A stretch of DNA of 63,051 nt, filler included, from 7 parts of 7 records of this genome joined end to end with filler, not necessarily neighbours in it; one strand, 5' to 3'; positions 1-63,051 are shown, numbered from the whole stretch's first letter. Notes: generated from the letters alone by a model not told the origin. Translations and numbers: made by a program.

Positions 1-105
1 AAACGCGGTCATCGTCAGGGTTACACCATGATCAAGATCGGTGCTATCACTGTTGGTAAGCCTAAAGCTGCACCTAAAGCAAGCGAAAAGAAAGAAAAGG
101 AATAA
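1..105 (+). CDS. rplU: 50S ribosomal protein L21, C-terminal fragment (5' truncated)
   Basis: Frame 1 reads KRGHRQGYTMIKIGAI...KEKE*; GHRQ motif of L21, directly upstream of rpmA. Confidence 0.9.
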   Translation, partial: KRGHRQGYTMIKIGAITVGKPKAAPKASEKKEKE

Positions 106-108
106 CAA

Positions 109-360
109 ATGGCACATAAGAAAGGTCAAGGTAGTTCGAATAACGGTCGTGACTCAAACCCCCAGTACCTGGGTGTCAAACGCTATGGTGGTCAGCAGGT
201 AACAGCGGGTACAATTATTGTACGTCAGCGCGGAACAAAATTCTTCCCCGGTGAAAATGCTAAGATCGGTGGAGATGATACGATCTTTGCTACAGCAGAT
301 GGTGTTGTTGAATTTGGTTTAAAACGCGGTCGTAAAATGGTTAATATTTTAGCTGCCTAA
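109..360 (+). CDS. rpmA: 50S ribosomal protein L27
   Basis: [24 protein letters not shown]...[10 protein letters not shown] signature. Confidence 0.98.
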
Positions 361-383
361 GCGATATTTAAAGAATTACGATG

Positions 384-409
384 AACCCTGTCAGTAGACA
401 GGGTTTTTT
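384..409 (+). terminator. Rho-independent terminator
   Basis: AACCCTGTC-AGTA-GACAGGGTT followed by T run, after rpmA. Confidence 0.8.
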
Positions 410-420
410 GTTACCGGCAA

Positions 421-455
421 CTTTTTACTTTTGCCTTTTTACTTTTAGCTTTTTT
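421..455. repeat. Degenerate heptamer tandem repeat (CTTTT[T/G/A]N x5)
   Basis: CTTTTTA CTTTTGC CTTTTTA CTTTTAG CTTTTTT. Confidence 0.55.
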
Positions 456-486
456 TCCTACATTTGCAAAAAGAAAAGAGTAATCC

Positions 487-1005
487 ATGAGTAATGATAA
501 AAAAAACACTTTTGCACACGTTTGGGCTCCCTGGCGTATGGAATATATTCGCATACCAAAAGAAGATAAACCTCAAGGTTGTATATTTTGCAATAAACCG
601 AAAGATGACAAAGATAAAGATGACCTGATCCTGTATCGGGGAAAGCATGTTTTTGTCATTATGAACCGCTATCCGTATAGTAATGGCCATCTTATGGTTG
701 TTCCATATAGGCATCTAAGTGATTACAATGATCTTACGAAAGATGAATTGACCGAGATTGGAATAGTAACCCAAAGATGCATTGAGGTCTTGAAGAGCAA
801 AATGAGTCCGCAGGGCTTCAATGTCGGCTTCAATGTCGGTGAATCAGCCGGAGCCGGTATTGCGGAACATATTCATCAGCATATTGTCCCACGTTGGACA
901 GGTGATACGAACTTTATGCCGGTGCTATGCCATACCAAGGTCATGGTAGATGGTCTGAATGAATGTTGGGTGGAACTTAAGAAAGCTTTTGACGCATATA
1001 AATAA
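487..1005 (+). CDS. HIT-family hydrolase (Ap4A hydrolase/phosphorylase-like)
   Basis: WAPWRMEYI, CIFC, NRYPYSNGHLMV, HIHQHIVPRW HIT motif. Confidence 0.92.
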   Translation: MSNDKKNTFAHVWAPWRMEYIRIPKEDKPQGCIFCNKPKDDKDKDDLILYRGKHVFVIMNRYPYSNGHLMVVPYRHLSDYNDLTKDELTEIGIVTQRCIEVLKSKMSPQGFNVGFNVGESAGAGIAEHIHQHIVPRWTGDTNFMPVLCHTKVMVDGLNECWVELKKAFDAYK

Positions 1006-1007
1006 TC

Positions 1008-1841
1008 ATGAATACAAGAAAACCCGCAGTTGCAGGTCAATTTTATCCCGGTGATAGAAAAGCACTGATCGAAATGTTAAGGGAACTGTTTTCATCTGTA
1101 GATAAAGATGATTTACCGGTAAATAACAATATTAATGCACTGGTTTCACCTCATGCGGGATATGTGTTCTCTGGCCGTCAAGCTGCAAAAGCATACAGGT
1201 ATTTGAAAAATAGACGATATAAACTGGTTTGTATTATTTCTCCAAGCCATAGAGAGTACTTTCCGGGCATATCAATTTATCCGGGTGATGCATATAAAAC
1301 ACCCTTAGGTCTTTGTCCTGTAGATATCAAGGCCAGAGAAGTGGCTCTATCGCTTGACGGAGTAGTATCCGGATCAGAAGGACATAAAACCGAACATGCC
1401 TTGGAGGTCCAGTTACCTTTTATTCAAAATATTTTAGGTGATATTCCCATTCTGCCGATGGTAATGGGTGATCAAAGCCAAGTATTCATTGATAAAGCGG
1501 CAGAATGTATAAAAAAACTATACGGAACATATCATGAAGATATTTTGTTCATTGCTTCCTCGGACTTATCTCATTTTCATTCTGCAGAAGTAGCGAAGAA
1601 AATGGATAGCGAGTTCATTTCATTATTGGATAGGGCTGCAACGGAAAAGATCTATGATAAATTAAGTAATGAAGAACTGGAAGCATGTGGAGGAGGTCCT
1701 ATTCTTGCGATCATGAAAGGATTGAAAATAACAGAACAAGAGGTCAAGGTGTTAGGTTACAGTCATTCCGGTGAAATATTGAATGATAATGATTCGGTTG
1801 TCGGGTATACCTCGGCTATTATGATAAAGGAAAATCAATGA
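1008..1841 (+). CDS. amrB: AmmeMemoRadiSam system protein B (MEMO1 family)
   Basis: RKPAVAGQFYP, SPHAGYVFSG, EHALEVQLPF, SSDLSH, CGGGP, VVGY. Confidence 0.9.
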   Translation: MNTRKPAVAGQFYPGDRKALIEMLRELFSSVDKDDLPVNNNINALVSPHAGYVFSGRQAAKAYRYLKNRRYKLVCIISPSHREYFPGISIYPGDAYKTPLGLCPVDIKAREVALSLDGVVSGSEGHKTEHALEVQLPFIQNILGDIPILPMVMGDQSQVFIDKAAECIKKLYGTYHEDILFIASSDLSHFHSAEVAKKMDSEFISLLDRAATEKIYDKLSNEELEACGGGPILAIMKGLKITEQEVKVLGYSHSGEILNDNDSVVGYTSAIMIKENQ

Positions 1842-2812
1842 TGGAAATTGTACTATATAATGAGAATGAGCACGTATTTTGGGATGATTTCGTAAAACAG
1901 GCGAATAATGGCACCATATTTCATGAACGAAAATTTCTAAACTACCATCCTAAAGGACGTTTTAAAGATCATTCTCTGATCTTTATGGAAAAAGGTAAGC
2001 CCATTGCTGTTTTTCCTGCTGTTGATGTCGATATCAATGGAAAACGTACGTTGCTCTCTCACCGGGGTTCTTCTTATGGTGGGATCGTCCAGCTCATGAA
2101 TCAGGGTATCGAAAAGAACATGAAGATCGTGAAAGCCCTGAACAAATATGCCACAAAACAAGGTTTTGAAACTATTATCATGACATTGCCGCCTGACATA
2201 TATAACCATCAATTGAATAATTATCTTGAATTTTCCTGTTTCAATGAAGGCTATACATATCTTAAACGCGAAATATCTTCAGTTTTAAAGCTGGAGGATG
2301 ATATTGACAAAAATCTGGCAAAGTTCAAAAGCTCTCATCGCACGGCGTATCGTCGAGGTGTAAAGATGGGTGTTGTTGTCAGGGAATCTGAAGATTATGA
2401 GGCCTTTTACGCTATTTTAAAGAACAATCTCAAGATCAGGCATGGCGTGGATCCCACCCATACTTTAAAAGAGCTTCTGAAGCTTAAAAAACTATATTCG
2501 GAAAACATCAGATTATACGGTGCCTATATTGATGATACCATGATAGCCGGAATCGTCATGTTCGATGCCAACGAACTTGTTACTCTGGCATTTTATATTT
2601 CTCATGATGAGGAATATCAAGAGTATAGAGGTGTAAATGTTTTGTTCAAGGATGTGATCGCAGATAGTATTAAAAGAGGTTTTCAATATCTCGATTATGG
2701 TATTTTTACGGTCAATATGGAACCGAACTACGGCTTGGCTCGCTTTAAAGAGAATTTTGGTGCCGGAGGTGTTTTTCGTGACACCTTGAAGATAGAATTC
2801 GAAAATAAATAA
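1838..2812 (+). CDS. GNAT/FemAB-like N-acyltransferase (surface-glycan associated)
   Basis: WDDFV..NGTIFHERKFLNYH..RFKDHSL, SYGG, LDYGI, GLARFKENFGA. Confidence 0.75.
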   Translation: MMEIVLYNENEHVFWDDFVKQANNGTIFHERKFLNYHPKGRFKDHSLIFMEKGKPIAVFPAVDVDINGKRTLLSHRGSSYGGIVQLMNQGIEKNMKIVKALNKYATKQGFETIIMTLPPDIYNHQLNNYLEFSCFNEGYTYLKREISSVLKLEDDIDKNLAKFKSSHRTAYRRGVKMGVVVRESEDYEAFYAILKNNLKIRHGVDPTHTLKELLKLKKLYSENIRLYGAYIDDTMIAGIVMFDANELVTLAFYISHDEEYQEYRGVNVLFKDVIADSIKRGFQYLDYGIFTVNMEPNYGLARFKENFGAGGVFRDTLKIEFENK

Positions 2813-2826
2813 TAAAAATGAATTGA

Positions 2827-2856
2827 TGTAAGGACGCGATGCATCGCGTCCCTACA
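2827..2856. repeat. REP-like palindrome (GTAG-type)
   Basis: TGTAAGGACGCGAT-GC-ATCGCGTCCCTACA; related copy at 5770-5793. Confidence 0.65.
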
Positions 2857-2878
2857 ACAAAGGGCTTAAAGACCAAGT

Positions 2879-4330
2879 ATGATAAAACAGGACATTCTCA
2901 GACTCAGCAAGCAAACGGTGATCTACGGTATCGGTTATGTTGCCGCCCGGATGATCAATTTTCTGCTTCTGCCATTTTATTCTTATCATATTACTCCTGA
3001 AGAATATGGAGTTGTCTCACTCGTTTATGCCTTTATCGCATTTTTAAACATTATATATCATTATGGGCTTGAAAGCGCATTCTTAAGGTTCTATTCCAAA
3101 GCGGGCAGCTCTGAAGGATTTGAAAAGAAAGACGTATTTACGACGGTTTATTCTTCTATCCTAATTACCAGTATTGCTTTTTCCCTTATGCTTTGGATCA
3201 CATCTCCGACGATCAGTCGCTGGATCCTGCATTCGGTGGATTTTACAAATATCATCCGAATGACGGCAGGTATTCTCCTTTTAGATGCCTTGTATCTTAT
3301 ACCTCTGCATTACTTGCGGATAAATAATAAAGCTTCAATATTCACAAGTATAACCTTGGTTAATGTGCTGATCAACGTAGGTTTGAACATATATTTGATA
3401 CGTTTCAGGGGCATGGGCCTTGAGGCGATCTTTATCTCGAATCTCGCTGCATCGGGATTTTCTTTTCTCGTTCTATTACCGGTCGTATTTAAGAATTTAA
3501 AAGGCAAAATATCCCGTGATCTTTGGAAAAAACTGATTTTATTTGGATTACCTTTCGTGCCTAGCGGATTATCCAGCATGATCATTGAACTCAGTGACCG
3601 GTATATGCTGGAATGGTTCAAGGGTATGGAGGATGTAGGACTTTACTCAGCCGGACACAAACTTGGTATTTTTATGATGTTGGTCGTGATGGCTTTCCGT
3701 TTCGCCTGGCAACCGTTTTTTCTGCAAAAACATGATGACCCCAATGCCCCGAAATTGTTCTCCAAGATCATGACATGGTTTGTTTTCTTGATGACTATCG
3801 TATTTTTGGGGGTTTCATTCTTTATTAAAGAGATAGTTGCACTAGAAGTATTTGGCAGGCACATTATTGCGGAGAGCTTCTGGCCGGGTATTGTTGTTGT
3901 ACCGCTGATCCTGGCAGCCTACCTTTTCAATGGGATCTATATTAATTTCCATCCATCGATATTTTATACAGGGAAGACTTGGGTTATAACCATTGTTGTG
4001 GGTATAGCTGCAGCAATAAACGTTATTCTCAATCTTATACTTATTCCTCAGGTCGGTATGATCGGTGCCGGAATTTCCTCTTTATCTGCCTACGTTTTTA
4101 TGGCGGTATGCACCTACATGATCGTTCGTAAATGGATGCATGTACCTTATGAATGGTTTAAACTCGCTATTATGTTCATTTTGACCCTTGGATCAGCGAT
4201 CGTATTTTACGTTTTTCAGATACAAGCCGTATGGTTAAAACTGTTGATCGTGTTTACATATGCTTTGATCGTTCTGTTTATTATTTTTCCAAGAAAACAA
4301 GGAAAAGGACTTGTCGAACCGACTGCTTAA
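2879..4330 (+). CDS. Wzx-like oligosaccharide flippase
   Basis: Many TM helices; KQTVIYG, FLLLPFY..PEEYG, DRYML, GLYSA, AWQP. Confidence 0.88.
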   Translation: MIKQDILRLSKQTVIYGIGYVAARMINFLLLPFYSYHITPEEYGVVSLVYAFIAFLNIIYHYGLESAFLRFYSKAGSSEGFEKKDVFTTVYSSILITSIAFSLMLWITSPTISRWILHSVDFTNIIRMTAGILLLDALYLIPLHYLRINNKASIFTSITLVNVLINVGLNIYLIRFRGMGLEAIFISNLAASGFSFLVLLPVVFKNLKGKISRDLWKKLILFGLPFVPSGLSSMIIELSDRYMLEWFKGMEDVGLYSAGHKLGIFMMLVVMAFRFAWQPFFLQKHDDPNAPKLFSKIMTWFVFLMTIVFLGVSFFIKEIVALEVFGRHIIAESFWPGIVVVPLILAAYLFNGIYINFHPSIFYTGKTWVITIVVGIAAAINVILNLILIPQVGMIGAGISSLSAYVFMAVCTYMIVRKWMHVPYEWFKLAIMFILTLGSAIVFYVFQIQAVWLKLLIVFTYALIVLFIIFPRKQGKGLVEPTA

Positions 4331-5726
4331 ACATTCCATGATCTATACGGGTGGCAATATTTTTGCCCGAGGATTGAATTTTATCATCCAGGTTTCCATC
4401 TGGTCCAATCTTTTTCCGCCGGATGCATATGGTCAGATAGCGTATTGCTATGTTTTTATATCATTTATGGCAGTAGTTCTTCCATTAGGACTTGATGCAG
4501 CATTTATGAATTATTTTGTTCGTGGCAAGAATAAAGCTGCTTATTTGAAGAATACGCTCTTTTTGATCACAACATTGGCTATTTCATTTGTGCTGATCGC
4601 TATGTTGTTAAAAAATCAATTGGCGCCTTTTACCATCCGGCAGGATTCCGGTAAGCTTCTTGGGCTTTCGCTGGGGATCCTGTTTTTTGATATTATGAAT
4701 AACCAGGGTCTTCTTTATTTGCGTGCCGAAGGCAAAGCGATGCTTTCCGTTATTTTGCAGAATATCGAGATCGTTATAAGGCTGGTGCTATTACTGATCC
4801 TGGTATTTTCTTTGTCTAAAGATATTCAGTATATACTCTGGGCAAATCTGGCCTCATCGGGAACGATATTTATTGTGTTTTTGTTCATTTTAGCTCCTAG
4901 GATAAAGGGTGCAAAGATATCGAAAAGCATTATGTCGGAATTGCTGTTCTTTGGATTGCCGTTCCTGATATCCGGGATTTTTGACCGGACCATCGAATTG
5001 GCAGACAGGCGTTTGATAGGTTATTATTTGGGTGATGAAGCAACTGGGCTTTATGTGGCATCTTATACGGTAGCTGTTTTGATGCGCTTACTGATCTACA
5101 GTTTTAATGCAGGATGGCAACCCTATTTTCTATCAAAGATCGATCATGAAGAGGGGAGAGCCAAGCTGGAAAAGATCCATTTACAAACAGGTGTCATATT
5201 TGTTGTGATCTGGTTCATTGCATCCTTGTGGGTTCCGGAATTGATCAAGATCTCTCTTGGACAGGGACGTCACATCTTGCATTCATCCTATTGGGAAGGC
5301 ATTCCTGTGATCCCTGTGATCATGGGCGCTTATGTTATGATGGGATTATATTTTTTACAGCTTCCTGTGCTGTATCATCAGAAAAAAACAGCCCTGAATG
5401 CTCTGTTTATTGGCCTGGGAGCTGCCATTAACCTTGGACTTAACGTTCTACTTATTCCGCGAATGGGCATTATGGGAGCTGCTATTGCAACAGCCGCCGC
5501 CTATGTCGTCATGGTTTTATGTATTCGCATTTGGAGTATGGCAAAAACAGATATCGGATGGAAAGATATTAAACTGTTGATCATCATGTTTCTCTCGGTA
5601 AGTATTTTTATTGGGATGCAATATTTGGAGATCGGAATTACACTCAAAATTATTATTTCTATAGCTTATCTTGGGATGGTATATTTTATTCAACCGATAA
5701 GAGTTGGGGAATTGTTAAAGCGTTGA
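4311..5726 (+). CDS. Second Wzx-like flippase (TTG start)
   Basis: Paralogous motifs (KHSMIY, DRRLI, GLYVA, GWQP); AAGGA before TTG. Confidence 0.85.
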   Translation: MSNRLLKHSMIYTGGNIFARGLNFIIQVSIWSNLFPPDAYGQIAYCYVFISFMAVVLPLGLDAAFMNYFVRGKNKAAYLKNTLFLITTLAISFVLIAMLLKNQLAPFTIRQDSGKLLGLSLGILFFDIMNNQGLLYLRAEGKAMLSVILQNIEIVIRLVLLLILVFSLSKDIQYILWANLASSGTIFIVFLFILAPRIKGAKISKSIMSELLFFGLPFLISGIFDRTIELADRRLIGYYLGDEATGLYVASYTVAVLMRLLIYSFNAGWQPYFLSKIDHEEGRAKLEKIHLQTGVIFVVIWFIASLWVPELIKISLGQGRHILHSSYWEGIPVIPVIMGAYVMMGLYFLQLPVLYHQKKTALNALFIGLGAAINLGLNVLLIPRMGIMGAAIATAAAYVVMVLCIRIWSMAKTDIGWKDIKLLIIMFLSVSIFIGMQYLEIGITLKIIISIAYLGMVYFIQPIRVGELLKR

Positions 5727-5753
5727 TTTGTTGATTTGTTAATGTGTTGAATT
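5722..5753. repeat. Degenerate octamer tandem repeat (GTTGATTT x4)
   Basis: GTTGATTT GTTGATTT GTTAATGT GTTGAATT. Confidence 0.55.
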
Positions 5754-5769
5754 AAATTAAAATAATAAA

Positions 5770-5793
5770 AAAGACGCGAGTTATCGCGTCTTT
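5770..5793. terminator. REP-like hairpin / bidirectional terminator between convergent genes
   Basis: AAAGACGCGA-GTTA-TCGCGTCTTT. Confidence 0.65.
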
Positions 5794-5815
5794 ATACTTT
5801 ATGTGGTTTTATATC

Positions 5816-6967
5816 TTATGTTAAGTCTTGATAGATATTTTCCAACTTCTTAACGACCACTTTTTTATCAAAGCGCGCTACAGCATCTTTACGGATCTTT
5901 TTAGCATCATACTTTTCGGGATTTTCGATCATTTCTTTCATCGCTTCAGAAAGAGCGATGGGATTATCGATCGGGACAAGTATACCGTTCTGTTTATTGA
6001 TAATATCCGTTGCTCCACCGATATTTCCACCGATCACTGGAATACCACAGGAAAGAGCTTCTGCCAAAACCACTCCGAATGTTTCCATCTTGGAACAAAG
6101 CATGCATACATCCGCTTTTTGCATATTTTTCAAAACAACATCTTTGCCGGTATCGCGTACGAATTCCACTTGACGCGTCAAACTATGTTCTTGTGCCAGT
6201 TCTTTCAATTTTTGATATTCGGGTCCGTCACCGACTATGCGGATCTTTGCAAGATGCGTATTGCCGATCGCAACAAAGGATTCAATGATCTTGTCTATGC
6301 GCTTTTCGGGTCTAAGCATGGCAACAATAAGGTATGTATAACGGTTAACGAAAGGTTTTTTATCTAAAGGTTTGAAAAAGTCCGTATCCACCATATTGGG
6401 AACCACATGCGCTTTACAGGTATCAGGGATATGGAAATACTGCTCTATGCGGTTCATAACAGCCGTAGAGGGTGTTATCAAGCCTTGGATCTTATCATAT
6501 GTTCCTTGGATCAAGCCATGCTGAAAATCAGAAAAACCATGGTAGATCAAGAATTCTTTCAAATGTTCAGAAACAATGATGGGGATGTTCATGTCGTAAG
6601 ATACCAATGCCGCACCCGCCCACAGAGATGAATGAGCATGAAAAAGATCGGGAGTACCTTCTTTTTCCATTACGGCATCCAATTGAGTTTTTAGCAATTG
6701 CTGATACCGTTTATAAAATGCTTCCGGTTTCTTAGGGTGTTTATTTATAACAAGCTGCTGATAAGTCTTAACATTGTTTTCGGTGTATTCATGGACACCA
6801 AGATCTTTGCGAACCTCAAAATAGTCTTTTAATGAAACGATCTCAGTTGCTATAACAACCACCTCATGTCCGGCTTCCGCCAATTTTTCCGCATGTTCTT
6901 TAAAGAAGGTGCCGTTAATGGGTTTAGTGGGGTAGGGGTACCAGGATGGAATAACAAAGATTTTCAT
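5816..6967 (-). CDS. Glycosyltransferase family 4
   Basis: IPSWYP, HAHS, ETFGVVLAEALSCGIPVI (E-x7-E). Confidence 0.92.
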   Translation of the reverse strand: MKIFVIPSWYPYPTKPINGTFFKEHAEKLAEAGHEVVVIATEIVSLKDYFEVRKDLGVHEYTENNVKTYQQLVINKHPKKPEAFYKRYQQLLKTQLDAVMEKEGTPDLFHAHSSLWAGAALVSYDMNIPIIVSEHLKEFLIYHGFSDFQHGLIQGTYDKIQGLITPSTAVMNRIEQYFHIPDTCKAHVVPNMVDTDFFKPLDKKPFVNRYTYLIVAMLRPEKRIDKIIESFVAIGNTHLAKIRIVGDGPEYQKLKELAQEHSLTRQVEFVRDTGKDVVLKNMQKADVCMLCSKMETFGVVLAEALSCGIPVIGGNIGGATDIINKQNGILVPIDNPIALSEAMKEMIENPEKYDAKKIRKDAVARFDKKVVVKKLENIYQDLT

Positions 6968-6970
6968 AGT

Positions 6971-7774
6971 TTAGATTCGATTGTTTATGTTTAAAAAGAT
7001 AGTTTCTACTTTATAGTTTTTTTCGCACCAGGTCTGCAGAGCTTTTATTCCAAGCGTTTCGGACCAATAGTGACCGAGGTTAATATAATTCGTTTTACTT
7101 TCGAATGCAATAGCCGGAATTTGTTCTCTGATGTCTCCTCCGACAAAGGTATCGATACCTATTTTCAACGAAGGTTCATAATAAGAACCGGAACCACCTG
7201 AGACAATTGCCATCTTTTCGGGTACTTCAGGTCCAAAATCGCAATGATCGATCCCAAAAGTCTTTCCCGGTTTAATGCCCTCCGGAGTAATATCACCTTC
7301 ATTGTCTGTGCCCAGTTTTTCATGAAATGCTTTTATGATCTCTGTTCGGTTCATTTTGGCTGTATTTTTTGCAATAAAACCGACTTCGAAGGGTTCAATG
7401 ATATCTGCAGAAATACAGGCTGCCAATTGAGCATTATTTCCTAATTCGCGATGGCCGTCCAGAGGCAGATGAATGCCATAAAGGGAGATGTCAGCATCCA
7501 ACAAAGCTTTGACCTTGGTTTTTTCTCTTCCTGTAACAGAAAAGAAATCTTTCCCGAAGATTCCATGATGTACGATCAATGCATCTGCATTGTTCTCAAT
7601 GGCCGCTTCAACAGCCAGGAGATTGTAAGACACCGCAAACGCGATCTTTTTGATCGTATCCCGGCCTTCAACCTGCAGTCCGTTCAGGCAATAATCTTCA
7701 TAATCTTCATATCTGAATAATTGCTTGAGCGCATCAGATAATTCTTGTCGTTTTACCATACTATTCACCTCCAA
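6971..7774 (-). CDS. Nif3-like dinuclear metal centre protein (start may be 7759)
   Basis: NGLQVEG, VHHG, HLPLDGH, GHYWSE. Confidence 0.92.
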   Translation of the reverse strand: MEVNSMVKRQELSDALKQLFRYEDYEDYCLNGLQVEGRDTIKKIAFAVSYNLLAVEAAIENNADALIVHHGIFGKDFFSVTGREKTKVKALLDADISLYGIHLPLDGHRELGNNAQLAACISADIIEPFEVGFIAKNTAKMNRTEIIKAFHEKLGTDNEGDITPEGIKPGKTFGIDHCDFGPEVPEKMAIVSGGSGSYYEPSLKIGIDTFVGGDIREQIPAIAFESKTNYINLGHYWSETLGIKALQTWCEKNYKVETIFLNINNRI

Positions 7775-8630
7775 TGACCAGGGTGATCACTACCGGACGA
7801 TGGTCTGAAATATTTTCCAGATACTCGGTCCAGCGGCCGTCTAAATAGGTATCATATAATAATGTATTTGTTTCATAATGCGCAGAAAAAAGTTCGTTTG
7901 TAATGGCAATATGGTCAATATGCGATGGATAACTGGGGTAGGACCAGTTTAGGTTTGACCCTTGAGCAATACTAAGATCGGTGAAAAAGTAAGATTGTTG
8001 GTCATCCAGCATTGCCTCAAAAACATTATTGGTTTCGTCGGTTAATTCATCATTCATATCGCCCAGGATCACAACGCGTTCATCATCCAGGTTTTCATCA
8101 ATGTATTCATCCAGTAATTCAATGGCTTCACGACGTCTTTCAATATTCTCTATATCACCATATGCTTTCAGGTGATTGTTGATAATAACAATTTTTTTTC
8201 CATTCCAATTTGCTTCCATTACAAAGGGTGGGCGAGGGAATGGGCTCCAATATGTCGTATATATCTCATAAGGAGTGCTATATAACGCAACTTGTGATGA
8301 ATTGTAAAGATAAGCTAAGCCCCAGGAGCCACCACCCGGTCCAATAGCATAGTCATAGTCATCCAGTTCATCCGCAAGATCGCTTAAAGATGATTCAGAG
8401 CTTATTTCCTGCAGAGCAATAATATCCGGTTGCAGGGCAAGAACCGCATCCTTCATGTAATCGACACTGGCAGAACTGTTAGATGGAAAAAGATGAAGGT
8501 TCCATGTCATAATATCCAGGGTATCACCGGAATTGAAAGAAGGGATAGTATCATCGTCATCATCCGGAATATCGATGGCGCAGGAAAATAATAGAACCAG
8601 GATACTGAGAATTAAAATTAAGTGTTTCAG
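7761..8630 (-). CDS. Endonuclease/exonuclease/phosphatase-family lipoprotein (probable CTG start)
   Basis: TWN, DIIALQEI, NHLK, GDMN, IDHI, SDHRPV motifs; frame stays open upstream through a signal peptide with lipobox LFSC. Confidence 0.85.
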   Translation of the reverse strand: MKHLILILSILVLLFSCAIDIPDDDDDTIPSFNSGDTLDIMTWNLHLFPSNSSASVDYMKDAVLALQPDIIALQEISSESSLSDLADELDDYDYAIGPGGGSWGLAYLYNSSQVALYSTPYEIYTTYWSPFPRPPFVMEANWNGKKIVIINNHLKAYGDIENIERRREAIELLDEYIDENLDDERVVILGDMNDELTDETNNVFEAMLDDQQSYFFTDLSIAQGSNLNWSYPSYPSHIDHIAITNELFSAHYETNTLLYDTYLDGRWTEYLENISDHRPVVITLVIGGE

Positions 8631-9028
8631 GTCAGCTCCGTTTCCACTATATATTTCTGATTGACCATGGAGATATGTCTGATCCTTATCCTGGGAGCTA
8701 ATTCTTCAGTCAAGATCCGGGTATTAATGCGCATCGTTGGGTAATCAACGTCAATAAATGGAATACTTTTTGTATAGCGTTGAAAAAAAGACATAAGCAT
8801 ATCTGCGATCTTGCGATTGGAGAGAATATGCAAGGTTAAAATATCATCCTGAAAGTTGATAAAATCCAAGTCGACCTTGATCTCACCGATCACTGGTGCC
8901 TTCATCGTCAATATGATGGTATCAGCCGGTTTCTCAATATCAAAATGCAGTTCTTTCAGCAAGATCATATTGGGAGAAAAGTCTCCTGCAAAATGAAAAT
9001 GGTCTAATGTCAGTGTTAAAGTTTTCAT
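8627..9028 (-). CDS. Hypothetical protein
   Basis: 133-aa ORF whose stop overlaps the next start; no motif recognised. Confidence 0.6.
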   Translation of the reverse strand: MKTLTLTLDHFHFAGDFSPNMILLKELHFDIEKPADTIILTMKAPVIGEIKVDLDFINFQDDILTLHILSNRKIADMLMSFFQRYTKSIPFIDVDYPTMRINTRILTEELAPRIRIRHISMVNQKYIVETELT

Positions 9029-9138
9029 GCCGTAAAAATAAAGAATAACATGTTAAGAAAAAACAAAATAATTGTATCTCTTCACCCAAAAATGTGTAGT
9101 AAAATCACCCAAAACATTTTATATTTTATGACATTTGA

Positions 9139-10158
<1,020 letters not shown>

Positions 10159-10174
10159 TTGTCATAAATCACTC

Positions 10175-10205
10175 AAAGACTGCTCGGAAGAGCAGTCTTT
10201 GTTTT
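10175..10205 (+). terminator. Rho-independent terminator
   Basis: AAAGACTGCTC-GGAA-GAGCAGTCTTT then GTTTT. Confidence 0.8.
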
Positions 10206-10215
10206 AATAATCCTT

Positions 10216-11039
10216 ATGTCAAAGATCAAATTCATATTTGCCTTGCATAACCATCAGCCCGTCGGAAACTTCGATGATGTATTTGAACTTGCCTATGAAA
10301 AATCTTATATGCCGTTCATTGAGCTCTTGAAGAAAAATCCGAATTTATCAGTGTCACTGCATTATAGCGGACCTCTTTTGGAATGGCTGATCGCTCATAA
10401 ACCCGAGTTCCTTGAAAATATCAACATTCTTACGGATCAAGGTAAGGTTGAGCTTTTATCAAGTGCTTATTATGAACCGATGTTGACCCTTCTGCCGGAA
10501 GCGGATCGGATCGGCCAGATAAAGCTTCAAAATTCATTGCTAAGAGATGTTTTTGGCTTTGCACCCAAGGGCATGTGGTTACCCGAAAGAGTTTGGTCTC
10601 TTGATCTGCCTTATGCAATCTGTGAGAGCGGACTTAAATACACGGTCATAGACGAACATCATGTGAGTAATGAACGTCCCGTAAAGGGCTATTATAACAC
10701 GGAATCCGAGGGCCGTACCATCGGAGTGTTTGCCATTTCGGAAAAATTGCGTGAAATGATACCTTATGCGGATCCTCAGGAAGTCATTGATTATCTTTTA
10801 TCGCAAGCTACAGATAATGATCAGGATGTCATCGCTTTCATGGAAAATGGGGAAAAATTCGGTATTTATCCCGATTCAGAATCTCATGTAGCATGGTTAC
10901 ATAAGTTCTTTGAATTGCTGAATGATAATCAAGACAGGATCGAAACGATCTCATTCAAGGATTATTGGGAACACTTCCCACCCAAAGGCTTGACCTATCC
11001 CACAGAAGGTGGTTATCCTGAAATGGATGAATGGGCAAG
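10216..11039 (+). CDS. GH57 4-alpha-glucanotransferase/amylase-like protein (3' truncated)
   Basis: HNHQPVGN, WLPERVW, GEKFG, YPEMDEWA. Confidence 0.88.
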
Positions 11040-11139
11040 NNNNNNNNNNNNNNNNNNNNNNNNNNNNNNNNNNNNNNNNNNNNTTAATTAATTAANNNNN
11101 NNNNNNNNNNNNNNNNNNNNNNNNNNNNNNNNNNNNNNN
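11040..11139. other. Artificial contig spacer
   Basis: N run with central TTAATTAATTAA (stops in all six frames). Confidence 0.99.
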
Positions 11140-11140
11140 C

Positions 11141-11629
11141 TTTCATATTTACTTTCCCGTATATGAAGGGGAACATGACGGGATATCTCCGGAAGAGGAG
11201 GCAGCACCTTTGGCCGGGGGGAATGAAACAATCATGTTCGTTGATGATGACATCAACATCATCGAGCTTGCCAAAAGGATACTCATGGAATACGGGTATG
11301 CGGTATATGCATTTACCAATGCGGTTCAGGCTTATCAGGAACTGCAACAGCATCCGGACAAATATGATCTCATCATCACCGACATGACAATGCCGTATAT
11401 GACCGGTGCGGATCTTGCGCGGAAGGCGCTGGAAATACGCCCGGCCCTGCCGGTCATTCTCTGTAGCGGACATAGTGAATTGATCAATCCTGAAAAGGCT
11501 TTGGCCATGGGCATCAGGGAGTATTGCGCAAAGCCGCTCAAAAAAATGATAATGTTGCGTACGGTCCGGAATGTGCTCGACAATGCTTTGGATTACAAAA
11601 ATAATGACAGGGAAGAACATGCTAAATGA
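11141..11629 (+). CDS. C-terminus of hybrid histidine kinase with receiver domain (5' truncated)
   Basis: FHIYFP end of HATPase, then FVDDD, DLIITDMTMP, CSG, AKP. Confidence 0.88.
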   Translation, partial: FHIYFPVYEGEHDGISPEEEAAPLAGGNETIMFVDDDINIIELAKRILMEYGYAVYAFTNAVQAYQELQQHPDKYDLIITDMTMPYMTGADLARKALEIRPALPVILCSGHSELINPEKALAMGIREYCAKPLKKMIMLRTVRNVLDNALDYKNNDREEHAK

Positions 11630-12893
11630 CCACATCCATAGCCTTGCAATTACCGTGGAAAAGCAAGGCCCCAATAAAATCACCAAGGCGAGCTTTCCGC
11701 TGCGATACGGGAAATACTCAGAGATAAGAACATCCGAATACGAATTTTTGTTTAATTTAAACGGTGAAATCAAATCCATACGGGGCCTCAATGTGAACTG
11801 GCCTCATCCGGCTGAACAGCTGAAACGAACGGATGGCAATGATTGGGTTTATTATACGCTCGGGGACGTCAGCGGTGAAAAAGGGATTATTTCTTGGCTT
11901 GGAGAATACTATCTGCCTTGCCTTCCATATCCCAGCAACCCGATTTGGGAGGTCAACTATTTCTCAAATCCCGTGATAATGAATGCATTTGCCGCATGGC
12001 CCCAACTTTATGGAAATCTATATGGGGCGAAAAATGATCGTTTTCGTCCTGAAGCCAAAGGATTGATTCGCAATATTTTAAATAATGATGACGGGGTTTT
12101 GTTCGAGCGTTCGAAAAAATTGAGTGCCATCATAGGAGAACGGGTGTCGGTGCTTCCCCCTGACACGCGGCATGTGGATTATGAGATCATACCCCTCACT
12201 ATTGCGGACGGATGTCTGTATCACTGCAACTTTTGTTGCGTAAAATCGACACAACCATTTCAGGCCCGGACCGAAACCGAAATAATCGAACAGGTCCGGC
12301 AGCTAAAATTATTTTACGGCAGAAACCTTGAAAACTACAATGCCCTGTTCTTGGGAAATCACGACGCACTTGCGGCAGGGGAGGAACTCATTTTAATGGC
12401 AGCTTCCGGAGCCTACGAAGAATTCGGCTTTGGAGCGCGTGCTCAAAACCCTTTGCTTTTCCTCTTTGGAAGCGTGGATTCCCTCCTTAGATCAAAAAAC
12501 CGATTGTTCGAAAAGCTCAATCATCTTCCGTTTTATACCTATATCAACATGGGGCTCGAATCCACAGACAAACCGACGCTGGAATTTATGGGTAAACCCT
12601 TGAGCGAATCCAAGGTTCGTGAAGCATTCAAGAAGATGCTTGATATCAATGCCGTTTATAAAAACATCGAGGTTACGGCCAATTTTGTCATGGGAGAAGG
12701 ATTATCTGGTGAACATTATGAATCCCTTAAAGAGCTGCTTCGAGATGCACCGGATACCGTTCGCGGCAAAGGGTCCATATACCTGTCACCCTTAAAAGAT
12801 AGCCCCAAAAAGCGGGAATTACTGCCATTGATCAATGAAATCAAAAATCAAAGTAAAATACCTGTTTACATATATTTAATTCAACGACTGTAA
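11619..12893 (+). CDS. Radical SAM protein
   Basis: CLYHCNFC CxxxCxxC motif; start overlaps upstream gene. Confidence 0.8.
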   Translation: MLNDHIHSLAITVEKQGPNKITKASFPLRYGKYSEIRTSEYEFLFNLNGEIKSIRGLNVNWPHPAEQLKRTDGNDWVYYTLGDVSGEKGIISWLGEYYLPCLPYPSNPIWEVNYFSNPVIMNAFAAWPQLYGNLYGAKNDRFRPEAKGLIRNILNNDDGVLFERSKKLSAIIGERVSVLPPDTRHVDYEIIPLTIADGCLYHCNFCCVKSTQPFQARTETEIIEQVRQLKLFYGRNLENYNALFLGNHDALAAGEELILMAASGAYEEFGFGARAQNPLLFLFGSVDSLLRSKNRLFEKLNHLPFYTYINMGLESTDKPTLEFMGKPLSESKVREAFKKMLDINAVYKNIEVTANFVMGEGLSGEHYESLKELLRDAPDTVRGKGSIYLSPLKDSPKKRELLPLINEIKNQSKIPVYIYLIQRL

Positions 12894-13113
12894 GGTTCAA
12901 AAGGATAGAATAGCACATCATGGGATAGCCGAATAATGAATAACCTTATTATCATAAGTTTTGGTATAATTTTATTGACTCCCATGATGGGATTTTTTAT
13001 AACCAAACGCTAGAAATTCAGTACTTCCATCACCTCGCCGGAAAGTGACCGTTGAAAGCTTTTGTCCGAGAGCTGACCCGCCGGGAACTGAACCTGGGAA
13101 ATCCCTGAAGGGA

Positions 13114-13824
13114 ATGGGCCGGAAAATGACGGATAGCAGCATACTACAATCGGTTGAACTGACCCGCATGAACGGCGGTTGCCAACGGGTCACCGAACAC
13201 ATCATCCGCGAGACGGCCCTGACGCTTCGCATCAACGGAAGCGTCTACGCCACGGCCATGATCATGGCCGGCATGGAGAGGGAATTCGCCCTGGGGCATC
13301 TGTACGCGCAGGGAATCATCTCAACCATCGCCCATATCACATCCCTTGAAGTCACCGGAACAACGGTGGACATCACCCTTGTTAAAGAGAAGGAAATCTT
13401 GGAAAAACCGGTGGCATCCAACCTTGTGGTTGACCGCGACCATGTGTTTACCTGCGTCAAAGCCATCCTCAAAAGCAAAGTCTTCGCTGAAACGGAAGCG
13501 GTGCATTCAGCCGGTCTCTTCCTGGAAGGAGAAAAACCCGTTGCCATCACCGAGGACCTGGGCCGGCACCACGCCCTGGATAAGGCCATCGGCGCTTCTT
13601 TGCTTGAAGGGATTGATTTAACCAGGGTCCTGGCCGCATCAACCGGGCGCCAGCCCACCGAAATGATCCATAAATGCCGCAATGCCGGCATCCCCATCAT
13701 GGCCACAAAGGGCGTACCCACGTCACTGGCGGTGACGCTGGCGGAGCAAAACGGCATCACCATCGCGGGGCTGGTGAGGGGCACAAGGATGACAATCTAT
13801 TCTCACCCGGAGCGGATACGATGA
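13114..13824 (+). CDS. fdhD: FdhD-family formate dehydrogenase accessory protein (start 13114 or 13126)
   Basis: FALGHL..GII, VHSAGL, EDLGRHHALDKAIG, TGR, YSHPERI. Confidence 0.85.
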   Translation: MGRKMTDSSILQSVELTRMNGGCQRVTEHIIRETALTLRINGSVYATAMIMAGMEREFALGHLYAQGIISTIAHITSLEVTGTTVDITLVKEKEILEKPVASNLVVDRDHVFTCVKAILKSKVFAETEAVHSAGLFLEGEKPVAITEDLGRHHALDKAIGASLLEGIDLTRVLAASTGRQPTEMIHKCRNAGIPIMATKGVPTSLAVTLAEQNGITIAGLVRGTRMTIYSHPERIR

Positions 13825-14648
13825 AGCCCCGGCCCATATCCGTTGAAATATCTTGCAGGCAGCTTCAAAACGGCCATTTTCGGGCCTCGAAACCGGCCGT
13901 TATCATTGAGTCCGAGCTGCGGATCAACCTGAATGGGAAGCACCTGGCCACCGCATCACTGCTGCCGGGGATGGAAGAAGAATTCGTGACCGGATACCTC
14001 TTCGGCCAGGGCTTTATCAAAACACCCGAAGATATTTCATCCATTGTGGTTGCGGATTCATGCGCAGAGGTAACCCTTGTGAACACCACGGATCCTTTTC
14101 CCGCGGATACCAGCTACCGAATCGTCTCCGGAGGCGGACGGTCCGCTTATGCAGGGGATCACCTGCCGCAAATTTCGTCCCCGCTCACACTTACAAAGGA
14201 TACGGTTTTTAAAGCCATGAACCGGCTGTTTGATATGGGTACCGTGTACAAAGAAACGGAAGGGGCCCATGCAGCCGGTATTTTCAATGGGGCAGCCGAA
14301 CCCGTGTGCATCATTGAAGACATCGGGCGGCATAACTGCCTGGACAAGGCCATCGGGTACGCACTTCTTCGAAACATCCCTTGCAACCGCCATTTTATTG
14401 TCTCCACCGGGCGCATGGCCTCCGAAATGGTGGCCAAACTTTGCCGGGCCGGTTTTCCCGTGGCCGCCACCAAAACCGCCGTGACGGACAGGGGGCGGGA
14501 GACGGCGCTTGCCTGCGGCATGACCCTCATCGGCTTTGTCCGCGATACCGGCATGAAAATTCATACGGACATGGCGGTACGCATCATCAAGGAGCCTCTC
14601 ATGAAAATCTACTCCGGCACCGAACGGATCACCCGCCCGTGTTCGTAA
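13821..14648 (+). CDS. fdhD: Second FdhD-family protein
   Basis: ATGA overlap; GYLFGQG, AHAAG, EDIGRHNCLDKAIG, STGRMASEMV, LIGFVR. Confidence 0.85.
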   Translation: MKPRPISVEISCRQLQNGHFRASKPAVIIESELRINLNGKHLATASLLPGMEEEFVTGYLFGQGFIKTPEDISSIVVADSCAEVTLVNTTDPFPADTSYRIVSGGGRSAYAGDHLPQISSPLTLTKDTVFKAMNRLFDMGTVYKETEGAHAAGIFNGAAEPVCIIEDIGRHNCLDKAIGYALLRNIPCNRHFIVSTGRMASEMVAKLCRAGFPVAATKTAVTDRGRETALACGMTLIGFVRDTGMKIHTDMAVRIIKEPLMKIYSGTERITRPCS

Positions 14649-14739
14649 ATTGAACCATTCCCAATACTGCTCCTGCATTTTGGCGATAAACAGCTTCAAA
14701 TGAAAGGGGATAAGATTGCCTTACGGATTCCGGGAAGTT

Positions 14740-16392
14740 TCATCTATCTTCGGTAAACGGACTTCCCGCTTGATACAACAACAACCGCTGTTCCAGTTCT
14801 TCGGCCAGTTCCGCATCTGATGCCGCCCGGGCCAGCTCAAGACCTTCCCGGGCGGTCTCAACAGCCGCTTTATAGCGGCCGGACTGGGCATAGGCCGCTG
14901 CCAGGGTGTCAAGGTATTCCGGATTTTTGCGACCCTCTCCCTCGCAGGCAACCTGGGCCCACCGCAGGGCTTCGGTGCCATTGCGGTTCTCCTTGTTTTT
15001 GTCCGTGGCGAGGACCCAGGCCAGGGAATTGGCGGCTGTTGCCCAGTTGGGTTTCACATTCAGGATGTTGCGATATTCCCGTATGGCACGGTCTGTCTTC
15101 CCGAGGCTCCATAAGGCCAGCCCCAGATTGTACCGGGCGTTGATATGTTCCGGATAAATATCCAACGCCTTTTCAAGGGCCTTTTCAGCTCCCTTATAAT
15201 CACCCAACTCCAGCAGGGTCACCCCCAGATTATTGTAAACATTTGCATTGTCCGGATGAAAATGGAGGGCCTTGAGAAACATTTTTCTAGCCCCCGGCAA
15301 ATCGCCCTCACGTCTTGAAATAACCCCCAATTGAAAATAAGCTTCGTCACTTTTAGGGTCCAGATCCATGGCTTTCTGGAAAAACCGGCGCGATTTTTTC
15401 AACTGGCTGGTCATGAAACAGAGCCGACCCAGGGCAAGGTGCGTTTGCGGATTTCGGGGATTCAGATCCCTGGCGCGGCCAAAAAACCGGGAGGCCTTAA
15501 TAATGTCAAGCTGCGTAACGGCTTTGGACCCTAAAACCAGAAGTTGCTCCTCATCAAAACACAAGTCATTGAGGGAATCGATCCAGGGATCGGGGGCGGG
15601 ACGGAACCGTGTACATTGGGCCGCTCGATCAAGTGACTGTTTCATATCTTCCAAACGGCCAAAATGCTCATGGACCGTGGCCAGCAAACGGTGGGCAGGC
15701 CCGAAGCCCGGGTTTTTCCGGACGGCCTGATTTAGATATGCCTGGGCGCTTTCCCATTCAGACGCGTCCATGGCAATACGGGCCAGCCCCAGCAATGCGT
15801 AGGGGTCTCCCGGCACAAGGGCCAGGCGGCGCTGGTAATAGTTTAAGGCTTTGGGGGTTTCACCGGTTTTGAAATGGCTGTCCGCCAGTTTGAGTATGGC
15901 CGGTGCGTAACGGGGGGCCAGGGTTATGGTCTTTTCAAGCAAATCTTGAACGGAAGCGTTCTCACCTTTTTCCTGTTGGATAAAGGCCAGATAATAGGGC
16001 CATCGGGGATTATCCCCATCAAAATCCAAAGCCATCCTGTAACAGGGAACCGCCTGGTCGTAGAAATGATTTGCCTGGTAGAGGTTCCCCAGTTCACCCG
16101 CCTTTCTGCCGAATCCGCCATTCGACCCTTTACGCGCCAGTATGTCCTTTAACGCATCATGGGCCCGGCGCATTTTTTCTTCCAGAATCCGGTTACTGAA
16201 GGAGAGGCTGCCCGGCGCGGGGGCACGCTCAAGAAGGGCATTTTGTCTTGCCCTGTCCATGAACACCATCGTTCCCACCACAATAAGTGCCGCCATGATA
16301 ACAAGAGCCATGGGCAACCGGAACCGTTTCAGGCCACGCCAAACGGACGGAGAACAATCCTTCCCTTTGTCTTTTCCTTTTTTAATGGACAC
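14740..16392 (-). CDS. Membrane-anchored TPR protein
   Basis: N-terminal TM, many TPRs, C-terminal NSLAWVLAT...LDTLAAAYA. Confidence 0.85.
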   Translation of the reverse strand: MSIKKGKDKGKDCSPSVWRGLKRFRLPMALVIMAALIVVGTMVFMDRARQNALLERAPAPGSLSFSNRILEEKMRRAHDALKDILARKGSNGGFGRKAGELGNLYQANHFYDQAVPCYRMALDFDGDNPRWPYYLAFIQQEKGENASVQDLLEKTITLAPRYAPAILKLADSHFKTGETPKALNYYQRRLALVPGDPYALLGLARIAMDASEWESAQAYLNQAVRKNPGFGPAHRLLATVHEHFGRLEDMKQSLDRAAQCTRFRPAPDPWIDSLNDLCFDEEQLLVLGSKAVTQLDIIKASRFFGRARDLNPRNPQTHLALGRLCFMTSQLKKSRRFFQKAMDLDPKSDEAYFQLGVISRREGDLPGARKMFLKALHFHPDNANVYNNLGVTLLELGDYKGAEKALEKALDIYPEHINARYNLGLALWSLGKTDRAIREYRNILNVKPNWATAANSLAWVLATDKNKENRNGTEALRWAQVACEGEGRKNPEYLDTLAAAYAQSGRYKAAVETAREGLELARAASDAELAEELEQRLLLYQAGSPFTEDR

Positions 16393-16413
16393 TATCCGAT
16401 GACCTTAATCGTC

Positions 16414-17793
16414 CTATTTTTTTTCGGCATCAGTTTTTCGGTTCGGCCAGTTATTTTTCCACAGGAGAACCCGGCTCATTCGATCAAAGGGAGGATAGGC
16501 ATGCATTCCGCCGGTCACAAAATCGACCCATCCGTCTCCATCCATATCAGCGGTGTCCAGTACCAGCAGGTGGGTCGGTTTTGAAGCAAGGTCATGGGGG
16601 ATGAAAGCCATTTTACCGTCGTTTTCGAACCAGATCATGGATTGCGCTGTGGGGTCATTCCATTTATTAAAAGCGCTGACCACCCCCACATCCAGGTCGC
16701 CATCCTTGTCCACATCCACGGCATTGGCAAAATAAGCCCCTGGAAAATCTCCGATCCTGTGGTAATCAAATTTCAGGCCGCCTTTGTTCTCAAGCCACTG
16801 AACACCGTGCCAGGGCCGGGGTCCTGGCGGAATATAATCAAAGGCATCGCCGTTGGTGTAAAGGATGTCCAAATCACCATCTTTGTCCAGATCCACCATG
16901 GAGATACCGCTGCTTCCGAAATCTTCGTTCATGGAGCCGTAAATCATTCTCGGCTCAAATTTCCCGGTTCCGTTGTTGATAAAGACATATATCTCTTCCC
17001 ATTCCTGGGAAACCAGCGCCACAATATCAAGATCTCCGTCCCCATCCATATCGCAGACCGGGGTGTGGATGGTACCGGAAAGGTTCAGCAGATTGTGGCT
17101 TTTAAACTGCCAGTTCCCCTTGTTCTCCATCCAGCGGATCTCCCCGTCATCGTAACCGAATTGCCCCACGGCCAGATCAATATCACCGTCACCGTCCAAA
17201 TCGCCGGGTTCAACATCGGTGACCCGGGCGATACCGTCCGCCAGGACCCGGTTTTCAAACCGGCCACCGCCCTTGTTTTCGAGAAGTACAACCGCTCCGA
17301 TTTTGTCATTGTTGGGAAATATCATCCCCATTTTGGCGACCAGAAGATCCAGATCCCCGTCTTCATCCATATCAAAGGGGGTAACGTGTGCCGGCCCGCG
17401 CACCTGGGAACCGATTTTCTTTTCGTGATATTGGCCTGTGGAATCCTGCCTTATCCAGGAGATCCGGTTCCGTTTGGCATCGCATAGTACAATATCTTTC
17501 AGGCCATCCTGATCAAGGTCCACCACTTTTAAATGCGTAATCCAGGGCTTTGTATCCCCCATGGGGTCCCCGATGGCTCTGCTTTCGAGAAAATCGATTT
17601 TTTCCCCGGGCAACGGAGCATCCGATAACGCCTGAGGCTTTTCACTGCCGGTCTTGGACATTGCCCGTTTGAGGTATTGCATCACGGATTGGCCGGTCCG
17701 CCCGGCTTCGTGAGTAACAAGAGCCAGGGGAATACCGATCAGAATTGCCAATAATGCCAGAAGCGAGATAACGGTTGATTTTTTGAGTCGCAT
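16414..17793 (-). CDS. FG-GAP/VCBS repeat protein
   Basis: Repeated DxDxDGDLD Ca-binding motifs; N-terminal anchor. Confidence 0.88.
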   Translation of the reverse strand: MRLKKSTVISLLALLAILIGIPLALVTHEAGRTGQSVMQYLKRAMSKTGSEKPQALSDAPLPGEKIDFLESRAIGDPMGDTKPWITHLKVVDLDQDGLKDIVLCDAKRNRISWIRQDSTGQYHEKKIGSQVRGPAHVTPFDMDEDGDLDLLVAKMGMIFPNNDKIGAVVLLENKGGGRFENRVLADGIARVTDVEPGDLDGDGDIDLAVGQFGYDDGEIRWMENKGNWQFKSHNLLNLSGTIHTPVCDMDGDGDLDIVALVSQEWEEIYVFINNGTGKFEPRMIYGSMNEDFGSSGISMVDLDKDGDLDILYTNGDAFDYIPPGPRPWHGVQWLENKGGLKFDYHRIGDFPGAYFANAVDVDKDGDLDVGVVSAFNKWNDPTAQSMIWFENDGKMAFIPHDLASKPTHLLVLDTADMDGDGWVDFVTGGMHAYPPFDRMSRVLLWKNNWPNRKTDAEKK

Positions 17794-17808
17794 TTTTTGT
17801 CAGCTCTC

Positions 17809-19770
17809 TCAGTAATGGGTCAGATAGAACAGCATACCGGCAGCGAGGAGCACGAGGATGACAGCGGTCGGTGCAAATCCCTTTAAAACCCTATTTTTCC
17901 TATCAATTTCACTATGCCACAGTCCATACCCCTTTTTCAAGCTGAGACTAACCCCGATCAAAATCAATGCAGCCTGAATCCACGGTATGCCGCTCGGCCA
18001 GATCTGAATCCATGGCATACCGGCCGTACCGAGCAGGTCCCAGCCCCACCCGAAAGGATCCGAAAGGCTCAGCAGAATAAAGGTCATATTGGCCATAATG
18101 GTTTCAACAAAAAAGACCGCCCAAAGGGCCAATCCAAAAGGTAAGAGTGCCGGCAGGGTATTTCTTAATATCGTCCCAACCGATGCATTGAAAATGCCCT
18201 TCTCTTCACTTACCACCTCTTTTGAAAACCACAGGCCCAGTCCACACATGAGCCAGAAAATCAAAGGGGCAATGCCTAATGCAACAGCACTGAGCGCAAC
18301 AAAAAAGAGCCCAAACTCAAAAAGAGAGGCTTTGTCCACAATGTTCACCATATTCCGCATAAAGGGCCAGGGCGAATGAAGGGTCACGGAGTAAGCGATG
18401 GCCAGAACCAGCAAAGCGATGGCCTGCCACGCTTCCCCATAGGACTTGAAGGATTCTCTCCAGGCCCCTTTCCGCCAGGCAAGGGAAACATTATCGCCGG
18501 GGCAACTCTTGAAACACTCCATACACATGCCGCAGTCTGCGTTTCGGTCCATTTGTGGGACCAGCAGGCCGTAAGGGCAGGCCCAGCCTCCGGCATTCCC
18601 CTTAAAACACGGCTTTTCCCTGCAGTTTTTACAGACTTCGGAATTTCTCTTTCTCACCATGAGCGGCGCCAGGGCGCTATAGGCCGAAATAAACGCAGCC
18701 ACAGGACAGACATATCTGCAAAAGGCGCGAAGTTCCCACACCAATGACATGAGAACTGCGGCGGAAACCATTACCATCAGCATGATTGCAGTCCACTTGG
18801 GCTGGGCGGCCAGAGACGCGCTTAATGCGCCGATGACGAGAAACGCCCCCAATCTTATCCACGGACCGTTTAAAGCCCTGGGCCAGGGCCTGACCCATCC
18901 GAAAAAACGATTTTTAAAACGGCCTCGCTTCCCTGCCCGAACCTCGGTGGTCGCTCCGCGCTGGAGGTATTCACCCATCACCGGCAAAGGGCAGATCATA
19001 CACCAGATCCTTCCGCCCAGGGGGACCAGCAAAAGGGCAAGCATGGATATCCATACTATCCAGGTGAGCATCACGGCCAGATTGCGCCCCCCCACTTTTG
19101 TACCGAAAAAACCGGCAAGGACGATCACCATAAGACCGGCCAGCACGGGCAGGGTACACGTAAACTGAAGGGGTCTCCACTTAAGGAGCCGGTCGAGCAC
19201 CCCAAACCGTTTATTCAGATCTGTTGGGGGGGGCACAGCAGTCCGGAACCCGTCTTCTTCCCATTTGACCTTGAAAAAGCCGATCAGAACCATGGCCAGC
19301 AGAAGCCCAAGGCTCCCTGACTGCAGCCAGTTGGGGCGGATGATGAGATCCCCCTGCTCAAACCCATGCATGGGACCGCAATAGACATGGCAGCGAAACC
19401 TGGACGTGGATACCAGACTGCCCCAGAATCCCTCAAGACCCGCTTTCAAATGAACTTCGGACTCATATGAAGGGGGTCTTTCGGGGACGAGCGGGTCGCG
19501 CACCTCGACCGTTTCGCTGGCAGGGGTGATTTTTACATCAATTCCGTAATCCTGAAGGAAAAAACTGTGGCCCGTATCCCGGGTTCTAAAGGTCATGATC
19601 AGATGGTCGCCCCGGTTGGCCCGGATGACCGCCGGTTCAGTTCCGTAGCGGAACGCTTCCATGTGTATTTTTCGGGTGGCGGGAGGGGGGGTGGTGACCC
19701 ATTCGGCAAATAGGGATGTACCCATGCAGCCAAGAACAATTAAGGCATATATTAATTTGCGGCTTCTCAT
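17809..19770 (-). CDS. Cupredoxin(CuA-like)-fused 4Fe-4S membrane protein (NapH/NosR/YccM-like)
   Basis: N-terminal GHSF...CHVYCGPMH; WCMICP, FCRYVCP, CKNC, CPYG, CGMCMECFKSCP; multiple TMs. Confidence 0.8.
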   Translation of the reverse strand: MRSRKLIYALIVLGCMGTSLFAEWVTTPPPATRKIHMEAFRYGTEPAVIRANRGDHLIMTFRTRDTGHSFFLQDYGIDVKITPASETVEVRDPLVPERPPSYESEVHLKAGLEGFWGSLVSTSRFRCHVYCGPMHGFEQGDLIIRPNWLQSGSLGLLLAMVLIGFFKVKWEEDGFRTAVPPPTDLNKRFGVLDRLLKWRPLQFTCTLPVLAGLMVIVLAGFFGTKVGGRNLAVMLTWIVWISMLALLLVPLGGRIWCMICPLPVMGEYLQRGATTEVRAGKRGRFKNRFFGWVRPWPRALNGPWIRLGAFLVIGALSASLAAQPKWTAIMLMVMVSAAVLMSLVWELRAFCRYVCPVAAFISAYSALAPLMVRKRNSEVCKNCREKPCFKGNAGGWACPYGLLVPQMDRNADCGMCMECFKSCPGDNVSLAWRKGAWRESFKSYGEAWQAIALLVLAIAYSVTLHSPWPFMRNMVNIVDKASLFEFGLFFVALSAVALGIAPLIFWLMCGLGLWFSKEVVSEEKGIFNASVGTILRNTLPALLPFGLALWAVFFVETIMANMTFILLSLSDPFGWGWDLLGTAGMPWIQIWPSGIPWIQAALILIGVSLSLKKGYGLWHSEIDRKNRVLKGFAPTAVILVLLAAGMLFYLTHY

Positions 19771-20981
19771 ATGGAAAGCCTGTTCAAAACCCAGGCATAT
19801 TCATCTGCGATACTCTCCGTCAGGTTTTTCCGCTTGAGGTGTTCAGGGAGCACATCAAAGGTATAGGTTTCAATTTCATAATGGGTACATCCGGTTCCGG
19901 CGGCGACACGAAAAAAGTCTTTACTCAGATCACTTCTGGTGGAACCCAGTTCATGATCACCGGTGAAATAGAGGGGCACATGGAAATGAATACGCCACTG
20001 ATCAAAGTTCTGACTCAGAATATCCTTGTGGGACAGGGCCAGGGGCAGATCTTCATAGGAGCGAATCTCACCATCCACCGTGCGCGCCTTGACCTGGTGC
20101 AGGTAAACCGGATCGCAGAAATCTTCGAGCTTTTTGAGGCTGTTCTTCAAAAAAGGAATTTTGAGGGCTGCGCTTATCTGGATTTTCGACAGGCGGATAT
20201 TGTGTGCCGCCAGTCGTAACATACTCTCCCCGGGGTCTTCAAATTGCAGGGACATATGGCAGGTATCAAAACAAACGCCTAGATGCCGCACGATCATTTC
20301 ATGGGCTTCTTGTTCTGAAGTACCGGTCAATTGGGCAAGATATCCCTTCCCCTCCCCGGGCAGCTCCCGGGTAAAGAAATCAAGCGTTTCATCCGTGGTT
20401 TCTAAAAAACAGTCCGGCTCGGGCTCCAGTCCCAGGTGGATCTCCTTACCGGTCTTATGGCGGATTTGGGCCAGATGCGCCACACAACGCATGAGATTCC
20501 GGATCATTTCGGTTCGATCCGATAATTCATGGACCCATTCCTTATAAGATCCCGGCACCGTGCTGATGCTTCCGGAAAGCGTTTCCGGCAGAAGGCTTGA
20601 AAGTATCTCCGCCAGCAAAATGGTGTAATTGAGCCGTTTTGGATTCCGCCAGTCGGGAGAATAGACGCGTTTTTTTACCGGAACCTTATGAAATTCACCA
20701 TGGGGAAAGCCGTTTATGGTAAAAACATAGAGGCCATTGGTTTCAAGAAACGTCTTGAACTGATGTAATGCGTTGGGATTAAAAAGTTGATCCGCCGCCG
20801 TGCGCCCCAACCTAAGGCCCAGACCGAAAGGCGACTTTGGAGCAACCCCATTGCGAATTTCCAGGGTCACGGTTCTGATGGCGTCAAAGTTCTCATCCCA
20901 GGTTTCTCCGGAATGGACATTGAGGCAGTAGGTCAAATGCCGGGAAGGATTTTTTCCAATTTTCAATATGGAAACCCCCAC
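19767..20981 (-). CDS. eboE: EboE-like TIM-barrel protein
   Basis: HLTYCLNVH, FTINGFP.GEFH, VKKRVYSPDW, LEPEPDC, DTCH, YLHQV, WRIHFHVP, EIETYTF. Confidence 0.88.
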   Translation of the reverse strand: MGVSILKIGKNPSRHLTYCLNVHSGETWDENFDAIRTVTLEIRNGVAPKSPFGLGLRLGRTAADQLFNPNALHQFKTFLETNGLYVFTINGFPHGEFHKVPVKKRVYSPDWRNPKRLNYTILLAEILSSLLPETLSGSISTVPGSYKEWVHELSDRTEMIRNLMRCVAHLAQIRHKTGKEIHLGLEPEPDCFLETTDETLDFFTRELPGEGKGYLAQLTGTSEQEAHEMIVRHLGVCFDTCHMSLQFEDPGESMLRLAAHNIRLSKIQISAALKIPFLKNSLKKLEDFCDPVYLHQVKARTVDGEIRSYEDLPLALSHKDILSQNFDQWRIHFHVPLYFTGDHELGSTRSDLSKDFFRVAAGTGCTHYEIETYTFDVLPEHLKRKNLTESIADEYAWVLNRLSI

Positions 20982-20989
20982 GAAAACCG

Positions 20990-22201
20990 TTAACGCGTAG
21001 CGCGTTGCTTCAGGTAGGCAATCGCTTCAATAATAACAGATTTATCCATTTCATGAACTTCAATTTTTCGGCCCATGGCCGTGGGCAGGGTCACATTCAG
21101 CGATCCCCCCAGGTGTTCCTGAAAATCATCAAGCCCTTTCAGTATTTCAAAGCTTCCCTTGGCGTTTCTGCGCTCCAAAATGTCACTAAAGAAAGGCAAA
21201 CCGGTTGTTTCAAGGGCACCGATAACCGCATCCTGCTCTCGAGCGGTCAGCATGCCCATTCGGTGGGCGTAACACGTATCCAGGGCAATGCCGATGGCCA
21301 CGGCCTGACCATGCCCGATCCGATGCTCCGATAAAACCTCCAGACGGTGCGCGCTCCAGTGGCCGAAATCGAGGGGCCGGGCCGACCCGAACTCAAAGGG
21401 ATCTCCACTGTTTCGGATATGTTCCAAATGGAGCATGGCACACCGTTTAATGGCGGTCTCAATGGCGGTATCATCCCTTTGCGCGAATTTTTCAGCGTTT
21501 TGACAAAGAAAATCAAAAAAATCGGGATCCCTTATGATGGCAACCTTGAAGGCTTCGGCAATACCCCCGATCCAATGTTTCCCAGGAAGGGTACAGAGCA
21601 ACCGGAAATCGTTTAAAACCGCAAAGGGCGGCGAGAATGTTCCCGCAAAATTCTTCATGCCATAATCATCAATGCCGTTTTTAACCCCCACACCCGCATC
21701 ATTCTGGGCCAGAACCGTTGAAGGCGCCCTGATGAGCCGTACACCCCGATGGACCAGTGATGCCGCCAGCCCCACCATATCCAGAACGCTGCCGCCGCCG
21801 ATGGCCAATACATAACTCTGTCGGCATAAATGGCTGTCAGCCAGTGTACTCATGATATGGCGAACAAGATTCCGGTCGTTTTTGGCCCTTGCACCACCCG
21901 GCACGATCTCCATGCCCCCTTCCATTTGCAACACCTCCGGGCGGCTTTCCATGTATGTCCTGACCCTTTGGGGGAAATCTTCCATGGACTCGACAATGCC
22001 CGAATCCATAAAAACTTTTATGCGGTGCCGCCGGAGTTCATCCCTACGATCGACGACGGAAGCGAGCAGGTGGTTTTCGGGGTGGAAAATATCCCGGGAA
22101 AAATATACCGGATAATCAAAGGAGACCGTGAAATTCTGCATATGGCAGTCGGTGGGAAAATTTGAAATTTCTTTCTTTGCCCCACAAGGTTCATGTTTCA
22201 T
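20990..22201 (-). CDS. eboD: EboD-like 3-dehydroquinate-synthase-type sugar phosphate cyclase
   Basis: GGGSVLD, QNDAGVGVKN, ARPLDFGHWSAHRLE, HGQAVAIG, EHLGG. Confidence 0.85.
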   Translation of the reverse strand: MKHEPCGAKKEISNFPTDCHMQNFTVSFDYPVYFSRDIFHPENHLLASVVDRRDELRRHRIKVFMDSGIVESMEDFPQRVRTYMESRPEVLQMEGGMEIVPGGARAKNDRNLVRHIMSTLADSHLCRQSYVLAIGGGSVLDMVGLAASLVHRGVRLIRAPSTVLAQNDAGVGVKNGIDDYGMKNFAGTFSPPFAVLNDFRLLCTLPGKHWIGGIAEAFKVAIIRDPDFFDFLCQNAEKFAQRDDTAIETAIKRCAMLHLEHIRNSGDPFEFGSARPLDFGHWSAHRLEVLSEHRIGHGQAVAIGIALDTCYAHRMGMLTAREQDAVIGALETTGLPFFSDILERRNAKGSFEILKGLDDFQEHLGGSLNVTLPTAMGRKIEVHEMDKSVIIEAIAYLKQRATR

Positions 22202-22215
22202 GAAAATGCCTAAAT

Positions 22216-23493
22216 TTACCGTTCATCCAGCCAACGGCGCACCATGGCTGCCAGTTCAATTAAATCCGCGGGGTTACCCGGCACTTCAAAGGTGGAGGCC
22301 CAGGTCACATGATGATCGGGTCCCACCCTGCCGTGTGATCCATGAATACGGTCGGTATCCCGGCTCACCGAGCCCGGGGGCCAGCCAAAAAACAATTCGC
22401 AGGGATCATACCCGGGTTTGTTGTGGATGTCCACATGACTTGCAAAATCGGGCGCCTCCACCTTCTCCTCCCACCATGGATAGGCCAGCCATTTACCCGG
22501 ATCCGATACCAGGACCAGTTCACCGCTGTTTTCGTGATGCAGATTAAAGGCTGCCTGCAACTCATCATCCAGAACCGCTGAGATCCCGGACTGGCATTCA
22601 AACAGCTTTTTTACAACTGGAATATCATTTTTGTCCGGAACATAAACATGGGCGATTTCATGATCTGCCATGGCAAAAGCACGACTGGCATAAAAATCGG
22701 GATATGCCATTTTTCGGATATGCCGAACCGCCAGAAGTCCGGCCTTTCGAAGGACCACATTGGGTGTCACGGCGCGCCGGACAGGTGCAATATGGTAATC
22801 CCCAAAAATCAGGACATCATATCCGCTTGATTTTGCTGTTTGAATGAGACGCAACAGTTGTTCTTTGACCCTGTTAAATATCTTGATAATTTTAGGACTT
22901 TTTTCCGGATCCTTTCTTTGCAGGTCATAGTCCAGGCTCGGCAGATAACTGAATAACAATTCCGGTGCCAGTTCAGGATCCGAAAGGATTTCGGAAACGG
23001 CCTCCACAATCCATTCCCCCACTTTCCATGATGCCAGCGGACCCCAGTAATGTTGCAGTTTAAAAGGTCTTCCAAGCTTTCTGCAGAGGTGTGGATAAAG
23101 GCCGGCAGGCTTGCTGTAACAGTTCTGGATCATGCCGCCGTGATGTTTGTGAATGGGTGCCGGCGACAGAATGAGATCAACCGTCTCACCCAAACTCTGC
23201 TGCCAGAAAACCATACCGACGCGCTTGCCCCGCGAACGGAAGTTCGTCCAGATCCTCTCCCCTTCCACCAGCCGGGCCGACTGTTCCCAAAACATGGGTC
23301 GACCTAATGTTCGGTAAAATCGACCGTTTGCGATCATGCCGTGTTTATCAGGGGGAGATGCCGTGCGAAAGCTCGCTTGAACCGTGCAGGTCACAGCCGG
23401 AAAAACACTCTGTATGGATTGAGAATGCAAACCCGCCATTTCAAATTCATGGGACAGGCCGGCAACCTCAACAATCAGCAATTTCCTGCTCAT
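22216..23493 (-). CDS. eboF: EboF-like alkaline phosphatase/nucleotide pyrophosphatase family protein
   Basis: FPAVTCTVQAS, YLPSLDYDLQR, VDIHNKPGYDPCELF, GSHG. Confidence 0.85.
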   Translation of the reverse strand: MSRKLLIVEVAGLSHEFEMAGLHSQSIQSVFPAVTCTVQASFRTASPPDKHGMIANGRFYRTLGRPMFWEQSARLVEGERIWTNFRSRGKRVGMVFWQQSLGETVDLILSPAPIHKHHGGMIQNCYSKPAGLYPHLCRKLGRPFKLQHYWGPLASWKVGEWIVEAVSEILSDPELAPELLFSYLPSLDYDLQRKDPEKSPKIIKIFNRVKEQLLRLIQTAKSSGYDVLIFGDYHIAPVRRAVTPNVVLRKAGLLAVRHIRKMAYPDFYASRAFAMADHEIAHVYVPDKNDIPVVKKLFECQSGISAVLDDELQAAFNLHHENSGELVLVSDPGKWLAYPWWEEKVEAPDFASHVDIHNKPGYDPCELFFGWPPGSVSRDTDRIHGSHGRVGPDHHVTWASTFEVPGNPADLIELAAMVRRWLDER

Positions 23494-23536
23494 GGGGTAT
23501 ATTCACCTCAGGATCGATTGGTGGAGGTTTTAAGTT

Positions 23537-24376
23537 TCAAGAAATGGCCCATGCCGTTTCTTTGGGCAGGGTGGGAGACGGCTGAAATTTTTCACACTGC
23601 CCGAGAAAGTAGCAGGGGTTATTATAAAAAACAGTTTCCATCTGTTCTTCTTGATGGCCTCTTTTTTTCATTTCAAATATGGCATCGTGCAATGTGCCGG
23701 GATCCGAAGGGCCCCAATCACCGGAAGCATCCACCAGCATGTGATCCAGCCCATAGATTTCGAGCCCGTCCACCACCCGTGCGGGAGAGTTCTTGGTGAC
23801 CGGGTAAATGGTCATGGCGGCCCAGAACCCCGCATCCCGAATCATTTTCAAGGTGTGCTCTTCCGAGTGATCAAAGCAGACCCTTTCAGGATTTACACTG
23901 CCGTGGCCTTTCAGGTAATCCAGCATCATCCGGGTCCCTTTGAGCTTGTCTTTGAGGTGCGGGGTGTGAATCCATATCAACTGCTCATGTTTCAGGGCCA
24001 GTTCCACCTGTTCCTCAAAAATGGTCATTTCGTTTTTCGTATTGAGATTCAGACCGATTTCACCGATGCCGAGCACTGTCGGTTTTCCCAGGAATTCCGG
24101 TATGAAGGAAATGACCTCCCTCGACAGCACCAGGTCGTCCGCCTCTTTCGGATTAATGCAGATCCAGCAATAGTGTTCAATAAGATACTCTGCGGCCCGG
24201 GTCGGCTCGAACTCCGAAATGTGTTTAAAATAATCATAAAATGCCTGAGATGAAGCGCGATCATACCCGGCCCAGAAAGCGGGCTCGCAGCAGGCAACCG
24301 TATGCATCCTGACCATTCTTTCGTAATCCTGGGTGGTTCTGGCGATCATATGGATATGGGGCTCAATGACTTTCAT
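23537..24376 (-). CDS. eboB: EboB-like TatD hydrolase
   Basis: PHIHMIARTTQDY, EPAFW, GEIG, IHTPH, TIYP..K, SGDWG.SDP. Confidence 0.85.
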   Translation of the reverse strand: MKVIEPHIHMIARTTQDYERMVRMHTVACCEPAFWAGYDRASSQAFYDYFKHISEFEPTRAAEYLIEHYCWICINPKEADDLVLSREVISFIPEFLGKPTVLGIGEIGLNLNTKNEMTIFEEQVELALKHEQLIWIHTPHLKDKLKGTRMMLDYLKGHGSVNPERVCFDHSEEHTLKMIRDAGFWAAMTIYPVTKNSPARVVDGLEIYGLDHMLVDASGDWGPSDPGTLHDAIFEMKKRGHQEEQMETVFYNNPCYFLGQCEKFQPSPTLPKETAWAIS

Positions 24377-24401
24377 GGGTTACACCACCTTCAGTTTTGG
24401 G

Positions 24402-24668
24402 TTATTGTGCCGGGGGATCGGATAAAAGACGCAAGAACCGCTCAGCCCTGTCCGGTTTCCCGCTTTTAAGGATCTCAAAGCTCTTTTGCAGTTTTTGAAT
24501 ACGGGGATCCTTCAAAATATCGTTTCCGTTTTCAGCCCTTTGGAGTCTGTCCATTGTGGCAGCCGTTTCCAGAAGTGCCGATCTCATGTGGAGAAAATAG
24601 ATTTCCAGTAGTTCCTCAGCCGTTTTCGGAGAGCCCAAAACCGGTTTTGCGGAATTCTCGTTATTCAT
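24402..24668 (-). CDS. Small hypothetical protein in ebo cluster
   Basis: RBS AGGGAG; YFLHMRSALLETAATMDR...RAERFLRLLS; operonic position. Confidence 0.7.
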   Translation of the reverse strand: MNNENSAKPVLGSPKTAEELLEIYFLHMRSALLETAATMDRLQRAENGNDILKDPRIQKLQKSFEILKSGKPDRAERFLRLLSDPPAQ

Positions 24669-24708
24669 TGACAACTCCCTTTTCATTTCGATGGTTGCAT
24701 CAACCCTT

Positions 24709-25584
24709 TCAGGTCACATATAAATAGCGTGAAAGGAACGTTGAAGGCAGCGCGCATAAAGAAACCGGAATGCCATAGGCCCACCCGTGGAGGCCTGAAA
24801 CATAGATGGCATCCAGCAGAGGGATCCCCAGTATCAGGAATTTTACGGCTCTGCCCACCCGCTGGGGTGCAGGCTTTAAAAGGCCGGCAATTAAAGGCGG
24901 CGCGGCAAAAACTACCAGAAGACCCGTATAGATCAGACTATCGGCAGCCAGTTGCTGCGTCAGAATGAGGATCAAGACCATGGAGAGCACCAACAAAAGA
25001 AATCCCGAAACGGTCCAACCCTTTCCCGAAAGGCCCCCTTCAACCTCGAAATGGCTCAGGGTTGTGAGGGCAAACACATAGGTAAACGAAATAAAAGGAA
25101 ATACAAAAGCAGCTCCGGGCCAGTGGACATATAAGCTCATGCCGAGCAGCAGATTGGCGCCCCGGCAGGCACCCATGGTGACCGGTCCCAAAACAGGCAT
25201 ATCTTTGGTGAAGACATCATATGAAACAGCCAGAAACACCAACAGAGAAGCAACGAAAAAACATGTCTTTCCAGCCCAAAAGGCGGTGATGAGACCCAGT
25301 CCAAAAAAGATAATGGATAGAATGAGGGCTTCCCCCATTGATATCCTTCCCGATGGGATGGGCCTTTGGGGGCGTTCCAGTACGTCCCGTTTATGGTCAC
25401 GGATATCATTTAAGATGCACCCGCCGCCATAAATAAAACATGTGGAAAGGAAAAGCGCCAGCAATTCAAAACCGCCTATTTTCAGTCCTTTTACAATGAG
25501 GTATCCGGCCAGCACATCGGCCATGGATGTAAAAAGGTTGGGAAACCGCATCAACTGAAGGTAAGCGAAGATCTTGTCTTTCAA
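24709..25584 (-). CDS. eboC: EboC-like UbiA prenyltransferase (TTG start inferred)
   Basis: LQLMRFPNLFT, NDIRD..RD..ERPQRPIPSGR, MGACRGANLLLG. Confidence 0.88.
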   Translation of the reverse strand: MKDKIFAYLQLMRFPNLFTSMADVLAGYLIVKGLKIGGFELLALFLSTCFIYGGGCILNDIRDHKRDVLERPQRPIPSGRISMGEALILSIIFFGLGLITAFWAGKTCFFVASLLVFLAVSYDVFTKDMPVLGPVTMGACRGANLLLGMSLYVHWPGAAFVFPFISFTYVFALTTLSHFEVEGGLSGKGWTVSGFLLLVLSMVLILILTQQLAADSLIYTGLLVVFAAPPLIAGLLKPAPQRVGRAVKFLILGIPLLDAIYVSGLHGWAYGIPVSLCALPSTFLSRYLYVT

Positions 25585-25987
25585 ATCCCCCCCCTTTACT
25601 TTGGATCTTTTTGTCGAAGCCATATATCGAATCGATTCCATAAAAAAAGCGCATATGGAACCTCAAATTTTGTTTGTTTATAACAAAGCCCTAAAGTTTT
25701 ATGCAACCACAGAAATAGCGACTTCAGGATATTTATCTGTAAACCAATGTAGCCTCAAAGCTGCATCAAAAAGCAGCCGGAAGAATGGAATAGACTGCCA
25801 CACAAACGCCAAAAGCATAATCCGGCTCAAGGAAACCGGCGAATCTTTTGATGGCTTTTTTTAGATATTAATGTTATATTTGGTTAAATAGATTCGGTAA
25901 TCAATTTTGGCGCCAACGGTTTCCAGTTTTACTCAAAATGAGAACGATTGTGCTGTTTTGTTCTATAACCATAGGAGGAAAGCAAAA

Positions 25988-26767
25988 ATGTGGAAAACGG
26001 CGATTACGCAGATTGAGAATGAAAAATATTTTGTGAAGGGTTATGAACTTACGGAACTGATGGAATCATGTACTTTTGGGGATATGGTATTGCTCATGGC
26101 TACGGGGAAGATGCCTCATTTGCAACAGGGTGAAGTAATGGAGTCTATTCTGGTTGCATGTTGCGACCAGGGGCCTCTCCCCCCTTCGACAAACGCAGCC
26201 CGATTTGTCGCTTCCTGCGGCGTTCCTCTGCAAGCGGCTGTGGCTGCGGGAATTTTGGGCATTGGTGATCACCATGGAGGCGCCATCGAGACTTGTGCCA
26301 AACTTCTGCAAGAGAATATTTTACGGAATAAAAAAAGAGATTACAATCAGCTGGCAGAAAAAATCATTCAAGATTTTTCAGCTCAAAACAAAAGGATCCC
26401 CGGATTCGGCCATGCGTATGTAGGAGTCGATCAGAGGGCTGTGAAACTATTAGAAATTGCAAGAAAAAAAATTCATCCCCATCCCCATGTTGATTTGCTT
26501 CTGGCCATGGAGAAAATGCTGACCAGCAAAAAAGGGGCCCATCTGGCTACCAACATAAACGGTGCCGTCGCAGCTGTAATATCGGATTTAGGCGTTGATT
26601 GGAGAATGGGGAAGGGCATTTTCATTATGTCCAGATCTCTTGGACTGATCGTACATACATTAGAGGAAATGAAGTTGGGTAAACCTTATAAGAAAATCTC
26701 CAAAAAAAATATTGATTATGATGTTTCGGAAAAGAAAGAGTTTCCGATTCGTCTCGAACCTTCTTAA
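25988..26767 (+). CDS. Citryl-CoA lyase / citrate synthase-like protein
   Basis: RBS AGGAGG; WKTAIT, GDHHGGA, IPGFGH, NINGA. Confidence 0.82.
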   Translation: MWKTAITQIENEKYFVKGYELTELMESCTFGDMVLLMATGKMPHLQQGEVMESILVACCDQGPLPPSTNAARFVASCGVPLQAAVAAGILGIGDHHGGAIETCAKLLQENILRNKKRDYNQLAEKIIQDFSAQNKRIPGFGHAYVGVDQRAVKLLEIARKKIHPHPHVDLLLAMEKMLTSKKGAHLATNINGAVAAVISDLGVDWRMGKGIFIMSRSLGLIVHTLEEMKLGKPYKKISKKNIDYDVSEKKEFPIRLEPS

Positions 26768-26815
26768 AAACGGATAATAGAAGATGGTAGGAAATGCTCC
26801 ATTGTCAAGTTATCG

Positions 26816-27670
26816 ATGAAAGGCCGAATTGTCCGGCCTGGGGAGAGATGGGAAATGCATGAAGAAAAAAGGGTCGCGACTCCAGACGGAATGGAGCTGT
26901 TTCACATCAAAGATATTCCTGAAAACCCAATGGCGATCATCGTTCTGGTCCATGGTCTTGCGGAACACTGCGGAAGGTATGATTACGTGGTTCAAAAGCT
27001 GAACGATTTCGGTTATGGGGTATACCGCTTCGACAACCGGGGGCATGGTCGGTCCGGGGGACAACGGGGCTATCTGGAGGATTTTCAAAAGTTCATTGAT
27101 GATGCCGGCTTTTTCGTGGATCGGGCCGAAGAAGAGAATCCGGGTCTACCCCTCTTCATGCTGGGACACAGCATGGGGGGATTCATAACCGCCGGATATG
27201 GGGTAAGATATCCGGACAAACTCAAGGGCCAGATTTTTTCCGGGCCCGTCGTCATCGAACTTCCCATTTTTAATGCACTCAAAGAGATGGATGTGGCGAA
27301 CGCACCGGAAACGCCTATTCCCAATTCCCTTTCCGCCCTTATCTGTAGGGATCGAAGAGTGGTTAAAGACTATGAGAATGATCCTCTGGTTTTGAAAGAA
27401 ACGACGCTGAAACTGCTAACCAACGTATTTTTTGACGGGGTCGCATGGCTTGGGGAAAAGCTTGAAAACTATACCTATCCCTGTCTCATCCTCCACGGTG
27501 GGGACGATCAGATCGTGGACAACGCTTCGGCCCATTTCCTGTACGAACATATTTCCTCCATGGATAAGGGTATCAAAATCTACGATGCATTTTTTCATGA
27601 GATCCTGAACGAGGCTGAAAAAGACCTGGTCCTTTCGGATATTCACAAGTGGATTCAGGAGAAGATCTGA
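26816..27670 (+). CDS. Alpha/beta hydrolase, lysophospholipase-like (start may be 26855)
   Basis: VHGLAEH, RGHGRS, GHSMGG, HEILNE. Confidence 0.9.
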   Translation: MKGRIVRPGERWEMHEEKRVATPDGMELFHIKDIPENPMAIIVLVHGLAEHCGRYDYVVQKLNDFGYGVYRFDNRGHGRSGGQRGYLEDFQKFIDDAGFFVDRAEEENPGLPLFMLGHSMGGFITAGYGVRYPDKLKGQIFSGPVVIELPIFNALKEMDVANAPETPIPNSLSALICRDRRVVKDYENDPLVLKETTLKLLTNVFFDGVAWLGEKLENYTYPCLILHGGDDQIVDNASAHFLYEHISSMDKGIKIYDAFFHEILNEAEKDLVLSDIHKWIQEKI

Positions 27671-27722
27671 CCCTTTGTTCCAAAAGTATTCTGAAATAAT
27701 GGTTTGGGAAAACACCGAACAG

Positions 27723-27757
27723 AAAAAACCTCCAATCTTGTGAAAGGAGGTTTTTTT
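27723..27757. terminator. Bidirectional terminator between convergent genes
   Basis: AAAAAACCTCC...GGAGGTTTTTTT. Confidence 0.65.
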
Positions 27758-27773
27758 GTGATTTCACGGGGAG

Positions 27774-28955
27774 CTATCCAAATTGCATTCCGTAAGCATC
27801 CGCTGCCATAAGCGCGTTAAAAATTTCGTTGGGATCATAGAATCTGCCATGGTCATCCGGCATTGAAGTGGCTCTCGGCATGGAGGTAATAAGCACGTTT
27901 TTAGCGGCATCTTCCGACACCATCCCAATGGCTTCACTATCTGCCTTTTTTAACCCGAGTGCTTGGAGGGTCGTGGGCAGTCCGATGCTTGTACAAAATT
28001 CGTAAATTTCATCCAGAAAAACAGCGTTTCGCCCTTCCATCATCAGTTGTGTCAAAGTGGAAAAGGCCACGAATTGTCCGTGTGTGGGATGAACCTCGAA
28101 GAGGTCGTAGACCCGGGTCCAACTGAGCGCTATGGCGTGGGCCGCCGCCAGGCCGCCGCTTTCGTACCCCAGGCCGCTCAAAAGGATATTGGCCTCCACA
28201 ACAGCTTCCAATGCCTGACCGGGGATATTGTTTTCCGCCTCCAACATGGCCTGATAACCGTATTCCATCAAGGTGTCAAAAGCAAACCGCGCCATCATCT
28301 GGGCGGTTCTGGTTGAGAGCCCTCCGGCCAGAACCGGCGAACCGGTCTGGTAAGACATGGCCGCTTCAAAATAGGTGGCAAGGGCATCGCCCATTCCGGA
28401 GACCAGCGTCTCCGCCGGGGCATTGGCGATGATTTGCGTATCCACAAAAACCATTGCCGGATTGGCTTGAAACACCAGAAAAGTCTCAAATTCGCCCTTA
28501 TCCGTATAGATCACCGAGACCTTGGCGGTGGGCGCATCCGTTGCCGCGATGGTGGGCACCTGGATGCAAGGGACATTGGCGCCGATGCCTTCAATGATTT
28601 CGGGCGGCACCACCCCTGCATTGACCGCATTCCCGGCGGATGCCGTTCTCCCGGTATCCAGAACTTTTCCGCCGCCGCAGGCAATAATGGCATCATGGGA
28701 TCCGGAGACACAGGCTTCTTTGATTCTCGTTACCTCATCAAAGGTACATTCGCCACCAAATTGGACGAAGTCCGTTTTTAAGCCCTTTTCATTCATGCTG
28801 CGGGCCATGGTCTCCCGGCAAACACCCAGGGCTGTAGGCCCGCCAATGACAAGCGGATTGGAAATCCCCATCCCTTCCAGATGTTGTCCAATCTGAGTCA
28901 GGGCATCGGGTCCCTGAACATACCGCATGGGGGCAATCAGAATTTTCGTGCTCAT
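27774..28955 (-). CDS. gldA: Glycerol dehydrogenase
   Basis: YVQG, GGGKVLD, PTIAATDAP, GDALATYFEA, LSGLGYESGGLAAAHA. Confidence 0.88.
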   Translation of the reverse strand: MSTKILIAPMRYVQGPDALTQIGQHLEGMGISNPLVIGGPTALGVCRETMARSMNEKGLKTDFVQFGGECTFDEVTRIKEACVSGSHDAIIACGGGKVLDTGRTASAGNAVNAGVVPPEIIEGIGANVPCIQVPTIAATDAPTAKVSVIYTDKGEFETFLVFQANPAMVFVDTQIIANAPAETLVSGMGDALATYFEAAMSYQTGSPVLAGGLSTRTAQMMARFAFDTLMEYGYQAMLEAENNIPGQALEAVVEANILLSGLGYESGGLAAAHAIALSWTRVYDLFEVHPTHGQFVAFSTLTQLMMEGRNAVFLDEIYEFCTSIGLPTTLQALGLKKADSEAIGMVSEDAAKNVLITSMPRATSMPDDHGRFYDPNEIFNALMAADAYGMQFG

Positions 28956-29242
28956 CTTTGGCTCCTCCTTTTGGAATATGGGTTAACATCAGACCTTCAT
29001 TAGCGCCTTCAAAGCGCGGTCAAGACTGGGAGAATTTTCCGCCGCACGTTCCGGCATCCATAAACTGTCCACGAAGTCACACAGCACTTCGTTATATTTT
29101 GGGCCAATATTAGCTGCCCCTTTAGGCAGCATCTCACGATGGATCTTCGTCCTTCCCTTTCTGCGGATCACGTTCAAGAGGTGTTCCTTGCCCCCTTGTT
29201 TTAGGTCTGCTCGATCAGGCGAACGCCGTATAAGAGCCCCTA

Positions 29243-29342
29243 NNNNNNNNNNNNNNNNNNNNNNNNNNNNNNNNNNNNNNNNNNNNTTAATTAATTAANN
29301 NNNNNNNNNNNNNNNNNNNNNNNNNNNNNNNNNNNNNNNNNN
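29243..29342. other. Artificial contig spacer
   Basis: N run with TTAATTAATTAA. Confidence 0.99.
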
Positions 29343-29372
29343 CAGTTGCTCTACCAATTGAGCTAACGGCCC
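29343..29372 (-). tRNA. 5' part of a tRNA, probably tRNA-Lys (anticodon lost at contig end)
   Basis: Minus strand GGGCCGTTAGCTCAATTGGTAGAGCAACTG = acceptor 5' strand, D-arm and anticodon-stem 5' strand. Confidence 0.8.
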
Positions 29373-29396
29373 CTGCCGAAGCAGAAAAACAAGGGG

Positions 29397-29425
29397 AACC
29401 TACCAGTAACCGAGGCTTCTGTCAA
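29397..29425 (-). promoter_or_regulatory. Sigma70 promoter of the tRNA
   Basis: TTGACA-17 bp-TAGGTT with A-rich UP-like tract upstream. Confidence 0.7.
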
Positions 29426-29810
29426 ACCTTTTTTTATTTTTTTTGATATTTTATTATCTACCCGGCTCAAAGCCCGGTTTTCAGGCGTTCCCAGTAACGC
29501 TCGTAGATCAGGATGGCCTCCCCCACATCCATCTATAACTCCCCCTTTTCCATCACGGACGGGTCCGGGAAGATCATGGGGTTGCCCCTCAGCGCCTTGT
29601 CCATTGGGCCGCCGGCCGTGCGGATGTGCTCGAGAAATCGGTATCATTCACGAAATAGCCGTTGATGATCGCGCCGTCCAGGAAATGGGTAAAGCTGAGG
29701 GAACACCCGGTTACAGGTGAAATATCCCTTGCAATGACTCCAGGCTTTCCTTATAAGAGACAAGGCGGTTTCACATTAAAAAAACATAGTCCAAGGAACG
29801 AAATGTCATC

Positions 29811-32800
29811 ATGGATGTGTTAGATTCAAAGCTGCAGACGCCCCGAATGTCAAAGATCCTGCCCCGGGATCGGCTCACCACCCTTTTCAACGGTATTTGC
29901 CAACAAAAACTGGTCCTGGTCACGGCCGGAGCAGGCTATGGGAAAACCACCCTCGTGGCCCATGCCCTGGAAGAAACCGGCCATGAAAGGCTGTGGTACA
30001 GCCTGGACACCTTTGACAGGGAATTCAGGCTGTTCATGACCTATCTTGTCAACGGCCTCAGGCAACTCCATCCCGGTTTTGGCGCGAACATCATGGGCGC
30101 CCTGGCCGGGGCCGCCTCTCCCAATGAACAGGAGGAGTGGCTTCTCCGCTTTACCAGGGAACTCGAAACCACGGTTACCCGGGAGACGGTCATCGTCCTT
30201 GACGACTATCACCTGGTTCAAGCCAGCGTGGAAATCAACCAGGCCCTGGCATTCATCCTTGAACGGCTTCCCCGGAACCTTCACCTGGTGATCATCAGCC
30301 GCACCGGGCTCCCCTTGCGAATTTCACGGTTACGGGCGGGGCAGCAACTCCTGGAGATAAGCGAAAGGGACCTTGCCTTTACCGCCGCAGAAATCAGGCG
30401 CCTCTATCAGGAGGTGCACAAAATAGCGGTCAATGGGGAGACCCTGGTTGAGATACACGGGATAACAGGCGGGTGGGCCGCAAGCCTGATCCTCTTCAGC
30501 TATGCCCTGAAGGAAAACCTGGCCGCCACGACCGCCCCCATGGACCTCACGGGCTCCCAACAGGACATTTTCACCTATCTCGAGGAGAACATCTTTGAAC
30601 GCCAGCCACCGGCGGTCAAAACGTTCATGCTGAAAACCAGCCTCCTGCCCATGATGGATGTCAGGCTGTGTAACGGGATCCTCAACATCGACAACGCCGG
30701 GGAGCTGCTCCTGGGGCTTGTGGAGAATCACCTGCTGACCTTTCCCCTGGACGAGGCAAACCAATCGTTTCGCTACCACCACCTGTTAAGGGATTTCCTG
30801 GTGGAAAAGCTTCACAAAACCTACCCGCCCGGGGAGATCGAGACGCTTCACATCAGTATCGCCCAGACATATGAAAAGGAGAACAGGGGGGAGGCCCTGG
30901 CCCACTACATCGACGGGAAGGCCTATGACCGGGCGTCAAAACTGCTTGGGGACCATGAGATCGGCTTTATGATGGAGGGCAAGACCCTTTATCTTCGAAA
31001 ATGCCTCGACAAGGTGCCGGAGCAGGTGATCCGGACCCATCCCCAGCTGCTGTTCATGACGGCCAGGCTTCACTCGGTCCGGGGCAATCCCCAGGAGGCC
31101 ATCGTCCGGCTGAAGGCCGCCCGCAAGCTCTTTCAGAAGGAGCACTCCCGGGGGAATGCCCTCAAATGCCTGGTGGATTTAGGCTCCCAATACTACTTCA
31201 CCGGCCATGTCCGGGAGGCACAGCTGCTCATGGAGCAGGTGCTGGATGAAATCGACGCAACCGCCCCCACCTTTACCCTCACCATGACCTTTCTCATCTT
31301 ATTATCCGCGGTGCTGGGGGAAATCGAAAAAGCGGACGCCTACACGGAACAGGCCAGGGCGGTCATCGCGGACTATCCCGAATACGAACGGGGGGTGGCA
31401 ACCGTTCTGATCTCTCTGTCAACGGCATACCGGTATTACATCACCGGCGATTTTCACCGATCCCAGGCCCTCAACCTGAAACTCCTGGGACAGGCGCTTG
31501 AGCTGAAGATCGACTCCTGCCTTCCCCTGGCCTATTACCAGTGCGCGGCAACCGGTTTTTTCCTGGGAAACCATGAAGCAGGGTATGTGTACGCGGCAAA
31601 GGGCATGGAAGTCTCTGAAAGGATCGGACTCCGGGACAGCCAGCAAGGATGGCTCTATCTTGCATGGGCCCGGAACGCCCTGGGCCTTGGCAGGACCGGG
31701 GAAGCCATGGCCCACGTTCGTAAAAGCCTTGGCATATTTGAAATTCCGGGCAACCGCTGGGGCATGGCCAATGCCCATGAGCTTCGCCACCAGATCCGCC
31801 TTGCCCAGGGCGACCCGGCCAGGGCCAGGAAAGATCTGTCCGCCGCCCTTGATATCATCGACGGTTACGGCCTGACCCTCACCCGGGCCATGCTCGAAAT
31901 CAGCATGGCCAACCTGCTGATCAAAGAAAAGGCCTTTGACAAAGCCCTGGAGCTGTTAAACGGTTCCCGGGAAAAAGTCAGGCCGGCAGGCTTTTACCTG
32001 TTCAGGAATTTCATGCTGACCGCACAATGCCGGGCAGAAAGCGGAAATACGGAAAACGCCCGGGAATGGCTTAAAAAGGGACTGGCCCTGGCAGATGACA
32101 AGGAATACCATGAATTTGTCCGGAAGCAAAACGCCTGGACGGCTCCCCTGATGGCCGAAATGAAGCCCGGCAGCAATCGGCAAACCGGAGATTCGGCGAA
32201 CGCCTTCCCCAGCCTGACCATCCACCTGTTCGGCACCTTCCGGGTCCTGAAAGGAGACAAGGAAATCCCCCCGGGGGCATGGAAAAGCGCCAAAGCCCTG
32301 ACCATTTTCAAGTACCTTGCCGCCAACCGGGGAATGGGGTTTATCCAGCGCGACGTGCTCATCGAACTCCTGTGGCCGGATGGGGACATCAAAAAAACAG
32401 GCAAGCGGTTCAACGTCGCCATGAGCGCCCTTCGAAAGACACTGGAGCCGGACATCTCCCCCAAGGCCGCGTCCGCCTATATTGAGAGAAGAAACAATGC
32501 CTACCGGCTCGATCCCGGGGCGGTGGGCACCATCGATGCGGAACAATTCCTTGTTGAATTCACCGCCGGGAAAAAGAACGCGGCCCAGGACCCAGACGCC
32601 GCAATGCAGCATTTTCTCACCGGTGAATCATTATACAAAGGCTCGTTCCTCGAGGAGAATCCCTACGACGACTGGTGCATCAGGGAACGGGAACACCTGA
32701 ACAAAAAGTACCTGTCCCTGCTCCGCTTCATCATGGAGTTCCATGGGGCAAAAAAAGCGTATGCAAAAAGTATCCGGTATGGAGAAAAATTCCTCAAGGC

Positions 32801-32978
32801 CGATCCCTTTGATGAAGGAATCCATCGAAAACTGATGGAATTTTACGCAGCCCTTGGAAACAACCCGGGGGTGATCCGGGCGTTTGACAGGTGCCGGGCC
32901 ACGGCCAGGACCATGGATTGCCCATTGAGCAAGGAGACAGTATCACTCTTCAACCGGCTGATTCCACGGAAAAATTAA
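29811..32978 (+). CDS. MalT-like STAND regulator with TPR region and C-terminal wHTH/BTAD domain
   Basis: SKLQTP, AGAGYGKTT, LDDYH, FRYHHL; IHLFGTF, LWPD, LYKG.FL, DPFDE. Confidence 0.88.
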   Translation: MDVLDSKLQTPRMSKILPRDRLTTLFNGICQQKLVLVTAGAGYGKTTLVAHALEETGHERLWYSLDTFDREFRLFMTYLVNGLRQLHPGFGANIMGALAGAASPNEQEEWLLRFTRELETTVTRETVIVLDDYHLVQASVEINQALAFILERLPRNLHLVIISRTGLPLRISRLRAGQQLLEISERDLAFTAAEIRRLYQEVHKIAVNGETLVEIHGITGGWAASLILFSYALKENLAATTAPMDLTGSQQDIFTYLEENIFERQPPAVKTFMLKTSLLPMMDVRLCNGILNIDNAGELLLGLVENHLLTFPLDEANQSFRYHHLLRDFLVEKLHKTYPPGEIETLHISIAQTYEKENRGEALAHYIDGKAYDRASKLLGDHEIGFMMEGKTLYLRKCLDKVPEQVIRTHPQLLFMTARLHSVRGNPQEAIVRLKAARKLFQKEHSRGNALKCLVDLGSQYYFTGHVREAQLLMEQVLDEIDATAPTFTLTMTFLILLSAVLGEIEKADAYTEQARAVIADYPEYERGVATVLISLSTAYRYYITGDFHRSQALNLKLLGQALELKIDSCLPLAYYQCAATGFFLGNHEAGYVYAAKGMEVSERIGLRDSQQGWLYLAWARNALGLGRTGEAMAHVRKSLGIFEIPGNRWGMANAHELRHQIRLAQGDPARARKDLSAALDIIDGYGLTLTRAMLEISMANLLIKEKAFDKALELLNGSREKVRPAGFYLFRNFMLTAQCRAESGNTENAREWLKKGLALADDKEYHEFVRKQNAWTAPLMAEMKPGSNRQTGDSANAFPSLTIHLFGTFRVLKGDKEIPPGAWKSAKALTIFKYLAANRGMGFIQRDVLIELLWPDGDIKKTGKRFNVAMSALRKTLEPDISPKAASAYIERRNNAYRLDPGAVGTIDAEQFLVEFTAGKKNAAQDPDAAMQHFLTGESLYKGSFLEENPYDDWCIREREHLNKKYLSLLRFIMEFHGAKKAYAKSIRYGEKFLKADPFDEGIHRKLMEFYAALGNNPGVIRAFDRCRATARTMDCPLSKETVSLFNRLIPRKN

Positions 32979-33090
32979 AAAATTCGTTCCAGGTTTACTT
33001 AAAATTTACACCCCAGCGCTATACCTTCCGGAGTACCACCGGTTTTATTCACCATCAATTTAAAGATAACTTTTTCCAAGAGGTGATCAG

Positions 33091-34596
33091 ATGGACGAAA
33101 AACGAATAGCGCTGTCACGTTCAAGTTACTATCCGCCGTATCTGTTGCTGTTGACCGGAACGATTTTGCTGATCTTTTCAAACGGCCGGGCAAGTGTTCC
33201 CATTGCGGCCTGGCTCTTCCCGGTTTTCTTTATGCGGTTCTTCCGGACCCAGGAAAAAGCCTTGAAAATGATCCCGGGCGCGGGCGCGTTTGTCGCAGGT
33301 TATACTTTCATGATGTGGCAGATTCTATCCACCGCCCCCCTTTCCCCGCTGTTCAGCATCTCGGCCGGTATGGCTTCAGGGGTGATATTCCTACTCCCCT
33401 TGATCGCCGACCGCATCATGGCCCCCAGGCTAAAAGGAGCCGCGGCAACCCTGGTATTCCCTTTTGCATGGGTAACCATGGAGTATTTCAAAACCACCAT
33501 AAGCGGCTCATGGTTTTCTCTGGCCTATACCCAGTACGGTAATCTTCCCCTCATGCAGGTGGTCTCCGTAACCGGGATCTGGGGAATATCCTTTTTAATG
33601 ACCTGGTTTGCGTCGGTGACGAATTTCTTCTGGGAAAAGAAAGGGGACGGGTCCACAACCCGGAGAGTCATCGCCCTGTATCTGTCCATCCTGTTGGCGG
33701 TCCTGTTCCATGGCGGGGCACGGTTGTCCCTGGACCCGCCGGATGGAGAGACAATAAAAGTCGCTTCCATCCTGAACCCGGATAAAAATTTCATCACCCT
33801 GTTTTTTGACCACCATCAGAAAGAAAGGGACGCCTTTCGCGATCCGTCCGCCAAAGAGCAGGATTATTTTTTTAAAAGCAGCCACAGGGCAGCCGTCAAC
33901 GGCGCCAGGATCGTGTTCTGGCAGGAATATGCTGTGGCCCTGCCGGAAGAGGATGAAACATCCTTTATTGAACGCGGGCGGAAACTTGCCCGGAACACCG
34001 GTATATATCTTGGCATGACCTACGCCACATTACCCCGGAAGTTTCCTTCCCAGCCATGGAAGAACAAACAGGTCTGGATCGACCCTGACGGGAACGTGCT
34101 GCCGGAGTACATCAAATCCAAACCAGGTCCTCCCCTGGAACCCATTGTCCCGGGCAAGGGGGAAATTCCGGTCCTGTCCACACCATGGGGTAAAATCGCA
34201 TCGGTCATTTGCGCCGACCAGGATTATCCGGGGCTTATCCGTACTGCCGGCAGGAAAAAAGCCGGGCTGCTGCAGATCTCCTCCCTGAACTGGAAATCGG
34301 TAAGCCCTCTACACAGCCATATGGGGGTTTTTCGTGCCATCGAGAACGGATGTTCACTGGTGAAGACAACCGGAGAAGGACTCTCCATTGCCGTGGATTG
34401 CCAGGGCAGGACCCTGAATTCCCAGGATTACTGGAAAACGGAAGATAAAATCATGATTTCAAACGTTCCGGTTGAAAGTACCGCCACCCTGTACGCCCGG
34501 TGGGGTGACCTCCCGGCCTGGTGCTGTATCATTGGCCTTCTGCTCCTGGCTGGATTAAGCGCGCATAACATACGCATGGAGGCTTCCGGCCCTTAA
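33091..34596 (+). CDS. Apolipoprotein N-acyltransferase-like membrane nitrilase-family protein
   Basis: TM helices, LAYTQ, triad WQE / YIK / ICAD, RAIENG. Confidence 0.82.
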   Translation: MDEKRIALSRSSYYPPYLLLLTGTILLIFSNGRASVPIAAWLFPVFFMRFFRTQEKALKMIPGAGAFVAGYTFMMWQILSTAPLSPLFSISAGMASGVIFLLPLIADRIMAPRLKGAAATLVFPFAWVTMEYFKTTISGSWFSLAYTQYGNLPLMQVVSVTGIWGISFLMTWFASVTNFFWEKKGDGSTTRRVIALYLSILLAVLFHGGARLSLDPPDGETIKVASILNPDKNFITLFFDHHQKERDAFRDPSAKEQDYFFKSSHRAAVNGARIVFWQEYAVALPEEDETSFIERGRKLARNTGIYLGMTYATLPRKFPSQPWKNKQVWIDPDGNVLPEYIKSKPGPPLEPIVPGKGEIPVLSTPWGKIASVICADQDYPGLIRTAGRKKAGLLQISSLNWKSVSPLHSHMGVFRAIENGCSLVKTTGEGLSIAVDCQGRTLNSQDYWKTEDKIMISNVPVESTATLYARWGDLPAWCCIIGLLLLAGLSAHNIRMEASGP

Positions 34597-34678
34597 TGCC
34601 TGAAACCGTTGAGCATGGCTGTTGATAATCTCCTGGGAAAATTTGCCTGTCCCGGTCGATGGGTTACTTGTTTTTCCG

Positions 34679-34870
34679 TCATCCGGCCCTTTCTTTTGAC
34701 CGACGCTCTTCGACAAAAGCGATTTGACTTTCGGTTTCATACTCCAGATGATCACGGGTCTTCTGGATCAATTCAGGGGTTACAAAATTGGATGCGGCAA
34801 AGGTGAACACCGCACCCGGCCTTCCGGGATTGTAAAAAATCATGTTTCTTTCAAGTTGACGTCTTTCCAT
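34679..34870 (-). CDS. Small hypothetical protein (63 aa)
   Basis: Strong RBS AAGGAGGT before ATG (MERRQLERN...). Confidence 0.55.
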   Translation of the reverse strand: MERRQLERNMIFYNPGRPGAVFTFAASNFVTPELIQKTRDHLEYETESQIAFVEERRSKERAG

Positions 34871-35107
34871 GGTTACCTCCTTTTGAATAAAAAAGGGACA
34901 GGCAAAACCTTTTCTTCTAAGGAAACGCGGCATCCTGAGTGGCATTTCCATACGACAAGGGAATAGACCTGGGATAGGGTGTGGTTCAATCTTTTGGATC
35001 GGATTTACAACATCAACTCGCACTAGTAGAAGTGTAGAACAACGATGCCGCGCTTTCTCATAAAGTGGCAATCATATCCGCGGTTGTCAAGGAGGCAAAA
35101 AAAATAA

Positions 35108-35917
35108 CTACCGGACAGGCAATACCCTGACGGCATCCGGTTCAAAGGGAGCAAGGAATTCGACAAGCCGTTTGTTATAGACCCGGTGGTTCTCGATCTT
35201 TGACATGTGGCCGGCATTGGGAATGATGGTCATCCTGGAGTGCTTGATCGCCCGGTTCAGGAACTGGGAGAACTCGATGGGGGTGACAAGATCCAGGGCC
35301 CCCACCATGATCAGGGTAGGAATGTCCATGGCCGGATGATGCTTCCGGTAATCGGCCGTCAGGGTGGACCGGGAGGCCTGGAGATAGGGTTCTTTCCGGT
35401 TCAGCTGAAACATCCCGATGATCTCATTCAGGGTCTCCTTGTCAATGCCGGGCCGGGTGGCAGCCAGTCCCACCAGCCGTCCGACCTCATCCATGGGCAG
35501 GGTCCGGATCCGCTCCAGCCGCTCCTGGAGCCCTGCCCCGGACATGGATTCCGGATAAAATCCCGCGGCATCGCTCAGGGTCATGGTTTTCATTCGGTGC
35601 TGATGTTTTATGGTCAGTTCCTGGCAGATCAGCCCCCCCATGGACAAGCCCACAAAATGGGCCCTGTCGATGGAAAGACGATCCATGAGGGCGATGATGT
35701 CCGCGGCAAAGAGTTCCATGGTGATGAACGCGTCCCCGTCTCCACTCCGGTGGTGGCCCCTGAGATCCATGGTGACGGTTCGAAATCCCGCCCTGAAACA
35801 GGCCACCTGATGTTTCCAGGAGTCGGCATTTTCCCCCAATCCATGGATAAAGACCATGGCAGGACCTGAGCCGCACTCCTCGTAATAGAGGTCAATTCCG
35901 TTGATGGATCTTTTCAT
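35108..35917 (-). CDS. Alpha/beta hydrolase (PcaD-like)
   Basis: FIHGLG, DLRGH, GLSMGG, AGHMS; RBS GGAGG. Confidence 0.88.
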   Translation of the reverse strand: MKRSINGIDLYYEECGSGPAMVFIHGLGENADSWKHQVACFRAGFRTVTMDLRGHHRSGDGDAFITMELFAADIIALMDRLSIDRAHFVGLSMGGLICQELTIKHQHRMKTMTLSDAAGFYPESMSGAGLQERLERIRTLPMDEVGRLVGLAATRPGIDKETLNEIIGMFQLNRKEPYLQASRSTLTADYRKHHPAMDIPTLIMVGALDLVTPIEFSQFLNRAIKHSRMTIIPNAGHMSKIENHRVYNKRLVEFLAPFEPDAVRVLPVR

Positions 35918-36005
35918 GGGCGCCACCTCCCAAAAATTCAAGGCCCCCGGCGGACGGCGGACAGCAAAAAACTGTCCCGCCGGGGGCCCTTATTCGAAGA
36001 AACGG

Positions 36006-37257
36006 TCAGAGAATGGGAAGATACTCGGGGTTCCAGCACATGCCCCGGATGAGCCGGTTCAATCGCTCCAGATCGTTGGCGTGCTTGAAACGGCTGTACA
36101 CGCACTCGCTTGACACCCCGCCCCGGATCGCCTCGGCCCCCACAAACCCGGCCACCTTGAGGGAGACCTCCCGTAACTGATCCAGGGGCGGACAGAGGAT
36201 ACCGGCCTTGAGATCCTCCTCGGAAATATACTCCGCAACGGCATGGGCCGCGGCAGAGAAAAAGGTGGGCAGGACCTCCAGGGCGCCGGAAGCCACCACC
36301 CCCAGCCCGACCCCGGGAAAGACAAAGGCGTTGTTCATCTGGCCGATGCGGATCTCCCGGCCACCGTGCTTCACCGGTGGAAAGGGGCTACCCGTGGCGA
36401 CCAGGGCCTTTCCGTCGGTCCAGTCGTAGATATCCTGGGGCAGGGCCTCGGTCTTGGTGGTGGGATTGCTCAGGGGCAGGATCACGGGGCGGTCGCTGTT
36501 TTTGGCCGCCGCCGCCACCACCTCCCGTGTGAAGCACCCGGGCTGGCCCGAGGTGCCGATGAGCACCGTAACTTTCTCATGCCTGATCACGTTGAGCAGG
36601 GTGTTGTCTTCCGGGGACTTGAGCCAGGCAAGGGCGGCGGGATCCTTTGCAAACTTCTCCTTGTAAGGTTCCAGGGTGCGGTCGGTGGTGACAACGCCCC
36701 TGGAATCCAGGGTGAAGATCCTGGCCCTTGCTTCATCCGCGTCAAGCCCCGCTTCCATGAGCTCGGTTTCGATCTGCTCGGCAATGCCGATGCCGCCGGC
36801 GCCGGCGCCGTGAATGAGAAACACCTGGTCCGTGAATTTCTCCTTCTTGACCTTCATGGCGGCCAGGATGCCTGCCAGGGCAATGGAACCGGTTCCCTGG
36901 ATATCGTCGTTAAAGGAGATGAGATCGTGGAGGTAAACATCCCGTATGGTAAAGGCATTCTGCTTTGAGAAGTCCTCCCACTGGCACAGGGCCTTGGGAA
37001 AGACCGCCTTGAATGCCTTTGCAAACTTGCCTAAAAATTTGAGGTAATCATCCCCCTTTAACCGGGGGTGCTGCCACCCGAGATAGTTGACGTCGTCCAG
37101 GAGTTCCTGGTTGTCCGTGCCCACATCCAGGGAGATGGGCAGGCAGTGCCAGGGGGCGATCCCCGCTCCCTGGGTGTAAAGCATGAGCTTGCCAAGGCAA
37201 ATGGCGATGCCCCCCGCCCCCTGGTCCCCGATGCCCAGGATGCCCTGGTTGTCGGTG
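36006..37257 (-). CDS. NAD-dependent malic enzyme (5' truncated)
   Basis: GILGIGDQG, DVGTDN, QWEDF, FNDDIQGTG, GAGAGG, LSNPT, ATGSPF. Confidence 0.93.
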
Positions 37258-37357
37258 NNNNNNNNNNNNNNNNNNNNNNNNNNNNNNNNNNNNNNNNNNN
37301 NTTAATTAATTAANNNNNNNNNNNNNNNNNNNNNNNNNNNNNNNNNNNNNNNNNNNN
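37258..37357. other. Artificial contig spacer
   Basis: N run with TTAATTAATTAA. Confidence 0.99.
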
Positions 37358-37431
37358 AAAGGAGGTGGCTTTTGCTTTAGTAAAAAAGGCTCAATAAGCT
37401 GATCTATATGTACCGGGCCGTTTTAAACCTG

Positions 37432-38859
37432 TTAAGAAGTGGCTGACAAAACCTTTTCAGGAATGTACTCGGCAAGAGAGAATGAATCCTTGACGACAGA
37501 GCGAATTTTCTCGAGGTTCCAGTCCTTATCGATATAACATTTCTGAATACAGATATTGCCTATGGAAGCCGCTTCAATCGGACCGGCGATAACCTTCATT
37601 CCCAGGGCATTGGCAGTCAGCTGGTTCAGATAATCATCCCGGCTACCGCCGCCGATAACATGAAGGACAGATCGATCCTCTCCCGTAACCTCTTTGATCT
37701 TCTCAATATTGGTCCTATAGCACTCCGCCAGAGACTTATAAGTGCTGGAAAGTATCACCTCAGGTGCGGATGAGCCGGTAAACTCACTGATAGCGCCCAC
37801 CACGTCATCCGTACTGAAAAGAACGTCGCAGTTAGTATCGTAGACAACCGCCTTTTCCTCGTTCTCCCGTGCCGTCTCCATCATCTCCTGATAGCTGAGT
37901 TTACATGATTTTTTAGCGAGGTCCTTCTTGATCTGCTGAAGAAGGTAGAGTCCCGTGGCGTTCTTCAGATAGGTCGTGGTGTCAAACGCACCTGCTTCGT
38001 TAGTAAATCCGGCTTTGTAGGACTCCCCATGGACTATGGGAGAGTCCAGTTCGATTCCGATGAGCGACCAGGTGCCGGAGCTGAGAAAGAGCTGGTTTCT
38101 GGAACCGGGAACGGCGACGACCGCAGACGCGGTGTCATGACTAGGCGTACAGATAAAGGGGATCTCTTCAACGATATTCAGTTCCCTACGGATATCCTTT
38201 TTAAGGAAGCCCACAGCTTCTCCATGCCCCTTGGTCTCCGGTAGCATGGAAGCGGGAAGGTCGTATTTCTCAAGGATACGCACCGAATAATCATCCTTCC
38301 TTATATCGAAAAGCTGGGAGGTACTGGCGATGGAACGCTCCGTATATTTTTTTCCGGTGAAGAGATAGTTCAGCATATCGGGAATAAACAGAATGGAGTC
38401 GGCATTCCCCCAGACTTCGGGCATCTTCTTTCTGATTCCTTCCATCTGATACAAAGAGTTCATGGGATGATTCTGGATACCCGTATCCTGCCAGTTCTCA
38501 TCTTTCTGTTTATCGCTGTGATTGTTATAGGAATCCACTCCCAATGTATTTCTATAGCAGAGAGGATTACTCAAAAGGATATCGTTCTTTGAGAAGATCC
38601 CGAAGTCGATGCCCCAGGTGGTGATCCCCACCGTATCAATCCGACCGACCTTATCGTAGGCCTTCTTCAAGCCCTTCTTCAAACCGTCGAATATCCTCAG
38701 GATGTCCCAATACAGGTACTCATTGATCCTGATGGGATCATTAGAAATCTGATCGATGACATCGACTTCCAGAATATCATTTTCAAAGCTGCCGAGGAGA
38801 ACACGAAAAGACGAATTGCCGCAGTCGAAGGCAACATGATACGTTTTGTTGTCAGCCAT
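37432..38859 (-). CDS. rhaB: Rhamnulokinase-like FGGY kinase
   Basis: AFDCGNSSFR, TWGIDF, SHDTASAVVAVP, SSGTWSLIG, FTNE, GPIEA. Confidence 0.85.
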   Translation of the reverse strand: MADNKTYHVAFDCGNSSFRVLLGSFENDILEVDVIDQISNDPIRINEYLYWDILRIFDGLKKGLKKAYDKVGRIDTVGITTWGIDFGIFSKNDILLSNPLCYRNTLGVDSYNNHSDKQKDENWQDTGIQNHPMNSLYQMEGIRKKMPEVWGNADSILFIPDMLNYLFTGKKYTERSIASTSQLFDIRKDDYSVRILEKYDLPASMLPETKGHGEAVGFLKKDIRRELNIVEEIPFICTPSHDTASAVVAVPGSRNQLFLSSGTWSLIGIELDSPIVHGESYKAGFTNEAGAFDTTTYLKNATGLYLLQQIKKDLAKKSCKLSYQEMMETARENEEKAVVYDTNCDVLFSTDDVVGAISEFTGSSAPEVILSSTYKSLAECYRTNIEKIKEVTGEDRSVLHVIGGGSRDDYLNQLTANALGMKVIAGPIEAASIGNICIQKCYIDKDWNLEKIRSVVKDSFSLAEYIPEKVLSATS

Positions 38860-40354
38860 TGTACTTGTTCGCTCCTATTGCATAGTGGAATATATCTTCC
38901 TGGCATAAATCCTTGTTTTCAAGAATAGCCTCGCAATGCCCCTCCCGCATAACAAGCACGCGGTCAGACATATTCAGAACCTCGGGCATCTCTGATGATA
39001 TCATGATGATGGAAGCGCCGCTTTCAAGAAGCTCTTCCATTACATTATAGATTTCGAATTTGGCACCCACATCAATGCCTCTGGTGGGCTCATCAAAGAT
39101 ATAGACCTCCCCGTCGGTTAAAAGCCACTTGGCAATGATCACCTTCTGCTGATTGCCTCCGCTGAGGGTTTCAGCGTTTACCTTGCTGTTAGGTGTCTTC
39201 ACGGTTAGTTCTCTTATCGATTTTTGAGCGGTTTCTTTCTCTTTCTTTATGGAGATCAAACCGCCTTTGATCAGCCTGTCCAATGAGGATATGCTGATAT
39301 TCTTGCAAACCGAATGCTTCAGGAACAGTCCGTCTTTCTTTCTGTCCTCGCTGAGGTAGACGATTTTATTCTTGACCGACTCCTTCACAGATCTGTTATT
39401 GAGTGGCTTACCGTTCATTACGATTTCACCCGAATCCCGCTTGTACTCCCCGATGATGCATTTGGCCAGCTCCGTCCTCCCCGAACCGACGAGACCGGAG
39501 AGAGCCAGACACTCCCCTTTCTTCAGCTGGAAACTGATATCGTGAAGCTTTCCATCCCAGGAAAGGTTCTTGATCTCCAGAACGACTTCATCCCTGTAAT
39601 GGGCGCTATGGACATCATCCGAATCCACGCATCGTCCCACCATCATCTGGATAAGGGTCTCCACGGTCAGTTCGGAAACGGGCTCGGTTCCGATCAGGGT
39701 ACCGTCACGCAGAACCGTACATGAATCGCCTATCTCGAACAGCTCCTCCAGACGATGGGAGATGTAAACGATCCCTATTCCGTTGCTTTTGAGTTCGTTA
39801 ATAATCTTGAACAGGGTTCTGGTTTCCGTTTCGGTCAATGAGGAAGTAGGTTCATCAAATATAATTATCTTGGCGTTAAACGCAAGGGCTTTTGCAATTT
39901 CAATCATCTGCATCTGTGCGATGCTCAGGTTTCCGACTTTCTCCAGGGGAGAAACATCAAGTCCGACTTTTTCAAGCAGTTTTCTGCACTTCTTTATTTC
40001 TTCACTCTTATTGATAAAGAGTCCATTCCTGGTAAGTTCTTTACCAGAGAAGATATTTTCATAGATACTTGTGAAGTTATTTAAATTGAGTTCCTGATAG
40101 ATAGTGGCCACACCGGCCTCGATAGCCTTCCGGGGAGTATAGCTCTCCTTCAGGACATCCTCTCCATCAACGTGAATCGACCCTTTATCGGGTTTGTAGA
40201 CACCTGCGAGGATTTTCATCAGCGTTGACTTTCCAGCACCGTTCTCGCCAATGAGAATTCTCACTTCCCCTCTTTCAATTGAAAAATCAACATTTTCAAG
40301 GGCTTTTACCCCGGGAAATTCTTTGGAGATGCCGCTCATTTCCAGTAAAGTCAT
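38852..40354 (-). CDS. Sugar ABC transporter ATP-binding protein (RbsA-type)
   Basis: GENGAGKST, DEPT, LSGGNQQK, DEPTRGIDVGAK. Confidence 0.95.
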   Translation of the reverse strand: MTLLEMSGISKEFPGVKALENVDFSIERGEVRILIGENGAGKSTLMKILAGVYKPDKGSIHVDGEDVLKESYTPRKAIEAGVATIYQELNLNNFTSIYENIFSGKELTRNGLFINKSEEIKKCRKLLEKVGLDVSPLEKVGNLSIAQMQMIEIAKALAFNAKIIIFDEPTSSLTETETRTLFKIINELKSNGIGIVYISHRLEELFEIGDSCTVLRDGTLIGTEPVSELTVETLIQMMVGRCVDSDDVHSAHYRDEVVLEIKNLSWDGKLHDISFQLKKGECLALSGLVGSGRTELAKCIIGEYKRDSGEIVMNGKPLNNRSVKESVKNKIVYLSEDRKKDGLFLKHSVCKNISISSLDRLIKGGLISIKKEKETAQKSIRELTVKTPNSKVNAETLSGGNQQKVIIAKWLLTDGEVYIFDEPTRGIDVGAKFEIYNVMEELLESGASIIMISSEMPEVLNMSDRVLVMREGHCEAILENKDLCQEDIFHYAIGANKYNG

Positions 40355-40381
40355 GACCTTTCCTTTTTTTGTTATTTTGAT

Positions 40382-40414
40382 AGAGAGGCTTTACCCTCTG
40401 GGTAAAACCTCTCT
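40382..40414 (-). terminator. Intercistronic stem-loop after substrate-binding gene
   Basis: AGAGAGG-C-TTTACCC-TCT-GGGTAAA-A-CCTCTCT. Confidence 0.6.
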
Positions 40415-40424
40415 GGATTGTTAT

Positions 40425-41390
40425 TTAATTGAACTGTTTCAGATAATCTTTGAACTCGGAAACGTTGCTCTTGTCGATAACTTCGGTCTTGGTGTAGGTG
40501 GTCATCTCAACAGACTCACCGCCGATCAGCTTCATAGCGGCCTGTACCCCGAGGATACCCATTTCGGCAGGGAACTGAGCCACAGTACCCACCAGAGCTC
40601 CCTCTTCGATGGCATCGAGAGCCGCGGAGACAGCATCAAATCCGAAGACCTTTACCGAATCGACCTTTCCGGCTTCCTTAACAGCCTGGGCAGCGCCTAG
40701 AGCCATTCCGTCGTTTCCGCAGGATACGAAGGTGATGTCGGGGTTTGCCTGGAGAACGTTCTGAAGAACATTGTATCCCTGCTCCACTTCCCAGTTGGCG
40801 GTCTGCTCGGAAACGATGTCGATACCCTTCACGTTGTCTACGAAACCGTTTCTTCTGTCGGCCGCGTTCTGCTGACCGCTGATTCCTGTCAGGATCGCAA
40901 CCTTGGAACCTTCGATTCCGAGATTCTTCATGGCGTAGTCGGCCCCCATGGCCGCACCGCTGTAGTTATCGGTCCCGATAAAGGGTACGGGCTTGAGACC
41001 GGCGTTCTTAACCATCTCTTCACTGATTCTCGTATCGATATTGATGACGGGGATTCCGGCAGCCTCAGCCTTCTTCAAGGCGACGATAACGGAACTGGAA
41101 GAGCTGGGTACGATACAGATGGCATCAACATGACGCTGAATCATATTCTCAATGATCATCAGCTGCGCATCGGCAGAGCTGTGCGAATCTCCGGCCTGAA
41201 CATTCAGGGTGGCGCCCAGTTTCGCAGCCTCCTTTTCAGCGGCATTGACCATGGTAATGAAATACTCATTGTTCATTGTCATGGGAATGAAACCGATTAC
41301 CGTTTCATCCGGGCCATCCTGCTGTCCATTCGCGAACGAGAAAGACGCAACCATCAAGAGAATCAAAACCAACAATACTGACTTTTTCAT
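40425..41390 (-). CDS. Sugar ABC substrate-binding protein (RbsB-type)
   Basis: Signal peptide ending FANGQQD; NEYF, GTDN, ANW, NDGMALGA, GFD. Confidence 0.93.
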   Translation of the reverse strand: MKKSVLLVLILLMVASFSFANGQQDGPDETVIGFIPMTMNNEYFITMVNAAEKEAAKLGATLNVQAGDSHSSADAQLMIIENMIQRHVDAICIVPSSSSSVIVALKKAEAAGIPVINIDTRISEEMVKNAGLKPVPFIGTDNYSGAAMGADYAMKNLGIEGSKVAILTGISGQQNAADRRNGFVDNVKGIDIVSEQTANWEVEQGYNVLQNVLQANPDITFVSCGNDGMALGAAQAVKEAGKVDSVKVFGFDAVSAALDAIEEGALVGTVAQFPAEMGILGVQAAMKLIGGESVEMTTYTKTEVIDKSNVSEFKDYLKQFN

Positions 41391-41431
41391 AAAAGACTCC
41401 TTTATTTTTTAAACATCTACAAAGTAGATAT

Positions 41432-42391
41432 TCATTTCGATTTGAACCTGTCGAAGAATACGGCTAATACGATAACCACACCGATAATCATCTGCTGCAG
41501 ATAGGAAGAGACATTCATCAGAGTGAGGCCGTTTTTCAGCATACCGATCAGGATGGCCCCCAGAAGGGTTCCCAGGATATTCCCCTGACCGCCGGCCAGA
41601 CTTGTTCCTCCGATAACGGCTGCTGCAATGGCATCCATTTCGAAACCGGAACCGGCCGTAGGCGTGGCATAGTTCAGACGGGCTGTCAGCAGCACGCCGC
41701 CCATACCGGACGCCAGACCGCAGAACACATAAGCCATGGTCTCGTGGAATCTCACATTGATTCCTGAAAGACGTGCCGAATCCCGGTTGCCGCCGATGGC
41801 ATATATATACCGTCCGCCCTTACAGAGGTTCAGATAAACCCAGGCCAATCCGTAGGCTATGACGGTATAGATGATAAATACGGGGATGCCAAGCACGGTT
41901 GAACTGGCCAGAGCCTCATAGCTCAGGGGCAGTTCGGCGATAGGTCTTCCTCCGGTCAGAAAAAGAGCAAGGCCCCGTGCGAACCCCATCATTCCCAGGG
42001 TTGTGATAAAGGCGGGAACATTACCGTAACTGATGATGAAACCATTGGCAAAACCGGCTAACGCTCCCACCAGGATTCCGATGAGAACGCTTATCCCCAC
42101 CGGCATTCCCAGCTTGCTGATTATGATTGCCGAAACCATGGATGACAGGGCGACGACGGAACCGACGCTGAGCTCAATGCCACCGGTCAGAATGACCATT
42201 GTCATACCGATAGCGATGATGGCTACGATCGACGACTGAACCACAATGTTCTTGATATTATTCAGATCGAAGAAATAGCGGCTTGAAAATGAAAATAGAA
42301 TAAAGATCAGAAGGAATCCGATATAAATACCGTTCTTCTCAAGAACGGATACTATTCTATGTTTTCTCTCATTCGATTGCATATATAACAA
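41432..42391 (-). CDS. Sugar ABC permease (RbsC-type)
   Basis: GIELSVGS, PAFITTLG, AIGGN..ARLSGI, AAVIGGTSL.GG.G. Confidence 0.95.
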   Translation of the reverse strand: MLYMQSNERKHRIVSVLEKNGIYIGFLLIFILFSFSSRYFFDLNNIKNIVVQSSIVAIIAIGMTMVILTGGIELSVGSVVALSSMVSAIIISKLGMPVGISVLIGILVGALAGFANGFIISYGNVPAFITTLGMMGFARGLALFLTGGRPIAELPLSYEALASSTVLGIPVFIIYTVIAYGLAWVYLNLCKGGRYIYAIGGNRDSARLSGINVRFHETMAYVFCGLASGMGGVLLTARLNYATPTAGSGFEMDAIAAAVIGGTSLAGGQGNILGTLLGAILIGMLKNGLTLMNVSSYLQQMIIGVVIVLAVFFDRFKSK

Positions 42392-42426
42392 TCCTCCTTA
42401 TTAAATAGCAGTTTTTAAATTGCTTT

Positions 42427-42565
42427 TTACTTGTCTTCCATTGTGATTTCGCTGCAGACCGTTCCGCTGGGTTTGTTGTAGAGCAGAATTGCTTCGGGAT
42501 CGCGCACGCTGATGTTCCCCCGTATTCCTGCGGTCAAAGCTCTGTCGACCATTTCATTTCCACCG
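42427..42565 (-). pseudogene. Truncated class II aldolase/epimerase N-terminus
   Basis: GGNEMVDRALTAGIRGNISVRDPEAILLYNKPSGTVCSEITMEDK*; GNIS.R and KPSG motifs, stop before the Zn-binding histidines. Confidence 0.65.
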
Positions 42566-42665
42566 NNNNNNNNNNNNNNNNNNNNNNNNNNNNNNNNNNN
42601 NNNNNNNNNTTAATTAATTAANNNNNNNNNNNNNNNNNNNNNNNNNNNNNNNNNNNNNNNNNNNN
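42566..42665. other. Artificial contig spacer
   Basis: N run with TTAATTAATTAA. Confidence 0.99.
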
Positions 42666-42836
42666 CACGCTTGGCTCTATTATAATACACACCAATGCAA
42701 CCAGCCAGGCGCCTACTCCAAAGAAAAATATGACCAGTCCCGGCGCCGTTAATTCCAGCAGCAAAAAAACAAGACCAATAATAAACCAGATAAATGACGG
42801 GTCCAGTAACCAGTCCGGCAAACCTTCCATATTCAT
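42666..42836 (-). CDS. NfeD-family membrane protein (3' truncated)
   Basis: WFIIGLVFLLLELTAPGLVIFFFGVGA. Confidence 0.8.
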
Positions 42837-43357
42837 TCTCCCTTTATTCCTGAAGATTATCGTCCCAAATTGTGGTTAAGACGAATCTCACCGGCATTGT
42901 TAATTCCCTGGAAGGGGGATTCCTCTCGGAATGCTTGATTTTCAAAAATAATTATCCGATTAACAACATGGATCCCGCCGCAGGGTGGTTCACTATAAAA
43001 AATCAGAACCAAATGACTTCTCCGGCGGATATGAAACTACTTATTTATTATTTGTATAACTTAATACCGTAAGTGATTCAATAATCAAATTCCTGCCCCT
43101 TTATGAGTGATTATTTTATTAAAAGTCAATTTATAATACATTTCAATGTTAATTTCATACTAAGACTATCATGGATTCAGTACAAAATGCGAATAATGAG
43201 CTTTTATTTTAATCCACGGCTGAGTCGGCATGGAATTAAACTCTTTTTAATGAATTGAATACCTCATTGATCCTGCCGATAAAATGCCTGTGCTTCCTCG
43301 GCTGTAATTTGAGTATTGCCTGTAAATCAAAATGGATGGATTGAAAATAATTCGGAC

Positions 43358-43945
43358 TTAGAAGCCGGTTCCGAAATTCTGGATGGGTTTGGTCCGCCAC
43401 TTGATTTCCCGAATCGTGATCTCCGCCGACCCCTGAATGGCTCTGAAGCTTATTTTTGAGCAATTGTTATTATTGTTGCATGTTCCCCGGGATTTCCAGA
43501 AATCCGAAATCCAGAATTCGACCGGGTGTCTGATATCATTATTATACCAGGCGGGCTTCATATCCCTCAGGGAAGTAGGATTGCTGCCGAGCATCAGCAC
43601 GCCTGCCGGACTGTCCAACGGGCTGATTGAGACGAAGAGGTCGGATTGGTTGGTCATTGTAAACGTTACTATTTCGGGGTAGGTTGCGCGCACGGTGCTC
43701 ATTAGATACACTTGCCCCTTTACGGCCGTAGTGCCGTGGAACGAGCGGTTCCGTCGGGATATATAGTCTCTTTCAGTGTAGTGGATGCCTTTGCGGGGAT
43801 CGCCGAATTGTTGGATGTCATTTTCGGCATTGGCTGTTCCGGTCTGGATAACGGCAAGCGTAAAAGCGCTGAAAAATATAGCGATGAACTTATTAAAGGC
43901 CGGGCGAAGCGGCCGGGGCAATTTTATACGGAAGACGCTGCTCAT
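43358..43945 (-). CDS. Hypothetical secreted protein (start uncertain)
   Basis: Signal-peptide-like FIAIFFSAFTLAVIQTGTANA; downstream of EPS genes. Confidence 0.5.
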   Translation of the reverse strand: MSSVFRIKLPRPLRPAFNKFIAIFFSAFTLAVIQTGTANAENDIQQFGDPRKGIHYTERDYISRRNRSFHGTTAVKGQVYLMSTVRATYPEIVTFTMTNQSDLFVSISPLDSPAGVLMLGSNPTSLRDMKPAWYNNDIRHPVEFWISDFWKSRGTCNNNNNCSKISFRAIQGSAEITIREIKWRTKPIQNFGTGF

Positions 43946-44043
43946 ACGTGCAATATAGCAATGACCGGCCAAAATGGCAATATGCGTTCCCGGGCGCCTG
44001 TGTAACAAAAGAATCGCCTTTCTAAAAGGAGAGCCGAGCTGTT

Positions 44044-45486
44044 TCAATACGCCCCTTTCTCGGTCAGCACTACCACGGCGGTCAGCAGGAGTATTTTTAG
44101 GTCCATAAGCATCGACCAATTGTGAACATATTCCAGGTCCAGTTTCATCCATTCTTCGAAGTTTAATCTTGAGCGACCCGAAACCTGCCATATGCAGGTG
44201 ATGCCCGGTTTAACGCTGAAGCGCATGCGGTGGCTATTATTATAGAACCGTTCGAAATCCCTCACCGGCAGGGGCCGCGGTCCGACCAGGCTCATGGTTC
44301 CCAATAACACGTTCATGAACTGGGGGATCTCATCCAGGCTGGTTCGGCGTAAGAAAGCCCCAATCCTGGTTGTCCTCGGGTCGAATACCATCTTGAACGC
44401 GGCGCCGTCGTATTCGTTTTCAACTTCAAGATCGGCCTGCATTTTTTCCGCGTCTTTTATCATGGAGCGGAATTTAAACACCCTGAAGCGTCTTTTATTG
44501 AGGCCGATTCTCTCCTGGCAATAGAAAATCGGCCATCCGTCATCCAGGAGTATCAATATCGATACGATGAGGAAAACCGGGGCCAAAACAATGAGAGCGC
44601 AGAGAGAGAGGATGACGTCCATTAGCCGTTTCAGTTCATATTGCAATTCGGTGTGCGGACTAGTCAGGTAATTGAGAAAATTCTTGTCCGATATTCTGCC
44701 GAACCTGAAGACGGTATGGGTCGGCAAATCGAAAAGCTCGGACAGCTGCCAGACTTGAACGCCCTGTGCGGCGCACTGGTTGATGATTTTGTGAATTTCA
44801 TCGTACCGGCTTCTGACCGGCAAAGCCAAAAGGACCTGGTCAACCGGGTTCCTGGATATATAGTCGCCGAAATCCTTCAGTTCTCCCAGATAAGTCGGTT
44901 CCGATCCGGAATGCCGAAACTGCATGGTCCACTGCCGATCATCAAAATATCCTTGAATATCAAGTCCTAATCCGGACCCTTTCAAGCGGCGCCACATGGC
45001 CAGAGACCGGCTGTTCAATCCGACGATTACAAGGTTGCGCAGATTTCGGCCGGCGGCCCGGACAAAGTAAAGAATCATGAAAATCAAGGCCCTGAAGGAC
45101 AGGAAGAACGGGATGGCAATGCTCCATATTAGCACCGGGAATGAGTTCCAATTTATTTGGACGCCCATCAGTAATGTCGCCAACATGGATATTCCCACGC
45201 CCAGGGTGCAGGACACGAATATTCTGGTCAGAATTTTCCAGCCTTCAAAATATCGAAAATTGTAGTTGCCTGCCAATATGAATATATAACGCCAGATCAA
45301 GGCGATGACGACCAGATAGACGGCTATATCGGCCGGCAGGTGTATTTGCGAAAGCGGGAGCAACTTCGAGGAAGTTAAGGGGCTTGTGGATTCCCTGGCG
45401 TACACCACAATGGCCGCAATGGCGACCATGTCCAGAAGTTGAATGAAACTAAGGGCCAGGCGGGATTTCAATCGTGACTGAAACAT
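44044..45486 (-). CDS. Priming sugar transferase (WcaJ-like polyprenyl-phosphate glycosylphosphotransferase)
   Basis: TMs, CoA-binding-like region, KRLMD, FKFRSM, DEIPQF, MSLVGPRP, KPGITCIWQV. Confidence 0.93.
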   Translation of the reverse strand: MFQSRLKSRLALSFIQLLDMVAIAAIVVYARESTSPLTSSKLLPLSQIHLPADIAVYLVVIALIWRYIFILAGNYNFRYFEGWKILTRIFVSCTLGVGISMLATLLMGVQINWNSFPVLIWSIAIPFFLSFRALIFMILYFVRAAGRNLRNLVIVGLNSRSLAMWRRLKGSGLGLDIQGYFDDRQWTMQFRHSGSEPTYLGELKDFGDYISRNPVDQVLLALPVRSRYDEIHKIINQCAAQGVQVWQLSELFDLPTHTVFRFGRISDKNFLNYLTSPHTELQYELKRLMDVILSLCALIVLAPVFLIVSILILLDDGWPIFYCQERIGLNKRRFRVFKFRSMIKDAEKMQADLEVENEYDGAAFKMVFDPRTTRIGAFLRRTSLDEIPQFMNVLLGTMSLVGPRPLPVRDFERFYNNSHRMRFSVKPGITCIWQVSGRSRLNFEEWMKLDLEYVHNWSMLMDLKILLLTAVVVLTEKGAY

Positions 45487-45876
45487 TTTAGTTGTCTTAC
45501 CGTCGGCCGGAGAAGGTATTGAGGTGAATGCACGTTTTTAGGGACCATCTGACCGCTGACTTGCCGGTTCCCCTGGTTAATTTTTTTTTCCTTAATAAAT
45601 ACGACATTTAGCTCCATTCATGATGTGTCTGTAGTGATTCCCCTGTTGCGGATCCCTGAAGCCTATTGGGGATGCACCAGGAGTTATGGAATTCATCCGG
45701 GAAGAATCTGAATTTGAATCTGCGTGACCTCTGGGCCTTTTTTATGGTTTTTTTCGGCGGAATGTTAACCACGGGCGCATCCAGCACGAAAAGTCACCAG
45801 GTTGGTTTTACAATGAACTCCCATTCTAATCTTTTCCAATGTCTGAATCTGGAGCAGAAGCATTCCCGATGCCAGG

Positions 45877-46929
45877 CTAACCCGCTTTTGAGTTGTGGGT
45901 AAATCTGGCCATTTCCTCGAATATATCATCAACGGCTCTCGTAATCGACCATTCGGGCAGATTTTTTTGTAGGGCGGTCAGATCCGAATAATAGCAGATG
46001 TGATCGCCGATACGGTTTTGATCCGAATAGACCCAGTCAATTTTCAGGTTAAGAAGCTGTTCAACCCTGTCGATGGATTCGAGGATTGAAACACTGTTGT
46101 CTTTGCCGCCGCCCAGGTTATAGACGGCGCCGCAACTCGGATTTTTGTAAAAAGCGTCAAACGCGCCGACAACGTCGGCGCTGTGGATCTGATCCCTGAC
46201 CTGTTTGCCCTCGTAACCAAAAATGGTATATCGTTTGCCTGTTTGGGCCGCCTTGAAAAAGTAGGACAGAAAACCGTGGAGTTCGGCGCCTGAATGACCG
46301 GGGCCGGTCAGGCAGCCTCCACGGAAGGAGACGGTTTTCATGTTAAAGTAACGGCCGTATTCCTGGACCATGATATCGGCCGCCGCCTTGCCTGCTCCGA
46401 ACAGGCTGTGCAGGCATTGATCCAGGCTAAAGGTTTCCGGGATGCCTTTTTCGTAAGCCGGGTCGTCATAATCCCAGCGACTGCCCAGGTCCTTCAACTT
46501 TATCCGGTTGGGCCCGTCTCCATATACCTTGTTGGTGCTCATAAAAATAAACACGGTTTCCGGTGCGTGAAGCCTTGCCGCTTCCAGGAGGTTGAGCGTG
46601 CCCACAGCGTTGACGTCGAAATCGGTAAAGGGCATTTTCGCCGCCAGGTCGTGTGACGGCTGGGCCGCGCAGTGGATGATCAGGTCCGGTTGAAATTCCT
46701 CGACGATCTGAATGATCTTCGTCCTGTCTCGAATGTCGGCGTTCAAGTGACGGTAGTTGGCGCAGTCTGCCTGGAGTTTTCCGAGCCGCCAGGTCGTGTC
46801 TCCATCCGGACCGAAGAATTCGGCCCGCATGTTATTGTCAATCCCCAAAACCGTTTCGGCCCTGCGGTCGTAATATTCGGCGGCTTCGGCGCCGATCAGG
46901 CCGCAACTGCCTGTAATCATAACTTTCAT
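45877..46929 (-). CDS. NAD-dependent epimerase (CDP-paratose 2-epimerase-like)
   Basis: [31 protein letters not shown]. Confidence 0.88.
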
Positions 46930-46936
46930 TTACTAA

Positions 46937-47737
46937 TCAGTTCTCCTTGTTGTCCTGAAAGGAATCCGCTCGGACGTATTTTCTTATCCCGGCGAGTTGC
47001 AGAATCAGCTTGCCGCAAAAAATAGTGTTGGTAGCCAGGTATCGTTTCCAGAGGCGCCGGGGCTCCTGAATCAACCGGTATAGCCATTCAAGGCTTAACC
47101 GCTGCATCCAGGCCGGGGCCATTTTTTTATTACCGGCGTGGAAATCGAAGGCCGCGCCCACGCAAATTTGGACGGCCATTATCCTGCCTAGATGGGTGAA
47201 GGCGAATTTTTCCTGCAAAGGGCACCCCAGTCCGATAAAAACCACTCCCGCTCCACTGCTGTTAATACGGCTTACAAGCGCCTCGTCTTCTTCCTCGGTC
47301 AGGGGACGAAAAACCGATGGTTCCGCTCCCGCAATCTTGAGCCCGGGGAAACGGGTTGTGAGGCTTGCGGCCATATTATCCACCACTTCCGGACGGCTGC
47401 CGTAAAGGTAAACGCCAATCCCTTTTTCGGCCGCGGCCTTGCAGACGCGAAGGGTGAATTCCGGACCATAGCATCGGTCGGGCAGGCCGGTGCTGTACAA
47501 CCAGTTGAGCGCCATGCGGACGGGTTGGCCGTCCGGGGCCACAATGTTGAAATGGTCGAGTTGTTCGGCAAAGTCCGGGTCTTGAGATCCTTCAACCAGG
47601 CCGTGAACCGCAAGATGGGTAACGCAGGCCGATATCTTCGCCCGGGCTGCTTTTTCCACTGCTTCCAATGCCGTGTCGTACGTGGCTGCACTGACATTAA
47701 CGCCGATGACGTTATGTTTTTCAGGCCAGGCAATCAT
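46937..47737 (-). CDS. WecB/TagA/CpsF glycosyltransferase
   Basis: PDGQP, GLGCPLQE, VGAAFDF, AP.WMQ..LEWLYRL..EPRRLWKRY. Confidence 0.93.
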   Translation of the reverse strand: MIAWPEKHNVIGVNVSAATYDTALEAVEKAARAKISACVTHLAVHGLVEGSQDPDFAEQLDHFNIVAPDGQPVRMALNWLYSTGLPDRCYGPEFTLRVCKAAAEKGIGVYLYGSRPEVVDNMAASLTTRFPGLKIAGAEPSVFRPLTEEEDEALVSRINSSGAGVVFIGLGCPLQEKFAFTHLGRIMAVQICVGAAFDFHAGNKKMAPAWMQRLSLEWLYRLIQEPRRLWKRYLATNTIFCGKLILQLAGIRKYVRADSFQDNKEN

Positions 47738-47752
47738 CTGGATGAAAAGCTG

Positions 47753-49084
47753 CTATTGAGGCGGGTGGTATTCATATGCGCCGATGTCCGGCTTCCGGCC
47801 GTAGGGAACGGGCCGGCCGTCCAGGTCGAGGTTATAGTCGAGATTAATGGCGGCGTCAACAGCCGGGCTGTCTTTTTGCAAGCGATAATCGCCCGATTTT
47901 AAGTCCACAAATAGGGGAGGGCGCCTCTTTTCACCAGGGCCGGGAGGAAACCCGAGTTCGGCGTCCGGTCGGCCTAAAAAGTAAAGGTTATATTCGTGGA
48001 TTAATTTTCGGCCATGCCGCTCCGTATCCGCGACAAACCAGAAATTTTTCAAGAAAAAAATGTTATTGCGCACTTGTATGGCGGACGGATCCGGTTGACC
48101 GGAAAATCCGAACGCATAGTATTCGGTCTTGTTGCGTTTAACCGTATCGACCACCGTGTTGTTTTCAAATCGTAATTCGCTCACATTGGCCGCGAATTTT
48201 CCGTCCAGGTGAATGTCAAAAAAGATCCTGTTATTGACCGATAAATTATAGGCAACTACATTATTGCGAACGAATTGTGAAGCCCGCGCCCCGACTTCCA
48301 GAAAACCTTCACAATTAAAAGCTTGATTATGGTGGATATAGTTGCCGTCAACATTGTATTTATCCGCGTAAATTTCCACGGCCCCGCCGTCTTGGCCGTA
48401 ATCATGGCTTGGGGCGCGGCAGTTTTCGAAACGATTGTAGGCGATTTCATTGAACCCGTTGGACAGCCAGACGCCTACGGCGCCGTAATCATCATCACTG
48501 CCCGGAGTGTTGACGATCAGGTGGAGGTCATGAATATGGTTTTCGACTATGCGATTGTTGCGTCCGGCAACCAGAATCCCTATTCCAACGTCCACTGCTT
48601 TGCAATCTTTTATCAAATTATGGGCCGCTTCCGGCTCGATAACAAAGCCGGCTTCAAAAGAGCCCTTGGCGGCCAGGCCTTCTACAACTATATAGCTGCC
48701 CACTATTTTAACGGACTCGCCCCAGTCTTCGTCTTCGGCTGTAAATACGGGTTTTGGTCCCTGGCCGTATGCAGTAAATGTAATGGGCGAATTTTCCTGC
48801 CCTGAATTCCTGATTTCCAACACAACCGTTTTACCGGTCCATACGCCGCCGCGGCGGAAGTGGATTTTGTCGCCCGGCCGAAAAACAGCGGAGTTCACTT
48901 TTGCCGCAGTTTTCCAGGCGTCTTCCAGGGATAGACCAGTGTTAATATCTTCTCCGTTCTTGGAGTCGACGTAATAGTTCGCTGCCTGGGTGGTTTGGTA
49001 AAGTATAAACGTGGAGGCTAAAACCATAACAGCCAAAATGGAGATGTTTATGACGCGCGGCTTTACAGATATATTCAGAGGCAT
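47753..49084 (-). CDS. Secreted right-handed beta-helix protein (polysaccharide lyase-like, choice-of-anchor Q tail)
   Basis: YYVDS..G.D.N.G, PGD.I.F.RG, N-rich repeats, SPAVDAA...DIGAYEY. Confidence 0.82.
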   Translation of the reverse strand: MPLNISVKPRVINISILAVMVLASTFILYQTTQAANYYVDSKNGEDINTGLSLEDAWKTAAKVNSAVFRPGDKIHFRRGGVWTGKTVVLEIRNSGQENSPITFTAYGQGPKPVFTAEDEDWGESVKIVGSYIVVEGLAAKGSFEAGFVIEPEAAHNLIKDCKAVDVGIGILVAGRNNRIVENHIHDLHLIVNTPGSDDDYGAVGVWLSNGFNEIAYNRFENCRAPSHDYGQDGGAVEIYADKYNVDGNYIHHNQAFNCEGFLEVGARASQFVRNNVVAYNLSVNNRIFFDIHLDGKFAANVSELRFENNTVVDTVKRNKTEYYAFGFSGQPDPSAIQVRNNIFFLKNFWFVADTERHGRKLIHEYNLYFLGRPDAELGFPPGPGEKRRPPLFVDLKSGDYRLQKDSPAVDAAINLDYNLDLDGRPVPYGRKPDIGAYEYHPPQ

Positions 49085-49269
49085 AAAATTCTAACGCTAT
49101 GGTTTATATTTCTTGTCTTTATTGCATAAATAGCTAAAAAGAACAATACATATTGCGAATTTCATGACAGGACGCGGCTCTTTTGTTCGTCATCTCCGGC
49201 TTTGCGAACCAGGGCCCCCTATGATATATGCTTTAAAGGAACTTAAGAGCGAAACGGAATGCAATTGTA

Positions 49270-49407
49270 ATGGAGCGGCGCGAAACGGAAATAGCACTGA
49301 GGCCTTTTCCTCACCCATATAGGGCGGCTTTGGCGATCTGCTCGGATATAGACAACTGTGATTGGAAAACTTTCGCAGCCGTACACCGGTTTGTAAACGA
49401 TCCAGTC
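49270..49407 (+). CDS. Hypothetical protein N-terminus (3' truncated)
   Basis: LRPFPHPYRAALAICSDID; divergent from EPS genes. Confidence 0.55.
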
Positions 49408-49507
49408 NNNNNNNNNNNNNNNNNNNNNNNNNNNNNNNNNNNNNNNNNNNNTTAATTAATTAANNNNNNNNNNNNNNNNNNNNNNNNNNNNNNNNNNNNN
49501 NNNNNNN
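49408..49507. other. Artificial contig spacer
   Basis: N run with TTAATTAATTAA. Confidence 0.99.
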
Positions 49508-49556
49508 ATGGAAAAAGCAGCTTAGGAAAAGTGTCCATTTTTACTTGACCACATCA
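49508..49556 (+). mobile_element. Right end of an IS3-family element
   Basis: ...MEKAA* transposase-like tail then GTGTCCATTTTTACTTGACCACATCA; reverse complement TGATGTGGTCAAGTAAAAATGGACAC resembles IS911-type terminal IRs; at contig break. Confidence 0.72.
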
Positions 49557-49778
49557 ATGTAATGTTTCCGCTTTTTTTATTATATATTGAGACATTAATG
49601 CTTGAACTTTATCTTCATTTAATCGTAATTCAAATTCATATTCTGGATCCATCATGAACACCCCTGGGTGCTCTTCGGGATCTGGCTTAAAAGGCTCGAC
49701 ATCTTTGAAATTTTTATGAATTTGCTCTTTCTCTTTATGAAGCGTTCTTAGCTCTATCCAATATGTAATGATATTCAT
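49554..49778 (-). pseudogene. Array ORF interrupted by the IS3-like end
   Basis: MNIITYW...KKAETLH*; its TGA is the first three bases of the IS terminal repeat. Confidence 0.6.
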
Positions 49779-49807
49779 CCCCGGCGAATCCCCTATTTTG
49801 GTGCACA

Positions 49808-50167
49808 TTAATCAAATTCAATTGAATCCCATGGATATCCAAAAACAGCTAATACAGATCCTCTCCAAAGAACTTCTTCATCACGGCCAAAAGCTACGCC
49901 ATCTGGGAGAAAGCTATCTCCAGGAATCCAATCATCTTTATTTACAGCTAAAACATTCAACCATGGTAATCCATGTTTTCGGCAGATACTATCCCGGATG
50001 AAGCCTAAAGGGTAATTCAAGCTAACTGGGGCAATCTCTCTGTTCTCTGCCTGTCCGATTGCAGCTGCGATTTCACCGTATGTTTCAACCCTCATTTTTT
50101 TTGCCAAGACCTTTAAATGTTCAAAGACCGCTTGACTGTTCTTAGGTGCGTTGTCCCATATTGACAT
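49808..50167 (-). CDS. Hypothetical protein, wHTH-like
   Basis: RBS AGGAGG; TYGEIA...LGFI..C...GLPWL.VLAVNK...PG..F pattern. Confidence 0.7.
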   Translation of the reverse strand: MSIWDNAPKNSQAVFEHLKVLAKKMRVETYGEIAAAIGQAENREIAPVSLNYPLGFIRDSICRKHGLPWLNVLAVNKDDWIPGDSFLPDGVAFGRDEEVLWRGSVLAVFGYPWDSIEFD

Positions 50168-50217
50168 TGCCTGAAATCCTCCTATAGATCTGGCCGGATC
50201 TGCCGGGCCGGTGTCCC

Positions 50218-50601
50218 TTATTTTGGTGCATTTTTTTTAAACTGTTTCCAGCTTTCTTTTAGTAAAATATCCCATACCTCTTCTGGGTGGATTCCGCTAA
50301 ACCATTCTCTTCGGTATGAATAATCTTTTTCATATTGGTAATCACTCATTAAACCCAAACCCATATCTCTTAGCCGTTCATGTACTTTCGACTCAACTAA
50401 TTTTGCATCATCTTCACTTTTCAACTTAAATCCAAAAGGACCAGTTGGGTATCTTGGGTAGTCAGGGGTCCTGAGTGCTCTCGGATTTCCAGCCTGTAAT
50501 TCTTTTAGACGCCTTAGAGGATTTCTTGAATAACCTACTTTACAAAAGTAAGGTTCTTCTGCTGGAGACTCATAAATTACATAGACATAGCATGATGGCA
50601 T
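50218..50601 (-). CDS. GIY-YIG-like (T5orf172/MUG113) protein
   Basis: YVYVI...KVGYSRNP.RRLKELQAGNP...ESKVH..L...REWF. Confidence 0.78.
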   Translation of the reverse strand: MPSCYVYVIYESPAEEPYFCKVGYSRNPLRRLKELQAGNPRALRTPDYPRYPTGPFGFKLKSEDDAKLVESKVHERLRDMGLGLMSDYQYEKDYSYRREWFSGIHPEEVWDILLKESWKQFKKNAPK

Positions 50602-50617
50602 TTAATTGTGCAGTCCC

Positions 50618-50899
50618 CTATTCTGCTTCAATAATTTTCAGATTTTGAAGGGTTTGAAAAATATTGATTTCAAGCAAGAATGTTAAAATCTCGCTATCGT
50701 TATCTTTAGTTCTGGGAATAGAAAAATAACTATCAGATGTTGCTATTTCTACCGTTTTATAAGTTCCGCCAGATGGCTGTGATATATCACCGGTCGTTCC
50801 AATATTTAGATGTTCACGTGACCCTATTTTTTTTATCTCTGAGTAAAGAATTTTTTGTTCATCGTCATTATCATCCGTTACAGTCAAAACTCCATCCAT
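50618..50899 (-). CDS. Hypothetical protein
   Basis: 93 aa; RBS AAGGA from upstream repeat; ends in repeat. Confidence 0.62.
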   Translation of the reverse strand: MDGVLTVTDDNDDEQKILYSEIKKIGSREHLNIGTTGDISQPSGGTYKTVEIATSDSYFSIPRTKDNDSEILTFLLEINIFQTLQNLKIIEAE

Positions 50900-50910
50900 A
50901 TTGCTTTCCT

Positions 50911-51165
50911 TTATTTTGTTTCAAGGTCATCAACCATTTGTTGGCCCTTCTCAGATATTTTAATCTGGTCATACTCTGGAACAGAATAGGTCCTTGATTG
51001 GGGATGTGGCTTTTTAATCATGCTTAATGCAAACAATTCTTCTACAAATAAATCCAATTTTTTATTAGATAGTTCGATATTCATTTCACTTATAATATCC
51101 AAAGGATTCATGGCCACGTTTTTTGCCAATATTTGCATAAATTGCTTTATCTGCGCTTCTGTCAT
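50911..51165 (-). CDS. Hypothetical protein (possible wHTH)
   Basis: 84 aa; RBS AAGGAG; ISEKG..M C-terminal pattern; ends in repeat. Confidence 0.65.
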   Translation of the reverse strand: MTEAQIKQFMQILAKNVAMNPLDIISEMNIELSNKKLDLFVEELFALSMIKKPHPQSRTYSVPEYDQIKISEKGQQMVDDLETK

Positions 51166-51365
51166 TTCCTAGCTCCTTTATTCTATTTTATGGTGTTTCA
51201 GATTGTTCGATTCTCTTTAGTCTTTATTTTTGTATAAGAAAAACTTTGATTTGATGGCTTATAAATCTAAATACTTCAAGCAGATTTCCACCAAATATAG
51301 TTTTAATTGTATCTTTTCCCATGCTGTGTCTTGGGGCCACCGGGATCACCGGATAGGCCAATCCT

Positions 51366-51641
51366 TTAATCAGTTTCTGTTTCAAGTTGTTTTTCTATCG
51401 CGTCTAAATCCAGATCCAATATTGTTGAGTTTTTTTTCTTCTCAAGGCTTAACTTGTTAAAGGGAATTCCATACTTTGGAGATTTAACCGAACCCGTCTG
51501 AGTATCAATTATAAGTCTATGATCTACTGGAGAAAACTGATATCTACCATTTGTAGGTAAACACCAGTCGCGAAAAATAAAAAAGAAACATATCGAAATC
51601 AATATTCCTATTATTACGGATTTTATGTCTATTGTGCCCAT
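51366..51641 (-). CDS. Small membrane-anchored hypothetical protein
   Basis: IDIKSVIIGILI TM then NGRYQ...IIDTQTG. Confidence 0.68.
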   Translation of the reverse strand: MGTIDIKSVIIGILISICFFFIFRDWCLPTNGRYQFSPVDHRLIIDTQTGSVKSPKYGIPFNKLSLEKKKNSTILDLDLDAIEKQLETETD

Positions 51642-51653
51642 AAATATATTCCT

Positions 51654-52148
51654 TTATTTTGGTGCGGTTTTTTCGTCTTGTGGGTTTTCTAATGAGGGTA
51701 GCCTCTCATACATTGCATCCCTAACTTCTTCTGCCAACTGCTCTGCTTCTGCTTCCCATGGTTGATGTTCAGAAGAAAAATAATTGGGATCTTCGGCCTT
51801 AAGATTGGTGAACTTTTCCCCTTTCCAAATAGAGTACCCCATACAAGGTTCCCAATCACCTTTACAAATCTGTGCGAGATGTATTGCTTCATGGGGAATT
51901 CCCCATGCAAGAGCATTTGTATCGTACTTGGGATTAAAGACCATTACTGCTCTGCCAGCATTGTCAATTGATGCGGCAAGAAAAAATTGTAGAGATTCCA
52001 ATCTGTCACTCATGTCATGCCGAACATTAATTTGTCCACTTTCTAATTCATTTTTGTTCACGAAACCTTTTTCGATGAGAAACAGCAAGCATTCGTTTAG
52101 CACTAATTCAACGGACTTTTTTTTATATTCAACTGGTGTGAGTTCCAT
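51654..52148 (-). CDS. Putative HExxH metallopeptidase
   Basis: RBS AGGAGG; PHEAIHLAQ...Y...PWEAEA. Confidence 0.72.
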   Translation of the reverse strand: MELTPVEYKKKSVELVLNECLLFLIEKGFVNKNELESGQINVRHDMSDRLESLQFFLAASIDNAGRAVMVFNPKYDTNALAWGIPHEAIHLAQICKGDWEPCMGYSIWKGEKFTNLKAEDPNYFSSEHQPWEAEAEQLAEEVRDAMYERLPSLENPQDEKTAPK

Positions 52149-52189
52149 GTTCCTCCTGAGGCCATCCGGATCTGCCGGGGTCACATCCC

Positions 52190-52447
52190 CTATTCTGGTT
52201 CAGTTTGAAATCGAATTGGTGGGCTGTTTTTTGCTCCCTTGAGTGCTTGTTCTGGCACCTTACTTACGGTAAGATTGTTATCTTTTGCCCATCTCAAAAA
52301 CAACTCCTCATCGATACACTTATATTCGAATGAATCTGGGTGTGGTTCTGAAGATGGAAATAATAAGGCAATTTGTCTATATGGAATAACAATATCATCT
52401 CCACCATGTTCTTCAATCGCTTTTAAAAGCCTCTCTTCATTATTCAT
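52190..52447 (-). CDS. Hypothetical protein
   Basis: 85 aa; flanked by repeats on both sides. Confidence 0.65.
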   Translation of the reverse strand: MNNEERLLKAIEEHGGDDIVIPYRQIALLFPSSEPHPDSFEYKCIDEELFLRWAKDNNLTVSKVPEQALKGAKNSPPIRFQTEPE

Positions 52448-52460
52448 CTATCCGACTCCT

Positions 52461-52819
52461 CTATTTTGGTTCAATTTTTTGGGGTTTAAGAACAACTTTT
52501 ATCCCGGCTCCCGCCTGGAATGACACAATTAAAGCCCCTGACTCCCTTCCCCTGTAACCCATACCTCCACCTGAGAGACATCATAACCTTTAAAGTACTT
52601 TACTATCTCGTCTAATGTTTTCTTTTTCAGAGTTTTAATTGTCGGAACTAGCTCAGAAGAAAATCCAGATGCTGGTTGTGGGTCTAAAAAATCTCTTGCC
52701 ACATATTCTATTTGAGGTATCAACAAGACAGTGGAACTATCTTTTTTTTCTTCGGCGGAGGCAACTGCAGAAAGACTAAAGAAAAAAAGAACGGCAATTA
52801 TCATTGTTTTTTTATTCAT
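52461..52819 (-). pseudogene. Secreted protein with a one-base frameshift near 52535
   Basis: Signal peptide MNKKTMIIAV...ASA; adding one G to the GGGG run continues GALIVSFQAGAGIKVVLKPQKIEPK* ending in the repeat. Confidence 0.65.
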
Positions 52820-53211
52820 TGATCCTCTCCCTTCTTTTGATATATTTTCCAATTTACCTATCGAATGCCCTTGAAAATGTGGCTTTATTAGTTTTCACGG
52901 AATCCGCTTATCAACCACTTAACAATAAATAACAGGCCGTGAAGCAAGGCGTCAAATCTTCTTCCAGTAGTCCACTTACTGAAGAAGAAAAGGAAATTCC
53001 TTCGAATGTCTTATTTATTTTCAAGGCTGTACCATAATACTCTTCAAGCTTGCCTTGATCCCAATGAAAACGAGCAAAAACCTCTTCTACTTCGGGTTTA
53101 AATTTGTGGTTTGTAAACTAAACACCAGCAATACACCCAAAGATTGACGTTAAAATGGCAACGATTGTAAAAACACGATTCAACCCCTTTTTATAAAACC
53201 ACTCCAGCTAT

Positions 53212-53628
53212 CTATTTTGGTTTACTGCTTAATATATCAACCACAACTTCCTTGGTTTCATCGTATTTAATAACTTTTAACGTTATTAAATAGTTTTTAT
53301 CCTCAGACTTAAACGTTATGGGTAAATCATTCTCTAAAAATAGATATTTTTCTCCATCGACCTTTATTTGAGCATTCCCACCTTGCCCTGGGACATCTAT
53401 TATGTAGGCGAGAAGTGTATTATCTTGCGCTTTAATACTTGGGTTTGTTTTTTCAGAAAAGACTAAATCAGACTCTACAACTGAAAATGTGACTGGTGGA
53501 ATTATGCTTTCTTTCATAGTGACCGGTTTGCTGAAAGCATTTACAATTACACCAGCAATAACGGCTCCAGCAATCGCTGCACCCCATTTAAAAAAAGGTT
53601 TTGAAAATACATTGGAATTCATGTTCAT
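53212..53628 (-). CDS. Membrane-anchored hypothetical protein
   Basis: RBS AAGGAG; N-terminal TM; ends SKPK* in repeat. Confidence 0.7.
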   Translation of the reverse strand: MNMNSNVFSKPFFKWGAAIAGAVIAGVIVNAFSKPVTMKESIIPPVTFSVVESDLVFSEKTNPSIKAQDNTLLAYIIDVPGQGGNAQIKVDGEKYLFLENDLPITFKSEDKNYLITLKVIKYDETKEVVVDILSSKPK

Positions 53629-53703
53629 AGGATCTCCTTTCAGCCCGTTTAAAGGAGTTATTAGACCGGGCTTTGATTTATATTCATTTAAGAAAGAGTC
53701 TTA

Positions 53704-53967
53704 CTAATTCCAGGCATTTAAAACAAGCTGTCTTTTTTCCGGTCCAAGCACCTGTAAGTAAACCTCAGTGGTTTTAGTGTCTGCATGGCCAAGCAGATCA
53801 CGGACAAGCGTTATTGGTGCGTTACCCTGAAGCATTGCGATTGCAAAGGCATGTCTTAAACCTTTGCAGGTAGCTTGAGGACCAGATATCCCGGCGGCAG
53901 CCATGACATTTTTCACTGTTCGCCAGGTCGTTGACCTGCTGTAAGTCCAAAATGGTTTTTTCTCCAT
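53704..53967 (-). pseudogene. Tyrosine recombinase C-terminal remnant
   Basis: KGLRHAFA, LLGHAD, TTEVY; N-terminal half absent (in-frame stops just upstream). Confidence 0.82.
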
Positions 53968-54028
53968 TTTTTCAACATATTGTTGCAGTTTTTTTTATTA
54001 CCCAGCATTATTATCCAGGGGAGCGCGG

Positions 54029-54811
54029 CTATGTATCTAATGAGTCCTCCCATTCCGATCCCATAACCCATGATAATGCTGATAAACGACCACTTACCAG
54101 ACCCCATTCGAAATCATCCCATCCTAGATTTTCCCGCCCATATTGTTGTTCTATAAGCTGTGCAGCTTTTTTTGCTTTCTCTAAAATTGGTTTTTGTTCA
54201 TTGGATATAACTTCTTCTCCAATCTCGATTTTGTATATCCAATTTTTATGACGATTCCACCAAACTTTATCCCAAAATTCTTTTTGAGCCGCAAGGATAT
54301 CGTTGTCGTTTCTACGAAGAATCATTGACCATTCGTCATCTGGGGATTCTTCGTCGGGTATCCACTCAACTTTATCCCCTTTTTCTGTGTATCCAACTCG
54401 GTAACCGTTTGGCCCTACTTCACCTGGTTTTACAGGATCTATAGTTTCTGCATCAGAACGCTTTCTAGGCCCTAAGACTTCAAGGTATCTCTCGAATTCA
54501 TCAGGCGTGATTTTATTTTTTTTATGTACGAGAAGTAGATCCGTAGCTCTTGAAGCATTATCAAGCTCCCTGTCCTTTCCAATCAAGGCTTCAGGCCTAA
54601 AAAATGAAAGCGCGGCAACAATACAAACAAGAATAAAAATTAAAATCACCATACTAATGATTAAAAAATTTCTATCTTGACCTTGGGTTAAGCCGACGGA
54701 CAGCCCTAAAAGGCACTCTACAACCAGAACAGTCAATGTGAAGAATCCAATAGGAGTTTGTACTGCTTGAATGATGCCCTGTCTATTCGATTTATTATTT
54801 TCAGTTTTCAC
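54029..54811 (-). CDS. Two-TM hypothetical protein with conserved-looking C-terminal domain
   Basis: RBS AGGAGG, GTG start; TPIGFFTL TMs; WDKVWWNRH...DDFEWG...LSALSWV.G.EW..LDT. Confidence 0.7.
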
Positions 54812-55026
54812 CTACAGAAACCTCCTATCAAATAAAAGCGTATTTCCAGGACTTTTTACGTTGTCTATTTAGTTGAATCTTCCAGTAACAATTTTATGAT
54901 GAAAATTGCAACAATCAATTTAATGCCCTGATAAATTTCCTTTTCAGAATTACGAAGATAAAAAAACCGCATTTCGGTTTTTCATGGAGCCAATAGAGGC
55001 AGGTCAATACGCAAATCCTATAGTTT

Positions 55027-55126
55027 NNNNNNNNNNNNNNNNNNNNNNNNNNNNNNNNNNNNNNNNNNNNTTAATTAATTAANNNNNNNNNNNNNNNNNN
55101 NNNNNNNNNNNNNNNNNNNNNNNNNN
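55027..55126. other. Artificial contig spacer
   Basis: N run with TTAATTAATTAA. Confidence 0.99.
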
Positions 55127-55165
55127 ATATATGTCTATACAGGAAATAGATTACTATTTGGCAAT

Positions 55166-55921
55166 CTATTTCCTGGGCTTGTACTCGCCAAGCTCGAGTT
55201 CCAGGACATATTTGTCCCCCCGGCAATAGGAGTAGAGAAGCTCCACAGGGGTGTCATGCCGGTCATAGGTGAGATTCTCCATGAGTAAACCCGCTGATTT
55301 TTCAGGCAGATTGAACATGGTTGAAACCTTTTTATCCAGGTTGACCGCCCGGATCACCTGGTGGGATTTTACCAGCTCTATATTGAATTTTTCCGTAAGG
55401 ACCCGGTACAGGGAACCGGCGGCATCTTCGGCGGTAAGATCCTTGAACATGTTGTAGGGCAAATAGCTCTCCTCATATATAAAAGGCGCACCGTCACCGG
55501 TTCTCAACCGCTTGAGAAACATCACCCGCCGTTCGGCCCCGAGGAGCAGCTTCTCTGCGACCTTTTTGTCGGCAATCCCGTGCTCAAGCTCGAGAACGAT
55601 GGTCTTCTCCTCCAGGTTTGCCGCCCCAAAATAGTCCTTGAAGCTTGCGATCTTGTTGATATCATGGCGCAATTCCACCCCCGGAGACTCCGCCACAAAG
55701 GAGCCGACGCCCTTGACCTTCTTAAGGAGTCCCTTGGCAACAAGCTCGGAGATGGCCTGCCTCAGGGTATTTCGGTTGACACCGCACATTTTTGACAGTT
55801 CAACCTCGGAGGGAAGCTTCTCCCCGCCCTTGAACCGGCCGGTATCGATGAGCTCCGTCAACCACTGGCTGATCTGAAGATATTTCGGAACAGGATTGTC
55901 AAGATCCACAATTTTCATCAC
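55166..55921 (-). CDS. GntR-family (HutC/UTRA) transcriptional regulator
   Basis: PKYLQI, LPSE.EL, VNRNTLRQAI, G.GSFV; UTRA domain. Confidence 0.93.
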   Translation of the reverse strand: MMKIVDLDNPVPKYLQISQWLTELIDTGRFKGGEKLPSEVELSKMCGVNRNTLRQAISELVAKGLLKKVKGVGSFVAESPGVELRHDINKIASFKDYFGAANLEEKTIVLELEHGIADKKVAEKLLLGAERRVMFLKRLRTGDGAPFIYEESYLPYNMFKDLTAEDAAGSLYRVLTEKFNIELVKSHQVIRAVNLDKKVSTMFNLPEKSAGLLMENLTYDRHDTPVELLYSYCRGDKYVLELELGEYKPRK

Positions 55922-56231
55922 AACACCTTATGATTTAAGCGGCTTACAAACCCGTGCGTTGTTGGTTTATTCGCCTTTGATTGCCGTTAAAAAACTAAAA
56001 CCCCCATGGTTTCCCCGGCCCTGTAAGCCTGGGTCAATGGCAGCTACACATCCATACATCACAACTAAACAGAGATCAACAAAAAGATCGAGATATACCT
56101 TCCTGATTCCAGGTCTCACCACACGACGGTAACCGCCTTGATTCACAGGCAGGAACACTTATTAATAAAGGAATTGTCCGTCACCTGGAAACAGGGGTCA
56201 ACCCTTTTTTCACCGGACCCGTATTTTTTTG

Positions 56232-56277
56232 TTGACAAAAAAGTGATAGCAAATTACACCTGTATAGAACTCTATAC
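56232..56277 (+). promoter_or_regulatory. Candidate promoter with palindromic operator
   Basis: TTGACA-17 bp-TACACC followed by GTATAG-AACT-CTATAC. Confidence 0.55.
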
Positions 56278-56794
56278 TTGAACACTAATCATTAACAAGG
56301 TGATTGCATGTTTTGGTTCAGAAAAAGACAATTTGTCATTCCCCGCACCATGGAAATTGAAAGCACACGGCACCCATGGATTTCTGAATCAGCCGCCCCG
56401 GCATCCCGCCGGCTCATGGGCGCTCACACATCATCCACACCTTGCGACACAAAAAACCGAAAGATCAACTCCCAAAGCTTCACTAAAATCCATCCTTTTA
56501 TCAGAAACGCCGGTACAATGGAAGGCAAAACCGGTACTTTCCACAACCTGTACGCTGATAAAGGGGATGAATTTTGTAAATACGAACTTGATCGGCATGC
56601 CGGATTTACGTCATCCGCAGGTTCAAACGACCTGGCCCTGACGGGTTCTTCGCGCCCCGGGCCTATAACCGAGCTGGAAAATAAGCAGAGGACATCGCTG
56701 AACTAGAAGAAAAGAACATCATAACAAATCGGCATAAACCTTTGCTTAGAACCACTTTCTACAAAGCAACTTTTTTTAAGGAGTACTAGGTACA

Positions 56795-59221
56795 ATGAAA
56801 GATCAAGCACGAGTAGTTGTCATCGGAGGGGGTATTGTAGGTTGCTCCATCCTTTATCACCTGGCAAAAGCTGGATGGAAAGATGTTGTAATGGTCGAAA
56901 AGGGAGAGGTGACAAGCGGTGCCACCTGTATGGCAGCAGGACTCCTTACACAGTTCAACTCATCCCCCACCATGATGCGGATGAGAAAGTACAGTTCAGA
57001 GCTCTACGAATCACTGGGCGCCTATGAGAAGGTCGGAAGTCTCCGGATGGCCGCCAGCAAAGAGCAGCACATGACCCTCCAGCGGGCCGTCAGTACCGCC
57101 AAGGGTGTGGGCCTGGACGTGGAAATGATCTCCCCCGAAGAGGCAATGAAAATCATGCCCTGGGCCAGCAGCGAAGACCTCTACAGCGCGGTTCACCTTC
57201 CCAATGACGGCCACATCGATCCCCACGGAACCACCTACGCCGTGGCAAAGGCGGCAAAAGATCTCGGGGCCGAAATATACATCAAGACAATGGTCACCGG
57301 CATCGAGCTCACCCCCGACGGCGAGGTTTCCAAGGTTCTCACCGACAAGGGCGACATCAAGACCAACATCGTGGTTAACGCCGCGGGTCTCTGGGGCAAG
57401 CAGGTGGCCGCCATGGCCGGTATCAACGTACCCTCGACCCCCGTCGTTCACCAGCATCTGGCCCTCCAGGCCGTGCCCGGCAAGGAAGTTCCCGACGGCG
57501 GCCCCTGCTTCCGTGATACGGACCGGCTCATCTACGGCCGCCCCGAGCACGGCGGCATCCTGTTCGGCGGCTGGGAGATCAACCCGCCCTCCATCTGGGA
57601 GGACGGTGTCCCCTGGAGCCACAGCGCCACGGAAGTTCAGTCTGACTTTGACCGGTACGAGCACCTGCTCGTCAACGCCATCAAGCGGTTCCCCTTCCTT
57701 GAAGAAGCCGGCATCGAGCGCCTTGTGGCCCATCCCGACGCATTCACCCCGGATTCCAAGCCCCTCATCGGCCCCTGGCCCACGGTCAAGGGTTTCTGGA
57801 TGGCCTGCAGTCTCTCCATGGAGGGATTCGGTGCGGCCGGCGGTATGGGTAAGGCCCTTTCCGAGTGGATCATCGACGGAGAGACCGAAGTGGACCTCTT
57901 CGGCTACCATGCATGGCGGTTCGGCAAGAACTTCAAGGATCCCCACTATGCGGCATCCTGCGGCCGTGAATGCTACAAGTACTACTACTACACCAGATAC
58001 CCCGGCGACGAAGACACGGAAATGCGTCCCAGGCGCATCTCTCCCTTCCATTACAGGCTCCAGGACCTCGGCGCCGTATTCGGCAAGAAAAACGGCTGGG
58101 AGCGGGTCAACTACATAGCCAAGGGCCAGCCCTGGCGCCGTGCCGGTGAGGATCAGCGGGAATACGGCGGATGGGTCAAGGCGCCCAGCTTTGACACCAT
58201 CGGCGAAGAGTGCAAGGCCATCCGGGAGAGGGTCGGCATGGTGGATCTCACCTCCTTCGGCAAGATCGAATTCAAGGGCCCCGGCGCCCTGCCCCTGCTC
58301 AACCGCATCGCCATCTCAGAGATGGACAAACCCGTGGGCTCCTGCATTTACACCCAGTTCTGCGACCACACGGGCGGCATCCTCTCCGACGTGACCATCA
58401 CCCGCCTGGGCGAGGATTACTTCAGACTGGTCACCGGTTCCGGCTTCATCGACAACGACCTCGGCCACATCAAGAGCCAGCTCCGCAAGGACGATCCCGA
58501 AGTCGAGATCCGGGACGTCACCGACGAATACTCGGTACTCGCCTTTTGGGGACCCGATGCGAGAAACGTTCTCGAGAAGGTCACCCAGGACGACGTGTCC
58601 AACGAGGGCCTTCCCTACATGACCGCCAAGACCATCACCATCAATGGTGTCGAGACCCTTGCCCAGCGCGTCTCCTATGCGGGCGAACTCGGATGGGAGT
58701 TCTACACCAGGATGGACAAGGCCATCGTGGTATGGGACAATCTCTGGAACGCCGGCCAGGAGTTCGACGTCGCCGTCTGCGGATACAAGGCCATCAACTC
58801 CCTGCGCCTGGAAAAGGGTTACCTCTACTACAGCGACGACATGACCACCCTGGAGACCCCCTACGAGGCAGGCATCGGATTCACGGTTTGCAAGACAAAA
58901 AAGTTCATCGGCAGCGACGCCCTTGCCAAGGCACGGGAGGCGGGCCTCAGCCAGAAGCTTTGCACCATCACCATCGGTGACGAAGAGTGGCTGCCCCTTT
59001 ACGGCGGAGAGGCCGTGGTAGTGAACGGCGAGGTTGTCAGCCGTCTCAGGGGCACAGGCTACGGCCACACGGTGAAGAAGAACATCGGTAATGTCTACCT
59101 TCCCCTGGAACTTGCCAAGGAAGGAACACCCGTCAACGTTGAAATATTCGGAGAGATGGTTCCGGCGGTCGTCACGGCCCGGGTCCTCTACGATCCCAAG
59201 GGGGAAAGCCTGAGAAAATAA
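56795..59221 (+). CDS. FAD-dependent oxidoreductase with GcvT domain (dimethylglycine/sarcosine dehydrogenase-like)
   Basis: IGGGIVG, SGATCMAAG, FTPD..P, GWER, SYAGELGWE, LRLEKGY, YDPKG. Confidence 0.92.
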   Translation: MKDQARVVVIGGGIVGCSILYHLAKAGWKDVVMVEKGEVTSGATCMAAGLLTQFNSSPTMMRMRKYSSELYESLGAYEKVGSLRMAASKEQHMTLQRAVSTAKGVGLDVEMISPEEAMKIMPWASSEDLYSAVHLPNDGHIDPHGTTYAVAKAAKDLGAEIYIKTMVTGIELTPDGEVSKVLTDKGDIKTNIVVNAAGLWGKQVAAMAGINVPSTPVVHQHLALQAVPGKEVPDGGPCFRDTDRLIYGRPEHGGILFGGWEINPPSIWEDGVPWSHSATEVQSDFDRYEHLLVNAIKRFPFLEEAGIERLVAHPDAFTPDSKPLIGPWPTVKGFWMACSLSMEGFGAAGGMGKALSEWIIDGETEVDLFGYHAWRFGKNFKDPHYAASCGRECYKYYYYTRYPGDEDTEMRPRRISPFHYRLQDLGAVFGKKNGWERVNYIAKGQPWRRAGEDQREYGGWVKAPSFDTIGEECKAIRERVGMVDLTSFGKIEFKGPGALPLLNRIAISEMDKPVGSCIYTQFCDHTGGILSDVTITRLGEDYFRLVTGSGFIDNDLGHIKSQLRKDDPEVEIRDVTDEYSVLAFWGPDARNVLEKVTQDDVSNEGLPYMTAKTITINGVETLAQRVSYAGELGWEFYTRMDKAIVVWDNLWNAGQEFDVAVCGYKAINSLRLEKGYLYYSDDMTTLETPYEAGIGFTVCKTKKFIGSDALAKAREAGLSQKLCTITIGDEEWLPLYGGEAVVVNGEVVSRLRGTGYGHTVKKNIGNVYLPLELAKEGTPVNVEIFGEMVPAVVTARVLYDPKGESLRK

Positions 59222-59235
59222 ACACCTGACATATT

Positions 59236-59269
59236 TTACGGGGCTGTCCTTCAGGGGGCAGCCCCGTAA
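59236..59269. terminator. Intercistronic GC hairpin
   Basis: TTACGGGGCTG-TCCTTCAGGGGG-CAGCCCCGTAA. Confidence 0.6.
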
Positions 59270-59305
59270 TTGATCATTCACCATATAAAGGACAAGAGGC
59301 AGGAA

Positions 59306-60499
59306 ATGGACACCAGCAAAATGACATGTCTAGAGAAAATGGATTCAGCCAGAAGTTATGAACTGCTTGAAATCGCCCACAACCTGGGCAAGGTTGCCAA
59401 GGAGCTTAAAGAAACCCTTGAAAAAACCTTCCTGCGGGAGCAGATCATCGAGATTGTGGAGGGATCCTATGACATCGGCAGGGTGCTGGAGGCGTACGAA
59501 ATCTTCGGCGGGTACGTCAACCGGAGTTTCGGCATCGTCACTGAAAAGGACGGGAAAAAACAGAACTATTTCTTGAGAAAATACAAACGGGGTATCTCTG
59601 ACAATGACATACTGTTCGAGCATGCCATGATCAGCCACGCCATCGCCAACGGCCTGAGCATCTGCCCGGGCCTGATTCCCACACGGGAAAACGCAACCTT
59701 TGTAACACCGGCAAACAGCCGCAGCAAGTTTGCCATCTACACCTTTCTCGAGGGAGAAGACAAGTACACCTGGGACAACCCCATCATGGAAGACGAGGGC
59801 TATGAAAGCGCCGCCCGGGTACTTGCAACCTTTCACAATTCGTCAAGGAATTTCGATCCAAAGGGGTTGGTACGCGAAGAACCCAAGATCCTTGACATGC
59901 TTCCCATCCTGATAGACACCTTTACCAATTGCGCACAGCAGGACCGGGACTCAAAGTTCCACCAGTATTACACGGGCAAGATCGACATCATCATATCCAC
60001 CATCAAGGCCAACACCATCCCGGAACAGGATCTCTCAAAAATGCCCCTCAACCCGGTTCACTGTGATTTTCATCCGGGGAACCTCAAATTTGAAGACAAC
60101 AAGGCAATAGGTCTTTTCGACTTTGACTGGTCCAAGATAGACCTCCGCCTTTTCGATTTCTGCCTCGCCCTCGTATACTGCGCCAGTTGCTGGGATGAGG
60201 AGAACGACGGCACCATCCTGCTGGATAAATGCAAGCTGTTCATGGCGTCCTACCAGAAAACCCTGGCGGAACTGGGCGGCCTTGCCCCCATGAACGCAAC
60301 CGAGCTTGACAACTTTCCAACCATGATGGCCATGGCCAACTTTTATCTTTTAAACTGGGACATCACAGCCTATTACGAAGAGGAGGACTTAAACGACTAC
60401 GAATATTTAGCATACTTAAAGCACAATGTCAGACTGTTGGAGTGGATTGAAGCTAACAAGGGGGAACTGGCAAAGATCGCCGAGTCCCTGAAACCTTAA
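59306..60499 (+). CDS. APH/choline kinase/homoserine kinase II-like phosphotransferase
   Basis: GGYVN, HCDFHPGN, FDFD, RLFD. Confidence 0.85.
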   Translation: MDTSKMTCLEKMDSARSYELLEIAHNLGKVAKELKETLEKTFLREQIIEIVEGSYDIGRVLEAYEIFGGYVNRSFGIVTEKDGKKQNYFLRKYKRGISDNDILFEHAMISHAIANGLSICPGLIPTRENATFVTPANSRSKFAIYTFLEGEDKYTWDNPIMEDEGYESAARVLATFHNSSRNFDPKGLVREEPKILDMLPILIDTFTNCAQQDRDSKFHQYYTGKIDIIISTIKANTIPEQDLSKMPLNPVHCDFHPGNLKFEDNKAIGLFDFDWSKIDLRLFDFCLALVYCASCWDEENDGTILLDKCKLFMASYQKTLAELGGLAPMNATELDNFPTMMAMANFYLLNWDITAYYEEEDLNDYEYLAYLKHNVRLLEWIEANKGELAKIAESLKP

Positions 60500-60533
60500 G
60501 ACTCAAATAACCATTTTACAGAAGGAGCAGTTG

Positions 60534-61526
60534 ATGACACAAGCAAGAGCGGAACAGATGCAAATGGCACAGGAACTTTCCCATGCTAAAAAAGGGCTTT
60601 TCTTCGGGGTGCTCTCCGGAGCGACCTGGGGCCTTGACGGCGTTATACTGGGAATGGCCCTGGCCATGGCACCTTTCACCGACGGCACCAGCCTCTATGC
60701 GGGCGCAATGGCTGGCGCGTGTATGCATGACGGTTTCGCAGGATTCTGGATATTCCTGTACAACCTGTTCACCGGCCGTTGGAAAGAATATGGCAGAACC
60801 CTCAGAACCCGTCCGGGTATGATCGTCTGCCTGGGGGCCCTGTTCGGCGGCCCCATCGGTATGACCGGATACCTACTTGGCATCAATATGGCAGGAGCCT
60901 CGTACTCCCTGGCCATCACCGCCATGTATCCGGCCATCGGAGCCATTCTGGCTGTTTTCATTCTCAAGGAAAAAATCACCCCACGGGTCTGGATCGGTAT
61001 TGCCACTTGTATCATCGGCGCAATCATCGTTGGCTGGACGCCACCGGATGGCGGAAACTATCCCCACTTCTACCTTGGCCTGGCTTTCTCCCTGATGGCC
61101 ACATTCGGCTGGGGCATGGAAGGCGTACTTTCCACCTACGGCATGGACATGGCCGATCCCGACATCGCCATCGGCATCCGTGAAGCCACCTCCTTCGTTG
61201 TTTATCTTGTTGCCATCGTTCCCATTGTCGGCGGTCTCACCATGTTCTGGGGCGCCTTTGTTCAGAATGCCGTCTGGTTCATGGCCGCAGCCGGTCTTGC
61301 CGGCGGATTCTCCTATGTCATGTGGTACCGCGCCCTCAACACCACCGGTGTCGGCCGGGCCATGGCATTGAACATCACCTATGCCCTCTGGGCCATCGTT
61401 TTCGGTTACTTCCTCACGGATCTCGAGCTCACCGCCAACCTCATCGGCGGCGCCTGCGTGATCACCTTCGGAACCATCCTTGTTGTGGCCAATCCCAAGG
61501 AACTTCTTAACCTGAGAGCCAACTAA
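60534..61526 (+). CDS. DMT/EamA transporter (LicB-like)
   Basis: About 10 TMs; WGLD, HD, GGPIGMTGY, YPAIG, ALNITY. Confidence 0.85.
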   Translation: MTQARAEQMQMAQELSHAKKGLFFGVLSGATWGLDGVILGMALAMAPFTDGTSLYAGAMAGACMHDGFAGFWIFLYNLFTGRWKEYGRTLRTRPGMIVCLGALFGGPIGMTGYLLGINMAGASYSLAITAMYPAIGAILAVFILKEKITPRVWIGIATCIIGAIIVGWTPPDGGNYPHFYLGLAFSLMATFGWGMEGVLSTYGMDMADPDIAIGIREATSFVVYLVAIVPIVGGLTMFWGAFVQNAVWFMAAAGLAGGFSYVMWYRALNTTGVGRAMALNITYALWAIVFGYFLTDLELTANLIGGACVITFGTILVVANPKELLNLRAN

Positions 61527-61552
61527 CCAAAACGAATCAAAGGAGAACGATC

Positions 61553-61846
61553 ATGGCATATACACTTCCAATGAGATTTAGGATTCTTCACGAAATTTCC
61601 CTGCACACTGACCTTAATAAAAAGGAGCTCATGGACGCCCTCAGACCCGAGTACGGCTGTGAAGGACAGTTCAAGGACTCCCTGATAGAAAACCACCTGG
61701 CCTCCATGAGGGCCGTGGGCATGATCGAGGATACGAACATATCCGTCGATGTTGCCGATAACCTGATCCAGAGATTCAAGATAACCGAGTACGGCCTGAG
61801 CCGTCTGGCATACCTGCCAAAGGCATGGAGTGAAGCCCACTCCTGA
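61553..61846 (+). CDS. Small wHTH-like protein
   Basis: RBS AAGGAG; L.PEYG.E.Q...ITEYG. Confidence 0.7.
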   Translation: MAYTLPMRFRILHEISLHTDLNKKELMDALRPEYGCEGQFKDSLIENHLASMRAVGMIEDTNISVDVADNLIQRFKITEYGLSRLAYLPKAWSEAHS

Positions 61847-61858
61847 TATGACACCCCG

Positions 61859-61893
61859 CTTCGGGCCGGCCGGATGGACCGGCCGGCCCGAAG
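61859..61893. terminator. Intercistronic GC hairpin
   Basis: CTTCGGGCCGGCCGG-ATGGA-CCGGCCGGCCCGAAG. Confidence 0.6.
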
Positions 61894-61927
61894 GATTAAA
61901 AGTATCACGATAATAATAGGAAGAAAA

Positions 61928-63051
61928 ATGCTCATCGACATTGACAAATTGATCCAAGAAGCCCCTGCTGAAGACAGAGAGGCACTGGTAGAGGAGAGGG
62001 AGACCTATATAAGGGTCCAGGAGACCACCAAGGCAGTTCTGTCCGAAGTGGGTATCGAGACAAGGAACAAGGAAGTGATCGAGATTCTCGAAGGCACGGG
62101 CCTCGCCGGATATGATGAGTCCACCAACCGGATTCACCTCCTTCCCGATCTCATCGACATGGTGCTGGATTCGGCACCCAAGACATTTTCCGGGGACGAG
62201 GGCATGAACACCCTTGGCATCGGCGGCATCCCGCCCTTCCTCTACAGGGAGAGCGACGAGTATCCCATGCCCGCCACCTACGAAGATCTCGACCGCGTGA
62301 TAAAGATGGTCGGCGAGAACCTGGACGTGGTCCGGTTCCTGAGCCAGCCGGTCAAGGTTCACAAGGGTGATGCCCTCAAGTGCAACCAAATCATGGATCA
62401 ACTTGACAATTGCATCAAGGTCACCGCCAGCTGCTACATGAGCGACGCGGACGCCGTGGAGTTTTTCAAGGGCCGGGATGACTGGCACGACTCGGTATGC
62501 GGCCTCAAATCCCCCTTGAGCTGCATGGACGACATGATGGACGCCCTGATCAAGTGCGCCAGGGTGGGCAACAACCTGAGAATGACCACCATGGCCCTGG
62601 CCGGCCGCACCGCGCCCCAGACACCCGAAGGAATCATGGTCGTCAACCAGGCGGAAGTCATGTTCATGCTGGCCGTGGCCCAGACCGTCAATCCCGGCAT
62701 GCTCTGCATGTTCGGCGGCATGCCCTGCCCCACCAAGCCCGACGGGGAGCTTGCCTGCGCAAGCGACGGCATGAACATGCTCAACACGGCCATCGCCCGG
62801 GCCAACATGTGGGTCACCGGCCTTCCCACGGTTCAGTCCGGCGGCAGCAGCGAGCAGAAGGTTCCCAATGAAGCAGCAGTCAAGGAAGGCATCCGGGGCC
62901 GTACCCTCCAGTGCGATTTCGGCGTGCACAACTCCCGCCACTGCTTCGGCGTCCTGGACAACCTCAACTTCTTCAGCGAGGAAGCGTTCCTCAAAGATAC
63001 CGAGGCCCAGCGCCAATACGTCAAGGAGACCAAGGACAGGGAATACGTTCT
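61928..63051 (+). CDS. MttB-superfamily corrinoid methyltransferase, non-pyrrolysine type (3' truncated; absent from ORF track)
   Basis: Hand translation: LSEVG, APKTF, SPL, MALAGRTAP, AEV..AQTVNPG, GLPTVQSGG, HCFGVLD; no in-frame stop. Confidence 0.82.
   Translation, partial: MLIDIDKLIQEAPAEDREALVEERETYIRVQETTKAVLSEVGIETRNKEVIEILEGTGLAGYDESTNRIHLLPDLIDMVLDSAPKTFSGDEGMNTLGIGGIPPFLYRESDEYPMPATYEDLDRVIKMVGENLDVVRFLSQPVKVHKGDALKCNQIMDQLDNCIKVTASCYMSDADAVEFFKGRDDWHDSVCGLKSPLSCMDDMMDALIKCARVGNNLRMTTMALAGRTAPQTPEGIMVVNQAEVMFMLAVAQTVNPGMLCMFGGMPCPTKPDGELACASDGMNMLNTAIARANMWVTGLPTVQSGGSSEQKVPNEAAVKEGIRGRTLQCDFGVHNSRHCFGVLDNLNFFSEEAFLKDTEAQRQYVKETKDREYV

Follow-up and report, generated by a model that had tools for sequence, protein, structure and literature searches.

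A GC-rich hairpin at the junctions of a recombinase-linked cassette array is probably a passenger leader

Does a GC-rich hairpin that follows some of the repeats of an AT-rich gene array belong to a recombination site? The preliminary description of the window, as we call the whole 63,051-nt stretch of DNA analyzed, proposed that repeat and hairpin together form the full site, serving as a single-stranded substrate for a tyrosine recombinase or an HUH enzyme, or else as an RNA processing signal. Our comparison of this locus with related arrays points to another answer: the recombination site probably does not include the hairpin. In the explanation that we favor, with a probability of roughly 0.55, the locus belongs to a type of cassette array served by small tyrosine recombinases reduced to their catalytic domain, integron-like without being an integron. 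Its sites would be one-armed and double-stranded, and the hairpin a passenger leader.

The array, its junction repeats, and the mobility of its cassettes

The window consists of contigs joined by N-linkers, and the finding is confined to one of them (49508-55026, GC 0.378). The minus strand of this contig, on which all features lie unless otherwise stated, carries a 260-aa ORF, then the C-terminal half of a tyrosine recombinase gene, then about 11 short co-oriented ORFs. The latter form an array (49508..53703, GC 0.36-0.39) that stops at the contig end. It includes ORFs at 53212-53628, 52529-52852, 52190-52447, 51366-51641, 50911-51165, and 50618-50899, together with a 164-aa ORF with an HExxH motif (51654..52148, start ATG 52148), a 127-aa ORF with a T5orf172/MUG113 domain (50218..50601), and a 119-aa ORF without family match (49808..50167) behind the leader named W1 below. 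The last cassette ORF (49554..49778) has a DNA homologue, 71% identical over 136 nt, which is the last cassette of another array, L179, where it stands behind an AT-rich leader. A Pfam domain was detected in 1 of the 11 window array ORFs and PADLOC gave no match among them. An HUH protein, the other type of enzyme considered in the preliminary description, was not found among the 12 ORFs of the contig.

Ten junctions of the array bear a 17-nt repeat, TGMAHCARAAT-ARRGGA, made of an 11-bp arm and a purine spacer. In the direction of the ORFs they lie at 53208..53224 (divergent spacer), 52457..52473, 52186..52202 (containing the stop of an 85-aa ORF and followed by leader W2), 51650..51666 (containing the stop of the 164-aa ORF), 51362..51378 (degenerate arm, followed by leader W3), 51174..51190 (degenerate arm), 50907..50923, 50614..50630, 50214..50230 (followed by leader W1), and 49789..49805. 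Across 66 hand-listed junctions, column information falls to background beyond repeat position 17-19, the DNA right of the spacer is variable, and a conserved right arm of the pdif type is absent.

Such arrays are located in Desulfobacteraceae and Gammaproteobacteria. Exact matches to the repeat number 41, in 25 of 161 Desulfobacteraceae genomes, against three for the reversed control, and the Desulfobacteraceae repeats are grouped in arrays of 2-10. An order-level search matched 79 of 401 genomes; the 40 matches inspected included a recombinase piece in L273 only and no convincing array. Inspection of 20 further Desulfobacteraceae stretches revealed no array, and a Sedimenticolaceae-level search (4 of 131 genomes matched) added little. 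The repeat gave three single matches in viral sequences, and plasmid searches with the junction and with the array returned no meaningful match. A word combining CCAGG with the arm, conserved in many Desulfobacteraceae genomes, proved to be hflX coding sequence and was rejected as an array.

Among 130 repeat-bounded segments compared, homologous units ending in the repeat are found next to different neighbors in different arrays. One unit is present twice in L179 (98% identical); shared units also link L179 with L030 (97%) and L180 with L190 (94% over the full 186 nt). A two-gene unit, from its sequence presumably a VapBC-like pair, is common to L182, L192, L195, and L273. The two L179 copies share an unusual arm variant at their ends yet begin behind different arms; the arm would therefore go with the gene upstream of it, as that gene's 3' end, and the crossover would fall in or beside the spacer. 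No cassette joints were seen among the contigs of the one sequencing run that matched, probably the source of the window, though contigs drop rare forms; no RNA run was among the matches listed. From these comparisons we infer recombination at the junction repeats.

The repeat terminates an ORF of at least 45 codons in its TAR frame (TAA/TAG, positions 11-13) in 50 of 96 cases and with its initial TGA in eight; the remaining 38 terminate none. Read in the TAA/TAG frame, it writes C-terminal tails such as ETE, ESK, ETK, and EPK. For the 164-aa window protein, 16 of 33 matching homologues were aligned; its C-terminus exceeds that of 13 of them by 9-11 residues, and these extra residues extend into the repeat.

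The recombinase and its upstream sites

The recombinase remnant of the window (53704..53994, PF00589) lacks the N-terminal half: its identity to P0001, a 207-aa relative, is 94% over residues 117-205, and residues 1-116 are absent. Since this half is missing, the array is likely inactive in cis, and it is probably frozen unless a recombinase copy acts in trans. According to the available text of PMC8138268, simple tyrosine recombinases carry a core-binding domain. Xer profile matches to the P0001 family begin at profile position 95-120, P0001 itself lacking the N-terminal ~100 profile positions of XerD. No NCBIfam cut-off is reached, matches to FimB/FimE are weak, and the integron integrase model TIGR02249 scores 65.9 bits for a cut-off of 265. 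The structure model of P0001 (pLDDT 83.6) matches XerA in Foldseek (E 1e-7; TM 0.64 of the query, 0.48 of the target) over the catalytic part. The late start of the Xer matches and the catalytic-part match thus indicate a family without core-binding domain. Residues R52, K154/R157, H180, and Y189 are conserved in the full-length rows of recombinase alignment A1, and we take them to be the R...H/K-x-x-R...H...Y catalytic residues of tyrosine recombinases. Judged by profiles and model, the P0001 family is a member of the tyrosine recombinase superfamily with a predicted catalytic domain only, of ~207 aa.

We analyzed the best 80 of 413 relatives in GTDB species representatives. Upstream of the recombinase gene lie palindromic sites of two 11-bp arms around a 5-6 bp center. 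One adjoins the start codon (6-bp center) and often a second is found 70-90 bp further up (5-bp center). A full inverted-arm site is present at most 220 nt upstream in 29 of the 77 scorable loci among these 80, and several loci retain the inner arm only. The array repeat corresponds to the left arm of these sites followed by the purine spacer, the arm being identical in kind. The upstream sites often have ACCCC at their center, and in direct orientation this differs from the spacer of the arrays (ARRGG). The arm variants of an array go along with those of the upstream site: position 5 of the array arms is T in 20 of 25 cases at loci with TGAAT in the upstream arm (L010, L012, L014, L249) and in 1 of 10 at loci with TGAAA there (L003, L008, L030), a comparison of seven loci from related, hence not independent, hosts.

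The preliminary description suggested checking which recombinase or HUH gene co-occurs with matches to a model of the junctions, and a tyrosine recombinase family does co-occur with the repeat. A matrix built from seven window repeats was scored downstream of and co-oriented with the recombinase, with three further zones as controls. Among the best 80 loci, the 39 closest gave 18 matches downstream versus 0/0/0 in the controls; in the 41 more distant ones, the four zones gave 0/0/0/1. At least two repeats are found in only 5-6 of the 39 closest loci. Most recombinase loci have no array, and most family members may be plain plasmid resolvases. Plasmid L001 was typed with a separate MOBP relaxase. 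Locus L249, on a 5.1-Mb contig, has nine or more repeats together with an unbroken recombinase gene and the two upstream sites. The recombinase is present in only 6 of 161 Desulfobacteraceae genomes, broken in three of the six, and five array-bearing genomes yielded no close copy. In the phylum sample it occurs in 1 of 401 genomes, the center genome; a metagenome scan with P0001 yielded 32 loci and no close relative with an array, and a viral scan yielded distant matches only. The mismatch between upstream centers and array spacer, the many arrayless recombinase loci, and the array genomes that yielded no close recombinase speak against the reading that we favor.

In that favored reading, the recombinase would bind the arm as double-stranded DNA, each cassette ending with one arm and the purine spacer. 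Arm and spacer would supply the stop codon of the upstream gene in two of three frames and the ribosome-binding site (RBS) of the next gene; the need of the next gene for an RBS may make spacers drift toward one. The enzyme would cut at the arm/spacer boundary, and cassettes would be swapped between junctions by crossover there. The single good arm of each site suggests that strands are exchanged only once and in order, or that the second pair is tolerant. The likeliest chemistry would be one strand exchange between two arm-bound monomers, the resulting junction being resolved by replication or by a loosely bound second pair.

The GC-rich leader

The 14-mer CCCGGCAGATCCGG, with its CCGG-N5-CCGG core, lies at 50194..50207 (copy W1) and 52166..52179 (copy W2), exact in both places as first described, and no third copy within two mismatches exists in the 63 kb. 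It is the sole repeated 14-mer of the 5.5-kb contig, where a second copy is expected by chance 3.6e-6 times. The whole leader W1 extends between the repeat spacer and a second RBS (50178..50213, AGGAGG at 50183-50178) and is homologous to W2 and to a leader in L183. W2 covers 52152..52185, its AGGAGG ending 3 nt before the ATG at 52148. W3 (51328..51361) includes the variant hairpin reported at 51335-51359, which we also find, and is followed by a 32-codon ORF only. The two 14-mers and the variant hairpin each begin 2-6 nt past a 17-nt junction repeat. Both copies of the 14-mer do lie 6 nt past a repeat, as had been stated, but AGGAGG comes 10 and 8 nt later and not directly after. The variant W3 is related to W2 (P 0.012-0.022) and to two L249 copies (P<=0.002); no relatedness to W1 is detectable (P 0.15-0.32; 105 pairs, uncorrected). 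The three CCGG-N3..7-CCGG words of the contig all stand just behind a repeat, and the whole window has 27 such words. The 8-mer CGCCGGGG at 49779..49786, proposed as a leader remnant, is present and too short for statistics.

Relatives of the leader occupy the same place behind the repeat in two Desulfobacteraceae genomes, one in L183 and two close ones in L249. The L183 copy is the one real match of the two pattern matches obtained in 401 genomes; the other, a chance match inside a gene, was discarded. W1, W2, W3, L183, L249a, and L249b form a connected homology group (link P <0.002 to 0.02; W1-W3 not significant) of the shape GCCCYGG..GATC.CCGG.GGCCCCAGGAG. Looser forms stand alone, without ORF, between two arms in four genomes (L178, L179, L239, L249), the 37-nt hairpin unit of L239, which holds no ORF, sharing 89% identity with one end of a segment in L178, and 5 of 11 L249 junctions have a GC-rich leader. 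The hairpin word is found behind 7 of 62 Desulfobacteraceae-type repeats, the window included, versus none of 25 gammaproteobacterial ones, a difference that is not significant (p 0.19). Hairpin words are nevertheless concentrated behind repeats, with 7 of 21 words in 3.4% of the bases; without the window, 4 of 18 are right behind repeats (P 0.003). The pattern was chosen after seeing the data in both cases. This enrichment, together with relatives that fold better than shuffles, hints at selection on the stem.

The idea that arm, spacer, and hairpin make up the complete site, used as folded single-stranded DNA, with hairpin-less junctions decayed and inactive, draws on the start of the leader always within ~10 nt of the arm, on the ORF-less leaders between two arms, and on the frequent GC-rich leaders of L249. 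The loop varies from 4 to 7 nt while the stem letters are constant, and several copies have folds in which spacer and leader 3' end are paired. However, the hairpin word is missing at 80 of 87 repeats (55 of 62 Desulfobacteraceae-type and 25 of 25 gammaproteobacterial), including those of units that have demonstrably moved, and conservation stops at position 17-19. One cassette family exists with and without it: the L183 member, with hairpin, is 79% identical to that of L180, which has a plain 9-nt leader. Nor do the CCGG hairpins fold well, as had been assumed: four junctions gave z -0.6 to +1.5 relative to dinucleotide shuffles, as DNA or RNA, and W1, W2, and W3 leaders alone +0.6, +1.0, and -1.1. 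Of the 12 leaders folded, four (W1, W2, L183, and L024) stay at shuffle level, and the other eight have z between -1.1 and -3.6. RNAalifold returned no consensus structure for 11 copies and a 4-bp stem of -1.5 kcal/mol for six. The covariation score was equaled in 195 of 500 shuffles, a check of low power (6 sequences, 4 pairs) on a small set in which CCGG is self-complementary and the alignment shifts W3 and L249b. The recombinase arm is unpaired, outside the stem, so that folding yields no attC-like site, and the family's own sites are symmetric double-stranded palindromes. Finally, arms ahead of hairpins are no better conserved than elsewhere (p 0.46). We therefore regard the complete-site explanation as unlikely and the optional passenger leader as likelier. 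The related suggestion that hairpins were eroded in older units fares partly: the purine words flanking the leader permit slippage, but neither arm conservation nor an order of hairpins along the arrays, none being apparent, bears it out.

Could the leader instead be an RNA signal under selection? Its stem might mask the RBS of the repeat while the second RBS uncouples translation from that of the gene upstream, or it might act in 5'-end protection or processing, or as an antisense terminator with the T-run of the arm. In the folds of L249a, L249b, and W3, the spacer pairs with the C-run at the leader's 3' end and leaves the second RBS free; W2 as RNA favors an alternative pairing of the spacer GGGG with CCCC, and a terminator-like match covers W1 on the plus strand (50201-50213). 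Against this, the folding of W1, W2, and L183 is at shuffle level, terminator-like matches occur at chance (window 2 versus 4.2 expected; L249 6 versus 5.0), Rfam has no match for the leader, and a second RBS is useless to ORF-less units. A role of this kind seems improbable to us.

A rival view, in which the 14-mer would be a REP of the host or a GC-rich word arising by chance, for example a CCGG/GATC-rich coding remnant, unrelated to the repeat, is largely refuted and very improbable. One-mismatch matches to the 14-mer are indeed frequent in Desulfobacteraceae genomes (16 and 13 versus 2 and 0 in controls), the differences between W1/W2 and L183 fall at would-be third codon positions, and the chance match inside a gene is of this sort. 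Yet the hairpin is tied to the repeat, as first noted, by its fixed offset behind it. The leader tail pattern gave one match in five genomes, inside an array. The leader profile R1, insensitive since it missed its own training copy W1, was strong on training copies only, returning in 150 genomes three of these and 16 weak matches without arm. Neither search revealed dispersed copies, so in the genomes searched the 14-mer is not a genome-wide REP, and it has neither the CGTC/GTAG tag nor the 8-9-bp stem given for REPs in the available text of PMC3733652. No common peptide emerged over six copies that would mark a coding remnant. A viral scan with repeat plus 14-mer gave no match; seven viral matches to repeat plus CCGG stem, without arrays or recombinase, were taken as chance. 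From back-translation comes the idea that the hairpin might be the DNA behind an extended C-terminus of P0002.

A further explanation takes the arrays for the nested right ends, hybrids of attR type, that belong to a small integrative element. Each repeat would then be the element's arm fused to the target hit by that insertion, and the hairpin would be the scar of a favored GC-rich target or of DNA lying behind the recombinase gene. In its favor, all DNA right of the spacer is variable, and one L030 repeat is followed by DNA homologous to that behind the recombinase stop (P<0.002), a leader that recurs in L180, L190, and L251; the loci with only the inner arm of an upstream site fit as well. 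However, the resemblance of this post-recombinase leader to the hairpin family is weak (P 0.012-0.034 at best), arm-less leader copies would be expected in host chromosomes and none was found in 150 genomes, and the arm that travels with the upstream gene, the same variant in both L179 copies, is left unexplained. We consider this explanation quite unlikely.

As a passenger, the GC-rich hairpin would be an optional leader of 25-45 nt on the right side of some junctions, with its own RBS at the 3' end. It would move together with the junction, even as a unit of 37 nt containing no ORF, and decay freely. Slippage between the two similar purine words that flank it may remove it, with a plain junction as the result, but a gain of the leader is just as conceivable. 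It would be dispensable for cassette movement, and any function would lie at the mRNA level. Tentatively, and with less confidence than in the passenger reading, one may go further and see here a gene-capture system other than the integron, in which a minimal recombinase and one-armed 17-bp sites acting as stop codon and RBS would trim, terminate, and translate inserts. The hairpin leader might then be the unfilled or ancestral junction that new genes first joined.

Significance and comparison with known systems

If the favored reading is true, sulfate reducers and marine Gammaproteobacteria own a second cassette-shuffling system, missed by attC-based searches. Its enzyme would be among the smallest tyrosine recombinases, with sites that have one conserved arm only, and would bear on recombination with a poor partner site and on the birth of promoterless single-gene cassettes. 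The weight of the finding is carried by the array, the hairpin alone being a minor feature. With an intact recombinase and nine or more sites on a 5.1-Mb contig, L249 makes the system directly testable.

Like integrons, as described in the available text of PMC8618304, these arrays consist of tandem co-oriented short genes, mostly of unknown function or toxin-antitoxin, each bounded by a site; the same cassette occurs in different arrays, and there are arrays without recombinase (CALINs). Unlike IntI, the recombinase has 207 aa, remains far below the integrase cut-off (65.9 vs 265 bits), and is co-oriented with and upstream of the array. Unlike attC, the site is a 17-nt non-palindromic arm plus spacer, and the hairpin is optional (7 of 87 repeats) and excludes the arm.

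The rAID-1 clusters of Bacteroidales, in the available part of 10.1101/471110, resemble the arrays in that low-GC, co-directional genes with a repeated motif between them stand behind a 5' tyrosine recombinase. Here too, a recombinase precedes at least two co-directional genes of GC <=41% with such a motif. The same source describes the rAID-1 recombinases as XerD-like, >44% identical to the B. fragilis prototype, and restricted to Bacteroidales, with orphan immunity genes as cargo. The present enzyme is predicted to be catalytic-domain-only and the hosts are Desulfobacteraceae and Gammaproteobacteria, which argues against an rAID-1 cluster; the cargo appears to consist of toxin-antitoxin pairs and unknowns.

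Sites of the pdif type are two-armed, have an alternating layout, and are used by the host XerC/D. The arrays differ in their one arm and single orientation: no 28-bp two-armed XerC/XerD site is found, and the arm is that of the upstream sites of a dedicated recombinase. The FimB/FimE invertases are tyrosine recombinases of ~200 aa, like the present enzyme without a fused core-binding domain; unlike theirs, no inverted cassettes were seen here. The pdif/dif modules of Acinetobacter plasmids share with the arrays the shuffling of small genes and toxin-antitoxin pairs at short tyrosine-recombinase sites (available text of PMC6449649, PMC13141974). MpsA and TcpM, which by description also have no fused core-binding domain, are of a relaxase type needed for conjugative transfer at an oriT; MpsA shows that stripped tyrosine recombinases can be relaxases (PMC6414798, available part). 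The CGTC/GTAG REPs are, like the leader, short GC-rich intergenic stem-loops with 4-5-nt loops (PMC3733652, available part); the leader differs by its missing terminal tag, a 4-bp core stem instead of the 8-9 bp of CGTC stems, and 1-3 copies per genome, always behind an arm, instead of many dispersed ones. Literature searches covering open-access text yielded no description of this element. The system that surrounds the hairpin is a new variant of recombinase-linked cassette arrays.

Composition of the window and recombinase side of the array contig

The seven contigs joined in the window differ in GC content, which ranges from 0.37 to 0.6, and need not derive from a single source organism. 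They are separated by N-linkers containing TTAATTAATTAA at positions 11040–11139, 29243–29342, 37258–37357, 42566–42665, 49408–49507, and 55027–55126. In the array-bearing contig, a stretch of about 50 nt (54901–54950) is matched at 85–95% by numerous further contigs from this sequencing run, with a summed depth of 459 versus 33. The end of a multicopy element and a promoter are both candidate identities for this stretch. At the break point of the recombinase gene lies a near-palindromic word resembling the arm of the junction repeat (53970–53990). The gene may have been cut through recombination at a secondary site here, but the word gave no score with the matrix built from the window repeats.

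Features between and within the window cassettes

Between two cassettes, with no repeat directly before it, we observed a GC-rich stem-loop (52485–52520), which we take to be similar to a REP remnant. The unit behind repeat 1 (52860–53200) lacks a long ORF that is intact and offers just a short hydrophobic start and stop codons; it is probably a decayed cassette. The 164-aa ORF ends in PQDEKTAPK (51654–51690). As PQDE, AQDE, or SQDE also terminates ORFs reading through hairpin-plus-arm units in the related loci L178, L179, and L249, the segment 51654–51690 may represent another eroded leader, judging from these shared ends.

Related arrays and their hairpins

Very often, the first unit after the recombinase gene, or one near the array head, is a toxin–antitoxin-like gene pair, so labeled from translated sequence and not from a profile scan (loci L008, L010, L027, L030, L041, L178, L180, L182, and L184). 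In locus L014 (13236–16206), the array end adjoins a phage-type integrase gene and an smpB-like gene; this array lies within an island, probably integrated at tmRNA.

In Desulfobacteraceae elements, a conserved leader of about 80 nt follows the recombinase stop codon (L030, 714–790; L180; L190; L251). It is present in L190 without a recombinase gene, and L030 carries a second copy behind the repeat at 1355. A separate hairpin family, beginning with GGGGTTACAGATCC, adjoins repeats in two arrays, both from Thiodiazotropha (L027, 1499–1545; L012, 16145–16195). A long hairpin 3′ of a cassette gene in L012 (16070–16150) is, we presume, similar to an integron attC site, which suggests that integron cassettes could enter arrays of this kind.

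Recombinase copies without an array

Four recombinase relatives, L001 (NZ_CP011413.1), L018, L022, and L042, retain both complete palindromes upstream of the gene and lack the array. These are plasmid or Shewanella copies, and their organization is what a plasmid resolvase would be expected to show.
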